A DNA stretch of 64,000 bases from assembly GCA_036001225.1 (NCBI GenBank), contig DASYUM010000308.1, positions 540-64,539 on the forward strand, read 5' to 3'. The position numbers and the translations under genes were made by a program. Under the pieces are notes generated by a model. That model was not told the origin of the DNA. It did not search any database and was given only the letters and a program-made list of their open reading frames with translations. Below are positions 1 to 64,000 of this stretch, in pieces. Positions within the stretch are counted from its first letter, which is position 1. Each line of letters opens with the position of its first letter. The stretch is from Candidatus Methylomirabilota bacterium. Its GTDB lineage: Bacteria > Methylomirabilota > Methylomirabilia > Rokubacteriales > DASRDR01.

Positions 1-561
1 CACTTCTCGGAGATCGCGGCCGGCGCCGACCTGCCGATCGTCGTCTTCGAGTACCCGCCGGCGTCGGGGATCGGCTACTCAGCCGAGACTCTGGCCCGGC
101 TGGCCGAGATCCCGCAGGTGGCGGCGGTCAAGGACTGGTCCAACGACATCGTCGCGTTCGAGCGCAACCTGCGCGCCCTCCGCGGCACCGGCCGACCGGT
201 GGCGATGCTGTCCTCGTTCACCATGTCCCTGATGGCGACGTTTCTCCTCGGCGCCGACGGGGCGATCTCCGGGATGGGCAGCGTCGTCGCCGACCTCCAG
301 GGGGAGCTGTTCGAGGCCTGTCAGAAAGGCGACCTCGACGGCGCCCGGCGCGTGAACGATCGGCTCGACCCGCTGGTGCGGGTCTTCTACGCGCCGCCGT
401 TCGTGGACATGCACAACCGGATGAAGGAAGCGCTGGTCCTCCTCGGGCGGATCCCGGCTGCCCACGTGCGTCCGCCGCTGACGCCGGTGCCGCCCGCCGA
501 GCGCGAGACGATTCGCCGCGCCCTGGCGGCCGCCGGGCTGGAGGGTCGCCGGGCCCGATAG
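1..561 (+). CDS. DapA/dihydrodipicolinate synthase-family lyase, 5' truncated by the window edge
   Basis: Frame 1 is open from base 1 to the TAG at 559-561. The translation shows DHDPS/NAL-family motifs (...VVFEYPP...AAVKDWSNDIV...GADGAISGMGS...). Confidence 0.7.
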   Translation, partial: HFSEIAAGADLPIVVFEYPPASGIGYSAETLARLAEIPQVAAVKDWSNDIVAFERNLRALRGTGRPVAMLSSFTMSLMATFLLGADGAISGMGSVVADLQGELFEACQKGDLDGARRVNDRLDPLVRVFYAPPFVDMHNRMKEALVLLGRIPAAHVRPPLTPVPPAERETIRRALAAAGLEGRRAR

Positions 562-670
562 CGGCGCGACGGACGCGGCCGGCGTCGTGCGCCAACTCCG
601 CGGATTTTCCGCGCAAATGACGGCACAATCCGCTTGACGCCGGCGGGGGCGGCGTCAGAAGATACGCCCG

Positions 671-1468
671 ATGACGAGCCGCCCGCCGCGCGTCGTCCAC
701 GGGCTGTTCCTGCTCCTCGTGGCGCTCCTGTTCCCCGGCTGCGCGGGTTGGCTGGCGCCCCCGCTCTCGGCCTGGTCGGCCGCGACCCCCCCGGGGGCGT
801 TCGAGGTCGGCCGCGACACGTTCGCGTTCCCCAACCAGATCCGGGCCGAACATCCGGAGCGCGCCGTCGACTTCGGCAACTACTGCATCATCATGGCGCG
901 GGCGGCCAGCCAGTTCTTCCGCTTCGCGCGCTTCGCCCCCGACGCGCCGCCGGTCTCGGACGCCGAGTACACGCGCCTGGCCCGGACGGTGATGAGCATC
1001 GGCGCCTGGGCGGGACCTCGGCCGCCCGAGCGACGGGTGGTAATTCCCGGCTACGCCGACCTCCACGCCCTCTCGCAGGCGCGGGAGTCGGCCGTCAAGG
1101 CGGCGTTCGACTCGAATACGCTCAGCATGTTCCACTGGCGAACGTGGCGGATCGTCCTGCCGCTGCTCCCCGGCCACCAGCGCCGGCTGGCCCGCGAGCT
1201 GGTCGAGGAATTGGCCGGCGGCCGGCCGGTGCCGCTGATGATCACCAACTTCCCCGACCCCGACCTCCTCAATCACGCCGTGCTGGTCTACGACTCCCGG
1301 CCGGGCGCGCGAGCGGTGGAGTTCTTCGCCTACGACCCGAACGATCCGACGACCCCGCTCGGCTTGCACTTCGACCCCGTCACGGGCAGCTTCTGGGTCG
1401 AGCCGCTGCCCTACAGCCCGCCGGGACGCATCCGTGCGTTCCGGCTCTACACCTCGCCCCTCCTCTAG
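671..1468 (+). CDS. Hypothetical lipoprotein (signal peptide + lipobox LFPGC), function unknown
   Basis: 265-aa ORF. The N-terminal hydrophobic stretch ends in L-F-P-G-C-A-G (lipobox-like). No domain recognised by eye. Confidence 0.45.
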   Translation: MTSRPPRVVHGLFLLLVALLFPGCAGWLAPPLSAWSAATPPGAFEVGRDTFAFPNQIRAEHPERAVDFGNYCIIMARAASQFFRFARFAPDAPPVSDAEYTRLARTVMSIGAWAGPRPPERRVVIPGYADLHALSQARESAVKAAFDSNTLSMFHWRTWRIVLPLLPGHQRRLARELVEELAGGRPVPLMITNFPDPDLLNHAVLVYDSRPGARAVEFFAYDPNDPTTPLGLHFDPVTGSFWVEPLPYSPPGRIRAFRLYTSPLL

Positions 1469-1640
1469 TGCGTACGCCGCCTACCGACGGGGCGAGGCCG
1501 GCCGCCCCGCCCCCCGGCCTCGTCGCGCCGGCCGTCGCTCCGCCCCGCACCTCGGGGGTAGTCGGCCGGCCGGCTCCTCGGCACCTTCGGTCCTCGGGTC
1601 CACGTCGTGATATCGCCCGACGTCTGGGAGGACGAGGGCG

Positions 1641-2846
1641 GTGAGCCCGCGCGCGGCTGAGCCGGTGGCGGTGACCGGTGCCGGCGTGGTCAGCCCGATC
1701 GGGCAGGACCTCGACGCGTTCTGGGCGGGCCTGGTCACTGGCGTGTCCGGGATCGCGGAGATCGAGCGCTTCCCGGTGGCCGACCTCCGGGTGACCCGAG
1801 GCGGCGAGGTGAAGAAGCTCCACCGCGTCGCCGAACTCACGCACGATGCGCGCCTGCCGGCCTGCCGGGCCTCGCGCTTCCTGATCCACGCCACCCGGGA
1901 GGCTCTCGCCCACGCCGGGCTGGCCGCCGATCCGCCCGAGCCGGCGCGGTTGGCGGTGGTGATCGGGACGGCGCTCGGCGGCATCGACGACGCCGCCCGC
2001 GCCCTGCGGGGTGACGGCGGGGTGCGGGCGCTGTGCGGCTCGCTCTACGATGGCCCCACCTGGAACCTCGCCCGCTGGCTCGACACCGAAGGGCCGGTGC
2101 TCACGGTGTCCACGGCGTGCGCCTCGGGGGCGACCAGCCTCGGCGTGGCGGCGGAGCTCATCCGGGCGGGGCGGGCCGACGTGGCGGTCGCCGGTGGCGT
2201 CGATGTCCTCTGCCGCTTCGTCCAGCGCGGCTTCAACGTGCTTCGCTCGCTCACCCGGGACCAGGTCCGTCCCTTCGACCGTCGGCGGAGCGGCATCCTC
2301 CTCGGCGAAGGCGCCGGCATCGTGGTGCTGGAACGCGCCGCCTGTGCCGCCGCCCGTGGTCGGGCGCCGCTCGGCTGGCTCCTCGGGCACGCCAGCACGG
2401 CCGACGGCGCCCACATCACGGCCCCCGACCCCGAGGGCCGGGGCCTCGCCCTCGCGATCCGGCAGGCGCTGGGCGAAGCCGGCCTCGGTCCGGACAGCGT
2501 GGAGTTCGTGAGCGCCCACGGGACCGGGACGCCCGCCAACGACCGGGTCGAGACCGACGTCCTCAAGCGGGTCCTCGGCCCGCGTGCCTACGCCGTCCCC
2601 GTCAACTCGATCAAGGCCCACCTGGGTCACACGATGGGAGCGGCGGCGACGCTGGAGGCGATCATGTGTCTGCTGGCCGGCCGCCACGGTCAGCTCCCGC
2701 CCACTCTCAACTACGGCGAGTCGGATCCCCACTGCGACCTCGACTGGGTCCCCAACGAAGCGCGGCGCCACCGGCCGCGGGTGAGCCTGTCCACCTCGCT
2801 CGGCTTCGGGGGCTGCAATGCGGCCCTCGTGCTGGCTGCCGCATGA
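1641..2846 (+). CDS. Beta-ketoacyl-ACP synthase (FabF/KAS II-like, type II FAS/PKS KS), active
   Basis: 401 aa. Active-site Cys in VSTACASG, the two catalytic His in SAHGTGT and IKAHLGHTMGAA, and C-terminal SLGFGGCNAALVL. GTG start with GGAGGA 10 nt upstream. Confidence 0.85.
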   Translation: MSPRAAEPVAVTGAGVVSPIGQDLDAFWAGLVTGVSGIAEIERFPVADLRVTRGGEVKKLHRVAELTHDARLPACRASRFLIHATREALAHAGLAADPPEPARLAVVIGTALGGIDDAARALRGDGGVRALCGSLYDGPTWNLARWLDTEGPVLTVSTACASGATSLGVAAELIRAGRADVAVAGGVDVLCRFVQRGFNVLRSLTRDQVRPFDRRRSGILLGEGAGIVVLERAACAAARGRAPLGWLLGHASTADGAHITAPDPEGRGLALAIRQALGEAGLGPDSVEFVSAHGTGTPANDRVETDVLKRVLGPRAYAVPVNSIKAHLGHTMGAAATLEAIMCLLAGRHGQLPPTLNYGESDPHCDLDWVPNEARRHRPRVSLSTSLGFGGCNAALVLAAA

Positions 2847-3823
2847 ACAGGGTGGCCTCGTCTGCCATCGCCGGCGTCCGGGCCGCCCACGCCCCGGCGC
2901 CGCGGATCGCGGGCGTCGGCCTCCTGACCGGCTGGGGCGAAGGCCCCGCGGCGCTCGCCCGGGCCCGAGGGAACACCCCGGCGTCGTTGCTGGCGGTGCC
3001 GACGCCGGCGCTCGGGGGGGAGCGGTTCCGCCGCGCCACCCGCGAGTGCCTGCTGGCGGCGGCCGCCGTGCGGGCGGCGACGGCCGAGGCGGGCCTCGAC
3101 GAGACGGCGCTGGCCGGTGAGCGGACGGGGATGCTCTACGCCAGCGCGACCGCCTATGCGGCGGCCAACCGCGCCTTCCTCGAGGACGAGGCGTCCACCA
3201 CGCTCCACTTTCCGTACACCGCGCCCAGCGCGGTGCCCGGCGAGGTGACCATCGCCTTCGGCATCCGGGGCCCCTACCTCAACCTGATGGGTGGCGGCCC
3301 GGCGGCGCTCCAGGCCCTCTGGTACGCCGCGCGGTGGCTGGCGGCCGGCCAGGTCGATCGGGTCCTCGTCCTCGCAGTCGAGACCGTGCACGAGGTCTGG
3401 GACCTCTTCGGCCGCGCGCGGCGGCTCTATCGCCGGCCGCTGGTCGAGGGGGCCGCCTGCCTCCTCCTCGAGCCGGGCGATGGGGCGTCGCTGGCCTGGG
3501 CGTCGGCGACGGCGCCCAGGACGGCGCGCCCCCACGCCGATCGTGTCGTGGGCGCAGTCCTCGACGCCGTCCTCGGGGACGGCACGCCGGCGACGGTGGC
3601 CCGGTGTTCGGGGACCCACGGGTTCGGGCGGGCCGAGGCGGCGGCGCTCGCCGGACGGCGGAGGTCGCCGGCCGTGGTGAGCGGGCCGGGCGAGGCGATG
3701 GCGTGCGGGCCACTCTTGGAACTCGCCGAGGCGCGGTCGCGCCGGGCGCCGGGACCCTGGCTGCTCACCGCTGCCTGGCGTAACGATTACAGCGCCCTGT
3801 GCTGGCCCACTCCGATGGCGTGA
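2843..3823 (+). CDS. KS-like protein lacking the catalytic Cys/His (chain-length-factor-like partner of the preceding KS)
   Basis: ATG at 2843 overlaps the upstream TGA (ATGA). 326 aa with a thiolase-fold-like N-terminus but no TACSSG, HGTGT or GH motifs. Confidence 0.6.
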   Translation: MNRVASSAIAGVRAAHAPAPRIAGVGLLTGWGEGPAALARARGNTPASLLAVPTPALGGERFRRATRECLLAAAAVRAATAEAGLDETALAGERTGMLYASATAYAAANRAFLEDEASTTLHFPYTAPSAVPGEVTIAFGIRGPYLNLMGGGPAALQALWYAARWLAAGQVDRVLVLAVETVHEVWDLFGRARRLYRRPLVEGAACLLLEPGDGASLAWASATAPRTARPHADRVVGAVLDAVLGDGTPATVARCSGTHGFGRAEAAALAGRRRSPAVVSGPGEAMACGPLLELAEARSRRAPGPWLLTAAWRNDYSALCWPTPMA

Positions 3824-3837
3824 AGCCGGGAGAGCCG

Positions 3838-4116
3838 ATGGACGAGCGCGCGATCCTCGACGAGTTGCGGGACATCATCGTCAAGCGGCTCAAGTTCGAT
3901 CCCAAGGTGGTCGCGGGCGTGACGTCCGAGACCCCGCTGCCGAAAGGGATCGAGAACTCCCTCGGCCTCGACTCCCTCGACTTCATCGAGCTGTCGATCG
4001 CCCTCGAGGAGCGCTTCGGGGTGGTCGTCCAGGAAGGCGAGCCGGTCGAGGCGCACTTCGCGACGCTGGGCTCGCTGGCGCGCTTCGTGCGCCTGTCCCA
4101 GGGCGGGCCTGCGTGA
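3838..4116 (+). CDS. Acyl carrier protein (discrete ACP)
   Basis: 92 aa with the phosphopantetheine-attachment motif LGLDSLDFIEL. GGGAGA RBS 6 nt upstream of the ATG. Confidence 0.8.
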   Translation: MDERAILDELRDIIVKRLKFDPKVVAGVTSETPLPKGIENSLGLDSLDFIELSIALEERFGVVVQEGEPVEAHFATLGSLARFVRLSQGGPA

Positions 4117-5327
4117 ACGACGTCGTCGTCACCGGCATCGGCGCGGTCAGCCCCTACGGGCTGGGCCGGGCGGCCTTCTGGGCCGGCCTGGCCGCCGGTC
4201 GCTGTACCCTCGCACCCCTGACCCTGTTCCCGACCGACGGCTTCCGCTGCCGAATCGCCGCCGAGGTCCCCCCGACGGTGACCTTGCGCGCCTCCGGGCG
4301 CCGGACGCGCGCCGACCGGCTGGCGATCGCCGCCGCCGACGAAGCCGTCGCCGACGCCGGGCTCCACCGGGCCGATCTCCGGCCGGCGGCGGTGGTGGTC
4401 GGCGGGATCGGTGGCGGCATGCTCGAGGCGGAGGCCTGGTACTGGCGCCTGCAGCGGGAAGGCGTGGACGACCCGCGGCTCCGCGGCGCGCTCCGCAGTG
4501 TCCTGCCATCGGCTCACGCCGAGATGCTGGCCCGTCGCTACGGCACCACCGGCCCCAAGGAAACCGTGGTGCTCGCCTGCAGCTCCGGCGGCGCCGCTCT
4601 CGGGATCGCGGCGGATCTGGTGCGGGCGGGGGAGACGCCGCTCGCCCTCGCCGGGGGTGTGGACGCCCTGACCCGGATCTGCTTCATGGGGTTCAACGCC
4701 CTGAAGCTCCTCGACCTCGAACCCTGTCGCCCCTTCGCCCGCGACCGCCGGGGCATGTCGCTCGGCGAGGGCGCCGGCTTCGTCGTCCTCGAAGAGGCCG
4801 CCCACGCGGCCGCCCGCGGGGCGCGCGCCTACTCGGCGCTGGCCGGCTTCGGGCTCACGACCGACGCCTACCACATGACGGCGCCCCACCCCGACGCCGA
4901 GGGAAGCGTCCGGGCCATGGTCGAGGCGCTGGAACACGCCCGGCTCCCCGCCGGGGCGGTCGGCTACGTCAACGCCCACGGCACCGGCACCGTGCAGAAT
5001 GACCGGGCGGAGGCGCTCGCGATCCGCAAGGTCTTCGGCGCCGAGGCCGTGCTCGTGAGCGCCAACAAGTCGTTGATCGGACACACCATGGCGGCGGCCG
5101 GCGCCCTGGAGGCGATCGCGACCGTTCTCACGCTCGTCCACGACCTGGTGCCCCCGACCGCCAACCTCGCCGAGCCGGATCCCGACATCCCCTTCGACTG
5201 CGTGCCGCTCACCGCGCGGCGGGCCCGGGTGGAGTGCGCCATGTCGAACTCCTTCGGCTTCGGCGGCCAGAACGTGAGCCTGGTGTTCCGGCGGGTGGCC
5301 GATCCTCGGCCGGCTGATGGCGGCTGA
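4113..5327 (+). CDS. Beta-ketoacyl-ACP synthase (second active KS)
   Basis: GTG start overlaps the ACP stop (GTGA). Active-site Cys in VLACSSGG, both His in NAHGTGT and NKSLIGHTMAAAG, and the MSNSFGFGGQNVSLVF C-terminus. Confidence 0.85.
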   Translation: MNDVVVTGIGAVSPYGLGRAAFWAGLAAGRCTLAPLTLFPTDGFRCRIAAEVPPTVTLRASGRRTRADRLAIAAADEAVADAGLHRADLRPAAVVVGGIGGGMLEAEAWYWRLQREGVDDPRLRGALRSVLPSAHAEMLARRYGTTGPKETVVLACSSGGAALGIAADLVRAGETPLALAGGVDALTRICFMGFNALKLLDLEPCRPFARDRRGMSLGEGAGFVVLEEAAHAAARGARAYSALAGFGLTTDAYHMTAPHPDAEGSVRAMVEALEHARLPAGAVGYVNAHGTGTVQNDRAEALAIRKVFGAEAVLVSANKSLIGHTMAAAGALEAIATVLTLVHDLVPPTANLAEPDPDIPFDCVPLTARRARVECAMSNSFGFGGQNVSLVFRRVADPRPADGG

Positions 5328-6552
5328 GGGGCCGCTCCGCGTCCTCATCACGGGCATTGGCAGCGTCAGCGCGCTCGGCGTCGGCGGCGCCGCCACGCTG
5401 ACCGCCGCCCTGGCTCGAGGAGCCTCCGGAATCCGGGCCGTCCGCGGCTTCGATACCGACGGGGCCGGTAGCCACCTGGGCGCGGAGGTCGAGGACCTCA
5501 GCCCGCACCTCGGCCCGGAGGAGGTCCGGCGGCTGGCCCGCGCCAGCCAGCTTGCTGTCATCGCCTGCCGGCTGGCCGTCGCCGACGCCGGTGTCGAGCC
5601 GCGGGGGCTGCCCGGGTTGGGCCTGGTGCTGGGCTCGGCGTACGGCGACTTCCGGTCGTCCGAGGCGTTCGCGCGCGGCTATCTCGGCCGGGGGCCGCTC
5701 GGGCTCTCGCCCGTCCTCTTCCCCAACACCGTGATGAACGCGATGGCGGCCCAGGCCGCGATCGCGGTCGGCGCCCAGGGGCCGATGCTGACGCTGAACC
5801 AGGACGCCATCGCCGGCGAGCTCGCGGTGGCCCGGGCCGCCCAGCTGATCGCGACCGGCCGCGCGCCGGCAGCGCTGGCCGGGGGGGTGGACGAGCTGTG
5901 CCCCGTTCTCTACCACGAGCTGGCTCGCCTCGGGACCAGCTCGCCGCGCGGGCACGGAGCCGAGGGGTGCTGGCCCTTCGATCGCCGCGCCAACGGGACG
6001 GTCCTGGGCGAGGGCGCGACGATCGTGGTCCTGGAGGCGGCCTCCAGCGCCCTGGCGCGCGGGGCCCGCGTCTATGCCGAGTTGGCCGGGGTCGCCACCG
6101 GGAACCTGCCCGCGGCCCCCCACGGCTTCCCGGCCCGCCGCCGCCGCGATCCGGTGGTGATCCGGCGCGCGTTGGCCCGGGCCCGGCTCGCCGCCGCCGA
6201 CGTGGACGCCGTCTACTGCACGGGGACCGGCGATCCCGCCGGAGACCGGTGCGAGCTGGACCTGATGGGCGCGGTATTCGAGGGGGCGCCCCGGGCGCGG
6301 CCGCTGCTGAGTGCCCTGACCCCGCTTGCCGGCGAACACGGCGGGCTGGGCGCGCTTCGCGTCGCCGCCGCCGCGACCGCGGTGGCCGGGGGCCCGCTGC
6401 CCGGCCTGCCGGACCTGGAGAGACCGGTGCGGCCGGACTGGGCCTTCGCGACCGGCGCGCCCCGCTCGTTGCCCGGCGCGGGGGCGATCATGGTCCACGG
6501 GCTGGCGCGAGGCGGTGGCCACGCCGCGCTCGTCTTGACGCGAGCCGCCTGA
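5317..6552 (+). CDS. KS-like/CLF-like protein with Gln in place of the active-site Cys (LNQDAIAG); catalytic His residues absent
   Basis: 411 aa. Its start overlaps the KS stop. It has thiolase-fold similarity, but Cys is replaced (NQD), HGTGT is replaced by YCTGTGD, and there is no GH motif. This is the KSbeta/CLF signature. Confidence 0.65.
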   Translation: MAAEGPLRVLITGIGSVSALGVGGAATLTAALARGASGIRAVRGFDTDGAGSHLGAEVEDLSPHLGPEEVRRLARASQLAVIACRLAVADAGVEPRGLPGLGLVLGSAYGDFRSSEAFARGYLGRGPLGLSPVLFPNTVMNAMAAQAAIAVGAQGPMLTLNQDAIAGELAVARAAQLIATGRAPAALAGGVDELCPVLYHELARLGTSSPRGHGAEGCWPFDRRANGTVLGEGATIVVLEAASSALARGARVYAELAGVATGNLPAAPHGFPARRRRDPVVIRRALARARLAAADVDAVYCTGTGDPAGDRCELDLMGAVFEGAPRARPLLSALTPLAGEHGGLGALRVAAAATAVAGGPLPGLPDLERPVRPDWAFATGAPRSLPGAGAIMVHGLARGGGHAALVLTRAA

Positions 6553-7307
6553 TGCCGCGCCTCGTCGCCGTCGTGCCGGTGTTCAACGAGGCGGCCACCG
6601 TCCCCGGCGTCGTGCGGCGGCTGGGCAAGCTCTGTCCGGTGATCGTGGTGGACGACGCGTCGACCGACGGCAGCGGCGCCGGCGCGGCCGCCGCGGGCGC
6701 CCGCGTCGTCCGCCTGCCGGCCCGCGGCGGCAAGGGGGCCGCCCTCCGGCTGGGCTTCGCGGAGGCGCTTCGGGCCGGTGCCGACGGGGTGGCGACCCTC
6801 GACGGCGACGGCCAGCACGACCCGGCCGAATTGCCACGCCTGATCGCCGCCGGCCGGCGCGTCCCCGAGGCGCTCGTCGTCGGCGACCGGCTCGGCGGAC
6901 TCGGCGACCGCATCCCGCGTGCGCGCCTCGCCGCCATCCGGATCGCCGACCGTTGGCTCGGCTGGCTCACGGGGATGCCGCTGCGCGACACCCAGTGCGG
7001 CTTTCGGCTCTACCCGGCAGTCTTTCTGCGGGCGGCTCGCCTGCGCGAAGAAGGCTTCGTGCTCGAGAGCGAAGCCCTCGTCGAAGCCGCCCGCCGCGGC
7101 TTCCCGCTGGTGTCGGTGCCGCTGCGGGCGATCTATCCGCCGGGGCGGGCCAGCCGCTTCCGCGGGCTCGCCGACGGCCTGCGGATCGGCCGCTATCTCG
7201 CCCGCGAGGTCGTGCGGGAGGCGGCGCGGCGGATCGCCGTCGAGCCGCGCGGCCGCCGCGTCCGGGTGGCCTGGCCACTGCCCGATGCCAGAGGCGGCGG
7301 TGGCTGA
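6552..7307 (+). CDS. Family 2 glycosyltransferase (DPM1/polyprenol-phosphate sugar transferase-like)
   Basis: ATG at 6552 overlaps the upstream TGA by 1 nt. Motifs VVPVFNEA...VVDDASTDGS...DGDGQHDP (DxD) are typical of GT2_2 / Dpm1-like enzymes. Confidence 0.75.
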   Translation: MPRLVAVVPVFNEAATVPGVVRRLGKLCPVIVVDDASTDGSGAGAAAAGARVVRLPARGGKGAALRLGFAEALRAGADGVATLDGDGQHDPAELPRLIAAGRRVPEALVVGDRLGGLGDRIPRARLAAIRIADRWLGWLTGMPLRDTQCGFRLYPAVFLRAARLREEGFVLESEALVEAARRGFPLVSVPLRAIYPPGRASRFRGLADGLRIGRYLAREVVREAARRIAVEPRGRRVRVAWPLPDARGGGG

Positions 7308-8583
7308 TCGCATCCGCGCCCGTTACGACGTCGCCATCGTCGGGGGCGGCCCCGCCGGCTCCACCGCGGCGACCTTGCTGGCCCGCGCCGGTCTCGACGT
7401 CGCCTGCTTCGAGCGGGAGCGCTTCCCCCGCTTCCACATCGGCGAGTCGCTCCTCCCGGCCTCCGTCCCGCTCTTCGACCGGCTGGGGCTGACGTCGCGG
7501 CTGGAGGGGGCCGGGTTTCTCCGGAAGTACGGCGCCGCCTTCATCGACGAGGCGGACGGCCGGCAGGTCTTCTTCAATTTCCGGCGAGGCCCGCACTGGG
7601 CCGACCACGCCTACAACGTCCCCCGGGCCGATTTCGACCGCCTGCTCCTCGATCATGCCGCCAAGGAAGGGGCGGCCGTCGTCGAGGGCGCCGAGGTCCA
7701 GTCGCTGGCGATCGAGCGCGACCGCGTGCGGCTGGAAGTGGCGACCGACGACGGCGGGCGTTATCCGGTAGAGGCGGCGTTCCTGGTGGATGCCAGCGGT
7801 CGCGACGCGGTGCTCGCCTCGCGGCTTGGCCGTCGGGAGCCCATGCCCAGTCTGGGCAAGGTCGCGCTCTTCGCCCATTACCGGGGCGCGGAGCGCTGGC
7901 TCGAGCGCCGGGAGGGCTACATCCGGATCTACCTCTTCGACCACGGCTGGTTCTGGTGGATCCCCTTCGCCGGCGACCTCACCAGCGTCGGCTGTGTCCT
8001 CCACCAGCGCGTGGTCAAGGCGCGCCAGGTCCGCCTGGAGCAGCTCTTCGAGGAGATGGTGGCCGCCTGCCCGAGCGTGGCCGCCGGTCTGGACGGTGCC
8101 ACCCGGACCACCGAGGTCTTGAGCGCGGCCAATTTCTCCTACCGGGGGACGCCGGCGGTCGGCGACCGCTTCGTCGCCCTCGGGGACGCGGTCACGTTCG
8201 TGGACCCCATCTTCTCGACCGGCGTCTACATCGCCATGCAATCGGCCGAGCTGGCCTGCCCGGCCATCGTGACCGGGTTCCGGCAGGGAGCGTTCCGCGC
8301 CTCGGCCTTCGACGGATATCGGCGCCGCATCGAGCGTGGCACCGGGCTCTTGTTCCGCTTCATCGACCAGTACTATGACCCTGCGTTCCTGGACGTCTTT
8401 CTCTCTCCGAGCCCACCGCAGATGTTGCGCGACGCCGTGGTGACGGTCCTGGTCGGGGGCGCCTTCCTCCACTATCCGCTCTGGCTGCGGGCCCGTCTGG
8501 CGGCGGTCTTCCTCGGGGCCGCCCTCCGGCGGCGGTCGCGCGCGCGGCAGGGATTGGCGGTCGAGTCGCGCCTGACGTGGTGA
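7285..8583 (+). CDS. FAD-dependent halogenase (tryptophan-halogenase family / geranylgeranyl-reductase fold)
   Basis: N-terminal Rossmann motif VAIVGGGPAGS. The flavin-halogenase signature WxWxIP is present as GWFWWIPF. The length (about 430 aa) fits. It overlaps the GT gene by 23 nt. Confidence 0.7.
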   Translation: MPEAAVADRIRARYDVAIVGGGPAGSTAATLLARAGLDVACFERERFPRFHIGESLLPASVPLFDRLGLTSRLEGAGFLRKYGAAFIDEADGRQVFFNFRRGPHWADHAYNVPRADFDRLLLDHAAKEGAAVVEGAEVQSLAIERDRVRLEVATDDGGRYPVEAAFLVDASGRDAVLASRLGRREPMPSLGKVALFAHYRGAERWLERREGYIRIYLFDHGWFWWIPFAGDLTSVGCVLHQRVVKARQVRLEQLFEEMVAACPSVAAGLDGATRTTEVLSAANFSYRGTPAVGDRFVALGDAVTFVDPIFSTGVYIAMQSAELACPAIVTGFRQGAFRASAFDGYRRRIERGTGLLFRFIDQYYDPAFLDVFLSPSPPQMLRDAVVTVLVGGAFLHYPLWLRARLAAVFLGAALRRRSRARQGLAVESRLTW

Positions 8584-9770
8584 GCGACCTGCGCCGGCTC
8601 TGGCCTCGCGGCTACGGCTTCGCCATCGCCGGCATCGCGGTGGGGATCGCCGGACTGGTCGCCCTCGGCGCTCTCGCCGAGCGGATCAGCCGCTTCATCG
8701 AGGGTGGCCATCGCTTCGTCCTCGGACAGATCTCGGTGGCCGGCGCCGGCATCGGCAGCGGCGCCGGCTTCACGGCCGGCGGCCTCCTCCCGCGTCGCAC
8801 GGTCGAGGCGATCGCCCGCGTGCCGGGCGTGCAGGTCGTCCAGCCCCAGGTCATGGTCCCGGTGGACCCGCGCAGCTCTCAGCTCTTCACGGTGAACCAG
8901 GAGCTGATCCTCGGCCTCGACCTGTCGGTCCCCATCCCCAACCGCAACTACCCCACGCTGCCCGTCGCCCGCGGGCGCTTCCTCGGCGCCGGCGATCGCG
9001 GCCGGGCGGTGGTCGGCGCCGACTTCGCCGCGGCGCGGGGATTGCGGATCGGGGACCGGGTCCGCCTCGGAGCCCGCGAGTTCGAGGTCGTCGGGATCCT
9101 CGAGCGCCTCCTCACCGCGCCCGATCGCTTCGCCTTCGTCCCGCTGGAGGACGCGCGCGACCTCTGGCTGGCCCTCGACCCTACCCTCCGGGTGCTGTTC
9201 GCGCCCGGCGGGCCGGTGGCGCGCGACGACCTCAACACCGGCGCCGCGGTGGGCTGGGCGCCCGGCGTGGATCCCGACGCGCTGGCCGCGCGGATCGCGC
9301 GCGAGGTGCCGGGGGTGAACGTGGTGCCTCCCGGCGAGGTGGCCCGCCAGCTCGCGTCCTCCACGACCTTCTTCACCTGGCTCATGGCCGGCGTGGGCGG
9401 GATCGGGCTCCTGATCGGCGGCCTCTCGCTCTCCAACACGGTCGCCGCCTCGACCTTCGAGCGGATTCGGGACTTCGGCATCAAGCAGGCTCTGGGCGCG
9501 ACCGATGTCCAGCTCTTCGGCGAGGTGCTCCGGGAGAGCCTGGTCGTGAGCCTCGCCGGCGGCGTGGTGGGGGCGCTCCTCGCTCTCGCCGCCGGGAGTG
9601 CGGTGGACGCCCGGGCCGCCCACGCCGGCCAGCAGCTCTTCTTCTTCTCCGGCCGCCTCTTCGGCTTCACGTTCGCGTTGGCTGCCGCCCTCGGCGCCAT
9701 CGCCGGCGCCTACGCCACCGCGCGCATCCTGCGGGTGCCGCCGGCGGAGGCCATCCGCCGGGGAGCTTAG
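8577..9770 (+). CDS. ABC transporter permease, FtsX/MacB/LolCE family
   Basis: 397 aa. One N-terminal TM helix, a large periplasmic domain, then 3 C-terminal TM helices (FtsX-like). GTG start overlaps the halogenase stop. Confidence 0.75.
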   Translation: MVSDLRRLWPRGYGFAIAGIAVGIAGLVALGALAERISRFIEGGHRFVLGQISVAGAGIGSGAGFTAGGLLPRRTVEAIARVPGVQVVQPQVMVPVDPRSSQLFTVNQELILGLDLSVPIPNRNYPTLPVARGRFLGAGDRGRAVVGADFAAARGLRIGDRVRLGAREFEVVGILERLLTAPDRFAFVPLEDARDLWLALDPTLRVLFAPGGPVARDDLNTGAAVGWAPGVDPDALAARIAREVPGVNVVPPGEVARQLASSTTFFTWLMAGVGGIGLLIGGLSLSNTVAASTFERIRDFGIKQALGATDVQLFGEVLRESLVVSLAGGVVGALLALAAGSAVDARAAHAGQQLFFFSGRLFGFTFALAAALGAIAGAYATARILRVPPAEAIRRGA

Positions 9771-9773
9771 ATC

Positions 9774-11270
9774 ATGGCGATGGACCACGACGTCCTGGTC
9801 GTCGGCGGAGGGAACGCCGCGCTCTGCGCCGCCCTGGCCGCCCGCGAGCGGGGGGCGCGCGTGCTCGTCCTGGAAAAGGCGCCCGAGGCCGAGCGGGGCG
9901 GGAACTCGCTCTTCACGGCCGGGGGCTTTCGCTTTCCCCACCGCGGCCTCGAGGATTTGCGGCGCGACGTGCTGGTCGATCTGACCCCGGCCGAGGCGGA
10001 CGCCGTCGAGGTGCCACCCTACCCGGAGGAGACGTTCTACGACGACCTCCTGCGGCTCACCGAGCACTGCGCGAATCCGGACCTGACCGATCTGTTGGTG
10101 CGGCGGGCCCGGCCGACCGTGGTGTGGATGCGCGGCCAGGGCGTGCGCTGGATTCTGATGCTCAACCGCCAGTCCTTCAAGGTGGGCGACCGCCACCACT
10201 TCTGGGGCGGCCTCCACGTCGAGGCGGTCGGCGGCGGCCAGGGCCTCGTCCAGTCGCTGTACGACCGGGCGGAGCGGCTCGGCGTGGCGGTGCTGTATGG
10301 CGTCGGGGCCCGGCGCCTTCTCCAGGACCGGCGGGGCGCCGTCACCGGCGTCGTCACCCGCGGGCCGGAGGGCTTCGAGGAGATCGCGGCCGGCGCGGTG
10401 GTCCTCGGCTGCGGGGGATTCGAGGCCAACCCCGAGTGGCGAGTCCGCTACCTCGGCCCCGACTGGGAGCTGGCGCGCGTGCGGGGAACGCGGCACAACA
10501 CCGGCGACGGGATCCGCATGGCGCTCGAGATCGGCGCCCAGCCCTACGGCCACTGGTCCTCCTGCCACGCCGTCCAGTGGGACGTCAACGCCCCCGAGTT
10601 CGGCGACCGCAAGGTCCTCGACCTCTTCCAGAAGCATTCCTACCCGCTGGGTCTCATCGTCAATGTCCGCGGCGAGCGGTTCGTGGACGAGGGCGCCGAC
10701 CTCCGAAACTACACCTACGCCAAGTACGGCCGCGAGATCCTGAAGCAACCGCTTCGCACCGCCTGGCAGCTCTTCGATCAGAAGGTCGTCCCCCTCCTCC
10801 GCGAGGAGTATCGGATTCGCGAAGTGACCAAGGTCGAGGCCGACACGCTGGAGGAGTTGGCGCGGAAGTGCGAGATCGACGCGGCCGGGCTCGGGCGGAC
10901 GGTTCACGCCTTCAACGCCGCCGTCCAGGACACGCCCGCCTTCAACCCGGCCGTCCTCGATGGCAAAGGCACCCGCGGGATCACGCCGCCCAAGTCCAAC
11001 TGGGCCCAGCGGCTCGACCGGCCGCCCTTCGTCGCCTTCGGCGTGACGTGCGGCATCACCTTCACCTTCGGCGGGCTCCGGGTCAACGGCGAGGCCGCCG
11101 TGCTCGACACCGAGGATCGCCCGATTCCCGGCCTCTACGCCGCCGGCGAGCTGGTGGGCGGGCTCTTCTACCACAACTACCCCGGCGGGGCGGGACTCAT
11201 GGCGGGGGCGACGTTCGGGAAGCTCGCCGGGGAGCAGGCGGCGGCATTCGTGGCGACCGCCAGTCGCTGA
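9774..11270 (+). CDS. FAD-binding flavoprotein of the TcuA / fumarate-reductase-flavoprotein-like family (putative C=C reductase or desaturase)
   Basis: VLVVGGGNAALCAAL dinucleotide motif. It has TcuA-like length and conserved blocks (GGFEANPEW, C-terminal GLYAAGE). Confidence 0.75.
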   Translation: MAMDHDVLVVGGGNAALCAALAARERGARVLVLEKAPEAERGGNSLFTAGGFRFPHRGLEDLRRDVLVDLTPAEADAVEVPPYPEETFYDDLLRLTEHCANPDLTDLLVRRARPTVVWMRGQGVRWILMLNRQSFKVGDRHHFWGGLHVEAVGGGQGLVQSLYDRAERLGVAVLYGVGARRLLQDRRGAVTGVVTRGPEGFEEIAAGAVVLGCGGFEANPEWRVRYLGPDWELARVRGTRHNTGDGIRMALEIGAQPYGHWSSCHAVQWDVNAPEFGDRKVLDLFQKHSYPLGLIVNVRGERFVDEGADLRNYTYAKYGREILKQPLRTAWQLFDQKVVPLLREEYRIREVTKVEADTLEELARKCEIDAAGLGRTVHAFNAAVQDTPAFNPAVLDGKGTRGITPPKSNWAQRLDRPPFVAFGVTCGITFTFGGLRVNGEAAVLDTEDRPIPGLYAAGELVGGLFYHNYPGGAGLMAGATFGKLAGEQAAAFVATASR

Positions 11271-11369
11271 GAGCCCGTGAAGGAATCGCCCCTTCCGTGT
11301 GAGCCGCGAGATACCCGGAGGGGGGGTCCGGGGGAGGAGCGCGCCGCTCCCCCCCGGCCCGACTGAGCG

Positions 11370-12041
11370 GTGCTGCGCGCCGTCGGGCTCCGCAAGACGT
11401 TTCGGGGTCCCGACGGCCGCGTCATCGAGGTGCTGCGGGGCTGCGACCTCACCCTGGCGCCCGGCGAGCACGTCGCGGTCGTCGGGCGCTCCGGCTCCGG
11501 CAAGTCCACGCTGCTCAATCTGCTCGGCTGTCTGGACCGCGCCGACGGCGGCGAGCTGTGGTTTGGCGACGCCGCCCTCACCGGCGCGGGCCGGCGAGCG
11601 CTGGCCCACTTCCGCGGCCATCAGCTCGGCTTCGTCTTCCAGGCCTTCAACCTGATCCCGTCGCTCACGGCCTGGGAGAACGTGCTCCTCGCCGCCCGCT
11701 ACGTCGGCCGGGACCGGACCCCGGCGACGCGGGCGGCGACCGCGCTCTTCGAGCGGCTGGGGATCGCCGAGCGCAAGGGCCACTACCCGCCGGCGCTCTC
11801 TGGCGGCGAGCAGCAGCGCGTGGCCTTTTGCCGGGCGGTGCTGAACGATCCCGCGGTGCTCCTCGCCGACGAGCCGACCGGCAACCTCGATGACGACAAC
11901 GCCCGCGTGATCCTGGACGAGCTGCGGTCGCGCGCGCGGACGGGTCGGGCGGCGGTCCTGCTGGTGACCCACAACGCCGACCTTGCCCGCGCCGCCGACC
12001 GGGTGCTCTACCTGGAGGACGGCCGGCTCGTCGCCGCCTGA
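11370..12041 (+). CDS. ABC transporter ATP-binding protein (LolD/MacB-type)
   Basis: Walker A GRSGSGKST, signature LSGGEQQRVA, Walker B LLADEPTGNLD, and an H-loop. Confidence 0.85.
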   Translation: MLRAVGLRKTFRGPDGRVIEVLRGCDLTLAPGEHVAVVGRSGSGKSTLLNLLGCLDRADGGELWFGDAALTGAGRRALAHFRGHQLGFVFQAFNLIPSLTAWENVLLAARYVGRDRTPATRAATALFERLGIAERKGHYPPALSGGEQQRVAFCRAVLNDPAVLLADEPTGNLDDDNARVILDELRSRARTGRAAVLLVTHNADLARAADRVLYLEDGRLVAA

Positions 12042-12061
12042 ACCGGCGCCGGACCGTCGGT

Positions 12062-12089
12062 CAGGAACTCGCCACCCGGCCGGTTCCTG
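12062..12089 (+). terminator. Stem-loop (caggaac-N14-gttcctg) just after the ABC ATPase stop; putative intrinsic terminator without U-tract
   Basis: A perfect 7-bp inverted repeat seen in the sequence. Confidence 0.3.
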
Positions 12090-12144
12090 GCCAGCGCGAC
12101 GGCCCGCCGCGTCGGTAAACCCTTGTCAGTTGCATGCTCCTGTT

Positions 12145-12160
12145 CTGGCATGCTGCGTGC
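12145..12160 (+). promoter_or_regulatory. Possible sigma54 (-24/-12) promoter upstream of the hybrid kinase gene
   Basis: CTGGCATGCTGCGTGCT has GG and GC elements at the canonical spacing (consensus YTGGCACGrNNNTTGCW). Confidence 0.25.
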
Positions 12161-12213
12161 TCTTTTCCCCGCCGTGCTCCAGACCCTGGACTCTGTTCGA
12201 CCGGCAGGATGTC

Positions 12214-14322
12214 ATGCGAAACCTTAAGGGGGCGCGCATCCTCGTCGTCGATGACGCCGACCGAGTGCGCGTGGTCATGGCGGAGATGCTCAGGGTCGCC
12301 GGGGCCGACGTGGCGGAGGCGGTCAGCGGCGAGGAGGCGCTCGGGCTGGCCGCCGGCTGGCGCCCCGACCTGGTCGTGCTCGATCTCGACTTGCCGGACC
12401 TGGACGGAGTCGAGGTCTGCCGCCGAATCAAGTCCGACCCCGCGACCGGGTCGACCCTCGTCCTCCTCCTCTCCGGCGTGTTTCTGGACGTGGCGGACCG
12501 GGTCCGGGGGCTCGAGGGCGGGGCCGACGGCTTTCTGACGAAGCCGGTCGAGCGGATGGAGCTGATGGCCACCGCCGCCGCCTTGCTCCGCTTGCACGAC
12601 AGCGAGCGCCGCCGGCGGGCGGCCGAGACCGTGGCCCGGGTGGCCCAGGCACTGACCGAGACCCTCGACGTGTCGGCGGTCGCCAACCGGATCGTGGAGA
12701 GCCTCCCGGCCCTGTTCGACCTCCGAACGGCAACCGTTCGCCTCTTGCAGCCGGACGGCTCGCTCCTCACCGTCGCGTCGGGCGGGCCGGCCTGCGAGCA
12801 TTACGAGGTCGGCCACGTCTGCCCGCCCGGAACCGGCGCCGCCGGCTGGGCGATCGCCGAGGGCGGGGCGGTCTGGGCCGCTGACCTGCTCGCCGAGCCT
12901 CGCATCCGGCTCACCGACGAGCAGCGGCAGCGGGCGGTGGCCTCGGCCAGCCGGGCCATCGTCGCGGTCCCCCTGCGGGTCAAGGGGCAGCTGCTCGGCG
13001 CCATCAGTCTGGCCGAAGAAACGAGCCGCACCTTCTCGGACGCCGATGTCGCGCTCCTGCAGACGTTTGCCGATCAGGCGGCGCTGGCGATCGAGAACGC
13101 GCGGCTCTACGAGGACGCCCGCCGAGCCTACCGGGAGCTGTCCGAGGCCCAACACCAGCTCCGGCAGTCGCAGAAGATGGAGGCGATCGGCCGGCTGGCC
13201 AGCGGGGTGGCGCACGACTTCAACAACCTGCTGACCGTCATCCGGGGCCGGAGCGAGCTCCTGCGGGCGCGGCTCGCCGCCGACGATCCCCTCTATCGCC
13301 ATGCCAGGCTGATCGAGACGACCGCCGAGCGGGCGGGGGCGCTCACCCACCAGCTGCTCGCCTTCAGCCGGAAACAGGTGCTCCAACCGAAGGTCCTCGA
13401 CCTCAACCAGGTTCTGGGCGGTATGGAGAAGATGCTGCGCCGGCTCATCGGCGAGGACATCGACCTGATCTTCGCGATGGATCCGGCCCTCGACCGGGTT
13501 CGGGCCGACCCCGCCCAGCTCGAGCAGGTGATCCTGAACCTGGTGGTGAACGCGCGGGACGCCATGCCCCACGGCGGCCGACTGGTCGTCGAGACGTCGA
13601 ACCTCCGGGTGGACGGTGAACCCGGCGGCGAGGCGCCGGGGTTGCAACCCGGCACCCACGTCATGCTGGCCGTCGGCGACAGTGGCGTCGGGATGGACGA
13701 GGAGACCCAGTCCCACGTGTTCGAGCCGTTCTTCACCACCAAGGAGCCGGGGACGGGGACCGGGCTCGGGCTCGCGACCGTCTACGGCATCGTGAAGCAG
13801 AGCGGGGGCGAGGTCGCCTTCGAAAGCGAGGTCGATCGGGGCACCACGTTCCGGATCTACCTGCCGGGGGTACAGGAACCGGCCGAGAGCGTCGCCGCCA
13901 GCCTGCCGCAGGTGAGCGCGCCGCGCGGCATCGAGACCATCCTCCTGGTGGAAGACGACGATGCGCTACGCGAGATGACCCGCGAGATGCTCGCCCTGTA
14001 CGGCTACCGCGTCATCGACGCGCGGCACCCCGGCGAAGCCTTGCTCGTCGCCGAGCGCCGCCCGGACCGGATCGACCTGCTGGTCACCGACATCGTCATG
14101 CCCCAGATGAACGGCTGTGAGCTGGCCGAGCGGCTCGTCGAGCTGCGCCCGAACCTGAGAGTCCTCTACATGTCCGGCTACGCCGACGAGACGGTCATCC
14201 GTCGGGCGGGCGTCAACGGGGCGCTCACCCTCCTCCAGAAGCCCTTCGCCGCCGGGACGCTGGCCCACAAGGTCCGCGAAGCCCTCGACGCCGCCCCCCG
14301 GCTGACCGGGGCGCGCCGCTAG
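12214..14322 (+). CDS. Hybrid sensor histidine kinase/response regulator (REC-GAF-HisKA-HATPase_c-REC)
   Basis: The N-terminal receiver has ILVVDD...[12 protein letters not shown]. It has a GAF-like middle, the H-box [10 protein letters not shown] boxes and a C-terminal receiver [11 protein letters not shown]...DIVMP. Confidence 0.8.
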
Positions 14323-14329
14323 GTCCTCC

Positions 14330-14365
14330 GGAGGGGGTCTCGACGGCCCCCTCAAAGCGGAACAC
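14330..14365 (+). terminator. GC-rich hairpin GGAGGGGGTC-TCGAC-GGCCCCCTC followed by a GCGGAACAC motif; putative terminator of the kinase gene (repeat family member)
   Basis: Seen directly in the sequence, 8 nt after the TAG. The same element recurs at 20850, 48525 and 56463. Confidence 0.45.
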
Positions 14366-14569
14366 CAGACGCGCGGCGTGTGGCTTCACCGTGCGCGCGG
14401 TTAGTCCGACCAGAACGCTAGGAGCGCCCCCAGCGAACGGACCGGCGCCGTCCTGAAAATCTCGGCCCGGCCGCGTGTCGGGAAGTGGACGGGCGGCCGT
14501 TTCGGCTGGTCTTCCCGCAGCTCTCTCTGGTACCCTGCCAGGGTCTGTCCGGAGGGAGACGCAAGAGGG

Positions 14570-15823
14570 ATGGGCGGAGTCCAGGGGACGCTGGTGGTCG
14601 CCAACATGCCGGGCGCGCTGACCGTGGTGGCGGGTCTCCCGCTGGTCGCGCGCGCGGTGCTCGAGCTGCGCGCGGCGGGCTACGCCGCGGTCACCGTCTT
14701 CGCCGGTCCCCAGGCCCGGCGGGTGGCGGCGCTGCTCGAGCCACGCTGCCCGGACGTGGCCGGCCTCGGCTCGCCGGACGAGGCGGCCGCCCTCGGCTGG
14801 CCGGAGCTCGTCCTCGTGGTGGCGGGCGACGTCCTCTTCGACCCCGCCGCGCTGGCGCCGCTCCTCGCCGCCGCCACGCCGGGCGGGGTCCACTTCGGGC
14901 AGGTGCCCGGAGCGCCGGGACCCGAGGTGCCGGCCGCGGTGTGCCCGGGGTCGGCCATCCCGCGCCTGCTGGCCGAGGCGAGCCGTGGTGGCGGGCTTCG
15001 CGTCGAGGGCCTTCGCCGCGTCGGCGGCGCGGCCGCGGGCGGGGTCCCGCTCACCGACGGCCTCCTCGTGCCCGCCGACCGGGCCCCGGCGCGGCGCGTC
15101 CTCGAGACGGCGCTTCTCGATCATCTGGCCCGGCGGACCAGCGCCAAGGACAGCTTCCTCGCCGCGCTCGTCGACCGCCGCCTGTCCCGGCCGCTGACGC
15201 GTCTCCTCCTCGGCTCGCCGGTGACGCCGTCTCAGATCACGGTGGTCAGTATCGCGCTCGGGCTCGCCGGGGCGGTGGGCCTGGCGACCATCTCCTACGC
15301 GGGCCGCCTCGCCGGCGTCGGCGCGTTGATCGCGTCGATCGTCCTCGACTGCGTGGACGGCGAGCTGGCGCGGGCCCGCTTCCAGCAGAGTGCGGCCGGC
15401 GCCCGGCTCGACGTGCTCGGCGATTACGTGGTCCACCTCGCGGCGTTCCTCGGTCTCGCCATCGGCCTCGCCCGGCAGGGGCTGCCGCCGGGAGGCGTCT
15501 GGGCCGCGGCCGGCCTCGTCGCCGGCGTCGGGGCCGCCATGGCCACGATGCACGCGATCTTCGTCCGGCCGGCGCTCCGCGGGGGGGGCGACCTCCACTG
15601 GAGCGGCGAGCCAGCCGGGTTGCCCGACACGCCCCTGACCGCGATCGTCGAGAAGCTCGCCAGCCGCGACTACACGTATCTACTCCTCGTCCTGGCCCTG
15701 CTCGGACACCTCGAGTGGTTCCTCTACGCGGCGGCGGTCGGCTCGTGGGTCTTCGTCGCCGGCGTGCTGGGCTATCGAGGCTATCAGCGGCTGGCCCTGC
15801 GCCGACCGGTGGTCTCGCAGTGA
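14570..15823 (+). CDS. Bifunctional-type protein: N-terminal MobA-like nucleotidyltransferase-like domain fused to a CDP-alcohol phosphatidyltransferase (IPCT/DIPPS-like architecture)
   Basis: The C-terminal half carries the CDP-OH_P_transf motif D-C-V-D-G-E-L-A-R...G-A-R-L-D-V-L-G-D plus multiple TM helices. The N-terminal 180 aa resemble a degenerate NTP-transferase fold. Confidence 0.6.
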   Translation: MGGVQGTLVVANMPGALTVVAGLPLVARAVLELRAAGYAAVTVFAGPQARRVAALLEPRCPDVAGLGSPDEAAALGWPELVLVVAGDVLFDPAALAPLLAAATPGGVHFGQVPGAPGPEVPAAVCPGSAIPRLLAEASRGGGLRVEGLRRVGGAAAGGVPLTDGLLVPADRAPARRVLETALLDHLARRTSAKDSFLAALVDRRLSRPLTRLLLGSPVTPSQITVVSIALGLAGAVGLATISYAGRLAGVGALIASIVLDCVDGELARARFQQSAAGARLDVLGDYVVHLAAFLGLAIGLARQGLPPGGVWAAAGLVAGVGAAMATMHAIFVRPALRGGGDLHWSGEPAGLPDTPLTAIVEKLASRDYTYLLLVLALLGHLEWFLYAAAVGSWVFVAGVLGYRGYQRLALRRPVVSQ

Positions 15824-16833
15824 AGCGACTCCGCCGGCGCGCGGTGGAGCTGGGCTGCCTCGGCCTCGGGCTCGGGCTGCTGCTCGCGACCGTGTGGCAG
15901 ATCGGGCTGGCCGGCCTGGCCCGCGACCTCCGCCTCATCGGCTGGGGCCTGGCCGTGATCCTGCTCGTGGAGAGCCTCAACGTCCTGTTCAACACCTGGG
16001 GCTGGGGCCTGGCCTTCCCGGCCGGCGAGCGCACGGTCAGCTCGCGACGGCTCCTGGCCGCCCGCCTGGCCGGCGACGGCGTGAACTACCTGACGCCCTC
16101 GGCGACGGTCGGGGGCGAGCTGCTCCGCGTCCGGCTGCTGGGCGGCGCGGTGCCACTCGGACTCCGCTGGGCCTCGGTGAGCGTGGCCAAGCTGGGGCAG
16201 ACCGTCGCCCAGGCGCTCTTCATCCTGCTCGGGCTGGCGATCGTGCTGCCGCACCTGACCGACGTGACCCCGTGGGTGGCCTGGCTCGGCGGGGGCAGCG
16301 CAGCGCTGCTGGTCGCGCTCGGCTTCGCGCGGCTGCTGGAGCGCGGTGTGTGGGCGACGGCCGAGGCCGGCGCCCGGCGGCTCGGCCTCGCGGCGCGAAT
16401 GCCGGTCCGGTGGGCCGCGCCCGGCCGCGATCTCGACGCCGCGCTCGGCCGACTCGGCAACCCGCGGCTCTTCGGCTCGCTCGCCTGCTTCGTCGCCGGC
16501 TGGGCGGTGGGTGCGGCGGAGATCTACCTGATCCTGGCCTGGCTGGGGACGCCGGTGGCGTGGCAGACGGCGCTCGCGCTGGAGACCGGGTCGGTGCTCA
16601 TTGATGGTATCCTCTTCTTCGTGCCCGGGAAGATCGGCACCCAGGAGGGCGGGAAGGTCATGCTGTTCATCGCCTTCGGGTTGAATCCGGCGCGCGGTCT
16701 CACCGTCGGCGTCGTGCGGCGGATCCGCGAGCTGACCTACGCCGGGCTCGGCCTGGCCGCGCTCGGCGCGCTGGCCCTGCGCCCCGTGGCCTCGGTGGCG
16801 TCCCCCCTCGTCCCTCAATCGGAGTCTTCATGA
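15820..16833 (+). CDS. Integral membrane protein with a lysylphosphatidylglycerol-synthase-TM / flippase-like (UPF0104) domain
   Basis: GTG overlaps the upstream TGA (GTGA). About 8 TM helices. The pattern resembles LPG_synthase_TM (Arg/Gly-rich loops, FFVPGKIGTQEG). Confidence 0.5.
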   Translation: MKRLRRRAVELGCLGLGLGLLLATVWQIGLAGLARDLRLIGWGLAVILLVESLNVLFNTWGWGLAFPAGERTVSSRRLLAARLAGDGVNYLTPSATVGGELLRVRLLGGAVPLGLRWASVSVAKLGQTVAQALFILLGLAIVLPHLTDVTPWVAWLGGGSAALLVALGFARLLERGVWATAEAGARRLGLAARMPVRWAAPGRDLDAALGRLGNPRLFGSLACFVAGWAVGAAEIYLILAWLGTPVAWQTALALETGSVLIDGILFFVPGKIGTQEGGKVMLFIAFGLNPARGLTVGVVRRIRELTYAGLGLAALGALALRPVASVASPLVPQSESS

Positions 16834-18314
16834 CCCACGCCGCCGACCCGGCCCTGCGCACGCTGTTCCTCCATCCGCCCTCGTTCGAGGGGTTCGACGG
16901 CGGGGCTGGCGCCCGTTACCAGGCGCGCCGCGAGATCCGCTCCTTCTGGTACCCGACGTGGCTCGCGCAGCCGGCCGCGCTGGTGCCCGGCAGCCGGCTG
17001 GTGGACGCGCCGCCCGACGGGCTGACCCTGGATCAGGTCGCCCCGTTGGCCAAGGAGTACGACCTCGCCGTCCTCCACACGAGCACGCCCTCGTTCGGGA
17101 ACGACGCCCGGGTCGCCGAGCGGCTCAAGGCCGAGAATCCGCGCCTGGTCGTCGGCATGGTCGGCGCCCACGTGGGTGTCCTCCCCCAGCAATCGCTCAA
17201 GGCAGCGCCCGCGGTGGACTGGGTGAGCGTCGGCGAGTTCGACTACGCGTGCACCGAGGTCGCGGCCGGCCGCCCGCTCAAGGACGTCTGCGGGATCGCC
17301 TACCGGGACGGGGAGCGGATCCGGTTCACCCCGCCGCGGCCGCAGGTCGAGGACATGGACGCGCTGCCGTTCGTGGTGGACGTCTACCAGCGCGACCTCA
17401 CCATCGAGAACTACTTCATCGGCTACCTCCTCCACCCCTACGTTTCGCTCTACACCGGCCGGGGCTGCCGCTCGAAGTGCACCTTCTGCCTGTGGCCTCA
17501 GACCCTCGGCGGTCACCGCTATCGGGTCCGCAGTCCGGAGAGCGTCGAGGCCGAGATGGCGCGGGCCAAGGCCCACTTCCCGCAGGTGAAGGAGTTCTTC
17601 TTCGACGACGACACGTTTACCGACGACCTGCCTCGGGCGGAAGAGATCGCCCGCCGCCTGGGCCGGCTCGGACTGACCTGGTCGTGCAACGCCAAGGCCA
17701 ACGTGCCGCGCAAGACGCTGGAGGTCCTTCGCGACAACGGCCTCCGGCTCCTCCTGGTGGGCTACGAGTCGGGCAACCAGCAGATCCTGAACAACATCAA
17801 GAAGGGCATCCGGCTCGACATCGCCCGCCGCTTCACGCGAGACGCCAAGGAGTTGGGGATCACCATCCACGGCACGTTCATCCTCGGCCTCCCCGGTGAG
17901 ACGTCGGAGACCATCCGGGAGACGGTCCGCTATGCGTGCGAGATCGAGCCGGATACGATCCAGGTCTCGCTGGCGGCGCCGTATCCGGGGACCGAGCTGT
18001 ACCGTCAGGCCCAGGAGCAGGGGTGGCTGGCCATCCAGTCGGGTGAACTGGTGGACACCCACGGCGTGCAGGTCGCCGCCCTCAACTATCCCGGCCTCTC
18101 CCAGACCGAGATCTTTCACTCGGTCGAGGAGTTCTATCGCCGCTTCTACTTCCGCCCGCGGAAAATCGTCGCCATGGTCGGTGGCATGCTGCGCGATCCG
18201 GCCGTCATGCGCCGGCGACTGCGGGAAGGCGTCGAGTTCTTCCGCTTCATGCGCGAGCGCAAGAAGCCGACGGCGAAGGTCGAGCCGGCCGCCGGCGTCA
18301 GCACGCCGGCCTGA
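16830..18314 (+). CDS. B12-binding-domain radical SAM protein, HpnJ-like
   Basis: ATGA overlap with the upstream gene. N-terminal LFLHPPSFEGFDGGAGARYQARREIRSFWYPTWLAQPAAL is characteristic of HpnJ-family enzymes. The rSAM cluster is CRSKCTFC (CxxxCxxC). Length is 494 aa. Confidence 0.75.
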   Translation: MTHAADPALRTLFLHPPSFEGFDGGAGARYQARREIRSFWYPTWLAQPAALVPGSRLVDAPPDGLTLDQVAPLAKEYDLAVLHTSTPSFGNDARVAERLKAENPRLVVGMVGAHVGVLPQQSLKAAPAVDWVSVGEFDYACTEVAAGRPLKDVCGIAYRDGERIRFTPPRPQVEDMDALPFVVDVYQRDLTIENYFIGYLLHPYVSLYTGRGCRSKCTFCLWPQTLGGHRYRVRSPESVEAEMARAKAHFPQVKEFFFDDDTFTDDLPRAEEIARRLGRLGLTWSCNAKANVPRKTLEVLRDNGLRLLLVGYESGNQQILNNIKKGIRLDIARRFTRDAKELGITIHGTFILGLPGETSETIRETVRYACEIEPDTIQVSLAAPYPGTELYRQAQEQGWLAIQSGELVDTHGVQVAALNYPGLSQTEIFHSVEEFYRRFYFRPRKIVAMVGGMLRDPAVMRRRLREGVEFFRFMRERKKPTAKVEPAAGVSTPA

Positions 18315-18361
18315 CACCGGCCGCGCCACCCCGCCGGGCGGCTGGTCGAAAACGCGCCACC

Positions 18362-18376
18362 TGGCCAGCAACTTGC
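18362..18376 (+). promoter_or_regulatory. Candidate sigma54 promoter TGGCCA-N5-TTGC
   Basis: CTGGCCAGCAACTTGCG matches the -24 GG / -12 GC elements with correct spacing and an intact TTGC. It lies about 130 nt upstream of small ORF 18507 and about 420 nt upstream of the HAD gene. Confidence 0.4.
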
Positions 18377-18506
18377 GTCCCAGCCGGGACGACCACGCCC
18401 GCGCCTTCCGCGAAATCGCCGACCCGACGGGCGTTTGCGCCGGAACCTCAGAGCGGCCGCCGCCGTGGCACACCGCGTGCTTTACCACCTCGTCGGGAGG
18501 GCACCG

Positions 18507-18731
18507 ATGAAACTGGTGGTGAGCCAAGACGGGACGGTCGAGCGGGGGGGCAGCCGTGTCGTTCTCCGGCTCATCCAGGGCGGCGCCGCAGACCAGGCCC
18601 AGCGCCGGCTGCTGGCGCCGCCGACTTCAGCCCGATCCCAGACCCCGCCGGCCGCCGCTCCGGCCGTCGACGTCGAGGACATTCCGCTCTACCTCCGTCC
18701 GATCCCGGCCCGCCTGCCCCGCCTCTGGTAA
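18507..18731 (+). CDS. Small hypothetical protein (74 aa), Pro/Ala/Arg-rich C-terminus
   Basis: ATG preceded by GGGAGGG 6 nt upstream. No similarity recognised. It sits between the rSAM and HAD genes. Confidence 0.3.
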   Translation: MKLVVSQDGTVERGGSRVVLRLIQGGAADQAQRRLLAPPTSARSQTPPAAAPAVDVEDIPLYLRPIPARLPRLW

Positions 18732-18799
18732 CGCCGTCCGCTGAGCGCCCGCCGCTACCTTGACGCGCGCCAGGGCGCGCCGCTACGCTCGGCCGATCG

Positions 18800-19609
18800 A
18801 TGAGCTACCGCCTCGTGGTCGCCGACCTGGACGGCACCGTCCGCTCCCGCGCGCTCGGGATCACTCCCGGTGTGCAGGCGGCGGTGTCGGCGGCCCAGGC
18901 CCGCGGCGTCCGGGTCTGCGTCGCCACCGGACGGATGTGGCCCTCGGCGGCACCGTGGGTCAAGGCGCTCGGTGCCGACCCGCCGGTCATCCTCTACAAC
19001 GGAGGCCGGCTGTTCGACTTCGCGCGGGAACGTATCCTCTTCGACCGCCGCCTCGATCGGATGGTCGCCCGGGAGGTGCTCGCCCTCTTCCGGCGCGAGC
19101 CGGAAGCCCGCATTCACCTCTATGTGAACGACCGCGTCTACGTCGAGCGACCCGATCCGCTCACCGAAGCCTACGCGGCCGACGACGGTATCAGCTACGA
19201 GATCGTGCCCGCCTTCGAGGGCCTCCTCGCCGACGATCCGCACAAGATGCTGGTGATCGGTCCCCCCGCCCGGATGGAAGGGCTGGGGGACGCGGTGCGG
19301 GCGGCGGGCCTGGCTGTGCACGCCGTGCAGTCGGAGCCGCAATACCTGGAAATCCTCCCGCCCGGCATCTCCAAGGGCACGGCGCTGCGGGCCATGCTGG
19401 CCGCCCTCGACATTCCCGTCGAGGCGGTCATCGCGGTGGGCGACAACTGGAACGACCTCGAGATGATCGAAGCGGCGGGCCTCGGGGTGGCGATGGGCCA
19501 CGCCCCGGCCGGCGTCCGGGCCCGGGCCGACCACGTCTGTGGGACGAGCGAGGAGGAAGGGTTCCGCGACGTCATCGAGCGATTTGTCCTCGGGCGCCGG
19601 CCGTCTTGA
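18800..19609 (+). CDS. Cof-type HAD-IIB phosphatase
   Basis: Motif I VADLDGT, motif IV GDNWNDLEM, and a Cof-like cap region. Confidence 0.8.
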   Translation: MSYRLVVADLDGTVRSRALGITPGVQAAVSAAQARGVRVCVATGRMWPSAAPWVKALGADPPVILYNGGRLFDFARERILFDRRLDRMVAREVLALFRREPEARIHLYVNDRVYVERPDPLTEAYAADDGISYEIVPAFEGLLADDPHKMLVIGPPARMEGLGDAVRAAGLAVHAVQSEPQYLEILPPGISKGTALRAMLAALDIPVEAVIAVGDNWNDLEMIEAAGLGVAMGHAPAGVRARADHVCGTSEEEGFRDVIERFVLGRRPS

Positions 19610-19635
19610 TTCGCGCCCGCGCGCTGACATACAGT
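19606..19635 (+). promoter_or_regulatory. Putative sigma70-type promoter TTGATT-18-TACAGT
   Basis: The hexamers resemble the trp leader promoter at 63288-63317 (TTGACA-18-TACTGT). Position fits the SBP gene starting at 19702. Confidence 0.3.
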
Positions 19636-19701
19636 GGGGGGCAGCTTCGAACCGGATCCGACATCCTTCGCCAGGTTCCCCAGGCTCAAGGAGGTTCCTC
19701 G

Positions 19702-20841
19702 ATGAGGTCAACTGTCGCGCTGGTCATGGTGGTCGGGATCGCGCTCCTGCTCGGCGCGGGGGCGGGGCCGGCGGCGGCCCAGGTCACCCTCAACGTGGTG
19801 ACCGCCGGCGACACCAACATGCACGATCTCCAGCGTAACGTCTTCGGCCCGGAGTTCGAGAAACGGAATCCGGGCGTGAAGATCAACGCGGTCGGCAGCG
19901 GTCCCGGCGAGGCCGGCAGCCGAGTGATCGTGAACAAGATCAAGAGCCAGAAGGACGCCGGGGTCGGGAAGTGGGACGTGGACGTGGCGGTCGTCCACCA
20001 GATCGTGATGCCCGAGCTGATCCAGCAGGAACTGGTCGCCCGCTACGCTCCCGAGATCGCCACCTACAAGCTCATGACCGCCTCCGACGGCCGGAACGCG
20101 CTCGGGTTCAACGTCGAGGGCTACGTGATGCCGATGTTCCACAGCCAGGTGGTCCTGGCCTACAACCCGGAGATGGTGAAGACCCCGCCGTCGAGCTTCG
20201 AGGAGCTGGTGGCCTGGATCAAGGCCAACCCCAAGAAGTTCGGCTACAACGGCGTCAAGGGTGGGATGAGCGGGGTGGCCTTCACCACCGCTTGGGTGTA
20301 CTGGAAGACGGGCCAGTACGACCGGTACGCCAAGGGGCCCTACGACAAGAACGCCCAGACGGCCTGGCCCCAGGCCATCAAGGAGCTGAAGGGCCTGCCG
20401 GTCACGCTGACCACCGGCAACAACGACACCCTCGACCGGTTGAACCGCGGCGAGATCGCCATGGGGCCGGTGTGGGTGGACATGCTGATCAACCTGAAGA
20501 ACGAAGGCCGCATGGACCCCAAGATCCGGATGAAGCTCATCGCGCCGGGCTTCCCGGGCCAGCCGATGTACCTGGTGGTGCCCAAGCAGGCCGCCAACTA
20601 CGAGGTGGCCAAGAAGTACGTCGAGTTCATCACCTCGCCCGAGATGCAGGCCAAGGTGATCGTGGAGCGGAACGGCTGGTACCCGGGAATCGATGGCCAG
20701 CACGTCCTACCCCACGTGTCGGACAAGGCCCGCGCCCTCCTGTTCCAGGACGTGCCGCCCGACACGCTCAACAAGAACGGGCTGTCGTTCCCGCTCAACC
20801 CCTATTTCAAGGACTTGATGACGACCTACGAGGAGAACTGA
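19702..20841 (+). CDS. ABC transporter periplasmic substrate-binding protein (solute-binding family 1, PotD/ThiB/iron-like)
   Basis: AAGGAGG RBS. A signal peptide, then a 380-aa SBP. It is followed by two permeases and an ATPase. Confidence 0.75.
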   Translation: MRSTVALVMVVGIALLLGAGAGPAAAQVTLNVVTAGDTNMHDLQRNVFGPEFEKRNPGVKINAVGSGPGEAGSRVIVNKIKSQKDAGVGKWDVDVAVVHQIVMPELIQQELVARYAPEIATYKLMTASDGRNALGFNVEGYVMPMFHSQVVLAYNPEMVKTPPSSFEELVAWIKANPKKFGYNGVKGGMSGVAFTTAWVYWKTGQYDRYAKGPYDKNAQTAWPQAIKELKGLPVTLTTGNNDTLDRLNRGEIAMGPVWVDMLINLKNEGRMDPKIRMKLIAPGFPGQPMYLVVPKQAANYEVAKKYVEFITSPEMQAKVIVERNGWYPGIDGQHVLPHVSDKARALLFQDVPPDTLNKNGLSFPLNPYFKDLMTTYEEN

Positions 20842-20849
20842 TCCAAACC

Positions 20850-20874
20850 GGAGGGGGCCTCGACGGCCCCCTCC
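20850..20874 (+). terminator. GC-rich hairpin GGAGGGGGCC-TCGAC-GGCCCCCTCC (10-bp perfect stem) 9 nt after the SBP stop; GCTCGGAGCGGAACA motif at 20915-20929
   Basis: Seen in the sequence. Member of the repeated hairpin family. It probably attenuates read-through into the permease genes. Confidence 0.45.
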
Positions 20875-21000
20875 GGAACCTCCCCCAGGAAAGGATTGCG
20901 GCGGCCAAGCCGCCGCTCGGAGCGGAACATGCGGCGGTGGACGGCCGTGTGTGAGCGCGAGGGCCGTCCTCCCGCGGACTTCTGTCCTTCGGGCGGCTAG

Positions 21001-21819
21001 ATGCGGCGTTCCGCCCGCCTCGCCAGCCTCGCCATCGCCGCGCCGCCCCTGGCCATCGTCGTCTGGCTCTTCTTCCTCCCCTTCCTCTCTTCCGCTCACC
21101 TGTCGTTCCAGCGCGAGGGCGAGTGGTCGCTGCGCAACTACTACCTGGTCTGGCGCCTCTACAAGCTCGACGTGCTCTATACCCTCGGCATCTCGCTGGT
21201 GAGCCTGATGCTGGTCGTCGGCATCGCGATCCTGCTCTGCGGCTACCTGCGGATCGTCGGCTACCGGCCGGTCGAGTTCCTCTTCAAGATTCCCCTCTTC
21301 GTGCCCTTCGTGGTCGTCGGCCACGGGATGCGGGTGCTGCTGGCCCCCCGGGGCACGCTGAACTCGGCCCTGGCCCAGGCCGGGCTGATCGACCTCAACG
21401 ACCCCCCCTCGATCGCCTTCACCTGGGCGGGAATCGTGGTCTCGCTGGTCTGGAAGAACCTCGCCCTGGCCGTCCTGCTGGTTCTGGGCGCGTACCGGGC
21501 CGTGGACGAGACCTATCTCGAGGCGGCGCGGAACGTGGGGGCCTCTGCCTTCCGCCAGATCCGGGACATCCTGCTCCCGATGGCGGCCCCGTCCCTGGTC
21601 GTCGCCTCGGCCTTCATGTTCACGTCGATGCTCGCCTCGTTCTCCATCCCACTCATGATCGGCTCCGGCGAGGCGCCGCAGATGCTCATGGTCGACGTCT
21701 TCTACCGGATCAACTACCAGAACGACCTGGGCACGGCCAACGCGCTGGGCATCGTGTCCTACCTGCTGGCGATGGGCGTCGCCGGCTACTACCTGCGGAC
21801 GATCACGGTGAAGTCGTGA
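21001..21819 (+). CDS. ABC transporter permease (PotB/CysT-like inner membrane component)
   Basis: 6 TM helices. EAA-like loop ...NVGASAFRQIRDILLP... Confidence 0.8.
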   Translation: MRRSARLASLAIAAPPLAIVVWLFFLPFLSSAHLSFQREGEWSLRNYYLVWRLYKLDVLYTLGISLVSLMLVVGIAILLCGYLRIVGYRPVEFLFKIPLFVPFVVVGHGMRVLLAPRGTLNSALAQAGLIDLNDPPSIAFTWAGIVVSLVWKNLALAVLLVLGAYRAVDETYLEAARNVGASAFRQIRDILLPMAAPSLVVASAFMFTSMLASFSIPLMIGSGEAPQMLMVDVFYRINYQNDLGTANALGIVSYLLAMGVAGYYLRTITVKS

Positions 21820-22622
21820 GCCGCGGCGTCGCGCGCCGGAGCCTGCGAGCGGCGCTCGCGGTGGTGGCGTTCCTCTTCATCTTCGCTCCCGTCTCGAGCC
21901 TGGTGATCTGGTCGTTCACCCGGAGGTGGTTCTGGCCCCATCCGTTCCCCCAGGAGTGGGGCCTCTTCTACTGGAAGCAGGTCCTCCAGGGGGACCTCTT
22001 CCGGGCGCTCCACTCGGGGTTCCTGATCGCGGTGGTGGTCACGGTGCTGACCCTGGTCCTCACCGTGCCGCTCGCGTACCTGCTGGCGCGCTACCCGATC
22101 CCGGCGAAGCCGCTCATCCTGATGGTCTTTCTCCTTCCCCACGCGTTCCCCCAGCTCCCGGTGTTCGTCAACTCGACCACGCTGCTCTACCGGGTGAACC
22201 TCGGCGGCAAGTTCTGGGGCGTGGTGCTGATCCACATGGTGGGAGCGCTGGTCTACGCGGTGTGGACGATGACGGCGGTCTTCAAGTCCATCCCCGAGAG
22301 CCTGGAGGAGGCGGCCTGGAACCTCGGGGCCTCGCACCTGAAGAGCTTCTTCTCGGTGGCGCTGCCCCTGGCCACGCCCGGGCTCATCGCCAGCACGCTG
22401 CTGGTCTTCCTCTACTCCCTCGACGAGTTCACGGGGACGTTGCTGGTGGGGAGTCCCTTCGTCCTCACCCTGCCGGTCTACATGTACCGGACCTCGGTCG
22501 GGTACGAGCTGCAGGTGGCCTCCATCGCGGCGCTCATCCTCATGCTGCCGGGGATCCTTTTGCTCGTCCTGCTGGAGCGCTTCCTGAAGGCGGAGTACCT
22601 CTCCATGTTCGGGCGCCTATGA
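21816..22622 (+). CDS. ABC transporter permease (PotC/CysW-like)
   Basis: GTGA overlap with the upstream permease. EAA motif EEAAWNLGASHLKSFFSVALPLA. Confidence 0.8.
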   Translation: MSRGVARRSLRAALAVVAFLFIFAPVSSLVIWSFTRRWFWPHPFPQEWGLFYWKQVLQGDLFRALHSGFLIAVVVTVLTLVLTVPLAYLLARYPIPAKPLILMVFLLPHAFPQLPVFVNSTTLLYRVNLGGKFWGVVLIHMVGALVYAVWTMTAVFKSIPESLEEAAWNLGASHLKSFFSVALPLATPGLIASTLLVFLYSLDEFTGTLLVGSPFVLTLPVYMYRTSVGYELQVASIAALILMLPGILLLVLLERFLKAEYLSMFGRL

Positions 22623-22677
22623 GGCCGGGTGGGTGGCGCGGCGAACGGGTGCCCCACCCGGCCGCGAGGCCTGGCTG

Positions 22678-23730
22678 ATGGAAGTGCGAGTCGAGGGGCT
22701 GACCAAGCGCTACGGGCGGGTGAGCGCCCTCGACGCCGTCGGCATCACGTTCCCGAGCGGCGCCCTGACCGCCATTCTGGGGCCCAGCGGGTGCGGGAAG
22801 ACGACGCTGCTCCGCAGCGTGGCCGGGTTCGTCCCGGTGGATGCCGGGCGCATCCTCTTCGGCAAGGACGACGTGACCCAGCTGACCCCCCAGGCCCGAG
22901 GCACGGCCATGGTCTTCCAGAACTATGCCCTGTGGCCGCACATGACCGTCTTCGACAACGTGGCCTACGGGCTGCGGCTGCGCCGGGTGCCCGAGCGCGA
23001 CATCCGAGCCCGCGTCGAGAAGGTGCTCGACCTGGTGGAGATCGGCCAACTCGAGGGCGTCCTGGGCCGGAAGCCGGCGGCGCTGTCGGGCGGCCAGCAG
23101 CAGCGGGTCGCGGTGGCCCGGGCGCTGGTCGTGGAGCCGCGCGTTCTGCTCATGGACGAGCCGCTCTCCAACCTCGACGCCAAGGTCCGCCAGCGCCTGC
23201 GGGTGGAGGTCCGGCGGCTCCAGAAGGCGGTGGGGATCACCGCCATCTACGTCACCCACGATCAGGAGGAGGCCCTGGCCATCGCCGACACCGTCGTCCT
23301 CATGAACGCGGGCCGGGTTGTGCAGGTCGGCGCGCCGCCCGAGATCTACTTCCGGCCCGCCAGTGCCTTCGCCGCCGAGTTCCTCGGGGTCTCCAACCAG
23401 CTCCGGGGGACGGCCGACCCCGGCGCGCTGGCGATCGGGGGCCAGCGGCTGCCCTACGCCGGCCCCGTTCGGGGCCCGGCCATCGTGGTCTTCAAGGCGT
23501 CCGACGCGACGCTCGGACCGACGGGTCCGCCGGCAGCCGCCCCCGAGGGCGGCGCGGTCCTGCGCGGCACGCTGGAGGAGCGGCTGTTCCTCGGCGCCGT
23601 GTACCGCCACTACGTCCGGATCGAGGGCGAGACGGTGATGGTGGACGCGCCAGAGCCGGCCGAGCCGGGCCCGGTCGCGGTCCGCGTCCCGCCGGCGAAG
23701 CTGCAGGTGTACGCGGCACCAGCAGGATGA
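22678..23730 (+). CDS. ABC transporter ATP-binding protein (PotA/MalK-like with C-terminal TOBE domain)
   Basis: Walker A GPSGCGKTT, LSGGQQQRVA, LLMDEPLSNLD, and a C-terminal regulatory beta-domain. Confidence 0.85.
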   Translation: MEVRVEGLTKRYGRVSALDAVGITFPSGALTAILGPSGCGKTTLLRSVAGFVPVDAGRILFGKDDVTQLTPQARGTAMVFQNYALWPHMTVFDNVAYGLRLRRVPERDIRARVEKVLDLVEIGQLEGVLGRKPAALSGGQQQRVAVARALVVEPRVLLMDEPLSNLDAKVRQRLRVEVRRLQKAVGITAIYVTHDQEEALAIADTVVLMNAGRVVQVGAPPEIYFRPASAFAAEFLGVSNQLRGTADPGALAIGGQRLPYAGPVRGPAIVVFKASDATLGPTGPPAAAPEGGAVLRGTLEERLFLGAVYRHYVRIEGETVMVDAPEPAEPGPVAVRVPPAKLQVYAAPAG

Positions 23731-23809
23731 GCTATAGTTCCCCCGGCATTCGGGTTCCGCCTGCCGCGGCGCGGGACTCGGCCGGACCTGTCGAACAACG
23801 GAGGCGACC

Positions 23810-24844
23810 ATGCGCGTGGCGACGACGACCACAGTTCTCGCGATCGGGCTCCTGGCGACGGTGCTCGGGTCAGGGCCGGCTGCCGCCCAGGGCCAGCTCA
23901 CGCTCTACTGCACGCCCCAGGAGGAGTGGTGCCGGGCGATGGTCACCGCGTTCGAGAAGGCGACCGGCATCAAGGTCAACATGACCCGCAAGAGCTCGGG
24001 CGAGATCTACGCCCAGGTGAAGGCGGAGGCCGCCAACCCGAAGGGCGACATCTGGTGGGGCGGGACCGGAGACCCGCACCTGCAGGCGGCCGAGGAGGGG
24101 CTCACCCTCGAGTACAAGTCGCCCAAGCTCGGCGAGCTCCACGACTGGGCGGGCCGCCAGGCCGAGCAATCGAAATACCGGACGGTCGGCGTCTACGCCG
24201 GCGCCCTCGGGTTCGGCTACAACACGCAGCTCCTGGCCAAGAAGGGGCTGCCCGAGCCGAAGTGCTGGAAGGACCTCCTCGACCCGCGCTTCAAGGACGA
24301 GGTCCAGGTCGCCGACCCGAACTCCTCGGGCACGGCCTACACCATGCTCGCCACGATCCTCCAGATCATGGGCGAGGCCGCCGGATGGGACTACTTGAAG
24401 AAGCTCCACAAGAACGTCAACCAGTACACGAAGTCGGGCGCGGCGCCGGCCAAGGCGACGGCGCTCGGTGAGACCCTGATCGGCATCACCTTCATGCACG
24501 ACCTGGTCACGATGGTCGTCGAGGGGAATCCCGTCAAGGTGGTCGCGCCCTGCGAGGGCACCGGCTACGAGATCGGCTCGATGAGCCTCATCAAAGGCGC
24601 TCGCAACCTCGACAACGCCAAGAAGTGGTACGACTGGGCGCTGACCCCCGAGGCCCAGACGCTGGGCGCGCAGGCCAAGGCCTACCAGGTGCCGTCCAAC
24701 AAGAAGGCGGTGGCCCCGCCCCAGGCGCCGAAGTTCTCCGAGATCAAGCTTATCAAGTACGACTTCGCGAAGTACGGTTCCTCGGCCGAGCGGAAGCGGC
24801 TCCTCCAGAAGTGGGACCAGGAGGTCAAGGCCCTTCCGAAGTGA
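23810..24844 (+). CDS. Fe(3+)/sugar-phosphate-type ABC substrate-binding protein (AfuA/FbpA-like), paralog 1
   Basis: Signal peptide. Conserved blocks IWWGGTGDPH, NSSGTAYT, KSGAAPA. It has two paralogs, at 27039 and 34231. Confidence 0.75.
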   Translation: MRVATTTTVLAIGLLATVLGSGPAAAQGQLTLYCTPQEEWCRAMVTAFEKATGIKVNMTRKSSGEIYAQVKAEAANPKGDIWWGGTGDPHLQAAEEGLTLEYKSPKLGELHDWAGRQAEQSKYRTVGVYAGALGFGYNTQLLAKKGLPEPKCWKDLLDPRFKDEVQVADPNSSGTAYTMLATILQIMGEAAGWDYLKKLHKNVNQYTKSGAAPAKATALGETLIGITFMHDLVTMVVEGNPVKVVAPCEGTGYEIGSMSLIKGARNLDNAKKWYDWALTPEAQTLGAQAKAYQVPSNKKAVAPPQAPKFSEIKLIKYDFAKYGSSAERKRLLQKWDQEVKALPK

Positions 24845-24888
24845 GGACCCACACTCTCCCCGGGGGAACGGAGCCGGCTGAGCCGCGC

Positions 24889-27039
24889 ATGACGCGGACC
24901 GCCGCCGGCTGGCTCGCTCTCGGCTGGCTCGGCTTCGCCGCGCTGCCGTGGTATGGGCTCCCGAGCGGCCCTGCCCTCTGGGAGGCGCTCGCGCACGGCC
25001 GCCCCTGGCTCCTGCCGATCGCGCTGCCGCTGGCCCTGCCGCTCGTCGTGTGGCGGCGGCCCCGCGAGGATCCCCGGGTCGCGTCGGCCCTCGTGGCGGC
25101 CGGCGCCCTCGGCCTGGGCTGGGTCGCCGCGCAGGGATTCGCCATCGGCCTCCGCGGCTGGGCGACGCCGTGGCTGGCCGCCCTCTTCGGGGGCGAAGGC
25201 CCCCGGCAGGAGGCCATGGGCTGGGGCGCGGGCGCCGTCGCCCTCGCCTTCCTCATGCTCCTGTGCCACGGCCTGGCGGCCCGCGGCTACTTCCGGGGCG
25301 ACGCCTTCCTGACCGGCGCCGTCGGGCTCGTGGTCGCGCTGGTCGGTCTCTTCGTGTTCTTCCCGATCACGACCGTGCTGCTGAGCGCCGTCCGCGACGA
25401 CGCGGGCGCCCTCGCCCCCCGCCTGTTCGCGGAGAAGTTCTTCGATCGCGCCGTCTGGGGACTGGACTGTCTGACCGGCCCCCTGCGCTGCGGCGTCGCG
25501 TGGAACACGCTCTTCCTGGCCGTGCTCGTCGGGGCCGCCTCGACGCTTCTTGGGCTCGCCTTCGCCCTGGTGGCGACTCGCACCGCGTTCCCGCTGAAGG
25601 GGCTGTTCCGCGCCCTCACCGTGCTGCCGATCATCACGCCACCCTTCGTCATCGGGCTCGCCCTGATCCTGCTCTTCGGCCGCTCGGGGGCGGTGACGAG
25701 CGTCCTCGCCGACGTCTTCGGCGTGCCCCGCACGCGCTGGCTCTACGGCCTGCCCGGCGTGTTCCTGGCCCAGGCCCTGGCGTTCACGCCCATCGCGTTC
25801 CTGGTGCTGATCGGCGTGGTCCAGGGCATCAGCCCCTCCCTCGAGGAGGCGGCCCAGACGCTCCGGGCCCGCCGCTGGACGACCTTCCGCACGGTCTCCT
25901 GGCCGCTCATGCGCCCGGGGATTGCCAACGCCTTCCTGCTCGGCTTCGTCGAGAGCATGGCCGACTTCGGGAACCCGCTCGTCCTCGCCGGCAACTACGA
26001 GGTCCTCTCGATCAAGGTCTTCTTCGCCGTGGTGGGGGCCGCCCACGACCAGGGCCGCGCGGCGGTCCTGGCCCTGATCCTCCTGGGATTCACGCTGGCC
26101 GCCTTCTACGCCCAGCAGCGCTGGCTCGGCCGGCGCGCCTACACCACCGTGACCGGCAAGGGCGACGCCGGGCTCCCGGCCCCGCTGCCCGGCTGGCTGG
26201 CGTGGCTCTGTTACGCGGTCACCCTCCCCTGGACGGCGTTCACGCTCGCGATCTACGCCGTGATCGTGGCCGGCGGTTTCGTCCGCGCGATGGGGCGCGA
26301 CTACACGCCGACCCTCCAGCACTACGTGACCGGCTTCTCGGTCGAGGCCACCGAGCGCGGGCTCCACTTCACGGGCGCGGCCTGGGACTCCTTCTGGACG
26401 ACGCTCCAGATCTCGGCCATCTCGGCGCCCCTGACGGCGCTGGTCGGGCTGCTGACCGCGTACATCCTGGCCCGCCAGTCGTTCGCCGGCAAGCGCGCCT
26501 TCGAGTTCGGCACCCTGCTCAGCTTCGCCATCCCCGGCACCGTCATCGGAGTGAGTTACATCCTCGCCTTCAACGTGCCGCCGGTCGAGCTGACCGGAAC
26601 GGGGATCATCCTCGTCATCTGCTTCGTGTTCCGGAACATGCCGGTGGGGGTGCGCTCCGGTATCGCGACCCTCAGCCAGATCGACCGGAGCCTCGACGAG
26701 GCCTCGCTCACGCTGGGCGCCCGCTCCTTCACCACCGTGCGCCGGGTGGTGCTCCCGCTCTTGCGTCCGGCGATCGTCGCCGCCCTCGTCTACAGCTTCG
26801 TCCGCGCGATGACCGCCGTGAGCGCAGTGATCTTCCTGGTGAGCGCGCGGTACAACCTGGCCACCGCCTACATCGTCGGGCGCGTGGAGGCCGGGGAGTT
26901 CGGCCTCGCCATCGCCTACTCGTCGGTCCTGATCGTCGTCATGCTGGTGGCCATCCTCCTGATCCAGGTGCTCGTGGGCGAGCGCCGGCTCGGGCGCCGC
27001 GCCGCCGGCGAGCTGTCCCTCCAGCCGGGAGGCGGCTGA
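24889..27039 (+). CDS. Fused two-domain ABC permease (FbpB/AfuB/ThiP-like, 12 TM)
   Basis: 716 aa with two tandem permease domains, each carrying an EAA loop (LEEAAQTLRA..., LDEASLTLGA...). Confidence 0.8.
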   Translation: MTRTAAGWLALGWLGFAALPWYGLPSGPALWEALAHGRPWLLPIALPLALPLVVWRRPREDPRVASALVAAGALGLGWVAAQGFAIGLRGWATPWLAALFGGEGPRQEAMGWGAGAVALAFLMLLCHGLAARGYFRGDAFLTGAVGLVVALVGLFVFFPITTVLLSAVRDDAGALAPRLFAEKFFDRAVWGLDCLTGPLRCGVAWNTLFLAVLVGAASTLLGLAFALVATRTAFPLKGLFRALTVLPIITPPFVIGLALILLFGRSGAVTSVLADVFGVPRTRWLYGLPGVFLAQALAFTPIAFLVLIGVVQGISPSLEEAAQTLRARRWTTFRTVSWPLMRPGIANAFLLGFVESMADFGNPLVLAGNYEVLSIKVFFAVVGAAHDQGRAAVLALILLGFTLAAFYAQQRWLGRRAYTTVTGKGDAGLPAPLPGWLAWLCYAVTLPWTAFTLAIYAVIVAGGFVRAMGRDYTPTLQHYVTGFSVEATERGLHFTGAAWDSFWTTLQISAISAPLTALVGLLTAYILARQSFAGKRAFEFGTLLSFAIPGTVIGVSYILAFNVPPVELTGTGIILVICFVFRNMPVGVRSGIATLSQIDRSLDEASLTLGARSFTTVRRVVLPLLRPAIVAALVYSFVRAMTAVSAVIFLVSARYNLATAYIVGRVEAGEFGLAIAYSSVLIVVMLVAILLIQVLVGERRLGRRAAGELSLQPGGG

Positions 27040-28064
27040 TGCGACACGCCGTGCTGGTCGTCGTCGTGCTGATCGCGGTGGCCGGGCCCGCCGGCCCCGC
27101 GGCTGCGCAGGGCGGCCTGGTCGTCTACTGCAGCGTGCTGGTCGACTGGTGCCAGCTCGCCGCCACCGAGTTCGAGCGGGCCACCGGCGTCAAGGTCACG
27201 CTCTCGGCCAAGGGCTCCGGGGAGACGTTCGCCCAGATCCGGGCGGAGGCGGCCAATCCGCGAGGCGACCTCTGGTGGGGCGGCACCGGCGACCCGCACC
27301 TGCAGGCCGCCGAGCAAGGGCTGACCGAGGTCTATCGCTCCCCGCGCCTCCCCGAGCTCCACCCCTGGGCCCGGCGGCAGGCCGAGCAATCCGGCTTTCG
27401 GACGGTCGGGATCTACGCGGGAGCGCTCGGCTTCGCGGTCAACACCGAGGTGCGGGCCCGGAAGAGCCTCCCCGAGCCCCGCTGCTGGAAGGATCTGATC
27501 GACTCGCGCTACAAGGACGAGGTCCAGATCTCCAACCCCGCCTCCTCCGGCACCGCCTACACGGTGGTGGCCACGCTGGTGCAGCTCTTCGGGGAGGACG
27601 GCGCGTTCGGCTACCTCAAACAGCTCCACAAGAACGTCAACCAATATACCCGCTCGGGTCCGGCGCCGGCCCGCAATACCGCTCGCGGCGAGACCGGCGT
27701 CGGGATCATGTTCCTGCACGACGCGGTGGCCGAGGCGGTGGAGGGCTTCCCGGTGAAGACGGTGGCGCCGTGCGAGGGCACCGGCTACGAGATCAGCTCG
27801 ATGAGCCTCATCAAGGGCGGCCGCAACCCGGAGAACGCCCGGCGGTGGTACGACTGGGCCCTCACGCCCGAGGCCCAGAACCTCGCCGCCCGCGCCAAGT
27901 CCTACCAGGTGCCCTCCCACCCGAACGCGACCGTGCCGGCCCGGGCCCCCCGGCTGTCGGAGATCAAGCTGATCGACTACGACTTCGCCAGGTACGGCCA
28001 GTCGGCCGAGCGGAAGCGCCTCATCGAGCGCTGGGAGCGGGAAGTCGGCTCCCAGCCGAAGTGA
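27039..28064 (+). CDS. AfuA/FbpA-like substrate-binding protein, paralog 2
   Basis: ATG overlaps the permease TGA. Same conserved blocks as paralog 1 (about 60% identical by eye). Confidence 0.75.
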   Translation: MRHAVLVVVVLIAVAGPAGPAAAQGGLVVYCSVLVDWCQLAATEFERATGVKVTLSAKGSGETFAQIRAEAANPRGDLWWGGTGDPHLQAAEQGLTEVYRSPRLPELHPWARRQAEQSGFRTVGIYAGALGFAVNTEVRARKSLPEPRCWKDLIDSRYKDEVQISNPASSGTAYTVVATLVQLFGEDGAFGYLKQLHKNVNQYTRSGPAPARNTARGETGVGIMFLHDAVAEAVEGFPVKTVAPCEGTGYEISSMSLIKGGRNPENARRWYDWALTPEAQNLAARAKSYQVPSHPNATVPARAPRLSEIKLIDYDFARYGQSAERKRLIERWEREVGSQPK

Positions 28065-28071
28065 GGCCCCG

Positions 28072-29148
28072 GTGAGCCGGCCTCCCGACCGCGCCGTCGC
28101 CTCGGTCGAGTTCCGCCGCGTCAGCAAGCGCTACGGCGCCGTCGTCGCCGTCGACGCCGTCTCCTTCATCATCGAGCCGGGGACGCTGGTGACCCTGCTG
28201 GGGCCGTCGGGCTGCGGCAAGACGACGACCCTCCGCCTCATCGCCGGCCTCGAGATCGCCAGCGAGGGCCAGATCCTGATCGGGGGCCGGGACGTCACGC
28301 GCCTGTCGGCCGCCGACCGGAACGTCAGCATGGTGTTCCAGTCCTACGCGCTCTTCCCGCACATGACCGTCCTGGAGAACGTCGCCTACGGCCCGCGCGT
28401 CTCCGGGATGCCGAAGGGCCAGGCCTACGCGCTGGCCCGGGGAAAGCTCGCCGTGGTCGGGCTCCAGGGCCTGGATGCCCGCCTGCCCTCCGAGCTGTCA
28501 GGCGGCCAGCAGCAGCGGGTGGCGGTGGCCCGGGCGCTCGTCCTGGAGCCGCTGGTGCTGCTCTTCGACGAGCCGCTGTCGAACCTGGACGCCAAGCTCC
28601 GCCGTCGCGTGCGCGACGACATCCGCGAGCTGCAGCAGAAGCTCGATCTCACCGTGGCCTACGTGACCCACGACCAGGAAGAGGCGCTGGCGGTCTCCGA
28701 CCGGATCATCGTCATGGCGAACGCGACGATTGCCCAGTCCGGCACGCCTCGCGAGCTGTACGAGGCGCCCGCCGACCTGTTCGTCGCCGACTTCGTCGGC
28801 GATTCCAACATCGTCGCGGCCGAGCTGGGGCCGCGGGACGGCGAGCGGGCGGCGGTCCGCATCGGCGACCTCGAGACGCGCCTCCCGCACCGCGGCGCGG
28901 CGCCGGGGCCGATCAAGGTCGCCATCCGGCCGGAGTCGCTCCTGCTGGCGACGGAACCGCCCGGCCGCCCGGCGATCAAGGGATCGGTCGCCAAGGCGGC
29001 CTACCTCGGCACCCACATGGAGTACACGGTGACCAGCGCGCTCGGCGCCCTCTTCGTCGTGGACCGCGCGGTGACGCGGCCGATTCCCGTCGGCAGCCCG
29101 GTCTGGATGGAGCTGGCCGACCATGGTGTTACGCTGATCCCGGCGTGA
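28072..29148 (+). CDS. ABC transporter ATP-binding protein (FbpC/AfuC-like)
   Basis: Walker A, signature, Walker B and a TOBE-like C-terminus. Confidence 0.85.
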   Translation: MSRPPDRAVASVEFRRVSKRYGAVVAVDAVSFIIEPGTLVTLLGPSGCGKTTTLRLIAGLEIASEGQILIGGRDVTRLSAADRNVSMVFQSYALFPHMTVLENVAYGPRVSGMPKGQAYALARGKLAVVGLQGLDARLPSELSGGQQQRVAVARALVLEPLVLLFDEPLSNLDAKLRRRVRDDIRELQQKLDLTVAYVTHDQEEALAVSDRIIVMANATIAQSGTPRELYEAPADLFVADFVGDSNIVAAELGPRDGERAAVRIGDLETRLPHRGAAPGPIKVAIRPESLLLATEPPGRPAIKGSVAKAAYLGTHMEYTVTSALGALFVVDRAVTRPIPVGSPVWMELADHGVTLIPA

Positions 29149-29211
29149 GCGGGGAGTGCCGTGGCCGATACCCGTCGCATCCCGTCGTCCTCGGTCGTCG
29201 GCGGGCCTCAA

Positions 29212-29226
29212 CGTATGCGGCATACG
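29212..29226. promoter_or_regulatory. Perfect 15-bp palindrome CGTATGC-G-GCATACG upstream of the SDR gene (candidate operator)
   Basis: Seen in the sequence. Its AT-richer composition is unusual for this genome. Confidence 0.25.
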
Positions 29227-29291
29227 CCTCGGCCCGCCTCCTCCCTGCGTCCTAGGGCTGCTCGGTTCTCGGCCACGGCTAGGGCAATGCC

Positions 29292-30047
29292 GTGCGGCTG
29301 AAGGACCGGGTCGCCATCGTGACCGGCGCCGCCAGCGGTCTCGGCCGGGCGATCGCGCAGGCCCTCGCGCGGGAGGGCGCGCGGGTGGCGATCCTCGACC
29401 TGAACGAGGCCGGCGCCGGCGAGACGGCCGAGACGATCCGAACGGCGGGCGGGGAGGCGCTCGCCCTCCGGGTCGACGTGACCGCGCGGCGGGAGATCGA
29501 AGCCGCGGTGGCCGAGGTCGTCGGCCGCTGGTCCACCGTCCACGTCCTGGTGAACAACGCCGGCTGGGACCGCCCCCTGCCGTTCCTCGAGACCGACGAG
29601 GCGTTCTGGGACCGAATCCTCGCGCTGAACCTGAAGGCCCACTTCCACATGGCCCAGGTGGTGCTGCCGCACATGATCCGCCAGGGGTCGGGCAAGGTCG
29701 TGGCGATCGCCTCCGATGCGGGACGAGTCGGCTCGACCGGCGAGGCGGTCTACTCGGCGGCCAAGGGTGGCGTGATCGCGTTCACCAAGACCCTCGCCCG
29801 CGAGATGGCGCGGCACCGGATCAACGTCAACTGCGTCTGCCCGGGCCCGTCGGAGACGCCGCTCTTCCAGAGCGAATTCACCGCCGGCCGCCCGGGGCTG
29901 GCCGACGCACTGAGGAAGGCGATCCCGTGGGGGCGTCTGGGGACGCCCGACGACGTGGCCGGGGCCGTCGTGTTCCTCGCCTCCGACGAGGCCGAGTTCA
30001 TCACCGGGCAGACGCTGTCGGTGTCGGGCGGCCTCACCATGGTCTGA
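29292..30047 (+). CDS. Short-chain dehydrogenase/reductase (FabG-like 3-oxoacyl reductase family)
   Basis: TGAASGLG cofactor motif, NNAG, and catalytic S...YSAAK. Confidence 0.8.
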   Translation: MRLKDRVAIVTGAASGLGRAIAQALAREGARVAILDLNEAGAGETAETIRTAGGEALALRVDVTARREIEAAVAEVVGRWSTVHVLVNNAGWDRPLPFLETDEAFWDRILALNLKAHFHMAQVVLPHMIRQGSGKVVAIASDAGRVGSTGEAVYSAAKGGVIAFTKTLAREMARHRINVNCVCPGPSETPLFQSEFTAGRPGLADALRKAIPWGRLGTPDDVAGAVVFLASDEAEFITGQTLSVSGGLTMV

Positions 30048-30062
30048 GCCTCGCGGACATCC

Positions 30063-31157
30063 GTGCGCATCAATCGATGGCTCGCCGTCCTCCTCATCGC
30101 GGCGAGCCTGGCCCTCCTCGTCCCCCTCGGCCTCTACCTCGGGCAGGACGTTCGGATCCGGCTGCACACGCTCGTCACCCTGGATCCGCCGCCGGCGCCC
30201 ACGGTCGTCCGCCACGGCAGCCACGCCCTCTCGGTGACCGGAGCGCTGGTGCGGGAGCGTGACGCCGGGCGGCTCGTCCTCCGGGCGTGGGCGCCGACGC
30301 CCACGCTCGAGGTGATCGAAGGCGGCCCCGGCCCGCTGACGGTCGTGGTCGAGAACCTCCCGCAGCGGGTGCGCCTCGAGGCCACTGGCCCGGTCGAGGA
30401 GGCGCGAAGCGGCACGACGCGCACGCTCACCTTCACGCCCGGGGCGACGCGGCGGCTCGGGTTCGTGGACCGCAGGCGGGAGGTAACCTTCGTGGCGCTC
30501 GGCGACACCGGCGACGACCCGACGTGGACCGAGGCGCTGCAGCTGGCGGCTCGCATGGGCGCCGACTTCTTCCTCCACCTGGGCGACCTGATCTACGAGG
30601 ACCAGCAGATGCCGGGCATCGCCCGGATCCTGGCCGCCGCGCCGGTGCCGGTCTACATGGTCCGCGGCAACCACGACTACCGGAATCAGGCGCGGATCGA
30701 CTTCATGCGCGCGCTGGGTCCGCCCTACTACCTGTTCCGGATGGGCGGCGCCACGTTCATCGTCCTGGACGACGCCGGTAACTACCTGCCGACGTTCTGG
30801 CGACGGAGCACGCAGTACCGCTGGTTCACCGGCGCCCTCGGCCTGCCGCGGGAGGGGCCGCTCTTCGTGGTGGCCCACAAGCCGCCGTTCGACCGGCGCC
30901 CCGACCACCGCGCCTACCTCGACGACGAGCCGTTCGCCCGCCAGCTCATGCAGGACTTCGCCCGGGCCGGCGTGGCGGCCGTGCTCACCGGCCACGTCCA
31001 CGCGACCCACTACTGGGTCCAGGACGGCATCCCCTACGTGGTGAGCGGGGAGGGCATGGATTCGCCCACCGGGCCGCGGCGCCACCGGCTGGCCTGGGTC
31101 CAGGTGCGGGGGCTCCAGGTGTCGATCGAGCAGATCCCGATCTGGGCCGCCCGCTGA
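30063..31157 (+). CDS. Calcineurin-like metallophosphoesterase with N-terminal signal/anchor
   Basis: GDTGDD, GDLIYED and GNHDY motifs. Confidence 0.7.
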   Translation: MRINRWLAVLLIAASLALLVPLGLYLGQDVRIRLHTLVTLDPPPAPTVVRHGSHALSVTGALVRERDAGRLVLRAWAPTPTLEVIEGGPGPLTVVVENLPQRVRLEATGPVEEARSGTTRTLTFTPGATRRLGFVDRRREVTFVALGDTGDDPTWTEALQLAARMGADFFLHLGDLIYEDQQMPGIARILAAAPVPVYMVRGNHDYRNQARIDFMRALGPPYYLFRMGGATFIVLDDAGNYLPTFWRRSTQYRWFTGALGLPREGPLFVVAHKPPFDRRPDHRAYLDDEPFARQLMQDFARAGVAAVLTGHVHATHYWVQDGIPYVVSGEGMDSPTGPRRHRLAWVQVRGLQVSIEQIPIWAAR

Positions 31158-31287
31158 CCGCGCGATCTCCACGTTCTTCCTCGCGCTGGCGGCGCCCGGC
31201 GCGCTGGACGACGGCCGCCTCGATCCCGGCGACGTCCAAGCGCTGGCGACCGCGCGCGTGACCTTCAGCCCGTAGACGGCGCGGCGG

Positions 31288-32178
31288 CTATAGGCCCGCG
31301 CTCGTGACAGCGCGGCGAAGGTTGGTGGCGCCGAGCTTCGCGTAGGTCAGCGGGTGGGCGACGGCCGGGTCCTGCTCGGCCTCGACGACCAGCCAGCCCG
31401 CGTAGCCGGCGGCCTCGAGCGCGGCGAGCAGGGCGCCGTAGTCCACGCAGCCGTCGCCGGGGACGGTGAAGACCCCGGCGACCACGGCGTCGAGGAAGCT
31501 CTGATCCCGCCGGCGCGCGTCGGCCAGCACCGCCAAGCGCACGTCCTTGCAGTGGACGTGGATGATCCGCCGCCCGTGGCGCCGGGCCACGCCCGCCACG
31601 TCGCCGCCGGCGTAGGTCAGGTGGCCGGTGTCGAGCAGGAGCCCCACCGCCTCGCCGGTCACGGCCATGAGCCGGTCGATCTCGGCCTCGGTCTCCACCA
31701 CGGTGCCCATGTGGTGGTGGTAGGCCAGGCGGACCCCGCGGCCGCGCAGGTGCTCGGCGACCTCGGTCAGCGCCTCGCCGAATCGACGCCACGCCTCGTT
31801 GCCCGGGAGGCGCGGCCGTTGTGAGAGCGGGACGTCTCGCCGGGCCTGGACGCTCCCGGCCTCTTCGGCGAAGACCATGACCTGGCAGCCCATCTCGGCG
31901 AGCAGCGTGAGGTGCTCCTCGACCGCGGCGATCTCTTCCTTCACCGAGCGGACGAGGAGCTGGGCCCCGTACCAGCCGGAGACGAGGGCGAGGCCATGGC
32001 GCGCGAGGATCGGGCGCAACTCGGCCGCCCGGCGGGGGAACTTGCGCCCCAGCTCGATCCCCTCGTAGCCGGCTTCGCGCGCCTCCCGGAGGCACACCTC
32101 GAGCGGCGTGTCGCCGCCGAGCTCCTCGAGGTCGTCGTTGGTCCAGCCGATCGGGTTGACGCCGAGGCGCACCGCCAC
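31288..32178 (-). CDS. iolE: Myo-inosose-2 dehydratase
   Basis: Strong match to the IolE blocks NPIGWTNDD, HHHMGT, GVFTVPGDGCVDY and GWLVVEAEQDPAVAHPLTYA. Confidence 0.85.
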   Translation of the reverse strand: MAVRLGVNPIGWTNDDLEELGGDTPLEVCLREAREAGYEGIELGRKFPRRAAELRPILARHGLALVSGWYGAQLLVRSVKEEIAAVEEHLTLLAEMGCQVMVFAEEAGSVQARRDVPLSQRPRLPGNEAWRRFGEALTEVAEHLRGRGVRLAYHHHMGTVVETEAEIDRLMAVTGEAVGLLLDTGHLTYAGGDVAGVARRHGRRIIHVHCKDVRLAVLADARRRDQSFLDAVVAGVFTVPGDGCVDYGALLAALEAAGYAGWLVVEAEQDPAVAHPLTYAKLGATNLRRAVTSAGL

Positions 32179-32279
32179 CGCGGTCAGTCGGGCCGGGGGG
32201 GAGCTGCGCGCTCCTCCCCCGGACCCCCCCTCCGGGTCTGTCGTTGCCTACCCATCGTGGCCGCGTCTCGCACTGCGTT

Positions 32280-34121
<1,842 letters not shown>

Positions 34122-34230
34122 GGGAATCCTCCGCTCCTCGAGGTGTGCGCGGCCGACGATTTCGGATACTATAGTGCGTCGTTCGGCGAACCTCAACCTC
34201 CGGCCGCCAGTCGTCCAACGGGAGGCAGCG

Positions 34231-35256
34231 ATGGTGACGAGACTCGGCGCGAGTGCGCTCCTGATCGTCGGGCTGTGGGCAGGGTGGCCGACGTCGCCGG
34301 CCGCGGCCCAGGGCCGGGTAAACCTGCTCTGCAGCCCCGACCCCGCCTGGTGCGAGGCGGTGAAGCGCGACTTCAACAAGGCCACCGGCATCCAGACCGA
34401 GTTCGTCCGGCTCAGCTCGGGCGCGGCCCTCGCCCGCATCCGGGCCGAGAAGGCCAATCCGACCTTCGACGTCTGGTTCGGCGGGAGCGGGGACTCCCAC
34501 TGGGTCGCCCAGGCGGAAGGCCTGCTCGAGTTCCTCCGCCCCAAGGCGTGGGGCGAGCTGCGCCCGAATCTCACCCGGGCCGTGGACGGTCACTACATCC
34601 CGCTCTACACGGGACTCCACGGCTTCGGCGTCAACGACAAGCTCCTCCAGGAGAAGCAGCTGCCGGTCCCGGCGACCTGGAAGGAGCTGGGTGACCCGAA
34701 GTACAAGGGCCTGATCGCCATGCCGAACCCGAACACGTCGGGCACCGGTTACGTGATGATGACGACGATCGTCCAGATTTACGGGGAGGAGCCGGGGTTC
34801 GAGCTGCTCAAGGCGATCCACAAGAACGTCGCCCAGTACACGCGGAGCGGCGGCGACCCGAGCCTGCTGGCCGGCCGGGGCGAGGTCGCGGTCGGCGTCT
34901 CCTTCGCCAACGACGTCGTGGAGCGGGCGCGCAAGGCCTTTCCCATCCGCTTCGTGGCGCCCAAGGATGGGACCGGCTACGAGATCGGCGCGCTCAGTCT
35001 CGTGAAGGGCGCGCCCAACCGCGCGAACGCGCTCCGCCTCATCGACTGGGCGCTCGAGCCCGAGAGCCAGAAGCTCGGCCCCCAGAACGGCGAGGTCAGC
35101 GTGCAATCGAACGCCCGGACCCCCGTCGCCCCGGACGTCCCGCGCTTCGAGGACGCCAAGCTCGTCGACTACGACTTCGGCAAGTACGGGACGCCGGCTG
35201 TCCGCGACGCGCTGATCAAGCGCTGGACGGAGCAGATCTTCCCGATCCCGCGCTGA
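34231..35256 (+). CDS. AfuA/FbpA-like substrate-binding protein, paralog 3
   Basis: GGAGG RBS. Same architecture as 23810 and 27039. It is divergently transcribed from iolD. Confidence 0.75.
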   Translation: MVTRLGASALLIVGLWAGWPTSPAAAQGRVNLLCSPDPAWCEAVKRDFNKATGIQTEFVRLSSGAALARIRAEKANPTFDVWFGGSGDSHWVAQAEGLLEFLRPKAWGELRPNLTRAVDGHYIPLYTGLHGFGVNDKLLQEKQLPVPATWKELGDPKYKGLIAMPNPNTSGTGYVMMTTIVQIYGEEPGFELLKAIHKNVAQYTRSGGDPSLLAGRGEVAVGVSFANDVVERARKAFPIRFVAPKDGTGYEIGALSLVKGAPNRANALRLIDWALEPESQKLGPQNGEVSVQSNARTPVAPDVPRFEDAKLVDYDFGKYGTPAVRDALIKRWTEQIFPIPR

Positions 35257-35269
35257 CACCCGTCGGCGC

Positions 35270-37444
35270 ATGAGGCACGCGGCGCCGGCCTGGTGGGCCG
35301 GGCTCGGCCTGGCCGCTTTCGCGCTCGCGCCGTGGGCTCGCGGCGTGAGCGGCTGGCCGGGGTCGACGGGCCTCGCGCTCGCCGGCCGGACGTGGGCGGC
35401 GGTCGGCATCGGCCTGGCGTTGCTAGCGGGTCTGGGGCTGGGCCTCGGGCCATGGGGCCGGGTGCAGGCCGGCCGCATCCTGGTCGCGGCCGGGGGCGTC
35501 GGCTCCGCGCTCGCGCTCGGCCTCGTCTTCGCGCGTGGCGAGCCGTTCGGTGCTGGCGCGCTCCTGAGCACGCTGAGCCTCCTCACTCTGGCCGGCCTCG
35601 GGCTGGGCCAGGCGGGGCTCGTGCGCGGAGGCGGGTTCGTCGGCGCCGCGATCCTGGGAGCGAGCCTGCTCGTCGGGCTGTTCGTCGTCTACCCGCTGGC
35701 CGCCGTGCTGCACGCGAGCGTCGCCGTCGGAGGCCGGCTCACGACCGGCCCGCTGGTCAAGACCGTCACCTCGCCGGTCTTCCTCCTGCTCGCCCACGAG
35801 GCCCTGCCGGTCGCGCCGGGCGTGGTGGCGCTGGCGGGGGCTGTGCTCGGTCTGGCGCTCGGGAGCGCGCCGGTCCTGGCCGGCCGCCGGCCGACCGGGG
35901 CCGCGATCCGGCGACTCGTCCTCCTCGTCGGGGGCGGCGCGCTGGTCGGGCTTCTGCTCGGCGCGCGCGGGGCGCTTCGCAACAGCCTGCTCCTGGCCGG
36001 CGCCGTCGGGGTCGCCAGCACCGCCCTCGGCCTCGCGTTCGCCCTGCTCGACGCCCGTAGCCGGCTGCCGACCCGCCGCTGGCTCGCGCCGCTCTCGGCG
36101 CTGCCGATCATCACGCCCGCCTTCGTCCTGGGACTCGCCTTCATCTACCTGTTCGGCCGGCGCGGGTCCGTCACCCACGGGCTCCTGGGCCTCGACACCG
36201 GCGCCTTCTTCGGGCCGCTCGGCGTCGCCGTGGCCCAGGTCATGGCCTTCACCCCGATCGCGTTCCTCGTGCTGGCGGGCGTCGTGCGCTCCCTGGACGC
36301 CGCGCTCGAGGAGGCCGCCCAGACCTTGCGCGCCACGCCGGGAGCGCTGCTGCGGACGGTGACGTGGCCGCTGCTCCGCCCAGGCCTCGCCAACGCCCTC
36401 CTGCTCGTCATGATCGAGAGCCTGGCCGACTTCGGGAACCCACTCTTGCTCGGCGGGGGGGTGCCGTTCCTCTCGACCGAGGTCTTCCTGGCCATCGAGG
36501 GTCGCTTCGATCCCCACGAGGCGGCTGTCTACGGCCTGGTGCTCCTCACGCTGGTGCTCGCGCTCTTTCTCCTCCAGCGGCGCTGGCTCGGCGACGTCTC
36601 CTTCGTCACCATTACCGGGCGGCCGAGCGGAGGCCGGCCGGTTCCGCTGCCCCGCGCGCTCGACGCCGGGCTCACCGGCCTCTTCGTCGTCTATGCCGCG
36701 CTGGCTATGCTCCTCTACGGCTCGCTCTTCCTCGGCGGCTTCGTGCGCGTCTGGGGGATCGACCACCGCTTCACGCTCGACCATTACCGCGGGCTGGCGA
36801 CGGCGGGGCTCCCGGTGCTCCTGGAGACCGCGCGGCTCGCGGCCGTGGCCGCCATCCCGGCGGCGCTCCTCGGCTTCCTCATCGCCTACCTGACGACGCG
36901 CCATCGGTTCGCCGGCCGCACGGCGCTCGAGTTCTCCGCGTTGCTCTCGTACGCGGCGCCCGGCACCGTGATGGGGATCGGCTACATCCTGGCCTTCAAC
37001 CAGGGCGGCCTTCGACTGACCGGGACGGCGGCCATCCTGGTGCTGGCGTTCATGTTCCGGGGGATGCCGGTCGGCATCCGGAGCGGCATGGCGGCCCTGG
37101 CCCAGATCGATCGCACGCTGGAAGAGGCCTCGTCGCTGCTCCGGGCGGATGTGCCGGCGACCCTCCGTCGCGTGCTGGTGCCCCTGGTATTGCCGGCGCT
37201 GGTGACCGGTCTCCTCTACTGCTTCATCCGGGCCATGACCGGGGTGAGCCAGGTCATCTTCCTCGTCTCCCCGGGCCACGACCTGGCCACCGTGCTCATC
37301 CTCTCGTGGGCCGAGTACGGTCACCTCGGCCGCGGCGCGGCGCTGGCCTCGCTGCTCGTACTCTTCCTGGCCGCGGTCCTCCTCCCGGCGGAGCGGCTCG
37401 GCCGGCGCCGGCGGCTTCCGTCGGTGGCTGCCGGGGGCGGCTAG
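35270..37444 (+). CDS. Fused two-domain ABC permease (FbpB-like), paralog of 24889-27039
   Basis: 724 aa with two EAA loops (LEEAAQTLRA, LEEASSLLRA). Confidence 0.8.
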   Translation: MRHAAPAWWAGLGLAAFALAPWARGVSGWPGSTGLALAGRTWAAVGIGLALLAGLGLGLGPWGRVQAGRILVAAGGVGSALALGLVFARGEPFGAGALLSTLSLLTLAGLGLGQAGLVRGGGFVGAAILGASLLVGLFVVYPLAAVLHASVAVGGRLTTGPLVKTVTSPVFLLLAHEALPVAPGVVALAGAVLGLALGSAPVLAGRRPTGAAIRRLVLLVGGGALVGLLLGARGALRNSLLLAGAVGVASTALGLAFALLDARSRLPTRRWLAPLSALPIITPAFVLGLAFIYLFGRRGSVTHGLLGLDTGAFFGPLGVAVAQVMAFTPIAFLVLAGVVRSLDAALEEAAQTLRATPGALLRTVTWPLLRPGLANALLLVMIESLADFGNPLLLGGGVPFLSTEVFLAIEGRFDPHEAAVYGLVLLTLVLALFLLQRRWLGDVSFVTITGRPSGGRPVPLPRALDAGLTGLFVVYAALAMLLYGSLFLGGFVRVWGIDHRFTLDHYRGLATAGLPVLLETARLAAVAAIPAALLGFLIAYLTTRHRFAGRTALEFSALLSYAAPGTVMGIGYILAFNQGGLRLTGTAAILVLAFMFRGMPVGIRSGMAALAQIDRTLEEASSLLRADVPATLRRVLVPLVLPALVTGLLYCFIRAMTGVSQVIFLVSPGHDLATVLILSWAEYGHLGRGAALASLLVLFLAAVLLPAERLGRRRRLPSVAAGGG

Positions 37445-37448
37445 CCCG

Positions 37449-38540
37449 ATGGCGGACGAGGCGGTCCGCGTCGTCCTGGAGGGCATCGCCAAGCGTTTCG
37501 GCGCGACCATCGCCGCCGACGACATCAGCCTCGCCGTCGAGCCGGGCGAGCTGCTCACCCTGCTCGGGCCCTCGGGCTGCGGGAAGACGACCACGCTGCG
37601 GATCGTGGCCGGCCTCGAGGTGCCGTCGGCGGGCCGGGTGTGGATCGGCGGGGCCGATGTGACCGACCTGCCGCCGCACGCGCGCGACGTCAGCATGGTC
37701 TTCCAGAGCTACGCGCTGTTCCCGCACCTGACGGTGTTCGAGAACGTGGCCTATGGGCCCCGCATCCTGCGGCGGCCGGCGGCCGAGATCCGGCGCGCGG
37801 TGGCGGAGGCGCTCGCGCTGACCGGGCTCGAGGGGCTGGAGGACCGCGCCCCCGCCGCCCTCTCGGGCGGGCAGCAGCAGCGGGTGGCCCTGGCCCGGGC
37901 GCTGGCCCTCCGTCCCAAGGTGCTGCTGTTCGACGAGCCGCTCTCCAACCTGGACGCGAAGCTGCGCAAGCGCATGCGGGGGGACATCCGGCTCCTCCAG
38001 CAGCGGCTCGGGATCACCGCCCTCTACGTCACCCACGATCAGGCCGAGGCCCTCGCGATCTCCGACCGCATCGCGGTGATGGACCGCGGCCGCATCCATC
38101 AGCTGGGGACCGCCACCGACGTCTACACGCGGCCGGCCACCCGGTTCGTCGCCGACTTCATCGGGGAGGCGAGCTTCCTCCCCGCTCGCGTCGTCGCGCG
38201 CGACGGCACTGCAGCGCGCGTGGCGGTTGGCCCGATCACGCTCAGCCTCGGCGATCCGGCCGCCCCGGGACCGGTGACGCTCGTCGTGCGACCCGAGGCG
38301 GTCGCGATCCAGCCCGCGCGTCCCGGTCCGCCGCCGGCGGCCGGCCTGCCCGGCCGCATCGAGCGCGCGGCCTACCTCGGCGGGGCCGGGGAGTACCTGG
38401 TGGCGACGGACGTGGGGCCGGTGGCGGTCAGCGATGCCCTGATGGCCGACGGACTGCTCGCGGCGGGGACCGCCGTCTGGCTGACGTTCTCGCCCCGCGG
38501 CCTGGCCCTCCTCCGCGAGGGCGGCAGTGAGGGCGCGTGA
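37449..38540 (+). CDS. ABC transporter ATP-binding protein (FbpC-like)
   Basis: Walker A GPSGCGKTT and the other canonical motifs. Confidence 0.85.
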   Translation: MADEAVRVVLEGIAKRFGATIAADDISLAVEPGELLTLLGPSGCGKTTTLRIVAGLEVPSAGRVWIGGADVTDLPPHARDVSMVFQSYALFPHLTVFENVAYGPRILRRPAAEIRRAVAEALALTGLEGLEDRAPAALSGGQQQRVALARALALRPKVLLFDEPLSNLDAKLRKRMRGDIRLLQQRLGITALYVTHDQAEALAISDRIAVMDRGRIHQLGTATDVYTRPATRFVADFIGEASFLPARVVARDGTAARVAVGPITLSLGDPAAPGPVTLVVRPEAVAIQPARPGPPPAAGLPGRIERAAYLGGAGEYLVATDVGPVAVSDALMADGLLAAGTAVWLTFSPRGLALLREGGSEGA

Positions 38541-38563
38541 AGGGCTGGGCACGTGCGAGGATC

Positions 38564-38612
38564 GGTCCCCCCTCCCCCCGGTGGGTGGGGAGGGGTCGGG
38601 GGTGGGGGTGGT
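38564..38612 (+). other. C-rich/G-rich hairpin followed by a run of G-tracts (GGGTGGGGAGGGGTCGGGGGTGGGGGTGG) with G-quadruplex potential, in the 5' UTR of the TIM-barrel gene
   Basis: Seen directly. There are five G3-5 tracts separated by 1-2 nt. Confidence 0.4.
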
Positions 38613-38622
38613 TTCGGTTGAT

Positions 38623-39497
38623 ATGATGGCCGCCGTGCCGACCCTCGGCGTCAGCACGTGGATCTACGGCGACGCGCCGCTCGACGAGACCTGGGCCGCA
38701 TCGCGGCCGCCGGCTACGACGGCGTCGAGCTGCTCGGCGAGCCAGAGCGGTGGGAGGCACCGGAGGTTCGCCGCCTGCTCGCCCGGCACCGGCTGGCGCC
38801 CCTCGCCCTCACCGCCTCGTGCCCGGTGCCGGCGACCCGCCGGGACCTGGCGCACCCCGATCCGGCCGTCCGGGAAGAGGCGGTCGTTTACCTGGCGCGG
38901 TGTCTTTCGTTCGCGGCAGCCATCGGCGCCCCGCTGGCCCAGATGCTGCCGTCGGGTGAGACACGCCTGGCCCCGCTGGTCAGCCAGGAAGCGGAGTGGG
39001 CGTGGTCGGTCGAAGCGATGCGCGCCGCCGCGCGGGTGGCCGAGCGGCTCCGGGTGCGCATCGCGATCGAGCCTCTGAACCGCTACGAGGCGTACCTCGT
39101 GACGAGCGTCGCCGAGGCGCTGGCTTACGTCGAGGCGGTGGGCTCGCCGGCCCTCGGCCTCACCCTCGACCTCTTCCACGCGAACTTCGAGGAGCCCGAC
39201 ATCCCGGCCGCCATCCGGGCGGCCGCCGACCGGCTCTGGCATGTCCAGGTCGCCGACTCGAACCGCCAGGGACTCGGGCGCGGGCACCTGGACCTGTCGG
39301 TCTGCCTGGCGGCGCTGCGCGAGATCGGCTACGCCGGCGCCCTCGTGCTGGAGGTGCTGCCGCCCGGGCCCGACCCGTTCCGGCCGATCAAGGACGCGCG
39401 GTCGGCCGGGATCCTCGACGGGTACCTCCGCGAATCGCGACGGCACCTGCAGGCGCACGGGATGGGGGTCCGGCCGGCGCCGTCGACGGCCTCATGA
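38623..39497 (+). pseudogene. Xylose-isomerase-like TIM-barrel sugar-phosphate isomerase/epimerase, with an apparent 1-nt frameshift near 38690
   Basis: The N-terminus MMAAVPTLGVSTWIYGDAPLDE is in frame with the ATG at 38623. The remainder (GRIAAAGYDGVELL...) is in the adjacent frame. The shift sits at the homopolymer gag-acc(c)-tgg. Confidence 0.5.
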
Positions 39498-40282
39498 GGC
39501 GCCTGCGCCCGGAGACGGTCCTGGCCGTGCGGGCCGCCCGCGCCGCGGGACGGATCCTGCTGGCCGAGTTCGGGCACGTCCGGCGCGTCTGGCAGAAGGG
39601 CCCGCGCGATCTGGTGACCTCGGCCGACGTCGCCGCCGAGCGCTGCATCAGCCGGATGCTGGCCGCGGGCGGCTCCACCATCGGGTTCCTCGGCGAGGAA
39701 GGCGGCTGGCGTGGCTCGGCGGCGGGGGACTACTGGATCGTGGATCCGCTGGACGGGACCACGAGCTTCGTCCAGGGGCTGCCGACCTTCGCCGTCTGCG
39801 TCGCGCTTCGACGTCAGGGGCAGGTCGAGACGGGCGTCATCCTGCTTCCGCGCCTCGGCGAGCTGTTCGTGGCCGAGCGGGGCCGGGGAGCCTTTCTCAA
39901 CGGGCGGCGCATTCACGTCTCGCGCACGGCTCGACTGCGCGAAGCGGTCCTGATCCTCTGGCACGACCGTTCCGTCTGGCGCGACCGAGGGCTACGCGAG
40001 CGGCTGGCCAGGCTGGCCGCGGCGGCCCGCGGGGTCCGGAGCGAGGGCGCCGGGTTCAGCCTCGCCTATGTCGCCGCCGGCCGCATCGATGCCTACTGGG
40101 AGCAGAGCGCGGCGCCCTGGGACATGGCGGCCGGCGCGCTGCTGGTGGCCGAGGCCGGTGGTCGGGTCACCGACGGCGGCGGCCAGCCGCTCCGTCTCAC
40201 GCAGAAGACCATCGTGGCCAGCAACGGCCGGCTCCACCGAAGGGTGCTAGGCTATCTCCGTCCCCCGGGGGGTGACCGCTAG
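39494..40282 (+). CDS. Inositol monophosphatase family protein (SuhB/IMPase-like)
   Basis: ATGA overlap with the upstream gene. Motifs WIVDPLDGTTSF, FLGEEGG, WDMAAGALLV. Confidence 0.8.
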   Translation: MRRLRPETVLAVRAARAAGRILLAEFGHVRRVWQKGPRDLVTSADVAAERCISRMLAAGGSTIGFLGEEGGWRGSAAGDYWIVDPLDGTTSFVQGLPTFAVCVALRRQGQVETGVILLPRLGELFVAERGRGAFLNGRRIHVSRTARLREAVLILWHDRSVWRDRGLRERLARLAAAARGVRSEGAGFSLAYVAAGRIDAYWEQSAAPWDMAAGALLVAEAGGRVTDGGGQPLRLTQKTIVASNGRLHRRVLGYLRPPGGDR

Positions 40283-40345
40283 GTCGCCCCCGCGTCACCG
40301 ACCGATTCGATGGGCAACGTGTCTCGCGAAGGAGGGAGGCCGACC

Positions 40346-41479
40346 ATGAGGAGCCGCATTCCGCTCATCGCGCTCTGCCTCGTCGCCGCCGTGGTCGCGG
40401 TCGGCGGGCCGGCGCCGGCGCCAGCGGCCGAGCCGACGGAGCTGGTCCTGGCCGACAGCCAGTCGGGCGCCAACTTCCAGGCCTACTGGCAGAAATATGT
40501 CATCCCGGCGGTCAAGCAGACCCTCGGCATCAACCTGAAGTACCTGGTCAGCAGCGACGCCGAGCAGGTCCAGAAGGCCAAGGCCTGGCGGCCCGGTCAG
40601 GGCGACGTCCACATCCTGTTCCCCAAGTCCATCGCCACCTGGGTCACTTCCGGCGTCCCGCTCGAGACGCTGACCACGGCCAACGTGCCGAACCTGGCCC
40701 ACATCGACCCCAAGTTCCTGAAGTCGGACGAGGGGGTCGATCTCCAGGGCAAAGGGGCGCTCTACTGGCGGACGTCGTACGCGCTCATCTACAATGCGCA
40801 GTTCGTCAAGGCCCCGCCCAAGTCGTGGAAGGAGTTCTACGATCGGCGGGCCGAGTTCAAAGGGCACATCGGGATGGTCCGCCCCGACGCCAAGTCCAGC
40901 TCGGCCTGGCGCCAGCGCTACGTGTTCCTCCACGCGTTCCTCAAGGACAAGATGACCCGGCCGATGGCCGAGCTGGAGAAGGACCCGGCCTGGATCGACG
41001 CCTGGAACAAGCTGAAGGACTTCACGCGCTACGCCAAGCTCCCGCTCCCGGCCGAGCCGCCCAACCTCTTCGAGGACTTCAACGCCGGCGAGACCTGGAT
41101 CGCGCTCTACGCCCAGGACTACTCGCTGTGGTCGGCGCGGCAGGGGACGATGCCCCCCACCGTCAAGGCGGTATATCCGGAGGAAGGCGCCGACGAGATC
41201 GGGACGGCCTACCTGGCGGTCCCGGCCAACATCCCGCCCGAGCACAAGGCGGCGGCCTTCCGGGTCGTCAACTACCTCCTGTCCGACGACCAGCAGATCC
41301 GCCTGCTGACCACGATGTGGCAATACCCCGGCACCGAGATCACCGACCAGGCCCCGCCCATCGTGTGGGAGATCGTGCCCAAGCTGGACGTGCTGACCAA
41401 GACCGCGATCCCGCGGGAGCGGATCCGGAAGGACATCATCGACTACATCAAGAACCACGCGAAGGAGCTGATCCCGTAG
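40346..41479 (+). CDS. ABC transporter substrate-binding protein (PotD/PotF-like)
   Basis: GGAGGG RBS. Signal peptide. 377 aa. Confidence 0.75.
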
Positions 41480-41504
41480 GGCCGCCGCGGGTCCTGTCGC
41501 CGGC

Positions 41505-41578
41505 TTGCCCCGCGCCCCGGGCTCCGTCACCCTTATCGAGGGTCCCACTTCGCCCGGGGCGCGGGGCGGCGCTCGGCG
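41505..41578 (+). other. Structured intergenic element: perfect 16-nt inverted repeat (GCCCCGCGCCCCGGGC...GCCCGGGGCGCGGGGC) enclosing a smaller palindrome
   Basis: Seen in the sequence between the SBP and permease genes. It is a likely mRNA-stabilising or attenuating stem-loop. Confidence 0.4.
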
Positions 41579-41629
41579 CCACCCGCGGCGGGCCTCTGCT
41601 GGATTTGGCGAGATAGAGCTGCCTGCTCC

Positions 41630-42457
41630 ATGACGACGTTTCTGCTCTTGCTTCCCGCGCTGGTCGGCTTCTTCGGCCTCTTCTTCTACCCCGCGCTGCT
41701 CACCGTGATCCTCAGCTTCCGCCCCGAGGGCCTCGAGAGCGGCTGGACTCTCGACAACTACGCCGCGTTCCTCGGCGACACCGCCGGCCAGGCGACGATG
41801 CTCCTGACCTTCGGCCTCGCCATCGGCGCCACCGTGGCCTCGGTGGGCCTCACCGTCCCCCTCGCCCTCGTCCTCCGGGCCAAGCTCCGCGGCCATCGGT
41901 TCTTCCGGCTGATCATGCTGGTGCCCCTGGTCGTGCCGGGACTCATCGGCGCCCTCGGGCTGCTCATCTTCTGGGGGCCGCGGGGCTGGTTCAACCTCTT
42001 CCTGACCCAGTTCGTGCCGGGCGTCGAGCGCCCGCTCGGGGTGAATTACACGATCCAGGGGCTCATCCTCTTCTACGTGTGGCTCTACTTCCCGTACACG
42101 GGCGTCACCACGCTGGCCGCGCTGGAGTCGCTCGATCGCGGCATCGAGGAGGCCGGCGAGGTGGTCGGCGCCACCCGCTGGCAGGTCCTCCGGCACATCG
42201 TCCTGCCGCTGATCAAGCCGGGGATCCTGGCCGGCTCGGTCCTGACGTTCATGGCCGCCTTCGGGGCCTTCAGCGTCCCGCTCATCGCCGGCGGCAACTA
42301 CCGGCCGCTGGCGGTCGAGATCTACAAGCAGATCTCGGTCCCCATTCCCGCCCGGTGGTCGGCGGCCAGCGCCATCGCGGTCGTCATGGGGACGATGCAG
42401 GTAGCCGCCCTCGTCCTCTACATGCGACTCGCGCGGCGGATCGGAGGCCCGCGGTGA
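41630..42457 (+). CDS. ABC transporter permease
   Basis: 6 TM helices. EAA-like loop GIEEAGEVVGATRWQVLRHIVLPL. Confidence 0.8.
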   Translation: MTTFLLLLPALVGFFGLFFYPALLTVILSFRPEGLESGWTLDNYAAFLGDTAGQATMLLTFGLAIGATVASVGLTVPLALVLRAKLRGHRFFRLIMLVPLVVPGLIGALGLLIFWGPRGWFNLFLTQFVPGVERPLGVNYTIQGLILFYVWLYFPYTGVTTLAALESLDRGIEEAGEVVGATRWQVLRHIVLPLIKPGILAGSVLTFMAAFGAFSVPLIAGGNYRPLAVEIYKQISVPIPARWSAASAIAVVMGTMQVAALVLYMRLARRIGGPR

Positions 42458-43290
42458 CGCTGGCCCGCGCGTACAGGCGCGGCCTCTGGGAGGAGCGCCA
42501 CCTCCTCGCCTACACGCTCCTGGTGAGCCTGGCCGTGTTCATCGTGGCCCCGTTCCTCATGATCGCCCTCCGTTCGGTGGGCAAGGGCTGGTTCGGCAAG
42601 CTCTGGCTGCCGCCCCAGCTCACCCTCGAGTGGTACCGGTGGGCGATCGAGGTCGGCAACATCCCCGAGGTCATGAAGAACACGCTGATCATCGGCGTCA
42701 TCGCAGTCGCCCTCAGCACGACGATCGGGGTGTTCGCCGGCTGGGCCTTCGGGCGCCGCCGGATCCCGGGCCGCGAGCTGTGGCTGGCCGTCCTCCTGCT
42801 GCCCCAGATGATCCCGTCGATCACCTACGCCCTGGGGGTGGCCCAGACGTTCTACGCGCTCCGGCTGGTGGACACGCATCTCGGAGTGGGCCTCGCCCAC
42901 GTCGCGGTCTGCGCGCCCTACGCGATCATGGTGCTGTCGGCCACCTTCGAGCGGCTCGACGAGCGGGTGCTGGAGGCGGCCAGCGTCTGCGGCGCCAGCC
43001 CCCTCCGGAGCTTCGTCCACGTCGTCCTGCCCCTCATCATGCCCGGCATCCTAGCCTCGATGATCTTCACCTTCACCCACTCCTACAACGAGTTCACGCT
43101 CACGCTGCTGACCTACGGGCCCCACACGGTGACCCTGCCGATCCGGACCTACCTGGCGGTGGGCGACGGCTACTGGGAGATCACCAGCGCCATGGCGGTG
43201 CTGATGGTCATCCCGTCGCTCACCATCCTCGCGGTGATCCAGCGCCGAGCCCAGCCCGAGCGACTGGTCGGCGGCTTCAAGGGCGTGTGA
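42454..43290 (+). CDS. ABC transporter permease
   Basis: GTGA overlap with the upstream permease. EAA loop LEAASVCGASPLRSFVHVVLPL. Confidence 0.8.
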   Translation: MTLARAYRRGLWEERHLLAYTLLVSLAVFIVAPFLMIALRSVGKGWFGKLWLPPQLTLEWYRWAIEVGNIPEVMKNTLIIGVIAVALSTTIGVFAGWAFGRRRIPGRELWLAVLLLPQMIPSITYALGVAQTFYALRLVDTHLGVGLAHVAVCAPYAIMVLSATFERLDERVLEAASVCGASPLRSFVHVVLPLIMPGILASMIFTFTHSYNEFTLTLLTYGPHTVTLPIRTYLAVGDGYWEITSAMAVLMVIPSLTILAVIQRRAQPERLVGGFKGV

Positions 43291-43299
43291 TGAGACATA

Positions 43300-43480
43300 T
43301 CTCGGTCTGTGTAGAAGTGCCGACGAAGTTCCTCTTCGCTGACGAAACGCGCCGCCTGGCGAAGAATTGCACGGCAGGTGCCGGTATCCAGTTCCGGATG
43401 ATCCGGAATGGTGAGGCTCTGGGCGGTGCCGCTCGGTAGCAGCCGACGAAGTTTCACGTGGCTGCCGCGCTGCGAGTGGA
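43300..43480 (-). pseudogene. Decayed hicA-like toxin remnant (no in-frame start or stop)
   Basis: A minus-strand frame encodes ...AFKVHSQRGSHVKLRRLLPSGTAQSLTIPDHPELDTGTCRAILRQAARFVSEEELRRH, which matches the HicA (YcfA) core. No ATG/GTG/TTG precedes it. The frame reads through antisense into the permease gene. Confidence 0.3.
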
Positions 43481-43540
43481 CCTTAAAGGCCGAGGCGGCC
43501 GAGGATTCGGATGACCTCCGCGCCTGAGAGGCGGCGGAGC

Positions 43541-43771
43541 CTAGGCACGCGCCGGGATCAACTCCAGCGTGACCAGGATAGTCGGGTCGGGGGCGAGTCC
43601 CAACGTGGCGAGATCCTCGTCGCTGAGATACAACTCCACTGCTTCGCGCAAGTTGCTGGTGACTTCGTCGAGGGTGGTCCCTTGCGTGACGACTGGAATT
43701 TCCAGACACTCGGCCACGTAGCCCGACTGGTCGCCCTGCCTGATTACCGCCTTGATCGTCCGCTGGAGCAT
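43541..43771 (-). CDS. hicB: HicB-like antitoxin (UPF0150 family)
   Basis: 76 aa. ...YVAECLEIPVVTQGTTLDEVTSNLREAVELYL... is typical of HicB-like small antitoxins. Confidence 0.55.
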   Translation of the reverse strand: MLQRTIKAVIRQGDQSGYVAECLEIPVVTQGTTLDEVTSNLREAVELYLSDEDLATLGLAPDPTILVTLELIPARA

Positions 43772-43863
43772 CGCCTGTCCATTCTAGCCCGACGGGTCCA
43801 GCCCGAGAAGCTGGTTTGCCGGCTTCGATGGGTGCTCCGCCGCGCCGACGAGGTGATCCAGTA

Positions 43864-44934
43864 GTGGCCGACGCGATGATCGAGCTCCAGGAGGTGACCA
43901 AGCACTACGGGAGCCTGGTCGCCAACGACCGACTCAACCTCACCGTCGTCCGCGGCGAGCTGATGACGCTCCTCGGCCCCTCGGGCTGCGGCAAGACGAC
44001 CGCCCTCCGCACGCTGACCGGCCACGTCCGCCCCGATGCCGGGCGGGTCCTCATCGACGGCCGGGACGTGACCGGCGTGCCGACGCACCAGCGCGAGCTG
44101 GGCATGGTCTTCCAGAACTTCGCGCTCTTCCCGCACATGACCGTCCACGACAACGTGGGCTTCCCGCTGATGATCCGGAACCTCGGGAAGGCCGAGCGCG
44201 GCGAGCGGATCGGCCAGGCCCTCAAGCTCGTGCGGCTGGAGGGATACGAAGCCCACTTCCCGCGCCAGCTCTCGGGCGGGCAGCAGCAGCGGGTCGGGCT
44301 GGCCCGGGCTCTGGTCTATCGGCCGAAGGTGCTCCTCCTCGACGAGCCGCTCTCGAACCTGGACGCCAAGCTGCGGGAGGAGATGCGGTTCGAGATCAAG
44401 GACGTGGTGACGCGGCTCGGCATCACCGCCGTCTACGTGACCCACGACCAGGAGGAGGCCCTCGCGCTCTCCGATCGGGTGGCCATCATGAGCCGCGGCC
44501 GGATCGAGCAGGTCGGGACCCCGGAGGAGATCTACGCCGATCCGCGCTCCCGGTTCGTGGCCGAGTTCGTGGGCCTCTCGAACTTCCTGGAGGGTCGGAT
44601 CGAGGCCGTGGACGCGGCCTCGATGGTGGTGAACCTCGGCCGCCTGGCGCTCACGGTGCCGGTCACGCCCGGCGCCCGGCCCGGCCAGGGCGCCGTCGTC
44701 TTCGTCCGGCCGAACGAGGTCGAGCTGCTCGGGCCCGGCGAGGCGGGCGGGCCCGACGTCGTGGCCGCCCGGGTGGACAAGGCGACCTACCTGGGCGAGA
44801 AGATGGACTACCGGCTGGCGCTGGCCGACGGGCTCACGCTCCGCGTCCAGAGCGATGCCCACCAGCGCTTCGGCCCGGGGGCGGCGGTGCGGGTTCGCCT
44901 CTCCCGCGCGCGGTGCTGGCTCAGCCCCGAGTGA
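43864..44934 (+). CDS. ABC transporter ATP-binding protein (PotA-like with TOBE)
   Basis: MIELQEVTKHYG..., GPSGCGKTT, LSGGQQQRVGLARAL. An alternative ATG start exists at 43876. Confidence 0.85.
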   Translation: MADAMIELQEVTKHYGSLVANDRLNLTVVRGELMTLLGPSGCGKTTALRTLTGHVRPDAGRVLIDGRDVTGVPTHQRELGMVFQNFALFPHMTVHDNVGFPLMIRNLGKAERGERIGQALKLVRLEGYEAHFPRQLSGGQQQRVGLARALVYRPKVLLLDEPLSNLDAKLREEMRFEIKDVVTRLGITAVYVTHDQEEALALSDRVAIMSRGRIEQVGTPEEIYADPRSRFVAEFVGLSNFLEGRIEAVDAASMVVNLGRLALTVPVTPGARPGQGAVVFVRPNEVELLGPGEAGGPDVVAARVDKATYLGEKMDYRLALADGLTLRVQSDAHQRFGPGAAVRVRLSRARCWLSPE

Positions 44935-44944
44935 GGCACGTGAC

Positions 44945-45694
44945 ATGACAGGAGCGGATGGGGTTCGGGTGGCGCACCTGACCAAGGACGACTTCGCGGC
45001 CGCGCTGGCGCGCGGACGGTGGCTGCTCTTGCCGTTCGGCGCGATCGAGCAGCACGGGCCCCATCTGCCGCTGGCCACCGACCTGATCGAAGCCGAGCAC
45101 GTCTGCGCGGCGGTCGCCCAGCGGGTGGAGGGGCTGGTCGCGCCGGGGGTGCCCTACGGCATCTGCCGGACGATGCGGAACTTCCCCGGCACGGTGTCGC
45201 TGAGCACGCCGACCTTCCAGGCCCTGGTCCGCGAGATCGTCGCCGAGTACGTGCGGCACGGCGCCCGCAAGCTGCTGCTCTACTCCGGGCACGCCGAGCC
45301 GGCTCAGCTGGAGGCGCTCCGCGAGGCGGTGGTGCCGCTGGTGGACGCCGACCCGGCGCTGGTCGCGCTGGTGGTCGGCCCCTACGCCTTTCTGGAGCCC
45401 ATCCGCCGCGAGTTCGGCCTCACCGGCCGCGACGGCCACGCCGGCTCCATCGAGACCTCGACCATGCTGGCGGTGGCCGAGTCCACCGTCCGTCTCGACC
45501 GCCTGCCTCCGGTGGCCGACCGGCCTCGGCTCTCCGAGTTCCGGGTTCTGGCCCATCCGGAGGGCGAGTTCCCGACCGGCGTCCGCGGGGACACCTCCAA
45601 GGTCTCGCGGGCGCTGGGCGAGCGCGCGATCGAGCACGTGGTCACCGAGCTCGTGCGGCTCCTCGAGCGGGTCGAGCGCGGAGAATCCGTATGA
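44945..45694 (+). CDS. Creatininase-family amidohydrolase
   Basis: Creatinine-amidohydrolase fold blocks LLLPFGAIEQHGPHLPLATD, SGHAEP, GHAGSIETS. Confidence 0.75.
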   Translation: MTGADGVRVAHLTKDDFAAALARGRWLLLPFGAIEQHGPHLPLATDLIEAEHVCAAVAQRVEGLVAPGVPYGICRTMRNFPGTVSLSTPTFQALVREIVAEYVRHGARKLLLYSGHAEPAQLEALREAVVPLVDADPALVALVVGPYAFLEPIRREFGLTGRDGHAGSIETSTMLAVAESTVRLDRLPPVADRPRLSEFRVLAHPEGEFPTGVRGDTSKVSRALGERAIEHVVTELVRLLERVERGESV

Positions 45695-46551
45695 GGCGCT
45701 GGCGGGGGATCGTGCTGGCCGCCCTGGCCGCGGCCCATGCGGTCGTGCGCCGGCTGGCTCCCCGCGCCGGCCAGCGGGTGGTCGCCGGCCGACCCGCGGG
45801 CTACCGGTCGTTCGACCCCGAGGTCATCGGCGTGGACACCGCGGCCGAGCGGGCGGTGATCGCGGCCCTTCGCCGGCGCGGCGTCCGGGGCACGCTCCTC
45901 TCGGAAGAGGCCGGCCAGCGGCGGCTGGGGCCGATCGACGGGCGGGGCGAGGCGGTCTACGCGATCCTCGACCCGTTCGATGGCAGCATGATGTACCGGC
46001 GCGGAATCCGGGCCCACTGGTTCACCGCGCTCGGGATCTACGGCGCCGATCGGACGGCGCGAGCGGCGGGCGTCATCGACCACATCACCGGCGAGGTGAT
46101 CGTGGCCGACCCGGCGGGAGTGGTGCGCCTCCGGGGCCGGGGCGGCCGGGGCACGCCCCTCCGCCCCGCGCGGACGGCGAGCGTGGACGGGGCGTTCCTC
46201 GAGGCCTATCTGATGAAGCCCGCGTTTCTCTACCCGACGGCGACCGCGCTGCGCCCGCTCTTCGAGCGCGCCCGATTCATCTTTGCCAATGGCGGGCCGG
46301 GCGGCTTCGCCGACGTCGCCGCCGGGCGGATCGACGTGTACTTCGCCTGGCGGGAAGCCCTGACCGAGGTCTTCTCGGCTGCCTACATCGCCGAGCGCGC
46401 CGGCTGCGTGGTCAGCCAGTGGGACGGCGCCCCGGTGACCTTCGAGCCCGACCTGCACGCACTGCACAGCCTGGTCTGCAGCGCCAACCGGCGCCTGCAC
46501 GGCGAGGTGCTCCGCACGCTCCGGGGCATCACGCCGCCGAAAGGACCCTGA
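45691..46551 (+). CDS. IMPase/FBPase-family phosphatase (inositol monophosphatase-like)
   Basis: ATGA overlap with the upstream gene. Motifs SEEAG, ILDPFDGS, and a C-terminal WDGAP. Confidence 0.7.
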   Translation: MRRWRGIVLAALAAAHAVVRRLAPRAGQRVVAGRPAGYRSFDPEVIGVDTAAERAVIAALRRRGVRGTLLSEEAGQRRLGPIDGRGEAVYAILDPFDGSMMYRRGIRAHWFTALGIYGADRTARAAGVIDHITGEVIVADPAGVVRLRGRGGRGTPLRPARTASVDGAFLEAYLMKPAFLYPTATALRPLFERARFIFANGGPGGFADVAAGRIDVYFAWREALTEVFSAAYIAERAGCVVSQWDGAPVTFEPDLHALHSLVCSANRRLHGEVLRTLRGITPPKGP

Positions 46552-46553
46552 CC

Positions 46554-47324
46554 ATGAAGCTCGGCTGTATCTGCGGCTGCTTCAACCGCGCCTTCGACGC
46601 CGGCAGCATGGACCAGCTCCGCTTCCTCGACCACTGCGCCCGGGACCTCAGGGTGGCGGGGGCGGAGCTCCAGGACATCCACTTCCCGGAGACGCGACCG
46701 CCCTACCGCCAGCGACTCCGCCGGGCGGCCGGCGACCTCGGGCTGGCCCTGATCGGGATCGGCGTCCACAACGACTTCGGCCGGGCCGACACGACCTGGC
46801 GGCAGAGCGAGATCGTGAAGGTCAAGCAGTGGGTCGAGGTGGCGACCGACATCGGCGCCCCCCAGGTCCGCGTCTTCGCGGGTCATCCGGAGGGCACAGT
46901 CACCGAGCGCTGGCCGGCCATGATCGCCGCCCTCCGCGAGGCGGCCACCTTCGCCGCCGCGGCCGGCGTCCGGCTGGTGCTGGAGAACGAGGCCGGCTTC
47001 ACCCGCAACGCCAAGGAGCATCTCCGCATCGTCGAGGAGGTCGGGCACCCCGCGCTGCGGCCGCTCCTGGACACCGGCAACTACCCCGACGGCTGGCGCT
47101 CGGTGGAAGAGGCGGCCCCCCACGCCGTCCACGTCCACGCCAAGTTCTGGCAGGTCGATCCCAGCGGGGCCGAGCCGACCATGAACTATCCTGCGCTTCT
47201 GGCGGCGTTGCGCGGCCGCCGCTACGACGGCTGGATCACCTTCGAATACGAAGCGGCCGAGGACGAGTCGACCGGGATCCCGCGGGCCCTCGGCTACTTG
47301 CGCCCGCTCGTCACCACCGGCTGA
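46554..47324 (+). CDS. Xylose-isomerase-like TIM-barrel protein (sugar-phosphate isomerase/epimerase, IolI/IolH-like)
   Basis: AP-endonuclease-2/TIM-barrel blocks RLVLENE, LDTGNY, GWITFEYE. Confidence 0.75.
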   Translation: MKLGCICGCFNRAFDAGSMDQLRFLDHCARDLRVAGAELQDIHFPETRPPYRQRLRRAAGDLGLALIGIGVHNDFGRADTTWRQSEIVKVKQWVEVATDIGAPQVRVFAGHPEGTVTERWPAMIAALREAATFAAAAGVRLVLENEAGFTRNAKEHLRIVEEVGHPALRPLLDTGNYPDGWRSVEEAAPHAVHVHAKFWQVDPSGAEPTMNYPALLAALRGRRYDGWITFEYEAAEDESTGIPRALGYLRPLVTTG

Positions 47325-47334
47325 GGACCGCGGC

Positions 47335-48435
47335 ATGGCGCGGATCCGGATCGGCGTCGTCGGCTGCGGGCTGATCGCCCAGATGATGCACCTGCCGCAT
47401 CTCCAGGAGCTGGACGACCTGTACGAGCTGGTGGCCGTCTGCGACGTCTCACCGGCGGCGGTGGCGTTCGTCGGTGACCGGTACGGGGTCAGCCGGCGCC
47501 ACGCCGACTGGCGGGACCTGCTCGAGGAGCCGCTGGATGCGGTGCTGATCGCGACCGCCGGCTCCCATGCCCCCATCGCGCTGGCCGCCCTGCGGGCCGG
47601 CAAACACGTCCTCACCGAAAAGCCGATGTGCTACACCCTGCGCGAGGCCGACCAGCTCGTGGAGGTGGTGGGGCGGAGCGGGCTGACCTTCATGGTGGCC
47701 TACATGAAGCGCTACGATCCCGGCTACCGCTACGCGCAGGCCGCGCTGCCGGCGCTGCTCGACACGTTGCGCTACGTCCAGGTGACGGTCTTCCACCCCT
47801 CCGAGCGCGCGCAGATCGCCCACCACGACATCCGGCGCTTCCGCGACGTCCCCGCCGACGTCCTGAGCCGCCTCCGCACGGAGGAGGACGCCCTCGTCCG
47901 GGAGGCGATCGGCGAGTACACGCCCCGGGAGCGGACGGCGTTCGCCGAAGCCCTGCTCTCGACCCTGGTCCACGACGTCAACGCCGTGCGCGGCCTCGTC
48001 GGCGATCCGGCCGAGGTGGTGACGACCGAGTTCTGGGCGGACGCCGAGTCCCTGGTGACGCTGCTGCGGTATGGCCAGGGCTTCCGAGTGCTGCTGACCC
48101 TGCAATACCTATGGGACCTCGCGGACTACCGGGAGGAGATCGCCCTCTACGCGCCCGGCGCTCGCCTCCGCTTCTGCTTCCCCTCGCCGTTCTTCCGGAA
48201 CGAGCCGACGCCGGTCGTGGTCTCCGGCATGGAGGGGGACGCGGCCTGGGAGAAGCGCGTGGTCGCCTCCCACCGCGAGGCCTTCAAGGAGGAGCTGCGC
48301 CACTTCGCCGAGTGCGTCCAGGCGGGTCGCCGGCCGATCACCTCGGTCGAGGACGGCCGGGCCGACATCCTCTGGCTTCACCGGATCTGGGCGGCGCGGA
48401 CCGAGGCCGCGCGCTCGGAGCTGGCTCGTGGTTGA
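47335..48435 (+). CDS. Gfo/Idh/MocA-family NAD(P)-dependent oxidoreductase (inositol 2-dehydrogenase-like)
   Basis: N-terminal Rossmann motif IRIGVVGCGLIA and the EKP motif. Confidence 0.8.
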   Translation: MARIRIGVVGCGLIAQMMHLPHLQELDDLYELVAVCDVSPAAVAFVGDRYGVSRRHADWRDLLEEPLDAVLIATAGSHAPIALAALRAGKHVLTEKPMCYTLREADQLVEVVGRSGLTFMVAYMKRYDPGYRYAQAALPALLDTLRYVQVTVFHPSERAQIAHHDIRRFRDVPADVLSRLRTEEDALVREAIGEYTPRERTAFAEALLSTLVHDVNAVRGLVGDPAEVVTTEFWADAESLVTLLRYGQGFRVLLTLQYLWDLADYREEIALYAPGARLRFCFPSPFFRNEPTPVVVSGMEGDAAWEKRVVASHREAFKEELRHFAECVQAGRRPITSVEDGRADILWLHRIWAARTEAARSELARG

Positions 48436-48524
48436 ACCGACACGGCGCCTGAGCTTGTCCGCGCGGGTAGGGCCGAAGCGCTTCGAGCGCGGGCTGTGCC
48501 CGCGCAATCCCCGGGGGAGGAATC

Positions 48525-48547
48525 GGAGGGGGGCGCAGCCCCCCTCC
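48525..48547 (+). terminator. GC-rich hairpin GGAGGGGGG-CGCAG-CCCCCCTCC (repeat-family member) in a REP-like intergenic element
   Basis: Seen in the sequence. A second hairpin (GCGCGGG-CTGTG-CCCGCGC) lies upstream at 48488-48507. Confidence 0.4.
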
Positions 48548-48633
48548 GAAACGTCTGGCTTCACCGGATCTGGGCGGCCCGCACCGACGCCGCCCGCCGC
48601 GAGTCGGGCGGGCGTGTTGACACGCGGTGAGGC

Positions 48634-49509
48634 GTGCCCGAGAGTGGACGCGTGCCTGCGCGGGGGTCGGGGGAGCCGCCGGACTTCGTCGCCGTCGGCC
48701 ATGTCACCGTAGACGAGCTCCCGGCCGGGCTCCGCCCGGGCGGCTCCGTGCTCTACGCCGGACTGCTCGCCCATCACCTGGGCCTCCGAGTCGCCCTGGT
48801 GACGAGCTACGGGCCGGACTTCCCGCTCGACGTGCTGCCGCCCGAGATCGAGGTGGTGGTGGTACCGGCCCCGGCCACCACGCGCTTCGCGCTCGACTAC
48901 GGGCCGGCCGGCCGGACCCTCACGTTACGGGCGCGGGCAACCGCGCTGGCGCCGCACCACCTGCCGCCGCACCTGGCGGAGGCCGGGCTCGCCTATCTGG
49001 CGCCGGTCGCTGACGAGGTCGCTCCCGAGTTCGCGGCGGCGTTCCCGAACGCCGCCGTCGGCGTGGGAGCCCAGGGCTGGTGCCGGCGTTGGGACCGGGA
49101 CGGGCGCGTCAGCATGCGGCCGTGGCCCGACCCGCGGCCCGTCCTCGCCCGGGCCCAGGCGCTTTTCCTGTCGAGCGACGATGTGGCCGGCTGGGAGCCG
49201 CAGGCGTTCGAGCTGTACCAACACGTCCCGCTCGGCGCCCTGACCCTCGCGGCCCGCGGCGCCATCCTCTTCGTGAACGGAGAGCGGCACCCGGTGGCGC
49301 CGGCACCGGCCACCGAGGTCGAGCCGACGGGCGCCGGCGACGTCTTTGCGGCCGCGTTCCTGATCCGCTACAACGCGGGCGGGGACCCCTACGAGGCGGC
49401 GTCCTTCGCCGCGGTGGCGGGTGCGCTCACCGTGGAGGCGGAAGGAATCCGCGGGGTCCCCGCGCGCGCTGCGCTCGAAAGCCGCTGGCGCGCGTTCCAG
49501 CTGCGCTGA
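48634..49509 (+). CDS. PfkB-family carbohydrate kinase
   Basis: C-terminal ATP-binding motif PTGAGDVFAAAFL. An alternative GTG start exists at 48652. Confidence 0.75.
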   Translation: MPESGRVPARGSGEPPDFVAVGHVTVDELPAGLRPGGSVLYAGLLAHHLGLRVALVTSYGPDFPLDVLPPEIEVVVVPAPATTRFALDYGPAGRTLTLRARATALAPHHLPPHLAEAGLAYLAPVADEVAPEFAAAFPNAAVGVGAQGWCRRWDRDGRVSMRPWPDPRPVLARAQALFLSSDDVAGWEPQAFELYQHVPLGALTLAARGAILFVNGERHPVAPAPATEVEPTGAGDVFAAAFLIRYNAGGDPYEAASFAAVAGALTVEAEGIRGVPARAALESRWRAFQLR

Positions 49510-49519
49510 GCCCGTCGGT

Positions 49520-49600
49520 TTAGTGGAAGACGCCCAGTAGCCAGAGGATGATGATCACGCTGAGCGGGACCCCGAGCAGCCAGAGCAGAAGCGGCACCAT
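49520..49600 (-). CDS. 26-aa hydrophobic single-TM peptide (MVPLLLWLLGVPLSVIIILWLLGVFH)
   Basis: ATG with a strong AAAGGAG RBS 7 nt upstream and a TAA stop. The peptide is entirely hydrophobic. Confidence 0.35.
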   Translation of the reverse strand: MVPLLLWLLGVPLSVIIILWLLGVFH

Positions 49601-49706
49601 TGTCGTTCTCCTTTAGCCATCAGCCCCGCCGACCGCGACGGAGCGGAAACTGCTTCAGGAGGATAGCAATGCGGATGCCGGGCTCGGCGCCCACACCTCC
49701 AGCGGG

Positions 49707-49973
49707 TTACTGAAGTATGCCGGCACGCCTCGGGTGAGCGACGCGCTCTGGATCGAAGCCGGGGGGCGAAGCCCCCCGCTGAGGATCTAGCGCCGCGGTC
49801 CTGATTCCGCCCACCTGCCGCCGCCAGCGCCATTCGTTGAGGAGCTGGCCATAACGGTGCTGCCCGTAGAGCCAGACGCCGCTCGCGCACGCCAGGACGA
49901 TACCGATGAGCAGGCCGAGGAGGACCTGGCGAGTGAGAGCGAGCCGACGCTTGCCGTCGAGGATGCCGAGCAC
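49707..49973 (-). CDS. Hypothetical small membrane protein (88 aa)
   Basis: GTG start with GGGAGGG upstream. One TM helix. It contains a 7-bp GC hairpin (49760-49784) near its 3' end. The call is weak. Confidence 0.25.
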   Translation of the reverse strand: MLGILDGKRRLALTRQVLLGLLIGIVLACASGVWLYGQHRYGQLLNEWRWRRQVGGIRTAALDPQRGASPPGFDPERVAHPRRAGILQ

Positions 49974-50108
49974 GTTGTCCCTCCCTGAAATGGGGCGCGA
50001 TCACCCGCGGGCCGGTGGCGGCTGGCGGCCGCGCCGCGCGGGCCGAGCGAGTATGGCGGCCGGCGGCCGCGGCTGCCATCGGGTGTTTCCCCTAGGCGAG
50101 CGCGGATC

Positions 50109-50756
50109 TCAAGGGCGCTGGAGCCGGCGCTCGGCGCGCTCGGCGAGCAGCGAGAGGGGGAAGCAGAGCGCGAAGTAGAGGGCGGCCGCCGTGAGGTACA
50201 GCTCGAAGGGGTGCAGTGTCCGCTCGATGGATTCTTGGGCGGCGCGGGTCAGTTCGAAGACGCCGATGATGGCGGCCAGGGACGTGTCCTTGACCAGGAT
50301 GGTGCAGAGACCGACGAACGGCGGCAGCATGCGCCGAAGCGCCTGGGGCAGGATCACGAAGCGCAACGCCTGCACGGTGGTCAGCCCCGTCGAGCGAGCG
50401 GCCTCGGTCTGGCCACGGGGGATCGACTGCACGGCGCCCCGCACGACCTCGGACGTGTTCGCCGTCATCCACAGGCTGAGCGCGAGGACGGCGGCTGGCC
50501 AGGTCGGGATGCGGAGGCCGACCGCCGGCAGGCCGAAGAAGATGAAGAAGAGGAGGAGCAGGAGGGGGGTGGCCCGGACGACCTCCACGATCGCAGTGAC
50601 CGCCGCCCGGGCCGGCGCCGAGGGCACGAAGCGGAGGAGTCCCACCAGCAGGCCGGCCACGGTGCCGAGGAGGATGACGCCGCCAGCGAGGGCGGCGGTC
50701 GAGACGGTGCCCCGGAGCAGATAGGCCAGGTTCTCCTGGACGACCGCGAGGCTCAT
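50109..50756 (-). CDS. Amino-acid ABC transporter permease (His/Glu/Gln/Arg/opine family)
   Basis: EAA-like TEAARSTGLTTVQALRFVILPQA. Confidence 0.8.
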   Translation of the reverse strand: MSLAVVQENLAYLLRGTVSTAALAGGVILLGTVAGLLVGLLRFVPSAPARAAVTAIVEVVRATPLLLLLFFIFFGLPAVGLRIPTWPAAVLALSLWMTANTSEVVRGAVQSIPRGQTEAARSTGLTTVQALRFVILPQALRRMLPPFVGLCTILVKDTSLAAIIGVFELTRAAQESIERTLHPFELYLTAAALYFALCFPLSLLAERAERRLQRP

Positions 50757-50781
50757 GCTCTCGGGCCGATGCGCGAGCGGG

Positions 50782-51441
50782 TCACGTGGCGACCCGCAGT
50801 CGGCGCTCGGCCAGCGCGAGCCCGCGGCTGAGCCCCAGGACGAGCAGGACGTAGAGGAGGGCGGTCGCCCCGTAGATCTCGAACGAGCGAAAGTTGTTGA
50901 ACGAGATGTCGTTGGCCACGAACATCAGCTCCACCATACCGATCGTCGAGACCAGCGCGGAGTTCTTCACCAGCGAGATCAGGTTGTTGCCGAGGGCGGG
51001 CAGGCAGATCCGGACCGCCTGGGGGACGACGACGTAGCGGGCCGTCTGGAGCGGCGAGAGCCCCGTCGAGCGGGCCGCCTCGTGCTGGCCCCGGGGCACT
51101 GCCTCCAGGCCGGCCCGGAAGATCTCGGCGTTGTAGGCGGCGGCGTAGAGCGTCAGCGCCGAGAGCCCGGACAGGAAGGGCGACAGGCGGAGCCCGACCT
51201 GGGGGAGGCCGAAGTAGACGATGAAGATCTGGATGAGGAGCGGCGTGTTGCGGAAGACCTCGATGTAGGCGCGGACCACCCCTCGCCCGAGCCGGCCCCC
51301 GGCCTGGGAGAGCAGGGCCACCAGCAATCCCAGGCCGATGGCCAGCAGCATTGCGGTGGATGAGATGAGGACCGTGAGGCCGGCGCCCTCCAGGAGATAG
51401 GGGAAGCCGCGCCAGACGGCGCCGGGATCGAAGGCGTACAC
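50782..51441 (-). CDS. Amino-acid ABC transporter permease
   Basis: EAA-like HEAARSTGLSPLQTARYVVVPQA. Confidence 0.8.
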   Translation of the reverse strand: MYAFDPGAVWRGFPYLLEGAGLTVLISSTAMLLAIGLGLLVALLSQAGGRLGRGVVRAYIEVFRNTPLLIQIFIVYFGLPQVGLRLSPFLSGLSALTLYAAAYNAEIFRAGLEAVPRGQHEAARSTGLSPLQTARYVVVPQAVRICLPALGNNLISLVKNSALVSTIGMVELMFVANDISFNNFRSFEIYGATALLYVLLVLGLSRGLALAERRLRVAT

Positions 51442-51456
51442 GCGCCGCCCGGCGGC

Positions 51457-52251
51457 TCAGGACGCGAGCCGGGCCCGGGCGTCGCGCAGCATCTCGATGA
51501 GGACGGCGCGGGCGTCGGCGGGCGTCGCCACCTCGCGCGGGAAAGCCAGCCGCCGGCTGGAGACGCGGTCCCCGCGCGTGATCCGCAGCTTAAAGCCGAG
51601 ACGATCCACCGAGACCATCGCCGCCGCGTCGGCCTCCACCCCGGCCAGGGCACGGGCGAAGGTGACGAGGGCATCGGCGTGGTCCCGGTTCATGTGGTCC
51701 ACGATCCCGGCCGCCGCGTCGGCCAGGGGGTCGGGACGGGCGGCGCCGTAGGTGTCGCCGGCCACCCAGTCCATCGCGGCAAAGCCGCCGACGAAGTAGA
51801 CGTCCTCGACCGTGAGCCGCCAGAAGGCGAAGTCCCCGAAGTCCACCCAGTAGCTCGCGGCCGGATGTCGGGCCAGATAGGTCGGCCGCGCCGCTGCGAC
51901 GTCGGCCGCGGCCAGCCGGGCGGCACGGCCCATCAGCGTGACTCGGCCCGCGGCCAGGGGGTCCCCACCCCAGCCGGGCTGGCTGACGAAGAGGCTGGCT
52001 CGGGGGTCGGCCTCGAGATTCTGGGTATGCATGGCGAGCGCGCTGATGAGGAAGAGCGGCTGGCCGGCTTCGTCGGGCGCGTACGGCATCAGCGAGCCGA
52101 AGGGGTGGCCGGGATGCTTGCGCGAGAGCGTGGCCAGCGTCCCGATCCGCCCGAGATAGCCGAGCGTGCGGGCCCGCTCGGCGTAGCTCGGCTCGGGAAC
52201 CGGCGCCGGCTCCGGCTCGCCCTCGGAGGCGGGCACCGCGTGGCTGGTCAC
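51457..52251 (-). CDS. Pyridoxamine-5'-phosphate-oxidase-like / HugZ-like protein with DUF2470-type C-terminus
   Basis: GTG start chosen downstream of the trpS stop. PNPOx-fold blocks ATLATLSRK...GHPFGSLMPYA..., and a C-terminal DUF2470-like region. The start is uncertain. Confidence 0.5.
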   Translation of the reverse strand: MTSHAVPASEGEPEPAPVPEPSYAERARTLGYLGRIGTLATLSRKHPGHPFGSLMPYAPDEAGQPLFLISALAMHTQNLEADPRASLFVSQPGWGGDPLAAGRVTLMGRAARLAAADVAAARPTYLARHPAASYWVDFGDFAFWRLTVEDVYFVGGFAAMDWVAGDTYGAARPDPLADAAAGIVDHMNRDHADALVTFARALAGVEADAAAMVSVDRLGFKLRITRGDRVSSRRLAFPREVATPADARAVLIEMLRDARARLAS

Positions 52252-52306
52252 GAGTCTACCCTCGGCAACATCGCTCCCGTGGACCGACCGATGGAACCGG
52301 GCCGAC

Positions 52307-53296
52307 TCACGGCAGTCGGGGGGCGACGAAGCCCATGCGCTCGTACATCTGGCCGAGGGTCGGGGCGGAGGCGGCCCGGGCTCGCTCGGCGCCCCGGGCC
52401 AGCAGTCGCCCCAGCTCTTCAGGGTCCGCCCGGAGCGCCTCGTAGCGCTTGCGGATCGGTTCGAAGAGGGCGATGACCGCCTCCCCGACGTCATCCTTGA
52501 ACCGCCCGTAGCCCTGCCCGGCGTAGCGGGCCTCGATGGCCGGCGGCGGCTCACCGGTGGCGACCGACAGGATCTCGATCAGGTTGCTGATGCCGGGCTT
52601 GTCGGCTGCCCGGCGCACCTCGCGGCCGGAGTCGGTCACTGCGCTCTTGAACTTGGCGCGGATCACCTCGGGCGGATCGAGGACGTGGACCGTCCCCTGC
52701 GGCGTGCCGCCGGTGGTGGACATCTTCCGAGTCGGGTCCTGAAGGTCCATGATGCGCGCGCCGACCTCGGGGAAGATCCCCTCCGGGAGGACGAATGTCT
52801 CGCCGAAGCGGGCGTTGAACCGGGCGGCGATGTCGCGGGCCAGCTCGAGGTGCTGGCGCTGGTCGTCGCCGATCGGCACCCGGTCGGTTCGGTAGAGGAG
52901 GATGTCAGCCGCCATCAGGACGGGGTAGGTGAAGAGGTCGGCCGACACGAATTCCTGGCGTTCCGACTTGTCCTTGAACTGGGTCATCCGGCGCAGCTCG
53001 CCGACGCTGGTCACCGCGCCCAGGAGCCAGGCCGCTTCTGGATGGGCGGTGACGTGGCTCTGGACGAAGACCGTCGAGCGCTCGGGATCCATCCCGGTCG
53101 CGAAGAGCATCGCCGCCAGGTCGAGGGTGCGCATCCTGAGGTCTTCGGGCTCGTACGGGACGGTGATCGAGTGGAGGTCGACGATGCAGAGAAACGTCTC
53201 CCCCTGGCTCTGGAGGGCGGCGTACTGGCGGAAGCCGCCCGAGTAGTTGCCGAGGTGCTTGGCCCCGGTCGGCTGGATGCCCGAGAAGATCCGCAC
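52307..53296 (-). CDS. trpS: Tryptophan--tRNA ligase
   Basis: Class I motifs: IFSGIQPTGAKHLGNY (HIGH-like) and KMSTTGG (KMSKS). GTG start assumed. Confidence 0.85.
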   Translation of the reverse strand: MRIFSGIQPTGAKHLGNYSGGFRQYAALQSQGETFLCIVDLHSITVPYEPEDLRMRTLDLAAMLFATGMDPERSTVFVQSHVTAHPEAAWLLGAVTSVGELRRMTQFKDKSERQEFVSADLFTYPVLMAADILLYRTDRVPIGDDQRQHLELARDIAARFNARFGETFVLPEGIFPEVGARIMDLQDPTRKMSTTGGTPQGTVHVLDPPEVIRAKFKSAVTDSGREVRRAADKPGISNLIEILSVATGEPPPAIEARYAGQGYGRFKDDVGEAVIALFEPIRKRYEALRADPEELGRLLARGAERARAASAPTLGQMYERMGFVAPRLP

Positions 53297-53521
53297 GCCC
53301 GAGATTGTACCCTCCAGCCGCCGTGGACGCACCGTCGCCGTGACCGGTTTCCTGACAGCCCCGCCGATTCGCCCCGGCGTCCAACCCCGCGTTTTTACGT
53401 GTGGCACGTGCTTTGTATCAGAATCGATCAGCCGCAGGCCTACCCGGTCGCCTCTCCAGGCCTGCCTCGGCGCGGACCAGCCGCGGAGAGGCGAGAGAGC
53501 CTGCTGCGAGGAGGTCACAGG

Positions 53522-54190
53522 ATGAGAAGCATAGCCCTCAGCGTCGCCGTTCTCGTCCCGCTGGTGTTCGGCGGGAATGCCGCCCTGGCGGCCGGCCAGA
53601 AAAAGGCGGTCAGCGAGCACCCCGCGCCGTTCCGGCAAGTGGAAGACATGGACAAGCTCCGGGATTGGCGGGGCAGCAAGCTGATCGGAAGCCACGTGAA
53701 GGACAAGGCCGGTCGGGACATCGGCAAGATCGAGGATCTGCTCGTCGAGCGCGATGGCCGCATCACCCACGCCGTGCTCTCGTTCGGCGGGCTGCTCGGC
53801 GTCGGCGATCGCCTCTACGTGGTGCCCTGGTCGACCATGCGAGTCGAGCGCACCGATAAAGACAACGTGACGGTGATGCTGGACAACGTCAAGAAGGAGG
53901 ACCTGGAAAAGGCGCCTCGCTACACCGAGAAGGGACCTCGCTACGGCGAGGAACCGGCCGCGCGTCCTCGCGAGGCCCGGATGGACGGCATGATCACCGC
54001 CGAGGTGAAGACCAAGCTGGCTCGTGAGAAGCTCGGCACGCTGACCAAGGTGGACGTGGACACCAAGGAAGGCGTGGTGTACCTCACGGGCACCGTGGAC
54101 AGCGAGTCGATGAAGGCGCGCGCCAGCGCGTTGGCGCGTCAGGTCAAGGGTGTCCGCGACGTGAAGAACGACCTGCGGGTGAGCGGCTAG
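53522..54190 (+). CDS. Secreted PRC-barrel + BON domain protein
   Basis: GAGGAGG RBS. Signal peptide. PRC-barrel block (LIGSHVKDKAGRDIGKIEDLLVERDGRITHAVLSFGG) and BON block (VYLTGTVDSESMKARASALARQVKGVRDVKNDLRV). Confidence 0.6.
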   Translation: MRSIALSVAVLVPLVFGGNAALAAGQKKAVSEHPAPFRQVEDMDKLRDWRGSKLIGSHVKDKAGRDIGKIEDLLVERDGRITHAVLSFGGLLGVGDRLYVVPWSTMRVERTDKDNVTVMLDNVKKEDLEKAPRYTEKGPRYGEEPAARPREARMDGMITAEVKTKLAREKLGTLTKVDVDTKEGVVYLTGTVDSESMKARASALARQVKGVRDVKNDLRVSG

Positions 54191-54222
54191 CGGACGACGT
54201 CCGCTTCCCCTACCGCGGGGAT

Positions 54223-54277
54223 GGCAGGCGGATCGGGCGAGCGGGCGACTCCCGTGCCCGGTCCGCCTGCCTTTTTC
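54223..54277 (+). terminator. Rho-independent terminator: 10-bp stem GGCAGGCGGA...TCCGCCTGCC followed by TTTTT
   Basis: Seen in the sequence. It sits between convergent genes. Confidence 0.55.
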
Positions 54278-54287
54278 GGCGGACGAT

Positions 54288-55091
54288 TCACGGCTTGACG
54301 AGGTTCGCTTCGACTTCGCCGAAGTACTTCTTCCAGAGCCGGTCGTAGGTGCCGTCGGCCCGCATCTTCTGGAGCTGGCCGTTCACCCAGTTGATGAACT
54401 CGCTGTCGCCCTTCCGGACCGCGATCCCGTAGGGACGGGGAATGAAGGGCTTCCCGACCACCTTCAGGTCCTGATTCTCCCTCTCCTTGACGAGCGAGAG
54501 CAGCAGCACGTCGTCGTGGACGTAGGCCTCGGCCCGGCCCCCCTTCACGGCCAGGAGGGCCTCCGAGACCTTGCCGAACTTCACCCGGTTGGCCTGGGGC
54601 GCGAGCTGGGCCACGTCCTGGTCCTGGATCGCGCCTTGGATCACCGCCACCGTTTTGCCGTTGAGGTCCTTCACGTCCTGGATGGGGCTGGCCTTGGGGA
54701 CGAGGACGAGCGAGCCGGAGAGGAAATAGGGGTCGGAGAACTCGACAACCTGCCGCCGCTCGTCGGTGATGGTCACGGTCGCGATGATGATGTCGATCTT
54801 CCCGCTCTGGAGGAAGGGGATGCGGTTGCCGGAGGTGACCGCCACGAACTCCACCTTCCCGGGGTCGCCGAACAGGGCCTGGGCGAAGAGGTGCCCCAGT
54901 TCGACGTCGAAGCCGAGATTCTTGCCCTGGGCGTCCACGTAGCCGAAGGGCGGGAAATCGGTCTTGACGCCCGCCACCAGCTTGCCGCGCTTCTTGACGT
55001 CGTCGAGGGTGCCGGCGGCTGCGCCGGCGACCAGCCCGAGGGCGACGCCGCAGAGGGTGAGCCAGGCGGAGAGGACCATCCATCGCCGCAT
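54288..55091 (-). CDS. Amino-acid ABC transporter substrate-binding protein
   Basis: AGGAGG RBS. Signal peptide. Family-3 SBP blocks. Confidence 0.8.
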   Translation of the reverse strand: MRRWMVLSAWLTLCGVALGLVAGAAAGTLDDVKKRGKLVAGVKTDFPPFGYVDAQGKNLGFDVELGHLFAQALFGDPGKVEFVAVTSGNRIPFLQSGKIDIIIATVTITDERRQVVEFSDPYFLSGSLVLVPKASPIQDVKDLNGKTVAVIQGAIQDQDVAQLAPQANRVKFGKVSEALLAVKGGRAEAYVHDDVLLLSLVKERENQDLKVVGKPFIPRPYGIAVRKGDSEFINWVNGQLQKMRADGTYDRLWKKYFGEVEANLVKP

Positions 55092-55101
55092 ACCGGACCT
55101 C

Positions 55102-55272
55102 CTATCGGGGGTGAGGCCGCCGGACGGGGACTTGAACGCCGTTCCGGACGACGCCGATCGGGACCAGCCGCCGGCTGGCGGTGACCTTCTCGCCGGCGGC
55201 ATCCTCCAGCTCGAAGTGCCCGTCGGCGAGCTGGAGCAGGGTGACATCCGCCTTTGCGCCCGGCTTGAGCAT
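55102..55272 (-). CDS. Small hypothetical protein (56 aa) translationally coupled to the upstream LLM gene
   Basis: ATG overlaps the LLM TGA (TGATG). Confidence 0.3.
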   Translation of the reverse strand: MLKPGAKADVTLLQLADGHFELEDAAGEKVTASRRLVPIGVVRNGVQVPVRRPHPR

Positions 55273-56414
55273 CAGCGCCGCACGAAGTGCGGCATGACGT
55301 CGCGGGCAAACCACCGCAGCTGCTCCATGAACTCGGCCGGCGGCACCCCCTCCGGCCAGTGGAGCATGAGCTGCTCGAGCCCGGGGTACTTCGCTTCGTA
55401 CTCGCGGATCAGCCCGATGCAGTCGGCGGGCGAGCCGACCATCCAGGCCTTCTGCTCGACCCCCTCCTGAATCGTCGGGACTCGGGCCGGGGCGCCGGGG
55501 GTGCCCCACGGCCGCCCCTCGGGGTCGGCGTAGCGGACGAAACCGAAGGGCGCGAACCACTTGTAGCGCTCGTCGTGGGCGGCTTCCACCTCCCGGATCG
55601 CGTCCTCCCGCGTCCGGGCCATGTAGAAGCCGAGGCCGAGACACAGATCCTGGCCCAGCTCGAGCCGGTCGCCGTGGCGGGCCCGGGCGTCCCGGTAGGC
55701 ACGGAAGACCTGGTCGGTGACCCGCTCGCCGTTGAGCGTCACCATGCCCTTGATCCGGTGGCGGGCCATGAACTCGATCGACTTGCCGCTGGCGATCGGC
55801 TGCCAGATCTCGACCGGCCGGTGGACCGGGCGGGGGACGAGCGTCACCTCGGTCAGCTCGTAGCCGCGGTACTTGACCCCCGGGGGCACCGTGTAGTGCT
55901 TGCCCCGATGGCTGAAGGCTTCCTCGTTCCAGGCCTTCAGCATCAGCTCGAACTGCTCCTCGAACAGCTCCATGTTCGCGGCCTGGTCGAGGACGGGCGC
56001 GCCGAACGACTCGACCTCACGCGAGTGATAGCCGCGCCCGATGCCCATGATCACCCGGCCATCGGTGAGGATGTCGGCCACCGCGTAGTCCTCGGCCAGC
56101 CGGATCGGGTGCCACATCGGGAGGACGTTGAACGCGCAGCCGAACCGGAGCCGTCGCGTCACCGCCGCCAGGTAGGTCCCGAGCAGGATCAGGTTGGGGA
56201 GGACCTCGTAGCCCTCGCGCTGGAAGTGGTGCTCGGCCGTCCACAGGCAGTAGTAGCCGAGGTCGTCCATGAGCCGGGCGACCTCGACCGCGGTGCGGTG
56301 GCCCTCGACCAGCCGCTCGTTCGAGTATCGCCGGGCGTCGGCGGGCGTCCCGTGCTTGCCGATCTTCTCCAGCTCGATCTGGCCGACGTAGAGGGCCGAG
56401 AACTGGTGGATCAT
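55272..56414 (-). CDS. LLM-class (luciferase-like) flavin-dependent oxidoreductase
   Basis: 380 aa with the bacterial-luciferase-fold pattern. Confidence 0.8.
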   Translation of the reverse strand: MIHQFSALYVGQIELEKIGKHGTPADARRYSNERLVEGHRTAVEVARLMDDLGYYCLWTAEHHFQREGYEVLPNLILLGTYLAAVTRRLRFGCAFNVLPMWHPIRLAEDYAVADILTDGRVIMGIGRGYHSREVESFGAPVLDQAANMELFEEQFELMLKAWNEEAFSHRGKHYTVPPGVKYRGYELTEVTLVPRPVHRPVEIWQPIASGKSIEFMARHRIKGMVTLNGERVTDQVFRAYRDARARHGDRLELGQDLCLGLGFYMARTREDAIREVEAAHDERYKWFAPFGFVRYADPEGRPWGTPGAPARVPTIQEGVEQKAWMVGSPADCIGLIREYEAKYPGLEQLMLHWPEGVPPAEFMEQLRWFARDVMPHFVRR

Positions 56415-56462
56415 GGGCCGATTCTAGCAGGAGTTGACCGGTCCCGGCGCGGGGCCTAGTCG

Positions 56463-56492
56463 CTCGGAGGGGTGTCGGAACACCCCTCCGAG
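56463..56492 (+). other. Perfect 12-bp-stem hairpin CTCGGAGGGGTG-TCGGAA-CACCCCTCCGAG; a degenerate copy GCTCGGAGCGGAACAC at 56538-56553
   Basis: Seen in the sequence, in the divergent intergenic region. Member of the repeat family. Confidence 0.4.
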
Positions 56493-56610
56493 GCCTACCC
56501 TTTAGGGTTGGGTGGGTGGGCGCGTGGCAAAGCCCGCGCTCGGAGCGGAACACCTGGCCGTCGGCGTACTGCAGACGGTCGGCGCCCGATCTTTCTGCTA
56601 GGGTCGAGGC

Positions 56611-57519
56611 ATGGCCACCGCGGACGAGCTGGCCGCGCGATTCGGCATTCCCGACGTCATCCGGTTCGAGGCGGTGGCCGGTGGCCTGGTCCGTGCGGTC
56701 GTCACGACGCCGGTGGCCGAGGCCCACGTCTACGACCAGGGCGCCCACCTGGCTCACTACCAGTCCGCCGGCGCGGCGCCGCTCCTGTTCCTGAGCGCCC
56801 GCAGCCGCTTCACGCCGGGCCAGCCGATCCGCGGCGGCGTCCCGCTGGTCTTTCCGTGGTTCGCCGCCCGCGCCGGGGATCGGACCGCTCCCACCCACGG
56901 CTTCGCCCGGTCCCGCGAATGGCGGCTGGAGGCGGCCGAGCGCCGCGGCGACAGCGGGGTCACGCTGGCCCTCCGGCTCGAGCCTGACCCGGAGACGCGG
57001 CGGCTCTGGCCCCACGACTTCGTCCTCCGCTACCGGGTCGGGCTCGGGACCGCGCTCGAGCTGGCCCTCGAGGTCACGAATCCGACCGACGTGGCCCTCA
57101 CCTTCGAGGCGGCCTTCCACACCTACCTGGCGGTGAGCGATGTGCGGCAGGTCGCCGTGCACGGCCTCGAAGGCGCGAGCTATCTCGACAAGACCGACGC
57201 GATGCGGCGCCAGACGCAGGGGCCGGAGCCGATCCGTTTCACGGAAGAGACCGACCGCGTGTACCTCCACACGGCAGCGACCTGCCGGGTGGACGACCCC
57301 GGGGCCGGCCGGCGGCTCGTGGTCGAGAAGGCGGGGTCGGCCACCACGGTCGTGTGGAATCCCTGGGACGCCAGGGCGCGGGCGCTCGCGGACCTCGGGG
57401 ACGACGAATGGCCGCGGATGCTCTGCATCGAGACGGCCAATGCCGCTGCCGACGCCGTCACCCTCGCCCCGGGCGCGCGCCACACGATGCGGGCGCGGGT
57501 CCGCGCCGGGCCGATCTGA
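56611..57519 (+). CDS. Aldose-1-epimerase-family protein (D-hexose-6-phosphate mutarotase-like)
   Basis: YeaD-like blocks GGVPLVFPWF and CIETAN. Confidence 0.7.
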   Translation: MATADELAARFGIPDVIRFEAVAGGLVRAVVTTPVAEAHVYDQGAHLAHYQSAGAAPLLFLSARSRFTPGQPIRGGVPLVFPWFAARAGDRTAPTHGFARSREWRLEAAERRGDSGVTLALRLEPDPETRRLWPHDFVLRYRVGLGTALELALEVTNPTDVALTFEAAFHTYLAVSDVRQVAVHGLEGASYLDKTDAMRRQTQGPEPIRFTEETDRVYLHTAATCRVDDPGAGRRLVVEKAGSATTVVWNPWDARARALADLGDDEWPRMLCIETANAAADAVTLAPGARHTMRARVRAGPI

Positions 57520-57520
57520 G

Positions 57521-58318
57521 CTAGCGGAGGCTTGCCACGAGCTCGAGCGCCGGCGACTCCGCGGCTTCGCCGAACCAGCGGAGCCGGTCGCGCAGGGCGA
57601 CGACGTTTCCGATCACCGCCACCACGGGGGGCTCTAGGCCGGCCGCCTGGGCTCGACTCACGATGTCGGCGAGGACGCCCGTCACCGTCGCCTGGGCCGC
57701 GGTGGTGCCCCAGCGGATCAGCGCCACCGGCGTGTCAGGGGCACGCCCGTGGGCGAGCAGCGCGGTGACGATGTCGGGCAGGGTGCGCACGCCCATGAGG
57801 ATGACCAGCGTGTCGACGCCGGTCGCCAGCGGTCCCCACTCGATCGCCGAGACGTCCTTGCCCGCGTCCTCGTGACCGGTGACCACGGCAAAGGAGGAAG
57901 ACAGCCCCCGGTGCGTGAGGGGGATTCCAGCGTACGCGGGGACGGCCACGGCCGAGCTGACGCCGGGGATCACCTCGAACGGAACGCCGGCCGTGGCCAG
58001 CGCCTCGGCCTCCTCACCGCCGCGGCCGAAGACGAAGGGGTCGCCGCCCTTGAGCCGCACCACCCGCCGGCCCTGGCGGGCGTGCGCGATCAGCAGGGCG
58101 TTGATCTCGGCCTGGGGCGGGCCATGGTGACCCGGGCGCTTCCCCACGGCGATCCGGCGCGCGCTCGGGGGCGCCTCGGCCAGGAGCTCGGGGTTGACGA
58201 GGCGGTCGTAGACGACGACCTCGGCCCGCCGAAGCAGCGCGAGGCCGCGCACGGTGAGCAGCCCCGGGTCTCCGGGACCGGCCCCGACCAGGTAGACCGC
58301 CCCCGCCGCCGGGCTCAC
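57521..58318 (-). CDS. cobA: Uroporphyrinogen-III C-methyltransferase (SUMT)
   Basis: [33 protein letters not shown], and GVSSAVA. GTG start overlaps the upstream stop (GTGA). Confidence 0.8.
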
Positions 58319-58959
58319 GTCGCGGGGGCTCCCGCACCCCACTCCCCCCACGCCGTCATCCGGCTCGGCGCCGTCGGTCGCGGTGCCTCGGCGCCCAGCC
58401 GGCGAAGCTCCGCCCCGAGGGCGGCCTGCCAGGCGGCGGGGCTCGCGGCCTGTCCGCGCGCCCGCAGCTCCCGCCGGACATCCGCCGCGACGTCCGTCAG
58501 TGCCGCGTAGTCGGCGGTGAAGTAGGCTTCGAGCTCTTCCCGGATGGCGCGCGAGAGCGCGGGGCTGGCCCCGCCGGTGGCGACCGCGATTTGCAGTTCG
58601 CCGCGCCGGAGCACCGAGGGCAGGATGAAGTCGCAGTGGGCCGGGTCGTCGGCGGCGTTGACCCAGACCCCGGCCGCGGCTCCGTCCTGGGCGACGGCCG
58701 CGTTCACGGCCGCCTCGTCGGTCGCGACGAAGGCGAGCCGGTAGCCCGTCAGGTCCCCGGACCGGTAGGCACGCCCGAGGTGACGGATCCGGCCTTCCCG
58801 AGCCCGCGCGTCGAGTCCGGGGTTCAGCGTCGGGCTCACGACCGTGACGGCGGCGCCGGTCGCCAGCAGCCCCTCCACCTTCCGCTCGGCCACCGGTCCA
58901 CCGCCGACCACGAGGCACGGCTGGCCATCGAGCGCGAGGAAGATCGGGTAGTACGCCAT
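58315..58959 (-). CDS. Precorrin-2 dehydrogenase / sirohydrochlorin ferrochelatase (SirC/Met8-like)
   Basis: NAD-binding block LVVGGGPVAERK and siroheme-synthase N-domain blocks. Confidence 0.7.
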   Translation of the reverse strand: MAYYPIFLALDGQPCLVVGGGPVAERKVEGLLATGAAVTVVSPTLNPGLDARAREGRIRHLGRAYRSGDLTGYRLAFVATDEAAVNAAVAQDGAAAGVWVNAADDPAHCDFILPSVLRRGELQIAVATGGASPALSRAIREELEAYFTADYAALTDVAADVRRELRARGQAASPAAWQAALGAELRRLGAEAPRPTAPSRMTAWGEWGAGAPAT

Positions 58960-58961
58960 CG

Positions 58962-60656
58962 TCAGCCCTCCACGCCGTGCGGCGGCCGGCCCGGCGAGGC
59001 GTCGCGGGCTACGGCCGCGACCTCGGCTCCCGCCAGCCACCCGCGCAGCTCGTCGTCGGTGTGCCGGGCGGCGAATTGGCGGAAGTTTTCCCCGTCGCGC
59101 CGCACGGCCAGGTAGCCGCGCAGCAGCCGTTCGACCGCCCCCGGCACGTCGCTGGCGGCGACCCGATAGCCGATCGGGCGCGCGGTGGCCTGGTGCCGGC
59201 CGACCGCGCCCCCGATGCAGAAGTAGTACGCGTCCACCAGGCGCCCGTCGACTTTCAGCTTCTTTCCCTCGATCCCGATGTCGGCGATCCAGTGCTGCCC
59301 GCAGCTGTTCGGGCATCCCGTGACGTGGATCTTCAGGTGCTGCCCGAAGCCGGGCAGCCGGCCTTCGAGCTCCTCCACGAGCCGGCGGGCGAAGCCCTTG
59401 GTTTCGGTCAGGGCCAACTTGCAGAATTCCGTTCCGGTGCAGGCGATGGTTCCGCGCCAGAACGACGAGGCCTCGAGAGGAAGGCCGGCCGCCGCGGCCT
59501 CCCGGGCTAGCGTGTCGACGCGCCCACGGGCCACGTTGGGGATCAGGAGGTTCTGCATGTTCGTCGTCCGCAGCTCGCCCGTTCCGTAGGCCTCGGCGAG
59601 GGTGGCGGCGGCCCGCATCGCGGCCGGCGTGAGCCGCCCCCGGAGCACCGCGAGCCCCGCGTAGCAGTAGCCGGCCTGCTTCTGCCGGTGGATGCCGACG
59701 TGATCCCGGTAGACGTCGTCGGGAGGGTCCTCGGGGACCGCTCGGTCGAGCCGGAAGCCGACCCGGCGCTCCAGCTCGGCCTGGAAGCGCTCCACCGTCC
59801 AGCCGTGGGTCAGGAAGAGGAACTTCAGGCGCGCCTTCTCGCGGTTCTGCCGCAGCAGGTCGCTGTCACGGAAGATCTCCGAGATGCCCCGGACGACCGG
59901 CAGCACCTGGTTCCATCGGACGAAGGCGTCGAGGCGTCGGGCGAGGTGCGGGTCGGTCGAGAGCCCGCCCCCCACCCGGACGGAGAAGCCGACCTCCCCG
60001 GTCTCGGGGTGGGGGAGGGCGGTCACGCCGACGTCGTTGATCTCGGGGTAGGTGCACCAGACCCGGCAGCCGGTGATGGAGATCTTGTACTTCCGGGGGA
60101 GGTTGTAGAAATCGGGGTTGCCGTTGAGCATGCGGGTCGCGGTGTGCACGAGCGGGGAGGCATCCGCGATCTCGTCGGCGTCCACCCCGGCCAGCGGGCA
60201 GCCGGTGATGTTGCGAGTGTCGTCGCCACACGCCCCCATGGTGGTGAGTCCGACCCGCCCCAGGTGCCGGAAGATCTCCGGCACGTCCTCGATCGGGACC
60301 CAGTGGAGCTGGATATTCTGGCGCACGGTGAGGTCGGCGATCCCGCGGGCGTGACGCTCGGCAAGGTCGGCGAGGGTGCGGAGCTGATGAGCCAGGAGGA
60401 ATCCGTTGGGGATCCGGATGCGGATCATGAAGTAGGGGACGGCCCGGCCTTCACCGCCCACCCCGCCGACGGCCCCCTGACCGTCGCCCTGCGAGTAGAT
60501 CCCCCACCAGCGGAAGTACGTGCTCCACTCCGGCGGGATCGCGTCGTAGCCGTCGCGGGCGAAGCGCAGGATCTCCGCCTCGGCCTCCCACGGATTCAGC
60601 TCGCGCTTGAGCCGCTCGACCCGCTGGGCCTTCGTCTCCTTCGGCTGCCCGGTCAT
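58962..60656 (-). CDS. Ferredoxin-dependent sulfite/nitrite reductase hemoprotein (NirA/Sir family)
   Basis: Two NIR_SIR ferredoxin-like halves. Siroheme/4Fe-4S Cys cluster motifs TGCPNSCGQ and CTGTEFC. Confidence 0.85.
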   Translation of the reverse strand: MTGQPKETKAQRVERLKRELNPWEAEAEILRFARDGYDAIPPEWSTYFRWWGIYSQGDGQGAVGGVGGEGRAVPYFMIRIRIPNGFLLAHQLRTLADLAERHARGIADLTVRQNIQLHWVPIEDVPEIFRHLGRVGLTTMGACGDDTRNITGCPLAGVDADEIADASPLVHTATRMLNGNPDFYNLPRKYKISITGCRVWCTYPEINDVGVTALPHPETGEVGFSVRVGGGLSTDPHLARRLDAFVRWNQVLPVVRGISEIFRDSDLLRQNREKARLKFLFLTHGWTVERFQAELERRVGFRLDRAVPEDPPDDVYRDHVGIHRQKQAGYCYAGLAVLRGRLTPAAMRAAATLAEAYGTGELRTTNMQNLLIPNVARGRVDTLAREAAAAGLPLEASSFWRGTIACTGTEFCKLALTETKGFARRLVEELEGRLPGFGQHLKIHVTGCPNSCGQHWIADIGIEGKKLKVDGRLVDAYYFCIGGAVGRHQATARPIGYRVAASDVPGAVERLLRGYLAVRRDGENFRQFAARHTDDELRGWLAGAEVAAVARDASPGRPPHGVEG

Positions 60657-60679
60657 CCCGCTCCTCCTCGAACATCAAA

Positions 60680-60717
60680 AGCCGAGCGGCGGGCTCCTCG
60701 GCCCGCATCGCTCGGCT
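60680..60717 (-). terminator. Intrinsic terminator: 9-bp stem AGCCGAGCG...CGCTCGGCT followed on the minus strand by TTTTGATGTT
   Basis: Seen in the sequence, between the zinc-ribbon gene and the sulfite reductase gene. Confidence 0.5.
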
Positions 60718-60760
60718 TTCTGTCTTGCTGACGTCTGCCTTGGCGCGCGCGGTTCCGTTC

Positions 60761-60970
60761 TCAGGCCGTGTACCGGAGTGGCACCTCCACCCACGCTTTG
60801 CAGCGCGGACACTTGGCGGTGGCGTGGCCGGTGCGGCTCACGCGCAGGATGGCGTTCCGCACCACGACCCCCTCGTCGTCGGCGACCACGATCTTCGTCC
60901 GGCAGACGGGGCAGCGCCGGAGCGCGGCGGGAGTCCCGTCCTGGCCCTGGGCCGCGGGCTGGGGCGCCAT
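60761..60970 (-). CDS. Small zinc-ribbon protein (69 aa, CPVC...CPRC)
   Basis: Four Cys in two CxxC pairs. ATG with AAAGG upstream. Located downstream of trpG. Confidence 0.4.
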   Translation of the reverse strand: MAPQPAAQGQDGTPAALRRCPVCRTKIVVADDEGVVVRNAILRVSRTGHATAKCPRCKAWVEVPLRYTA

Positions 60971-61002
60971 GGCCCCGAACCTACCTTTGTCTATCGGGAT
61001 TG

Positions 61003-61579
<577 letters not shown>

Positions 61580-61599
<20 letters not shown>

Positions 61600-63070
61600 C
61601 GTGCCCTCCCGCCCGCTCGATCGCCTTGAGGACGCCCCGAGCCTTGGCCAGGCACTCCTGATGCTCCAGCGAAGGGACCGAGTCGTAGACGATTCCGGCG
61701 CCCGCCTGCACGTACGCGACGCCCCCCTGGACGAGGACGGTGCGGATGGTGATGCCGGTGTTCAGCGCGCCATCGAATCCGACGTAGCCCACGGCCCCGG
61801 CGTAGGGGCCCCGGGCCACCGGCTCGAGCTCGTCGATGATCTCCATGGCGCGCACCTTCGGCGCGCCGGACACGGTCCCGTGCGGGAACACGGCCTGCAG
61901 GACGTCCCAGGCCCCGCGCCCCGGCGCCAGGTCGCCTTCGACGTGGGAGACGAGGTGCATCACGTGCGAGTAGCGCTCGATCGCCATCAGCTCCGTCACC
62001 CGGACGCTTCCATAGCGCGCGACCCGCCCGATGTCGTTCCGCGTGAGATCGACGAGCATCACGTGCTCGGCGCGCTCCTTCGGATCGGCGAGGAGCGCGT
62101 CGGCCAGCGCCTGGTCCTCGGCGCCAGTGCGACCGCGGGGGCGGGTGCCGGCCAGCGGACGCATGTCCACCCGCCCCTCCTCCAGGCGGACCAGGCGCTC
62201 GGGCGAGGAGCCGACGAGCGTGCCCGCCCCCGTGTCCAGGAGGAACATGTAGGGAGACGGGTTCAGGACGCGCAGGGCGCGGTAGATGGCGAGCGGGTCC
62301 ATGCCGGGCACCGGCGTGGCGAAGCGCTGGGCGAGGATGACCTGGTAGATGTCGCCGGCCCGGATGTACTCCTGAGCCCGCTCGACGCCGGCGCAGTACG
62401 CCTCCGGCGTCACGTTCGACCGGGGCTCGACCGGCAGCGGGGGGGCGGCGGGCTGGAGTGGCCTCGGTCCCTCCAGGCGCGCGAGCAACGCCTCGATCCG
62501 CTCCCGCGCCCGCCGGTAGGCGGTCTCGGCGCCGTCGTCGAGGAAGGCGTTGGCGACCACCCGGAGCGTGTGGCGACGATGGTCGAAGACGACGACAGTG
62601 TCCACGAGCGCCAGCCGAAAGACCGGCATGCCGACGTCATCCGGCGGCCGGGCCGGGAGCCGTTCCCAGAGACGGACCGCGTCGTAGCCGAGGTAGCCGA
62701 GGAAGCCGCCGACGAACGGGGGGAGGTCGGGGCGAGTCTCGCCGCGGTAGCGGCCGATGTAATCGCGGACGACGGCGAGCGGCTCGCCCGGCTCGGTGAC
62801 CGTGCCCGACGGACCCGTGACCTGCACGCGCGCGCCGTCGCATTCGAGGACCAGCCGCGGGTCCCCGCCGAGAACGGAGAAGCGCGCCACCTGGGCGGAA
62901 CCCTCGACGCTCTCGAGGAGAAACCGCGAGGGGAGGCCCGCCAGCTTCATGTAGGCGGAAATCGGCGTCTCCAGGTCGGCCAGCAGCTCGCACGAGACGG
63001 GCACGACGTTGGCCGGCCCGCGATGACGCAGGAACTCGCTCGCGGTCGGCTCCAGCACGAGAGCGGGCAT
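61580..63070 (-). CDS. trpE: Anthranilate synthase component I
   Basis: TrpE blocks LLESVEG, the Trp-feedback region, and [20 protein letters not shown]. The ATG at 63068-63070 has an AGGAGG RBS. The upstream in-frame TTG at 63088 lies inside the attenuator U-tract. Confidence 0.9.
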
Positions 63071-63084
63071 GAGCCCCTCCTGTT

Positions 63085-63135
63085 CCAAAAACGAAAGAGC
63101 CGAGGTCGGCGGGACCGTCCCGCTCGCCTCGGCTC
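63085..63135 (-). terminator. trp attenuator terminator: imperfect 18-bp stem followed by UUUCGUUUUUGG, immediately 5' of the trpE RBS
   Basis: Seen in the sequence on the minus strand. Confidence 0.6.
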
Positions 63136-63161
63136 TCTGACTCTCGTCGGTTACGTCTGCG

Positions 63162-63278
63162 CTACGCGGGCCCGGTCCCCTCGCTCCAGTGGGCGCACCA
63201 CCAGCGCCACAGCCAGGCCTGCCGTGACCACAGGCGGGCCGGCTGTCTCAACTGCGCCTGCTCGGGAACCAGCACCAT
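63162..63278 (-). CDS. trpL: trp operon leader peptide (38 aa, 7 Trp codons: ...RLWSRQAWLWRWWCAHWSEG...)
   Basis: A small ORF between the promoter and the attenuator hairpin. Trp codons cluster at residues 17-31. The ATG lies at most a few nt from the predicted transcription start, so it is leaderless or nearly leaderless. Confidence 0.6.
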   Translation of the reverse strand: MVLVPEQAQLRQPARLWSRQAWLWRWWCAHWSEGTGPA

Positions 63279-63287
63279 GATGGCGGA

Positions 63288-63317
63288 ACAGTAGTCCGGG
63301 CGAGGGTGGCTTGTCAA
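63288..63317 (-). promoter_or_regulatory. Putative trp promoter, -35 TTGACA / 18-nt spacer / -10 TACTGT
   Basis: The hexamers are seen on the minus strand. The -35 overlaps the stop codon of the upstream aldehyde dehydrogenase gene. Confidence 0.45.
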
Positions 63318-64000
63318 GACAGGTCGACCCAGACGCTCTTGACTTCCGTGTACAGGTCCATGCCGGCCTGGCCCAGCTCCCGTCCGAACCCCGACTCCTT
63401 GAAGCCGCCGAAGGGGAGAGCGGCATCGTAGAGGTTGTAGGCGTTGACCCACACGGTGCCGGCCCGGATGGCCCGGGCGGCGCGCAGCGCCTTGCCCACG
63501 TCCCGGGTCCAGACGGCGGCGGCCAGCCCGTAGAAAGTATCGTTGCCATGGGCGATCCCCTCGTCCACGTCCTTGAACGGGATCACCGAGAGCACGGGCC
63601 CGAAGATCTCCTCGCGAGCGATCTTCATGGCGTTGGTCACGCCGGTGAAGATCGTGGGCTGGAGGAAGAAGCCCTTGCCGTTCCCGACGCTGGCCCGCTC
63701 CCCGCCGGCCACCACCCGCGCGCCCTCCTTGCGGCCGGCCTCGATGTAGCTCATGACCGTGTCGAGTTGCTGCCGGGAGACGACCGGGCCCATCCGGGTC
63801 GCCTTGTCGAGAGGATCGCCGACCTTCAGCCCCTTGACGCGCTCGGTGAGCTTGCCCACGAACTCGTCGTGGACGCGCTCCTCCAGGAGCAGGCGGGAGC
63901 CCGCCGCGCAGACCTCGCCCTTGTTGTAGAAGATCCCGGTCAGAGCGCCCCGCACCGCCGCTTCCAGATCGGCGTCGGCGAAGACGATGTTGGGCGACTT
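63314..64000 (-). CDS. Aldehyde dehydrogenase family protein, 5' part outside the window
   Basis: C-terminal ALDH blocks GEVCAAGSRLL (catalytic Cys), EEIFGPV, and GGFKESGFGRE. Confidence 0.8.
   Translation of the reverse strand, partial: KSPNIVFADADLEAAVRGALTGIFYNKGEVCAAGSRLLLEERVHDEFVGKLTERVKGLKVGDPLDKATRMGPVVSRQQLDTVMSYIEAGRKEGARVVAGGERASVGNGKGFFLQPTIFTGVTNAMKIAREEIFGPVLSVIPFKDVDEGIAHGNDTFYGLAAAVWTRDVGKALRAARAIRAGTVWVNAYNLYDAALPFGGFKESGFGRELGQAGMDLYTEVKSVWVDLS

Follow-up and report, generated by a model that had tools for sequence, protein, structure and literature searches.

A conserved Trp-rich leader upstream of trpE-trpG in Methylomirabilota: a probable ribosome-mediated transcription attenuator

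To judge from sequence comparison and modelled RNA structures, the expression of trpE-trpG in a lineage of Methylomirabilota is very probably coupled to charged tRNA-Trp by a ribosome-mediated leader-peptide transcription attenuator. The initial annotation of the locus had proposed a classical trp attenuator of this kind, and the proposal is supported: the features of the mechanism that can be tested in silico are all present and are conserved across 19 loci. Leader-peptide attenuation of trp genes is a textbook mechanism, and the case described here is a new leader and RNA family that uses this known mechanism, not a new mechanism. It would extend classical ribosome-mediated attenuation to the Methylomirabilota (Rokubacteria-type lineage), an abundant and uncultured soil phylum in which gene regulation is, to our knowledge, essentially uncharacterised. 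A literature search retrieved no paper linking Rokubacteria or Methylomirabilota with leader peptides or attenuators.

The window, that is, the whole 64-kb stretch of DNA that was analysed, stems from a Methylomirabilota MAG, has a GC content of 72% and encodes a TrpE identical to HEV8676614.1 (496 aa). The leader locus is located on its minus strand, where TTGACA, 18 nt, TACTGT, 9 nt, an ATG, a 38-codon ORF, a hairpin with a U-tract, AGGAGG and the trpE ATG follow each other in this order. The individual features are as follows.

63312-63317, minus strand: -35 hexamer TTGACA, from sequence reading
63288-63293, minus strand: -10 hexamer TACTGT of the TAnnnT type, 18 nt past the -35 hexamer, from the sequence and its relatives
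63279-63281, minus strand: predicted 5' UTR of 3 nt (AUC), deduced from promoter geometry
63162-63278, minus strand: leader-peptide ORF of 38 codons plus TAG, encoding MVLVPEQAQLRQPARLWSRQAWLWRWWCAHWSEGTGPA, from the sequence and homologous ORFs in 18 loci
63186-63230, minus strand: putative regulatory Trp codon block with W17, W22, W24, W26, W27 and W31, from sequence and alignment
63188-63193, minus strand: predicted region 1, the 5' strand of the anti-antiterminator, C-rich CCCACU just 3' of W27, from folding
63166-63179, minus strand: predicted region 2, the 5' strand of the antiterminator, GGGACCG-gg-CCCGC, corresponding to the last five sense codons, from folding
63111-63123, minus strand: predicted core of region 3, the 3' strand of the antiterminator, GCGGG-a-CGGUCCC, from folding
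63096-63136, minus strand: predicted intrinsic terminator hairpin AGAGCCGAGGCGAGCGGGACGGUCCCGCCGACCUCGGCUCU, -33.4 kcal/mol, from folding and RNAalifold
63087-63098, minus strand: U-tract UCUUUCGUUUUU, from the sequence
63076-63081, minus strand: Shine-Dalgarno sequence AGGAGG of trpE, from the sequence
61580-63070, minus strand: trpE, anthranilate synthase component I, 496 aa, with its ATG start at 63070-63068, by Pfam Anth_synt_I_N and Chorismate_bind
61003-61599, minus strand: trpG, glutamine amidotransferase component, overlapping the end of trpE by 20 nt, by Pfam GATase

The promoter order TTGACA-18-TACTGT, which the initial annotation had read on the minus strand, is found at 63317-63312 and 63293-63288. 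The leader ORF, with its ATG at 63278-63276 and its TAG at 63164-63162, likewise lies where it had been placed and carries Trp at codons 17, 22, 24, 26, 27 and 31; the seven Trp residues announced in the title of that annotation are therefore to be corrected to six. The GC-rich hairpin, the U-tract, the AGGAGG and the trpE ATG that had been described downstream of the leader are all there. The hairpin measures 41 nt and begins 25 nt past the leader stop codon, and the core of region 3 comprises the upper 5' arm of this terminator, its loop and the first 3 nt of its upper 3' arm. It had also been argued that the ATG at 63068-63070 is the real start of trpE, and the public protein HEV8676614.1 indeed starts at this ATG. 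The TTG at 63088-63086, which is formed by the last two U of the U-tract and the following G, is merely the start of the longest ORF. The annotation of these loci is thus corrected with respect to the leader ORF, the trpE start and the extent of the operon, which contains the two genes trpE and trpG.

A simple consensus promoter and terminator scanner, whose criteria are too strict for this leader, detected neither its promoter nor its terminator: only 3 of the 6 positions of the -10 box agree with TATAAT, and the stem is bulged. The arrangement TTGACA-N16-19-TAnnnT-N5-11-RTG occurs twice in the 64 kb, as compared to 0.01 expected occurrences. The density of Trp codons was considered as a stand-alone statistic and discarded: 214 of the 127,774 38-codon frames in the window (0.17%) contain at least 6 TGG, and such frames are too frequent in the off-frames of this GC-rich DNA to be decisive, so that Trp-codon density alone is weak evidence. 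The case for the leader rests on its position and its conservation and not on Trp density.

The frequency of TGG-dense frames also speaks for a different explanation, in which the hairpin constitutively terminates transcription of the aldehyde dehydrogenase gene upstream (Pfam Aldedh) or insulates it, the Trp-rich ORF is fortuitous or encodes a W/R-rich peptide with a function of its own, and trpEG are expressed by constitutive partial read-through. The TTGACA at 63317-63312 contains the TGA with which the aldehyde dehydrogenase gene ends, so transcripts from upstream would meet the hairpin, and W/R-rich peptides can show bioactivity. The leader peptide of S. meliloti is reported to have functions in trans (PMC7298713). 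This explanation nevertheless appears improbable in view of the conservation of the module described below.

Close relatives with 69-86% identity were collected by TrpE homology, from which the encoding contigs were retrieved. Further relatives were obtained by scanning metagenomes with a DNA pattern derived from the conserved leader core, and 13 of its 37 matches were true family members, the other 24 being chance matches with no leader. The resulting family consists of 19 distinct sequences, namely, the window and 18 other loci, plus one copy with a 1-nt frameshift. A TrpE scan of a genome collection returned, among the matches listed, only TrpE loci of approximately 50% identity from other phyla.

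In all 18 other distinct loci, the same module precedes trpE-trpG: on every contig that is long enough, trpE follows the leader, and trpG comes next where the contig goes on far enough to include it. TTGAC(A/G) is present in 18 of the 19 distinct leader-ORF loci, and the frameshifted copy, L122, has CTGACA. A spacer of 17-18 nt and a -10 box of the TAnnnT type are common to all 19, and the hexamers found in relatives at the same offset are TACTGT, TAAGGT, TAGAGT, TACCGT, TAACGT, TATTGT and TAAGGT-like. In every locus, a distance of 38-40 nt separates the leader ATG from the T with which the -35 box begins, and a terminator with a U-tract of the same type is also found in all of them. The leader ORFs of the family have 24-38 codons with 3-6 Trp and share the core W-x-W-R-W-W-(C/R), in which W22 and W27 are the only two Trp positions that are invariant throughout the family. 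The C-terminus ...G-P-A/S-V is conserved, whereas the N-termini of the peptides are unrelated. Invariant Trp positions combined with freely varying N-termini are the pattern expected of a sensor ORF and not of a functional protein.

These observations weigh against a constitutive terminator next to a fortuitous or independent ORF. The genes upstream of the module differ widely among the loci, some of them being divergently oriented, and yet the module has been kept in front of trpE behind all of them. Furthermore, such a reading does not account for a fixed promoter-ATG spacing and for invariant Trp positions in a peptide that is otherwise variable. In the next clade of TrpE sequences (60-64% identity; Armatimonadota and others), trpE is part of an aroF-tyrA-trpE-G-D-C-trpS operon, where neither upstream intergenic space nor a leader was found. 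The leader module thus appears, from these comparisons, to be lineage specific, which was counted in favour of the attenuator reading. Overall, the 19 distinct members form a coherent family of a cis-regulatory RNA with its leader peptide, which neither Rfam nor gene calls contain.

The position of the leader start codon is a further characteristic of the family. In the 19 loci, only 9-10 nt separate the -10 box from the ATG, which leaves no room for a Shine-Dalgarno sequence before the leader ATG. A conserved C-A step is present 7-8 nt after the -10 box, from which a 5' UTR of 3-4 nt is predicted; in the window, the transcription start site would be the conserved A at 63281, 7 nt past the -10 box. 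The leader mRNA had been described as leaderless or nearly leaderless, and the data fit this description. Of the two wordings, "nearly leaderless" is the accurate one, as the predicted UTR of about 3-4 nt, instead of 0, does not make the transcript strictly leaderless. The family may therefore serve as a compact example of attenuation that is necessarily coupled to Shine-Dalgarno-independent (near-leaderless) initiation.

At the level of RNA structure, RNAfold predicts the terminator hairpin in 19 of 19 leaders, and the RNAalifold consensus over the 19 sequences is this same terminator, of which 15 pairs are kept. Three of its pairs have changed on both sides, with G-C, A-U and G-U occurring at one position, for example.

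Folding of alternative terminator and antiterminator pairings had been suggested as a check of the attenuator, with failure to fold an antiterminator counting against it. An antiterminator can indeed be folded, and its formation and that of the terminator exclude each other. In the search for it, a stalled ribosome was masked at the Trp block, the transcript was cut before the 3' arm of the terminator and the remainder was subjected to minimum-energy folding. A recurrent pairing was obtained between the last leader codons (63179-63166) and the top of the terminator (63123-63111). The duplex that region 2 forms with the terminator top has energies between -20 and -30 kcal/mol throughout the 19 loci (-28.6 in the window). 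The window duplex was equalled by 2 of 300 dinucleotide shuffles and by 5 of 600 genomic 24-mers, and across the loci the duplex energy is 0.6-2.7 SD (mostly 1-2.7 SD) below the shuffle mean. When 20-mers were slid along the leader, 13 of 19 loci had their single best partner in the segment whose start is at -15/-16 relative to the stop codon; in the remaining 6, another leader segment pairs with the 5' arm at least equally well. For transcripts cut before the lower 3' arm, the ensemble probability of the CCCGC:GCGGG helix is at least 0.87 in 17 of 19 loci, with values of 0.38 and 0.78 in the other two.

In the alignment, 95.7% of the antiterminator cells are paired, as compared to 33-57% in slid controls, a value that has to be read in the light of a hand-fitted, N-padded alignment leaning towards the structure; this percentage was reached by 61 of 500 shuffles. 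Compensatory changes are seen in three loci: A-U is replaced by G-C in L086, and C-G takes the place of G-C in L087 and L093, the partner nucleotide being located in the terminator loop. As changes on both sides are limited to 2 pairs and 3 cells, the covariation support for the antiterminator is modest. In L084 and L098, U-A and C-G pairs that look compensatory were left out of the count, because RNAduplex favours another register in these two loci.

The terminated fold has an advantage of 0-17 kcal/mol in stability over the antiterminated fold, and the switch must consequently be kinetic; an energy gap of this size is typical of kinetically controlled attenuators. An antiterminator sequestering the lower 5' arm of the terminator (GCCGAGG) was also considered, but no conserved complement to this arm exists upstream, and the conserved partner is formed by the upper arm and the loop. 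The antiterminator leaves the lower terminator stem untouched and hence does not compete with it directly. The model suggests that this stem would be excluded sterically, since closing it would require a pseudoknot that spans the 12-bp helix, for which a loop of only about 5 nt is available.

A second alternative pairing is predicted for transcripts on which there is no ribosome. In this case, the G-run of region 2 (AGGGG, 63181-63177) is paired with a C-rich stretch just 3' of the WW codons, which reads CCCACU in the window (63193-63188) and CCCUCU in most relatives. The Trp codons themselves pair with CCCGCGU, representing a second mode by which region 2 is sequestered. In this nested 1:2 structure, 80.6% of the cells are paired, as compared to 28-60% in slid controls, and none of 500 shuffles equalled this value, although the test of conservation is somewhat lenient because the structure was derived from one member of the family. 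Taken together, the conserved alternative pairings join the Trp codons, the stop-proximal codons and the terminator, which again argues against a hairpin that merely terminates upstream transcripts constitutively.

The distances along the leader match these pairings. In the window, an interval of 36 nt separates W27 from the stop codon, and most loci show this interval for their last conserved Trp codon; a ribosome stalled at this distance covers region 1 and not region 2. Region 2 of the window extends to 1 nt before the UAG, and stop placement is equivalent in all loci. With region 2 and the stop codon adjacent in this manner, a ribosome that has arrived at the stop covers region 2 entirely. 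The modelled layout fits the logic of classical four-region, ribosome-mediated attenuation.

From these features we infer translation of the leader ORF, a response to Trp and the efficiency of termination at the trpEG attenuator, which would be connected as follows. Transcription would start about 3 nt before the leader AUG, and the leader peptide would be translated without a Shine-Dalgarno sequence. When Trp is plentiful, the ribosome would reach the UAG and cover region 2, that is, the last five codons, while the polymerase would be synthesizing the terminator 26-75 nt downstream; the hairpin of -33 kcal/mol and the U-tract would then form, and transcription would end before trpE. When Trp is scarce, the ribosome would stall at W24-W27, covering the Trp codons and region 1 and leaving region 2 free. 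Region 2 would pair with GCGGG-a-CGGUCCC as soon as this segment emerges, the lower stem would be unable to close and the polymerase would read through into trpE-trpG. Where there is no translation, region 1 would pair with region 2 and the terminator would form, making "off" the default state.

The leader may alternatively be seen as a TnaC-like arrest peptide, in which case the nascent chain would sense free tryptophan in the ribosome and not the charging of tRNA-Trp. The unusual length of the leader, its conserved W-x-W-R-W-W core and its conserved ...G-P-A/S-V C-terminus are in line with this, and TnaC likewise relies on a conserved Trp and a C-terminal Pro. However, stalling at the stop codon in response to free Trp would cover region 2 and favour termination only. 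While such a logic is workable for a biosynthetic operon, it makes a cluster of Trp codons unnecessary, and the element located here is an intrinsic terminator and not a Rho site. The conservation of the C-terminus is seen at the nucleotide level, where this segment is complementary to the terminator top; given that RNA complementarity explains this conservation, an arrest peptide does not need to be invoked, and we consider it very improbable.

Control of the terminator by a factor acting in trans was also weighed, either by a TRAP-like protein, by a T-box reading uncharged tRNA-Trp or by a riboswitch. Bacillus and many Firmicutes control their trp genes in such ways (PMC3064811 for part of this statement), and several GAG triplets are present in the leader. 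However, none of these factors explains conserved in-frame Trp codons or fixed distances to the ATG and the stop codon. A TRAP-regulated leader was rejected, as the required (G/U)AG repeat array is absent: the longest (G/U)AG chain with 1-4 nt spacers has 4 members in the window and 1-5 in the relatives, whereas TRAP needs 9-11 repeats spaced by 2-3 nt. No Rfam family, including RF00513 (Trp_leader) and the T-box, matched positions 62000-64000 of the window at E <= 10 with relaxed filters, and a T-box leader was set aside as no T-box model matched. Control in trans of the terminator is, of the explanations considered, an extremely improbable one, and leader-peptide attenuation by the translating ribosome is retained.

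The extent of the operon was analysed using TrpD, TrpC, TrpF, TrpB and TrpA queries taken from a Paenibacillus locus and confirmed by Pfam. The initial annotation had noted that trpDCBA are missing, and, in agreement with this, tblastn returned no match to trpD, trpC, trpF, trpB or trpA in the 64-kb window, and none of these genes was found in the flanks of any relative. The proposed operon of trpE and trpG only is confirmed and is conserved in the lineage.

Clear parallels exist to a number of known systems. As in the enterobacterial trpL attenuator (RF00513; Yanofsky 1981), a short ORF contains clustered Trp codons followed by Arg (...GWWRTS in E. coli and ...WRWWC/R here), four regions permit the alternatives 1:2, 2:3 and 3:4, an intrinsic terminator precedes trpE, and the stop codon is positioned such that a terminating ribosome blocks region 2. 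On the other hand, there is no homology in sequence or structure, as no Rfam match was obtained, and the leader described here has 24-38 codons with 3-6 Trp, in comparison to 14 codons with 2 Trp in enterobacteria. It also differs in that its ORF has no Shine-Dalgarno sequence, that it controls trpEG only and that its antiterminator uses the upper arm and the loop of the terminator, whereas the enterobacterial antiterminator uses the whole 5' arm.

Another parallel is that to trpL-trpE(G) of Sinorhizobium meliloti, where the attenuator equally governs the anthranilate synthase gene(s) only and the remaining trp genes are found in other operons without a leader ORF (PMC6614838). The S. meliloti leader is a 14-aa peptide (10.1101/606483), and trpE and trpG, which are separate genes in the window, are fused in this species. 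Both the attenuator RNA that is released in S. meliloti and the leader peptide have targets in trans (PMC6614838), and by analogy it is conceivable, though not likely, that the Trp attenuator RNA or peptide released here may act in trans on unlinked trpDCFBA genes.

With respect to initiation, a parallel is offered by Deinococcus deserti, for which leaderless leader peptides were reported, including that of trpEGD, whose transcription start site is located 1 nt upstream of the start codon (PMC4007540). As proposed here, the leader peptide of a trp attenuator is made there with initiation at the very 5' end of the mRNA and independently of a Shine-Dalgarno sequence. In D. deserti, the start site is known from dRNA-seq and the operon includes trpD, whereas the start site proposed here is deduced from promoter geometry, with a predicted UTR of 3-4 nt; the phyla are also different.

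Cognate-residue-rich sensor ORFs in front of biosynthetic genes are also found in other high-GC hosts, where they are often leaderless. Examples are the Corynebacterium leader peptides, namely, the trp leader MTNMNAHNWWWRA and the leaderless ilvB leader (PMC5784534), and the polycysteine leaderless uORFs that control Cys genes in mycobacteria (bioRxiv 10.1101/834739). A WWWR motif is common to the Corynebacterium trp leader and the leader studied here, but these hosts belong to other phyla and the RNA sequences are unrelated. Finally, the TRAP-dependent trp attenuation of Bacillus subtilis resembles the present case in placing a competing antiterminator and terminator before trpE; it is, however, mediated by a protein through 11 (G/U)AG repeats, an array that is absent here, and has no leader-peptide logic (PMC3064811).

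Different Trp leader peptides were seen upstream of trpE among the loci fetched from other phyla (Syntrophales, Binatota-like and others). Their cores are WWWW in Syntrophales-type loci, SWLWRWC in L008 and WWRW in L028 and L029, and in the latter two loci the ATG is located 39 nt from TTGACA. In view of these differing leaders, the mechanism is probably far more widespread than curated families suggest.

A second short ORF lies on the other side of trpG. The initial annotation had noted this zinc-ribbon ORF as following trpE-trpG; the ORF has its own promoter and belongs with the downstream sulfite-reductase genes, not with trp. It encodes a well-conserved 69-aa Cys4 protein that has only sub-threshold matches to zinc-ribbon Pfam families. 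Its promoter is perfect, with the trpG stop codon inside the -35 box, and its ATG is located 7 nt past the -10 box, which is a canonical leaderless arrangement. The ORF co-occurs with the downstream sulfite-reductase/sirohaem genes and not with trpEG, and a role as an anti-TRAP-like trp regulator was rejected for this reason. Between the zinc-ribbon ORF and the sulfite reductase gene there is a terminator that is related in sequence to the trp terminator, and the space before the sulfite reductase gene is too short for a promoter. Folding and partner searches yielded no convincing antiterminator for this second terminator; the sole recurrent partner, located about 170 nt upstream of the stop codon and just before the first Cys codons, was rejected as it does not fit a stalling logic.

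It is doubtful, but conceivable, that the locus consists of two tandem modules built on one scaffold, namely, the Trp attenuator and a switch for sulfur assimilation made up of the zinc-ribbon ORF and its terminator. Each module may comprise a perfect promoter whose -35 box shares bases with the stop codon of the preceding gene, a short ORF that is leaderless or nearly so, a terminator of the related form GCCGAG..GCGGG..CCCGC..CUCGGCU and then biosynthetic genes. If this were true, the second module would represent a new kind of regulated terminator for sulfur/cysteine assimilation, in which a real protein-coding zinc-ribbon ORF either doubles as a sensor or encodes a regulator.

A short ORF 3' of trpG, encoding a zinc-ribbon protein, was found to be linked to sulfur genes rather than to trp genes, since it is present only at loci where sulfite reductase follows downstream. 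The two features concerned in the window are as follows.

60761-60970, minus strand: zinc-ribbon ORF of 69 aa (CPVC...CPRC), 3' of trpG
60968-61006, minus strand: promoter of the zinc-ribbon ORF, TTGACA-N17-TAGGTT-N7-ATG

The ORF thus named has a promoter separate from that of trpEG, and the gap of N7 between its -10 box and the ATG corresponds to canonical leaderless spacing. Its -35 box contains the trpG stop codon, a layout that is the same as at the trp leader of the window. The 69-aa protein is strongly conserved in the related loci L082, L085, and L086, and the promoter spacer, CCCGATAGACAAAGG, is likewise conserved and may represent an operator.

Sulfite reductase itself is preceded by a hairpin that has counterparts in the same three relatives.

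60668-60716, minus strand: terminator-like hairpin GCCGAGCGAUGCGGGCC..GCCCGCCGCUCGGCUUUUGAUGUU, immediately 5' of the sulfite reductase SD/ATG (60656)
L082 6397-6437, L085 6366-6407, and L086 6358-6400: terminator-like hairpins before sulfite reductase

This hairpin is related in sequence to the trp attenuator terminator and may be a second regulated terminator. There is no room for a promoter between it and sulfite reductase, so that the sulfite reductase/sirohaem genes would need read-through. A single recurrent partner was found for its 5' arm, about 170 nt 5' of the stop codon and immediately 5' of the first Cys codons.

In the relative L088, a fragment or gene of a class-I tRNA synthetase (6132-6842; W/Y family, Pfam tRNA-synt_1b) lies directly 3' of trpG, and because of this adjacency, control by the Trp attenuator may extend there to a Trp/Tyr-tRNA synthetase paralogue. 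The leader of L122, another member of the family (ERZ1370068 contig), has a -35 box of CTGACA and a 1-nt deletion, so that its Trp codons and the conserved stop codon no longer share a reading frame; the attenuator there may be decaying, or the sequence may have been misassembled.

Several relatives carry GC-rich direct repeats, spaced by approximately 56-78 nt, between the attenuator terminator and trpE.

L096 4748-4897 and L124 849-973: GC-rich direct repeats, ..CCAGTAGGCCGCCGCGTCCCG..GGCCCGAGGCGCGCCGGCCGAG.., in the terminator-trpE spacer

Sequence resembling these repeats occupies the same interval in L087, L099, and L105, and repeats of the L096/L124 type are not present in the window.

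Unrelated Trp leader peptides with terminators, for example, MIKTLNLNNWWWWNLTGRLIRR and MNLSSRNVCAGWWRWHLDAPACAPAL, were identified 5' of trpE in loci from other phyla, the hosts being Syntrophales/Smithella, Binataceae-like bacteria, and unclassified MAGs.

L001 ~2540-2700, and L013, L008, L022, L028/L029, and L042/L074: other-phylum Trp leaders upstream of trpE

Leader-peptide trp attenuation, at times near-leaderless, seems to be widespread beyond the curated families. In both L028 and L029, the distance from TTGACA to the ATG is 39 nt.
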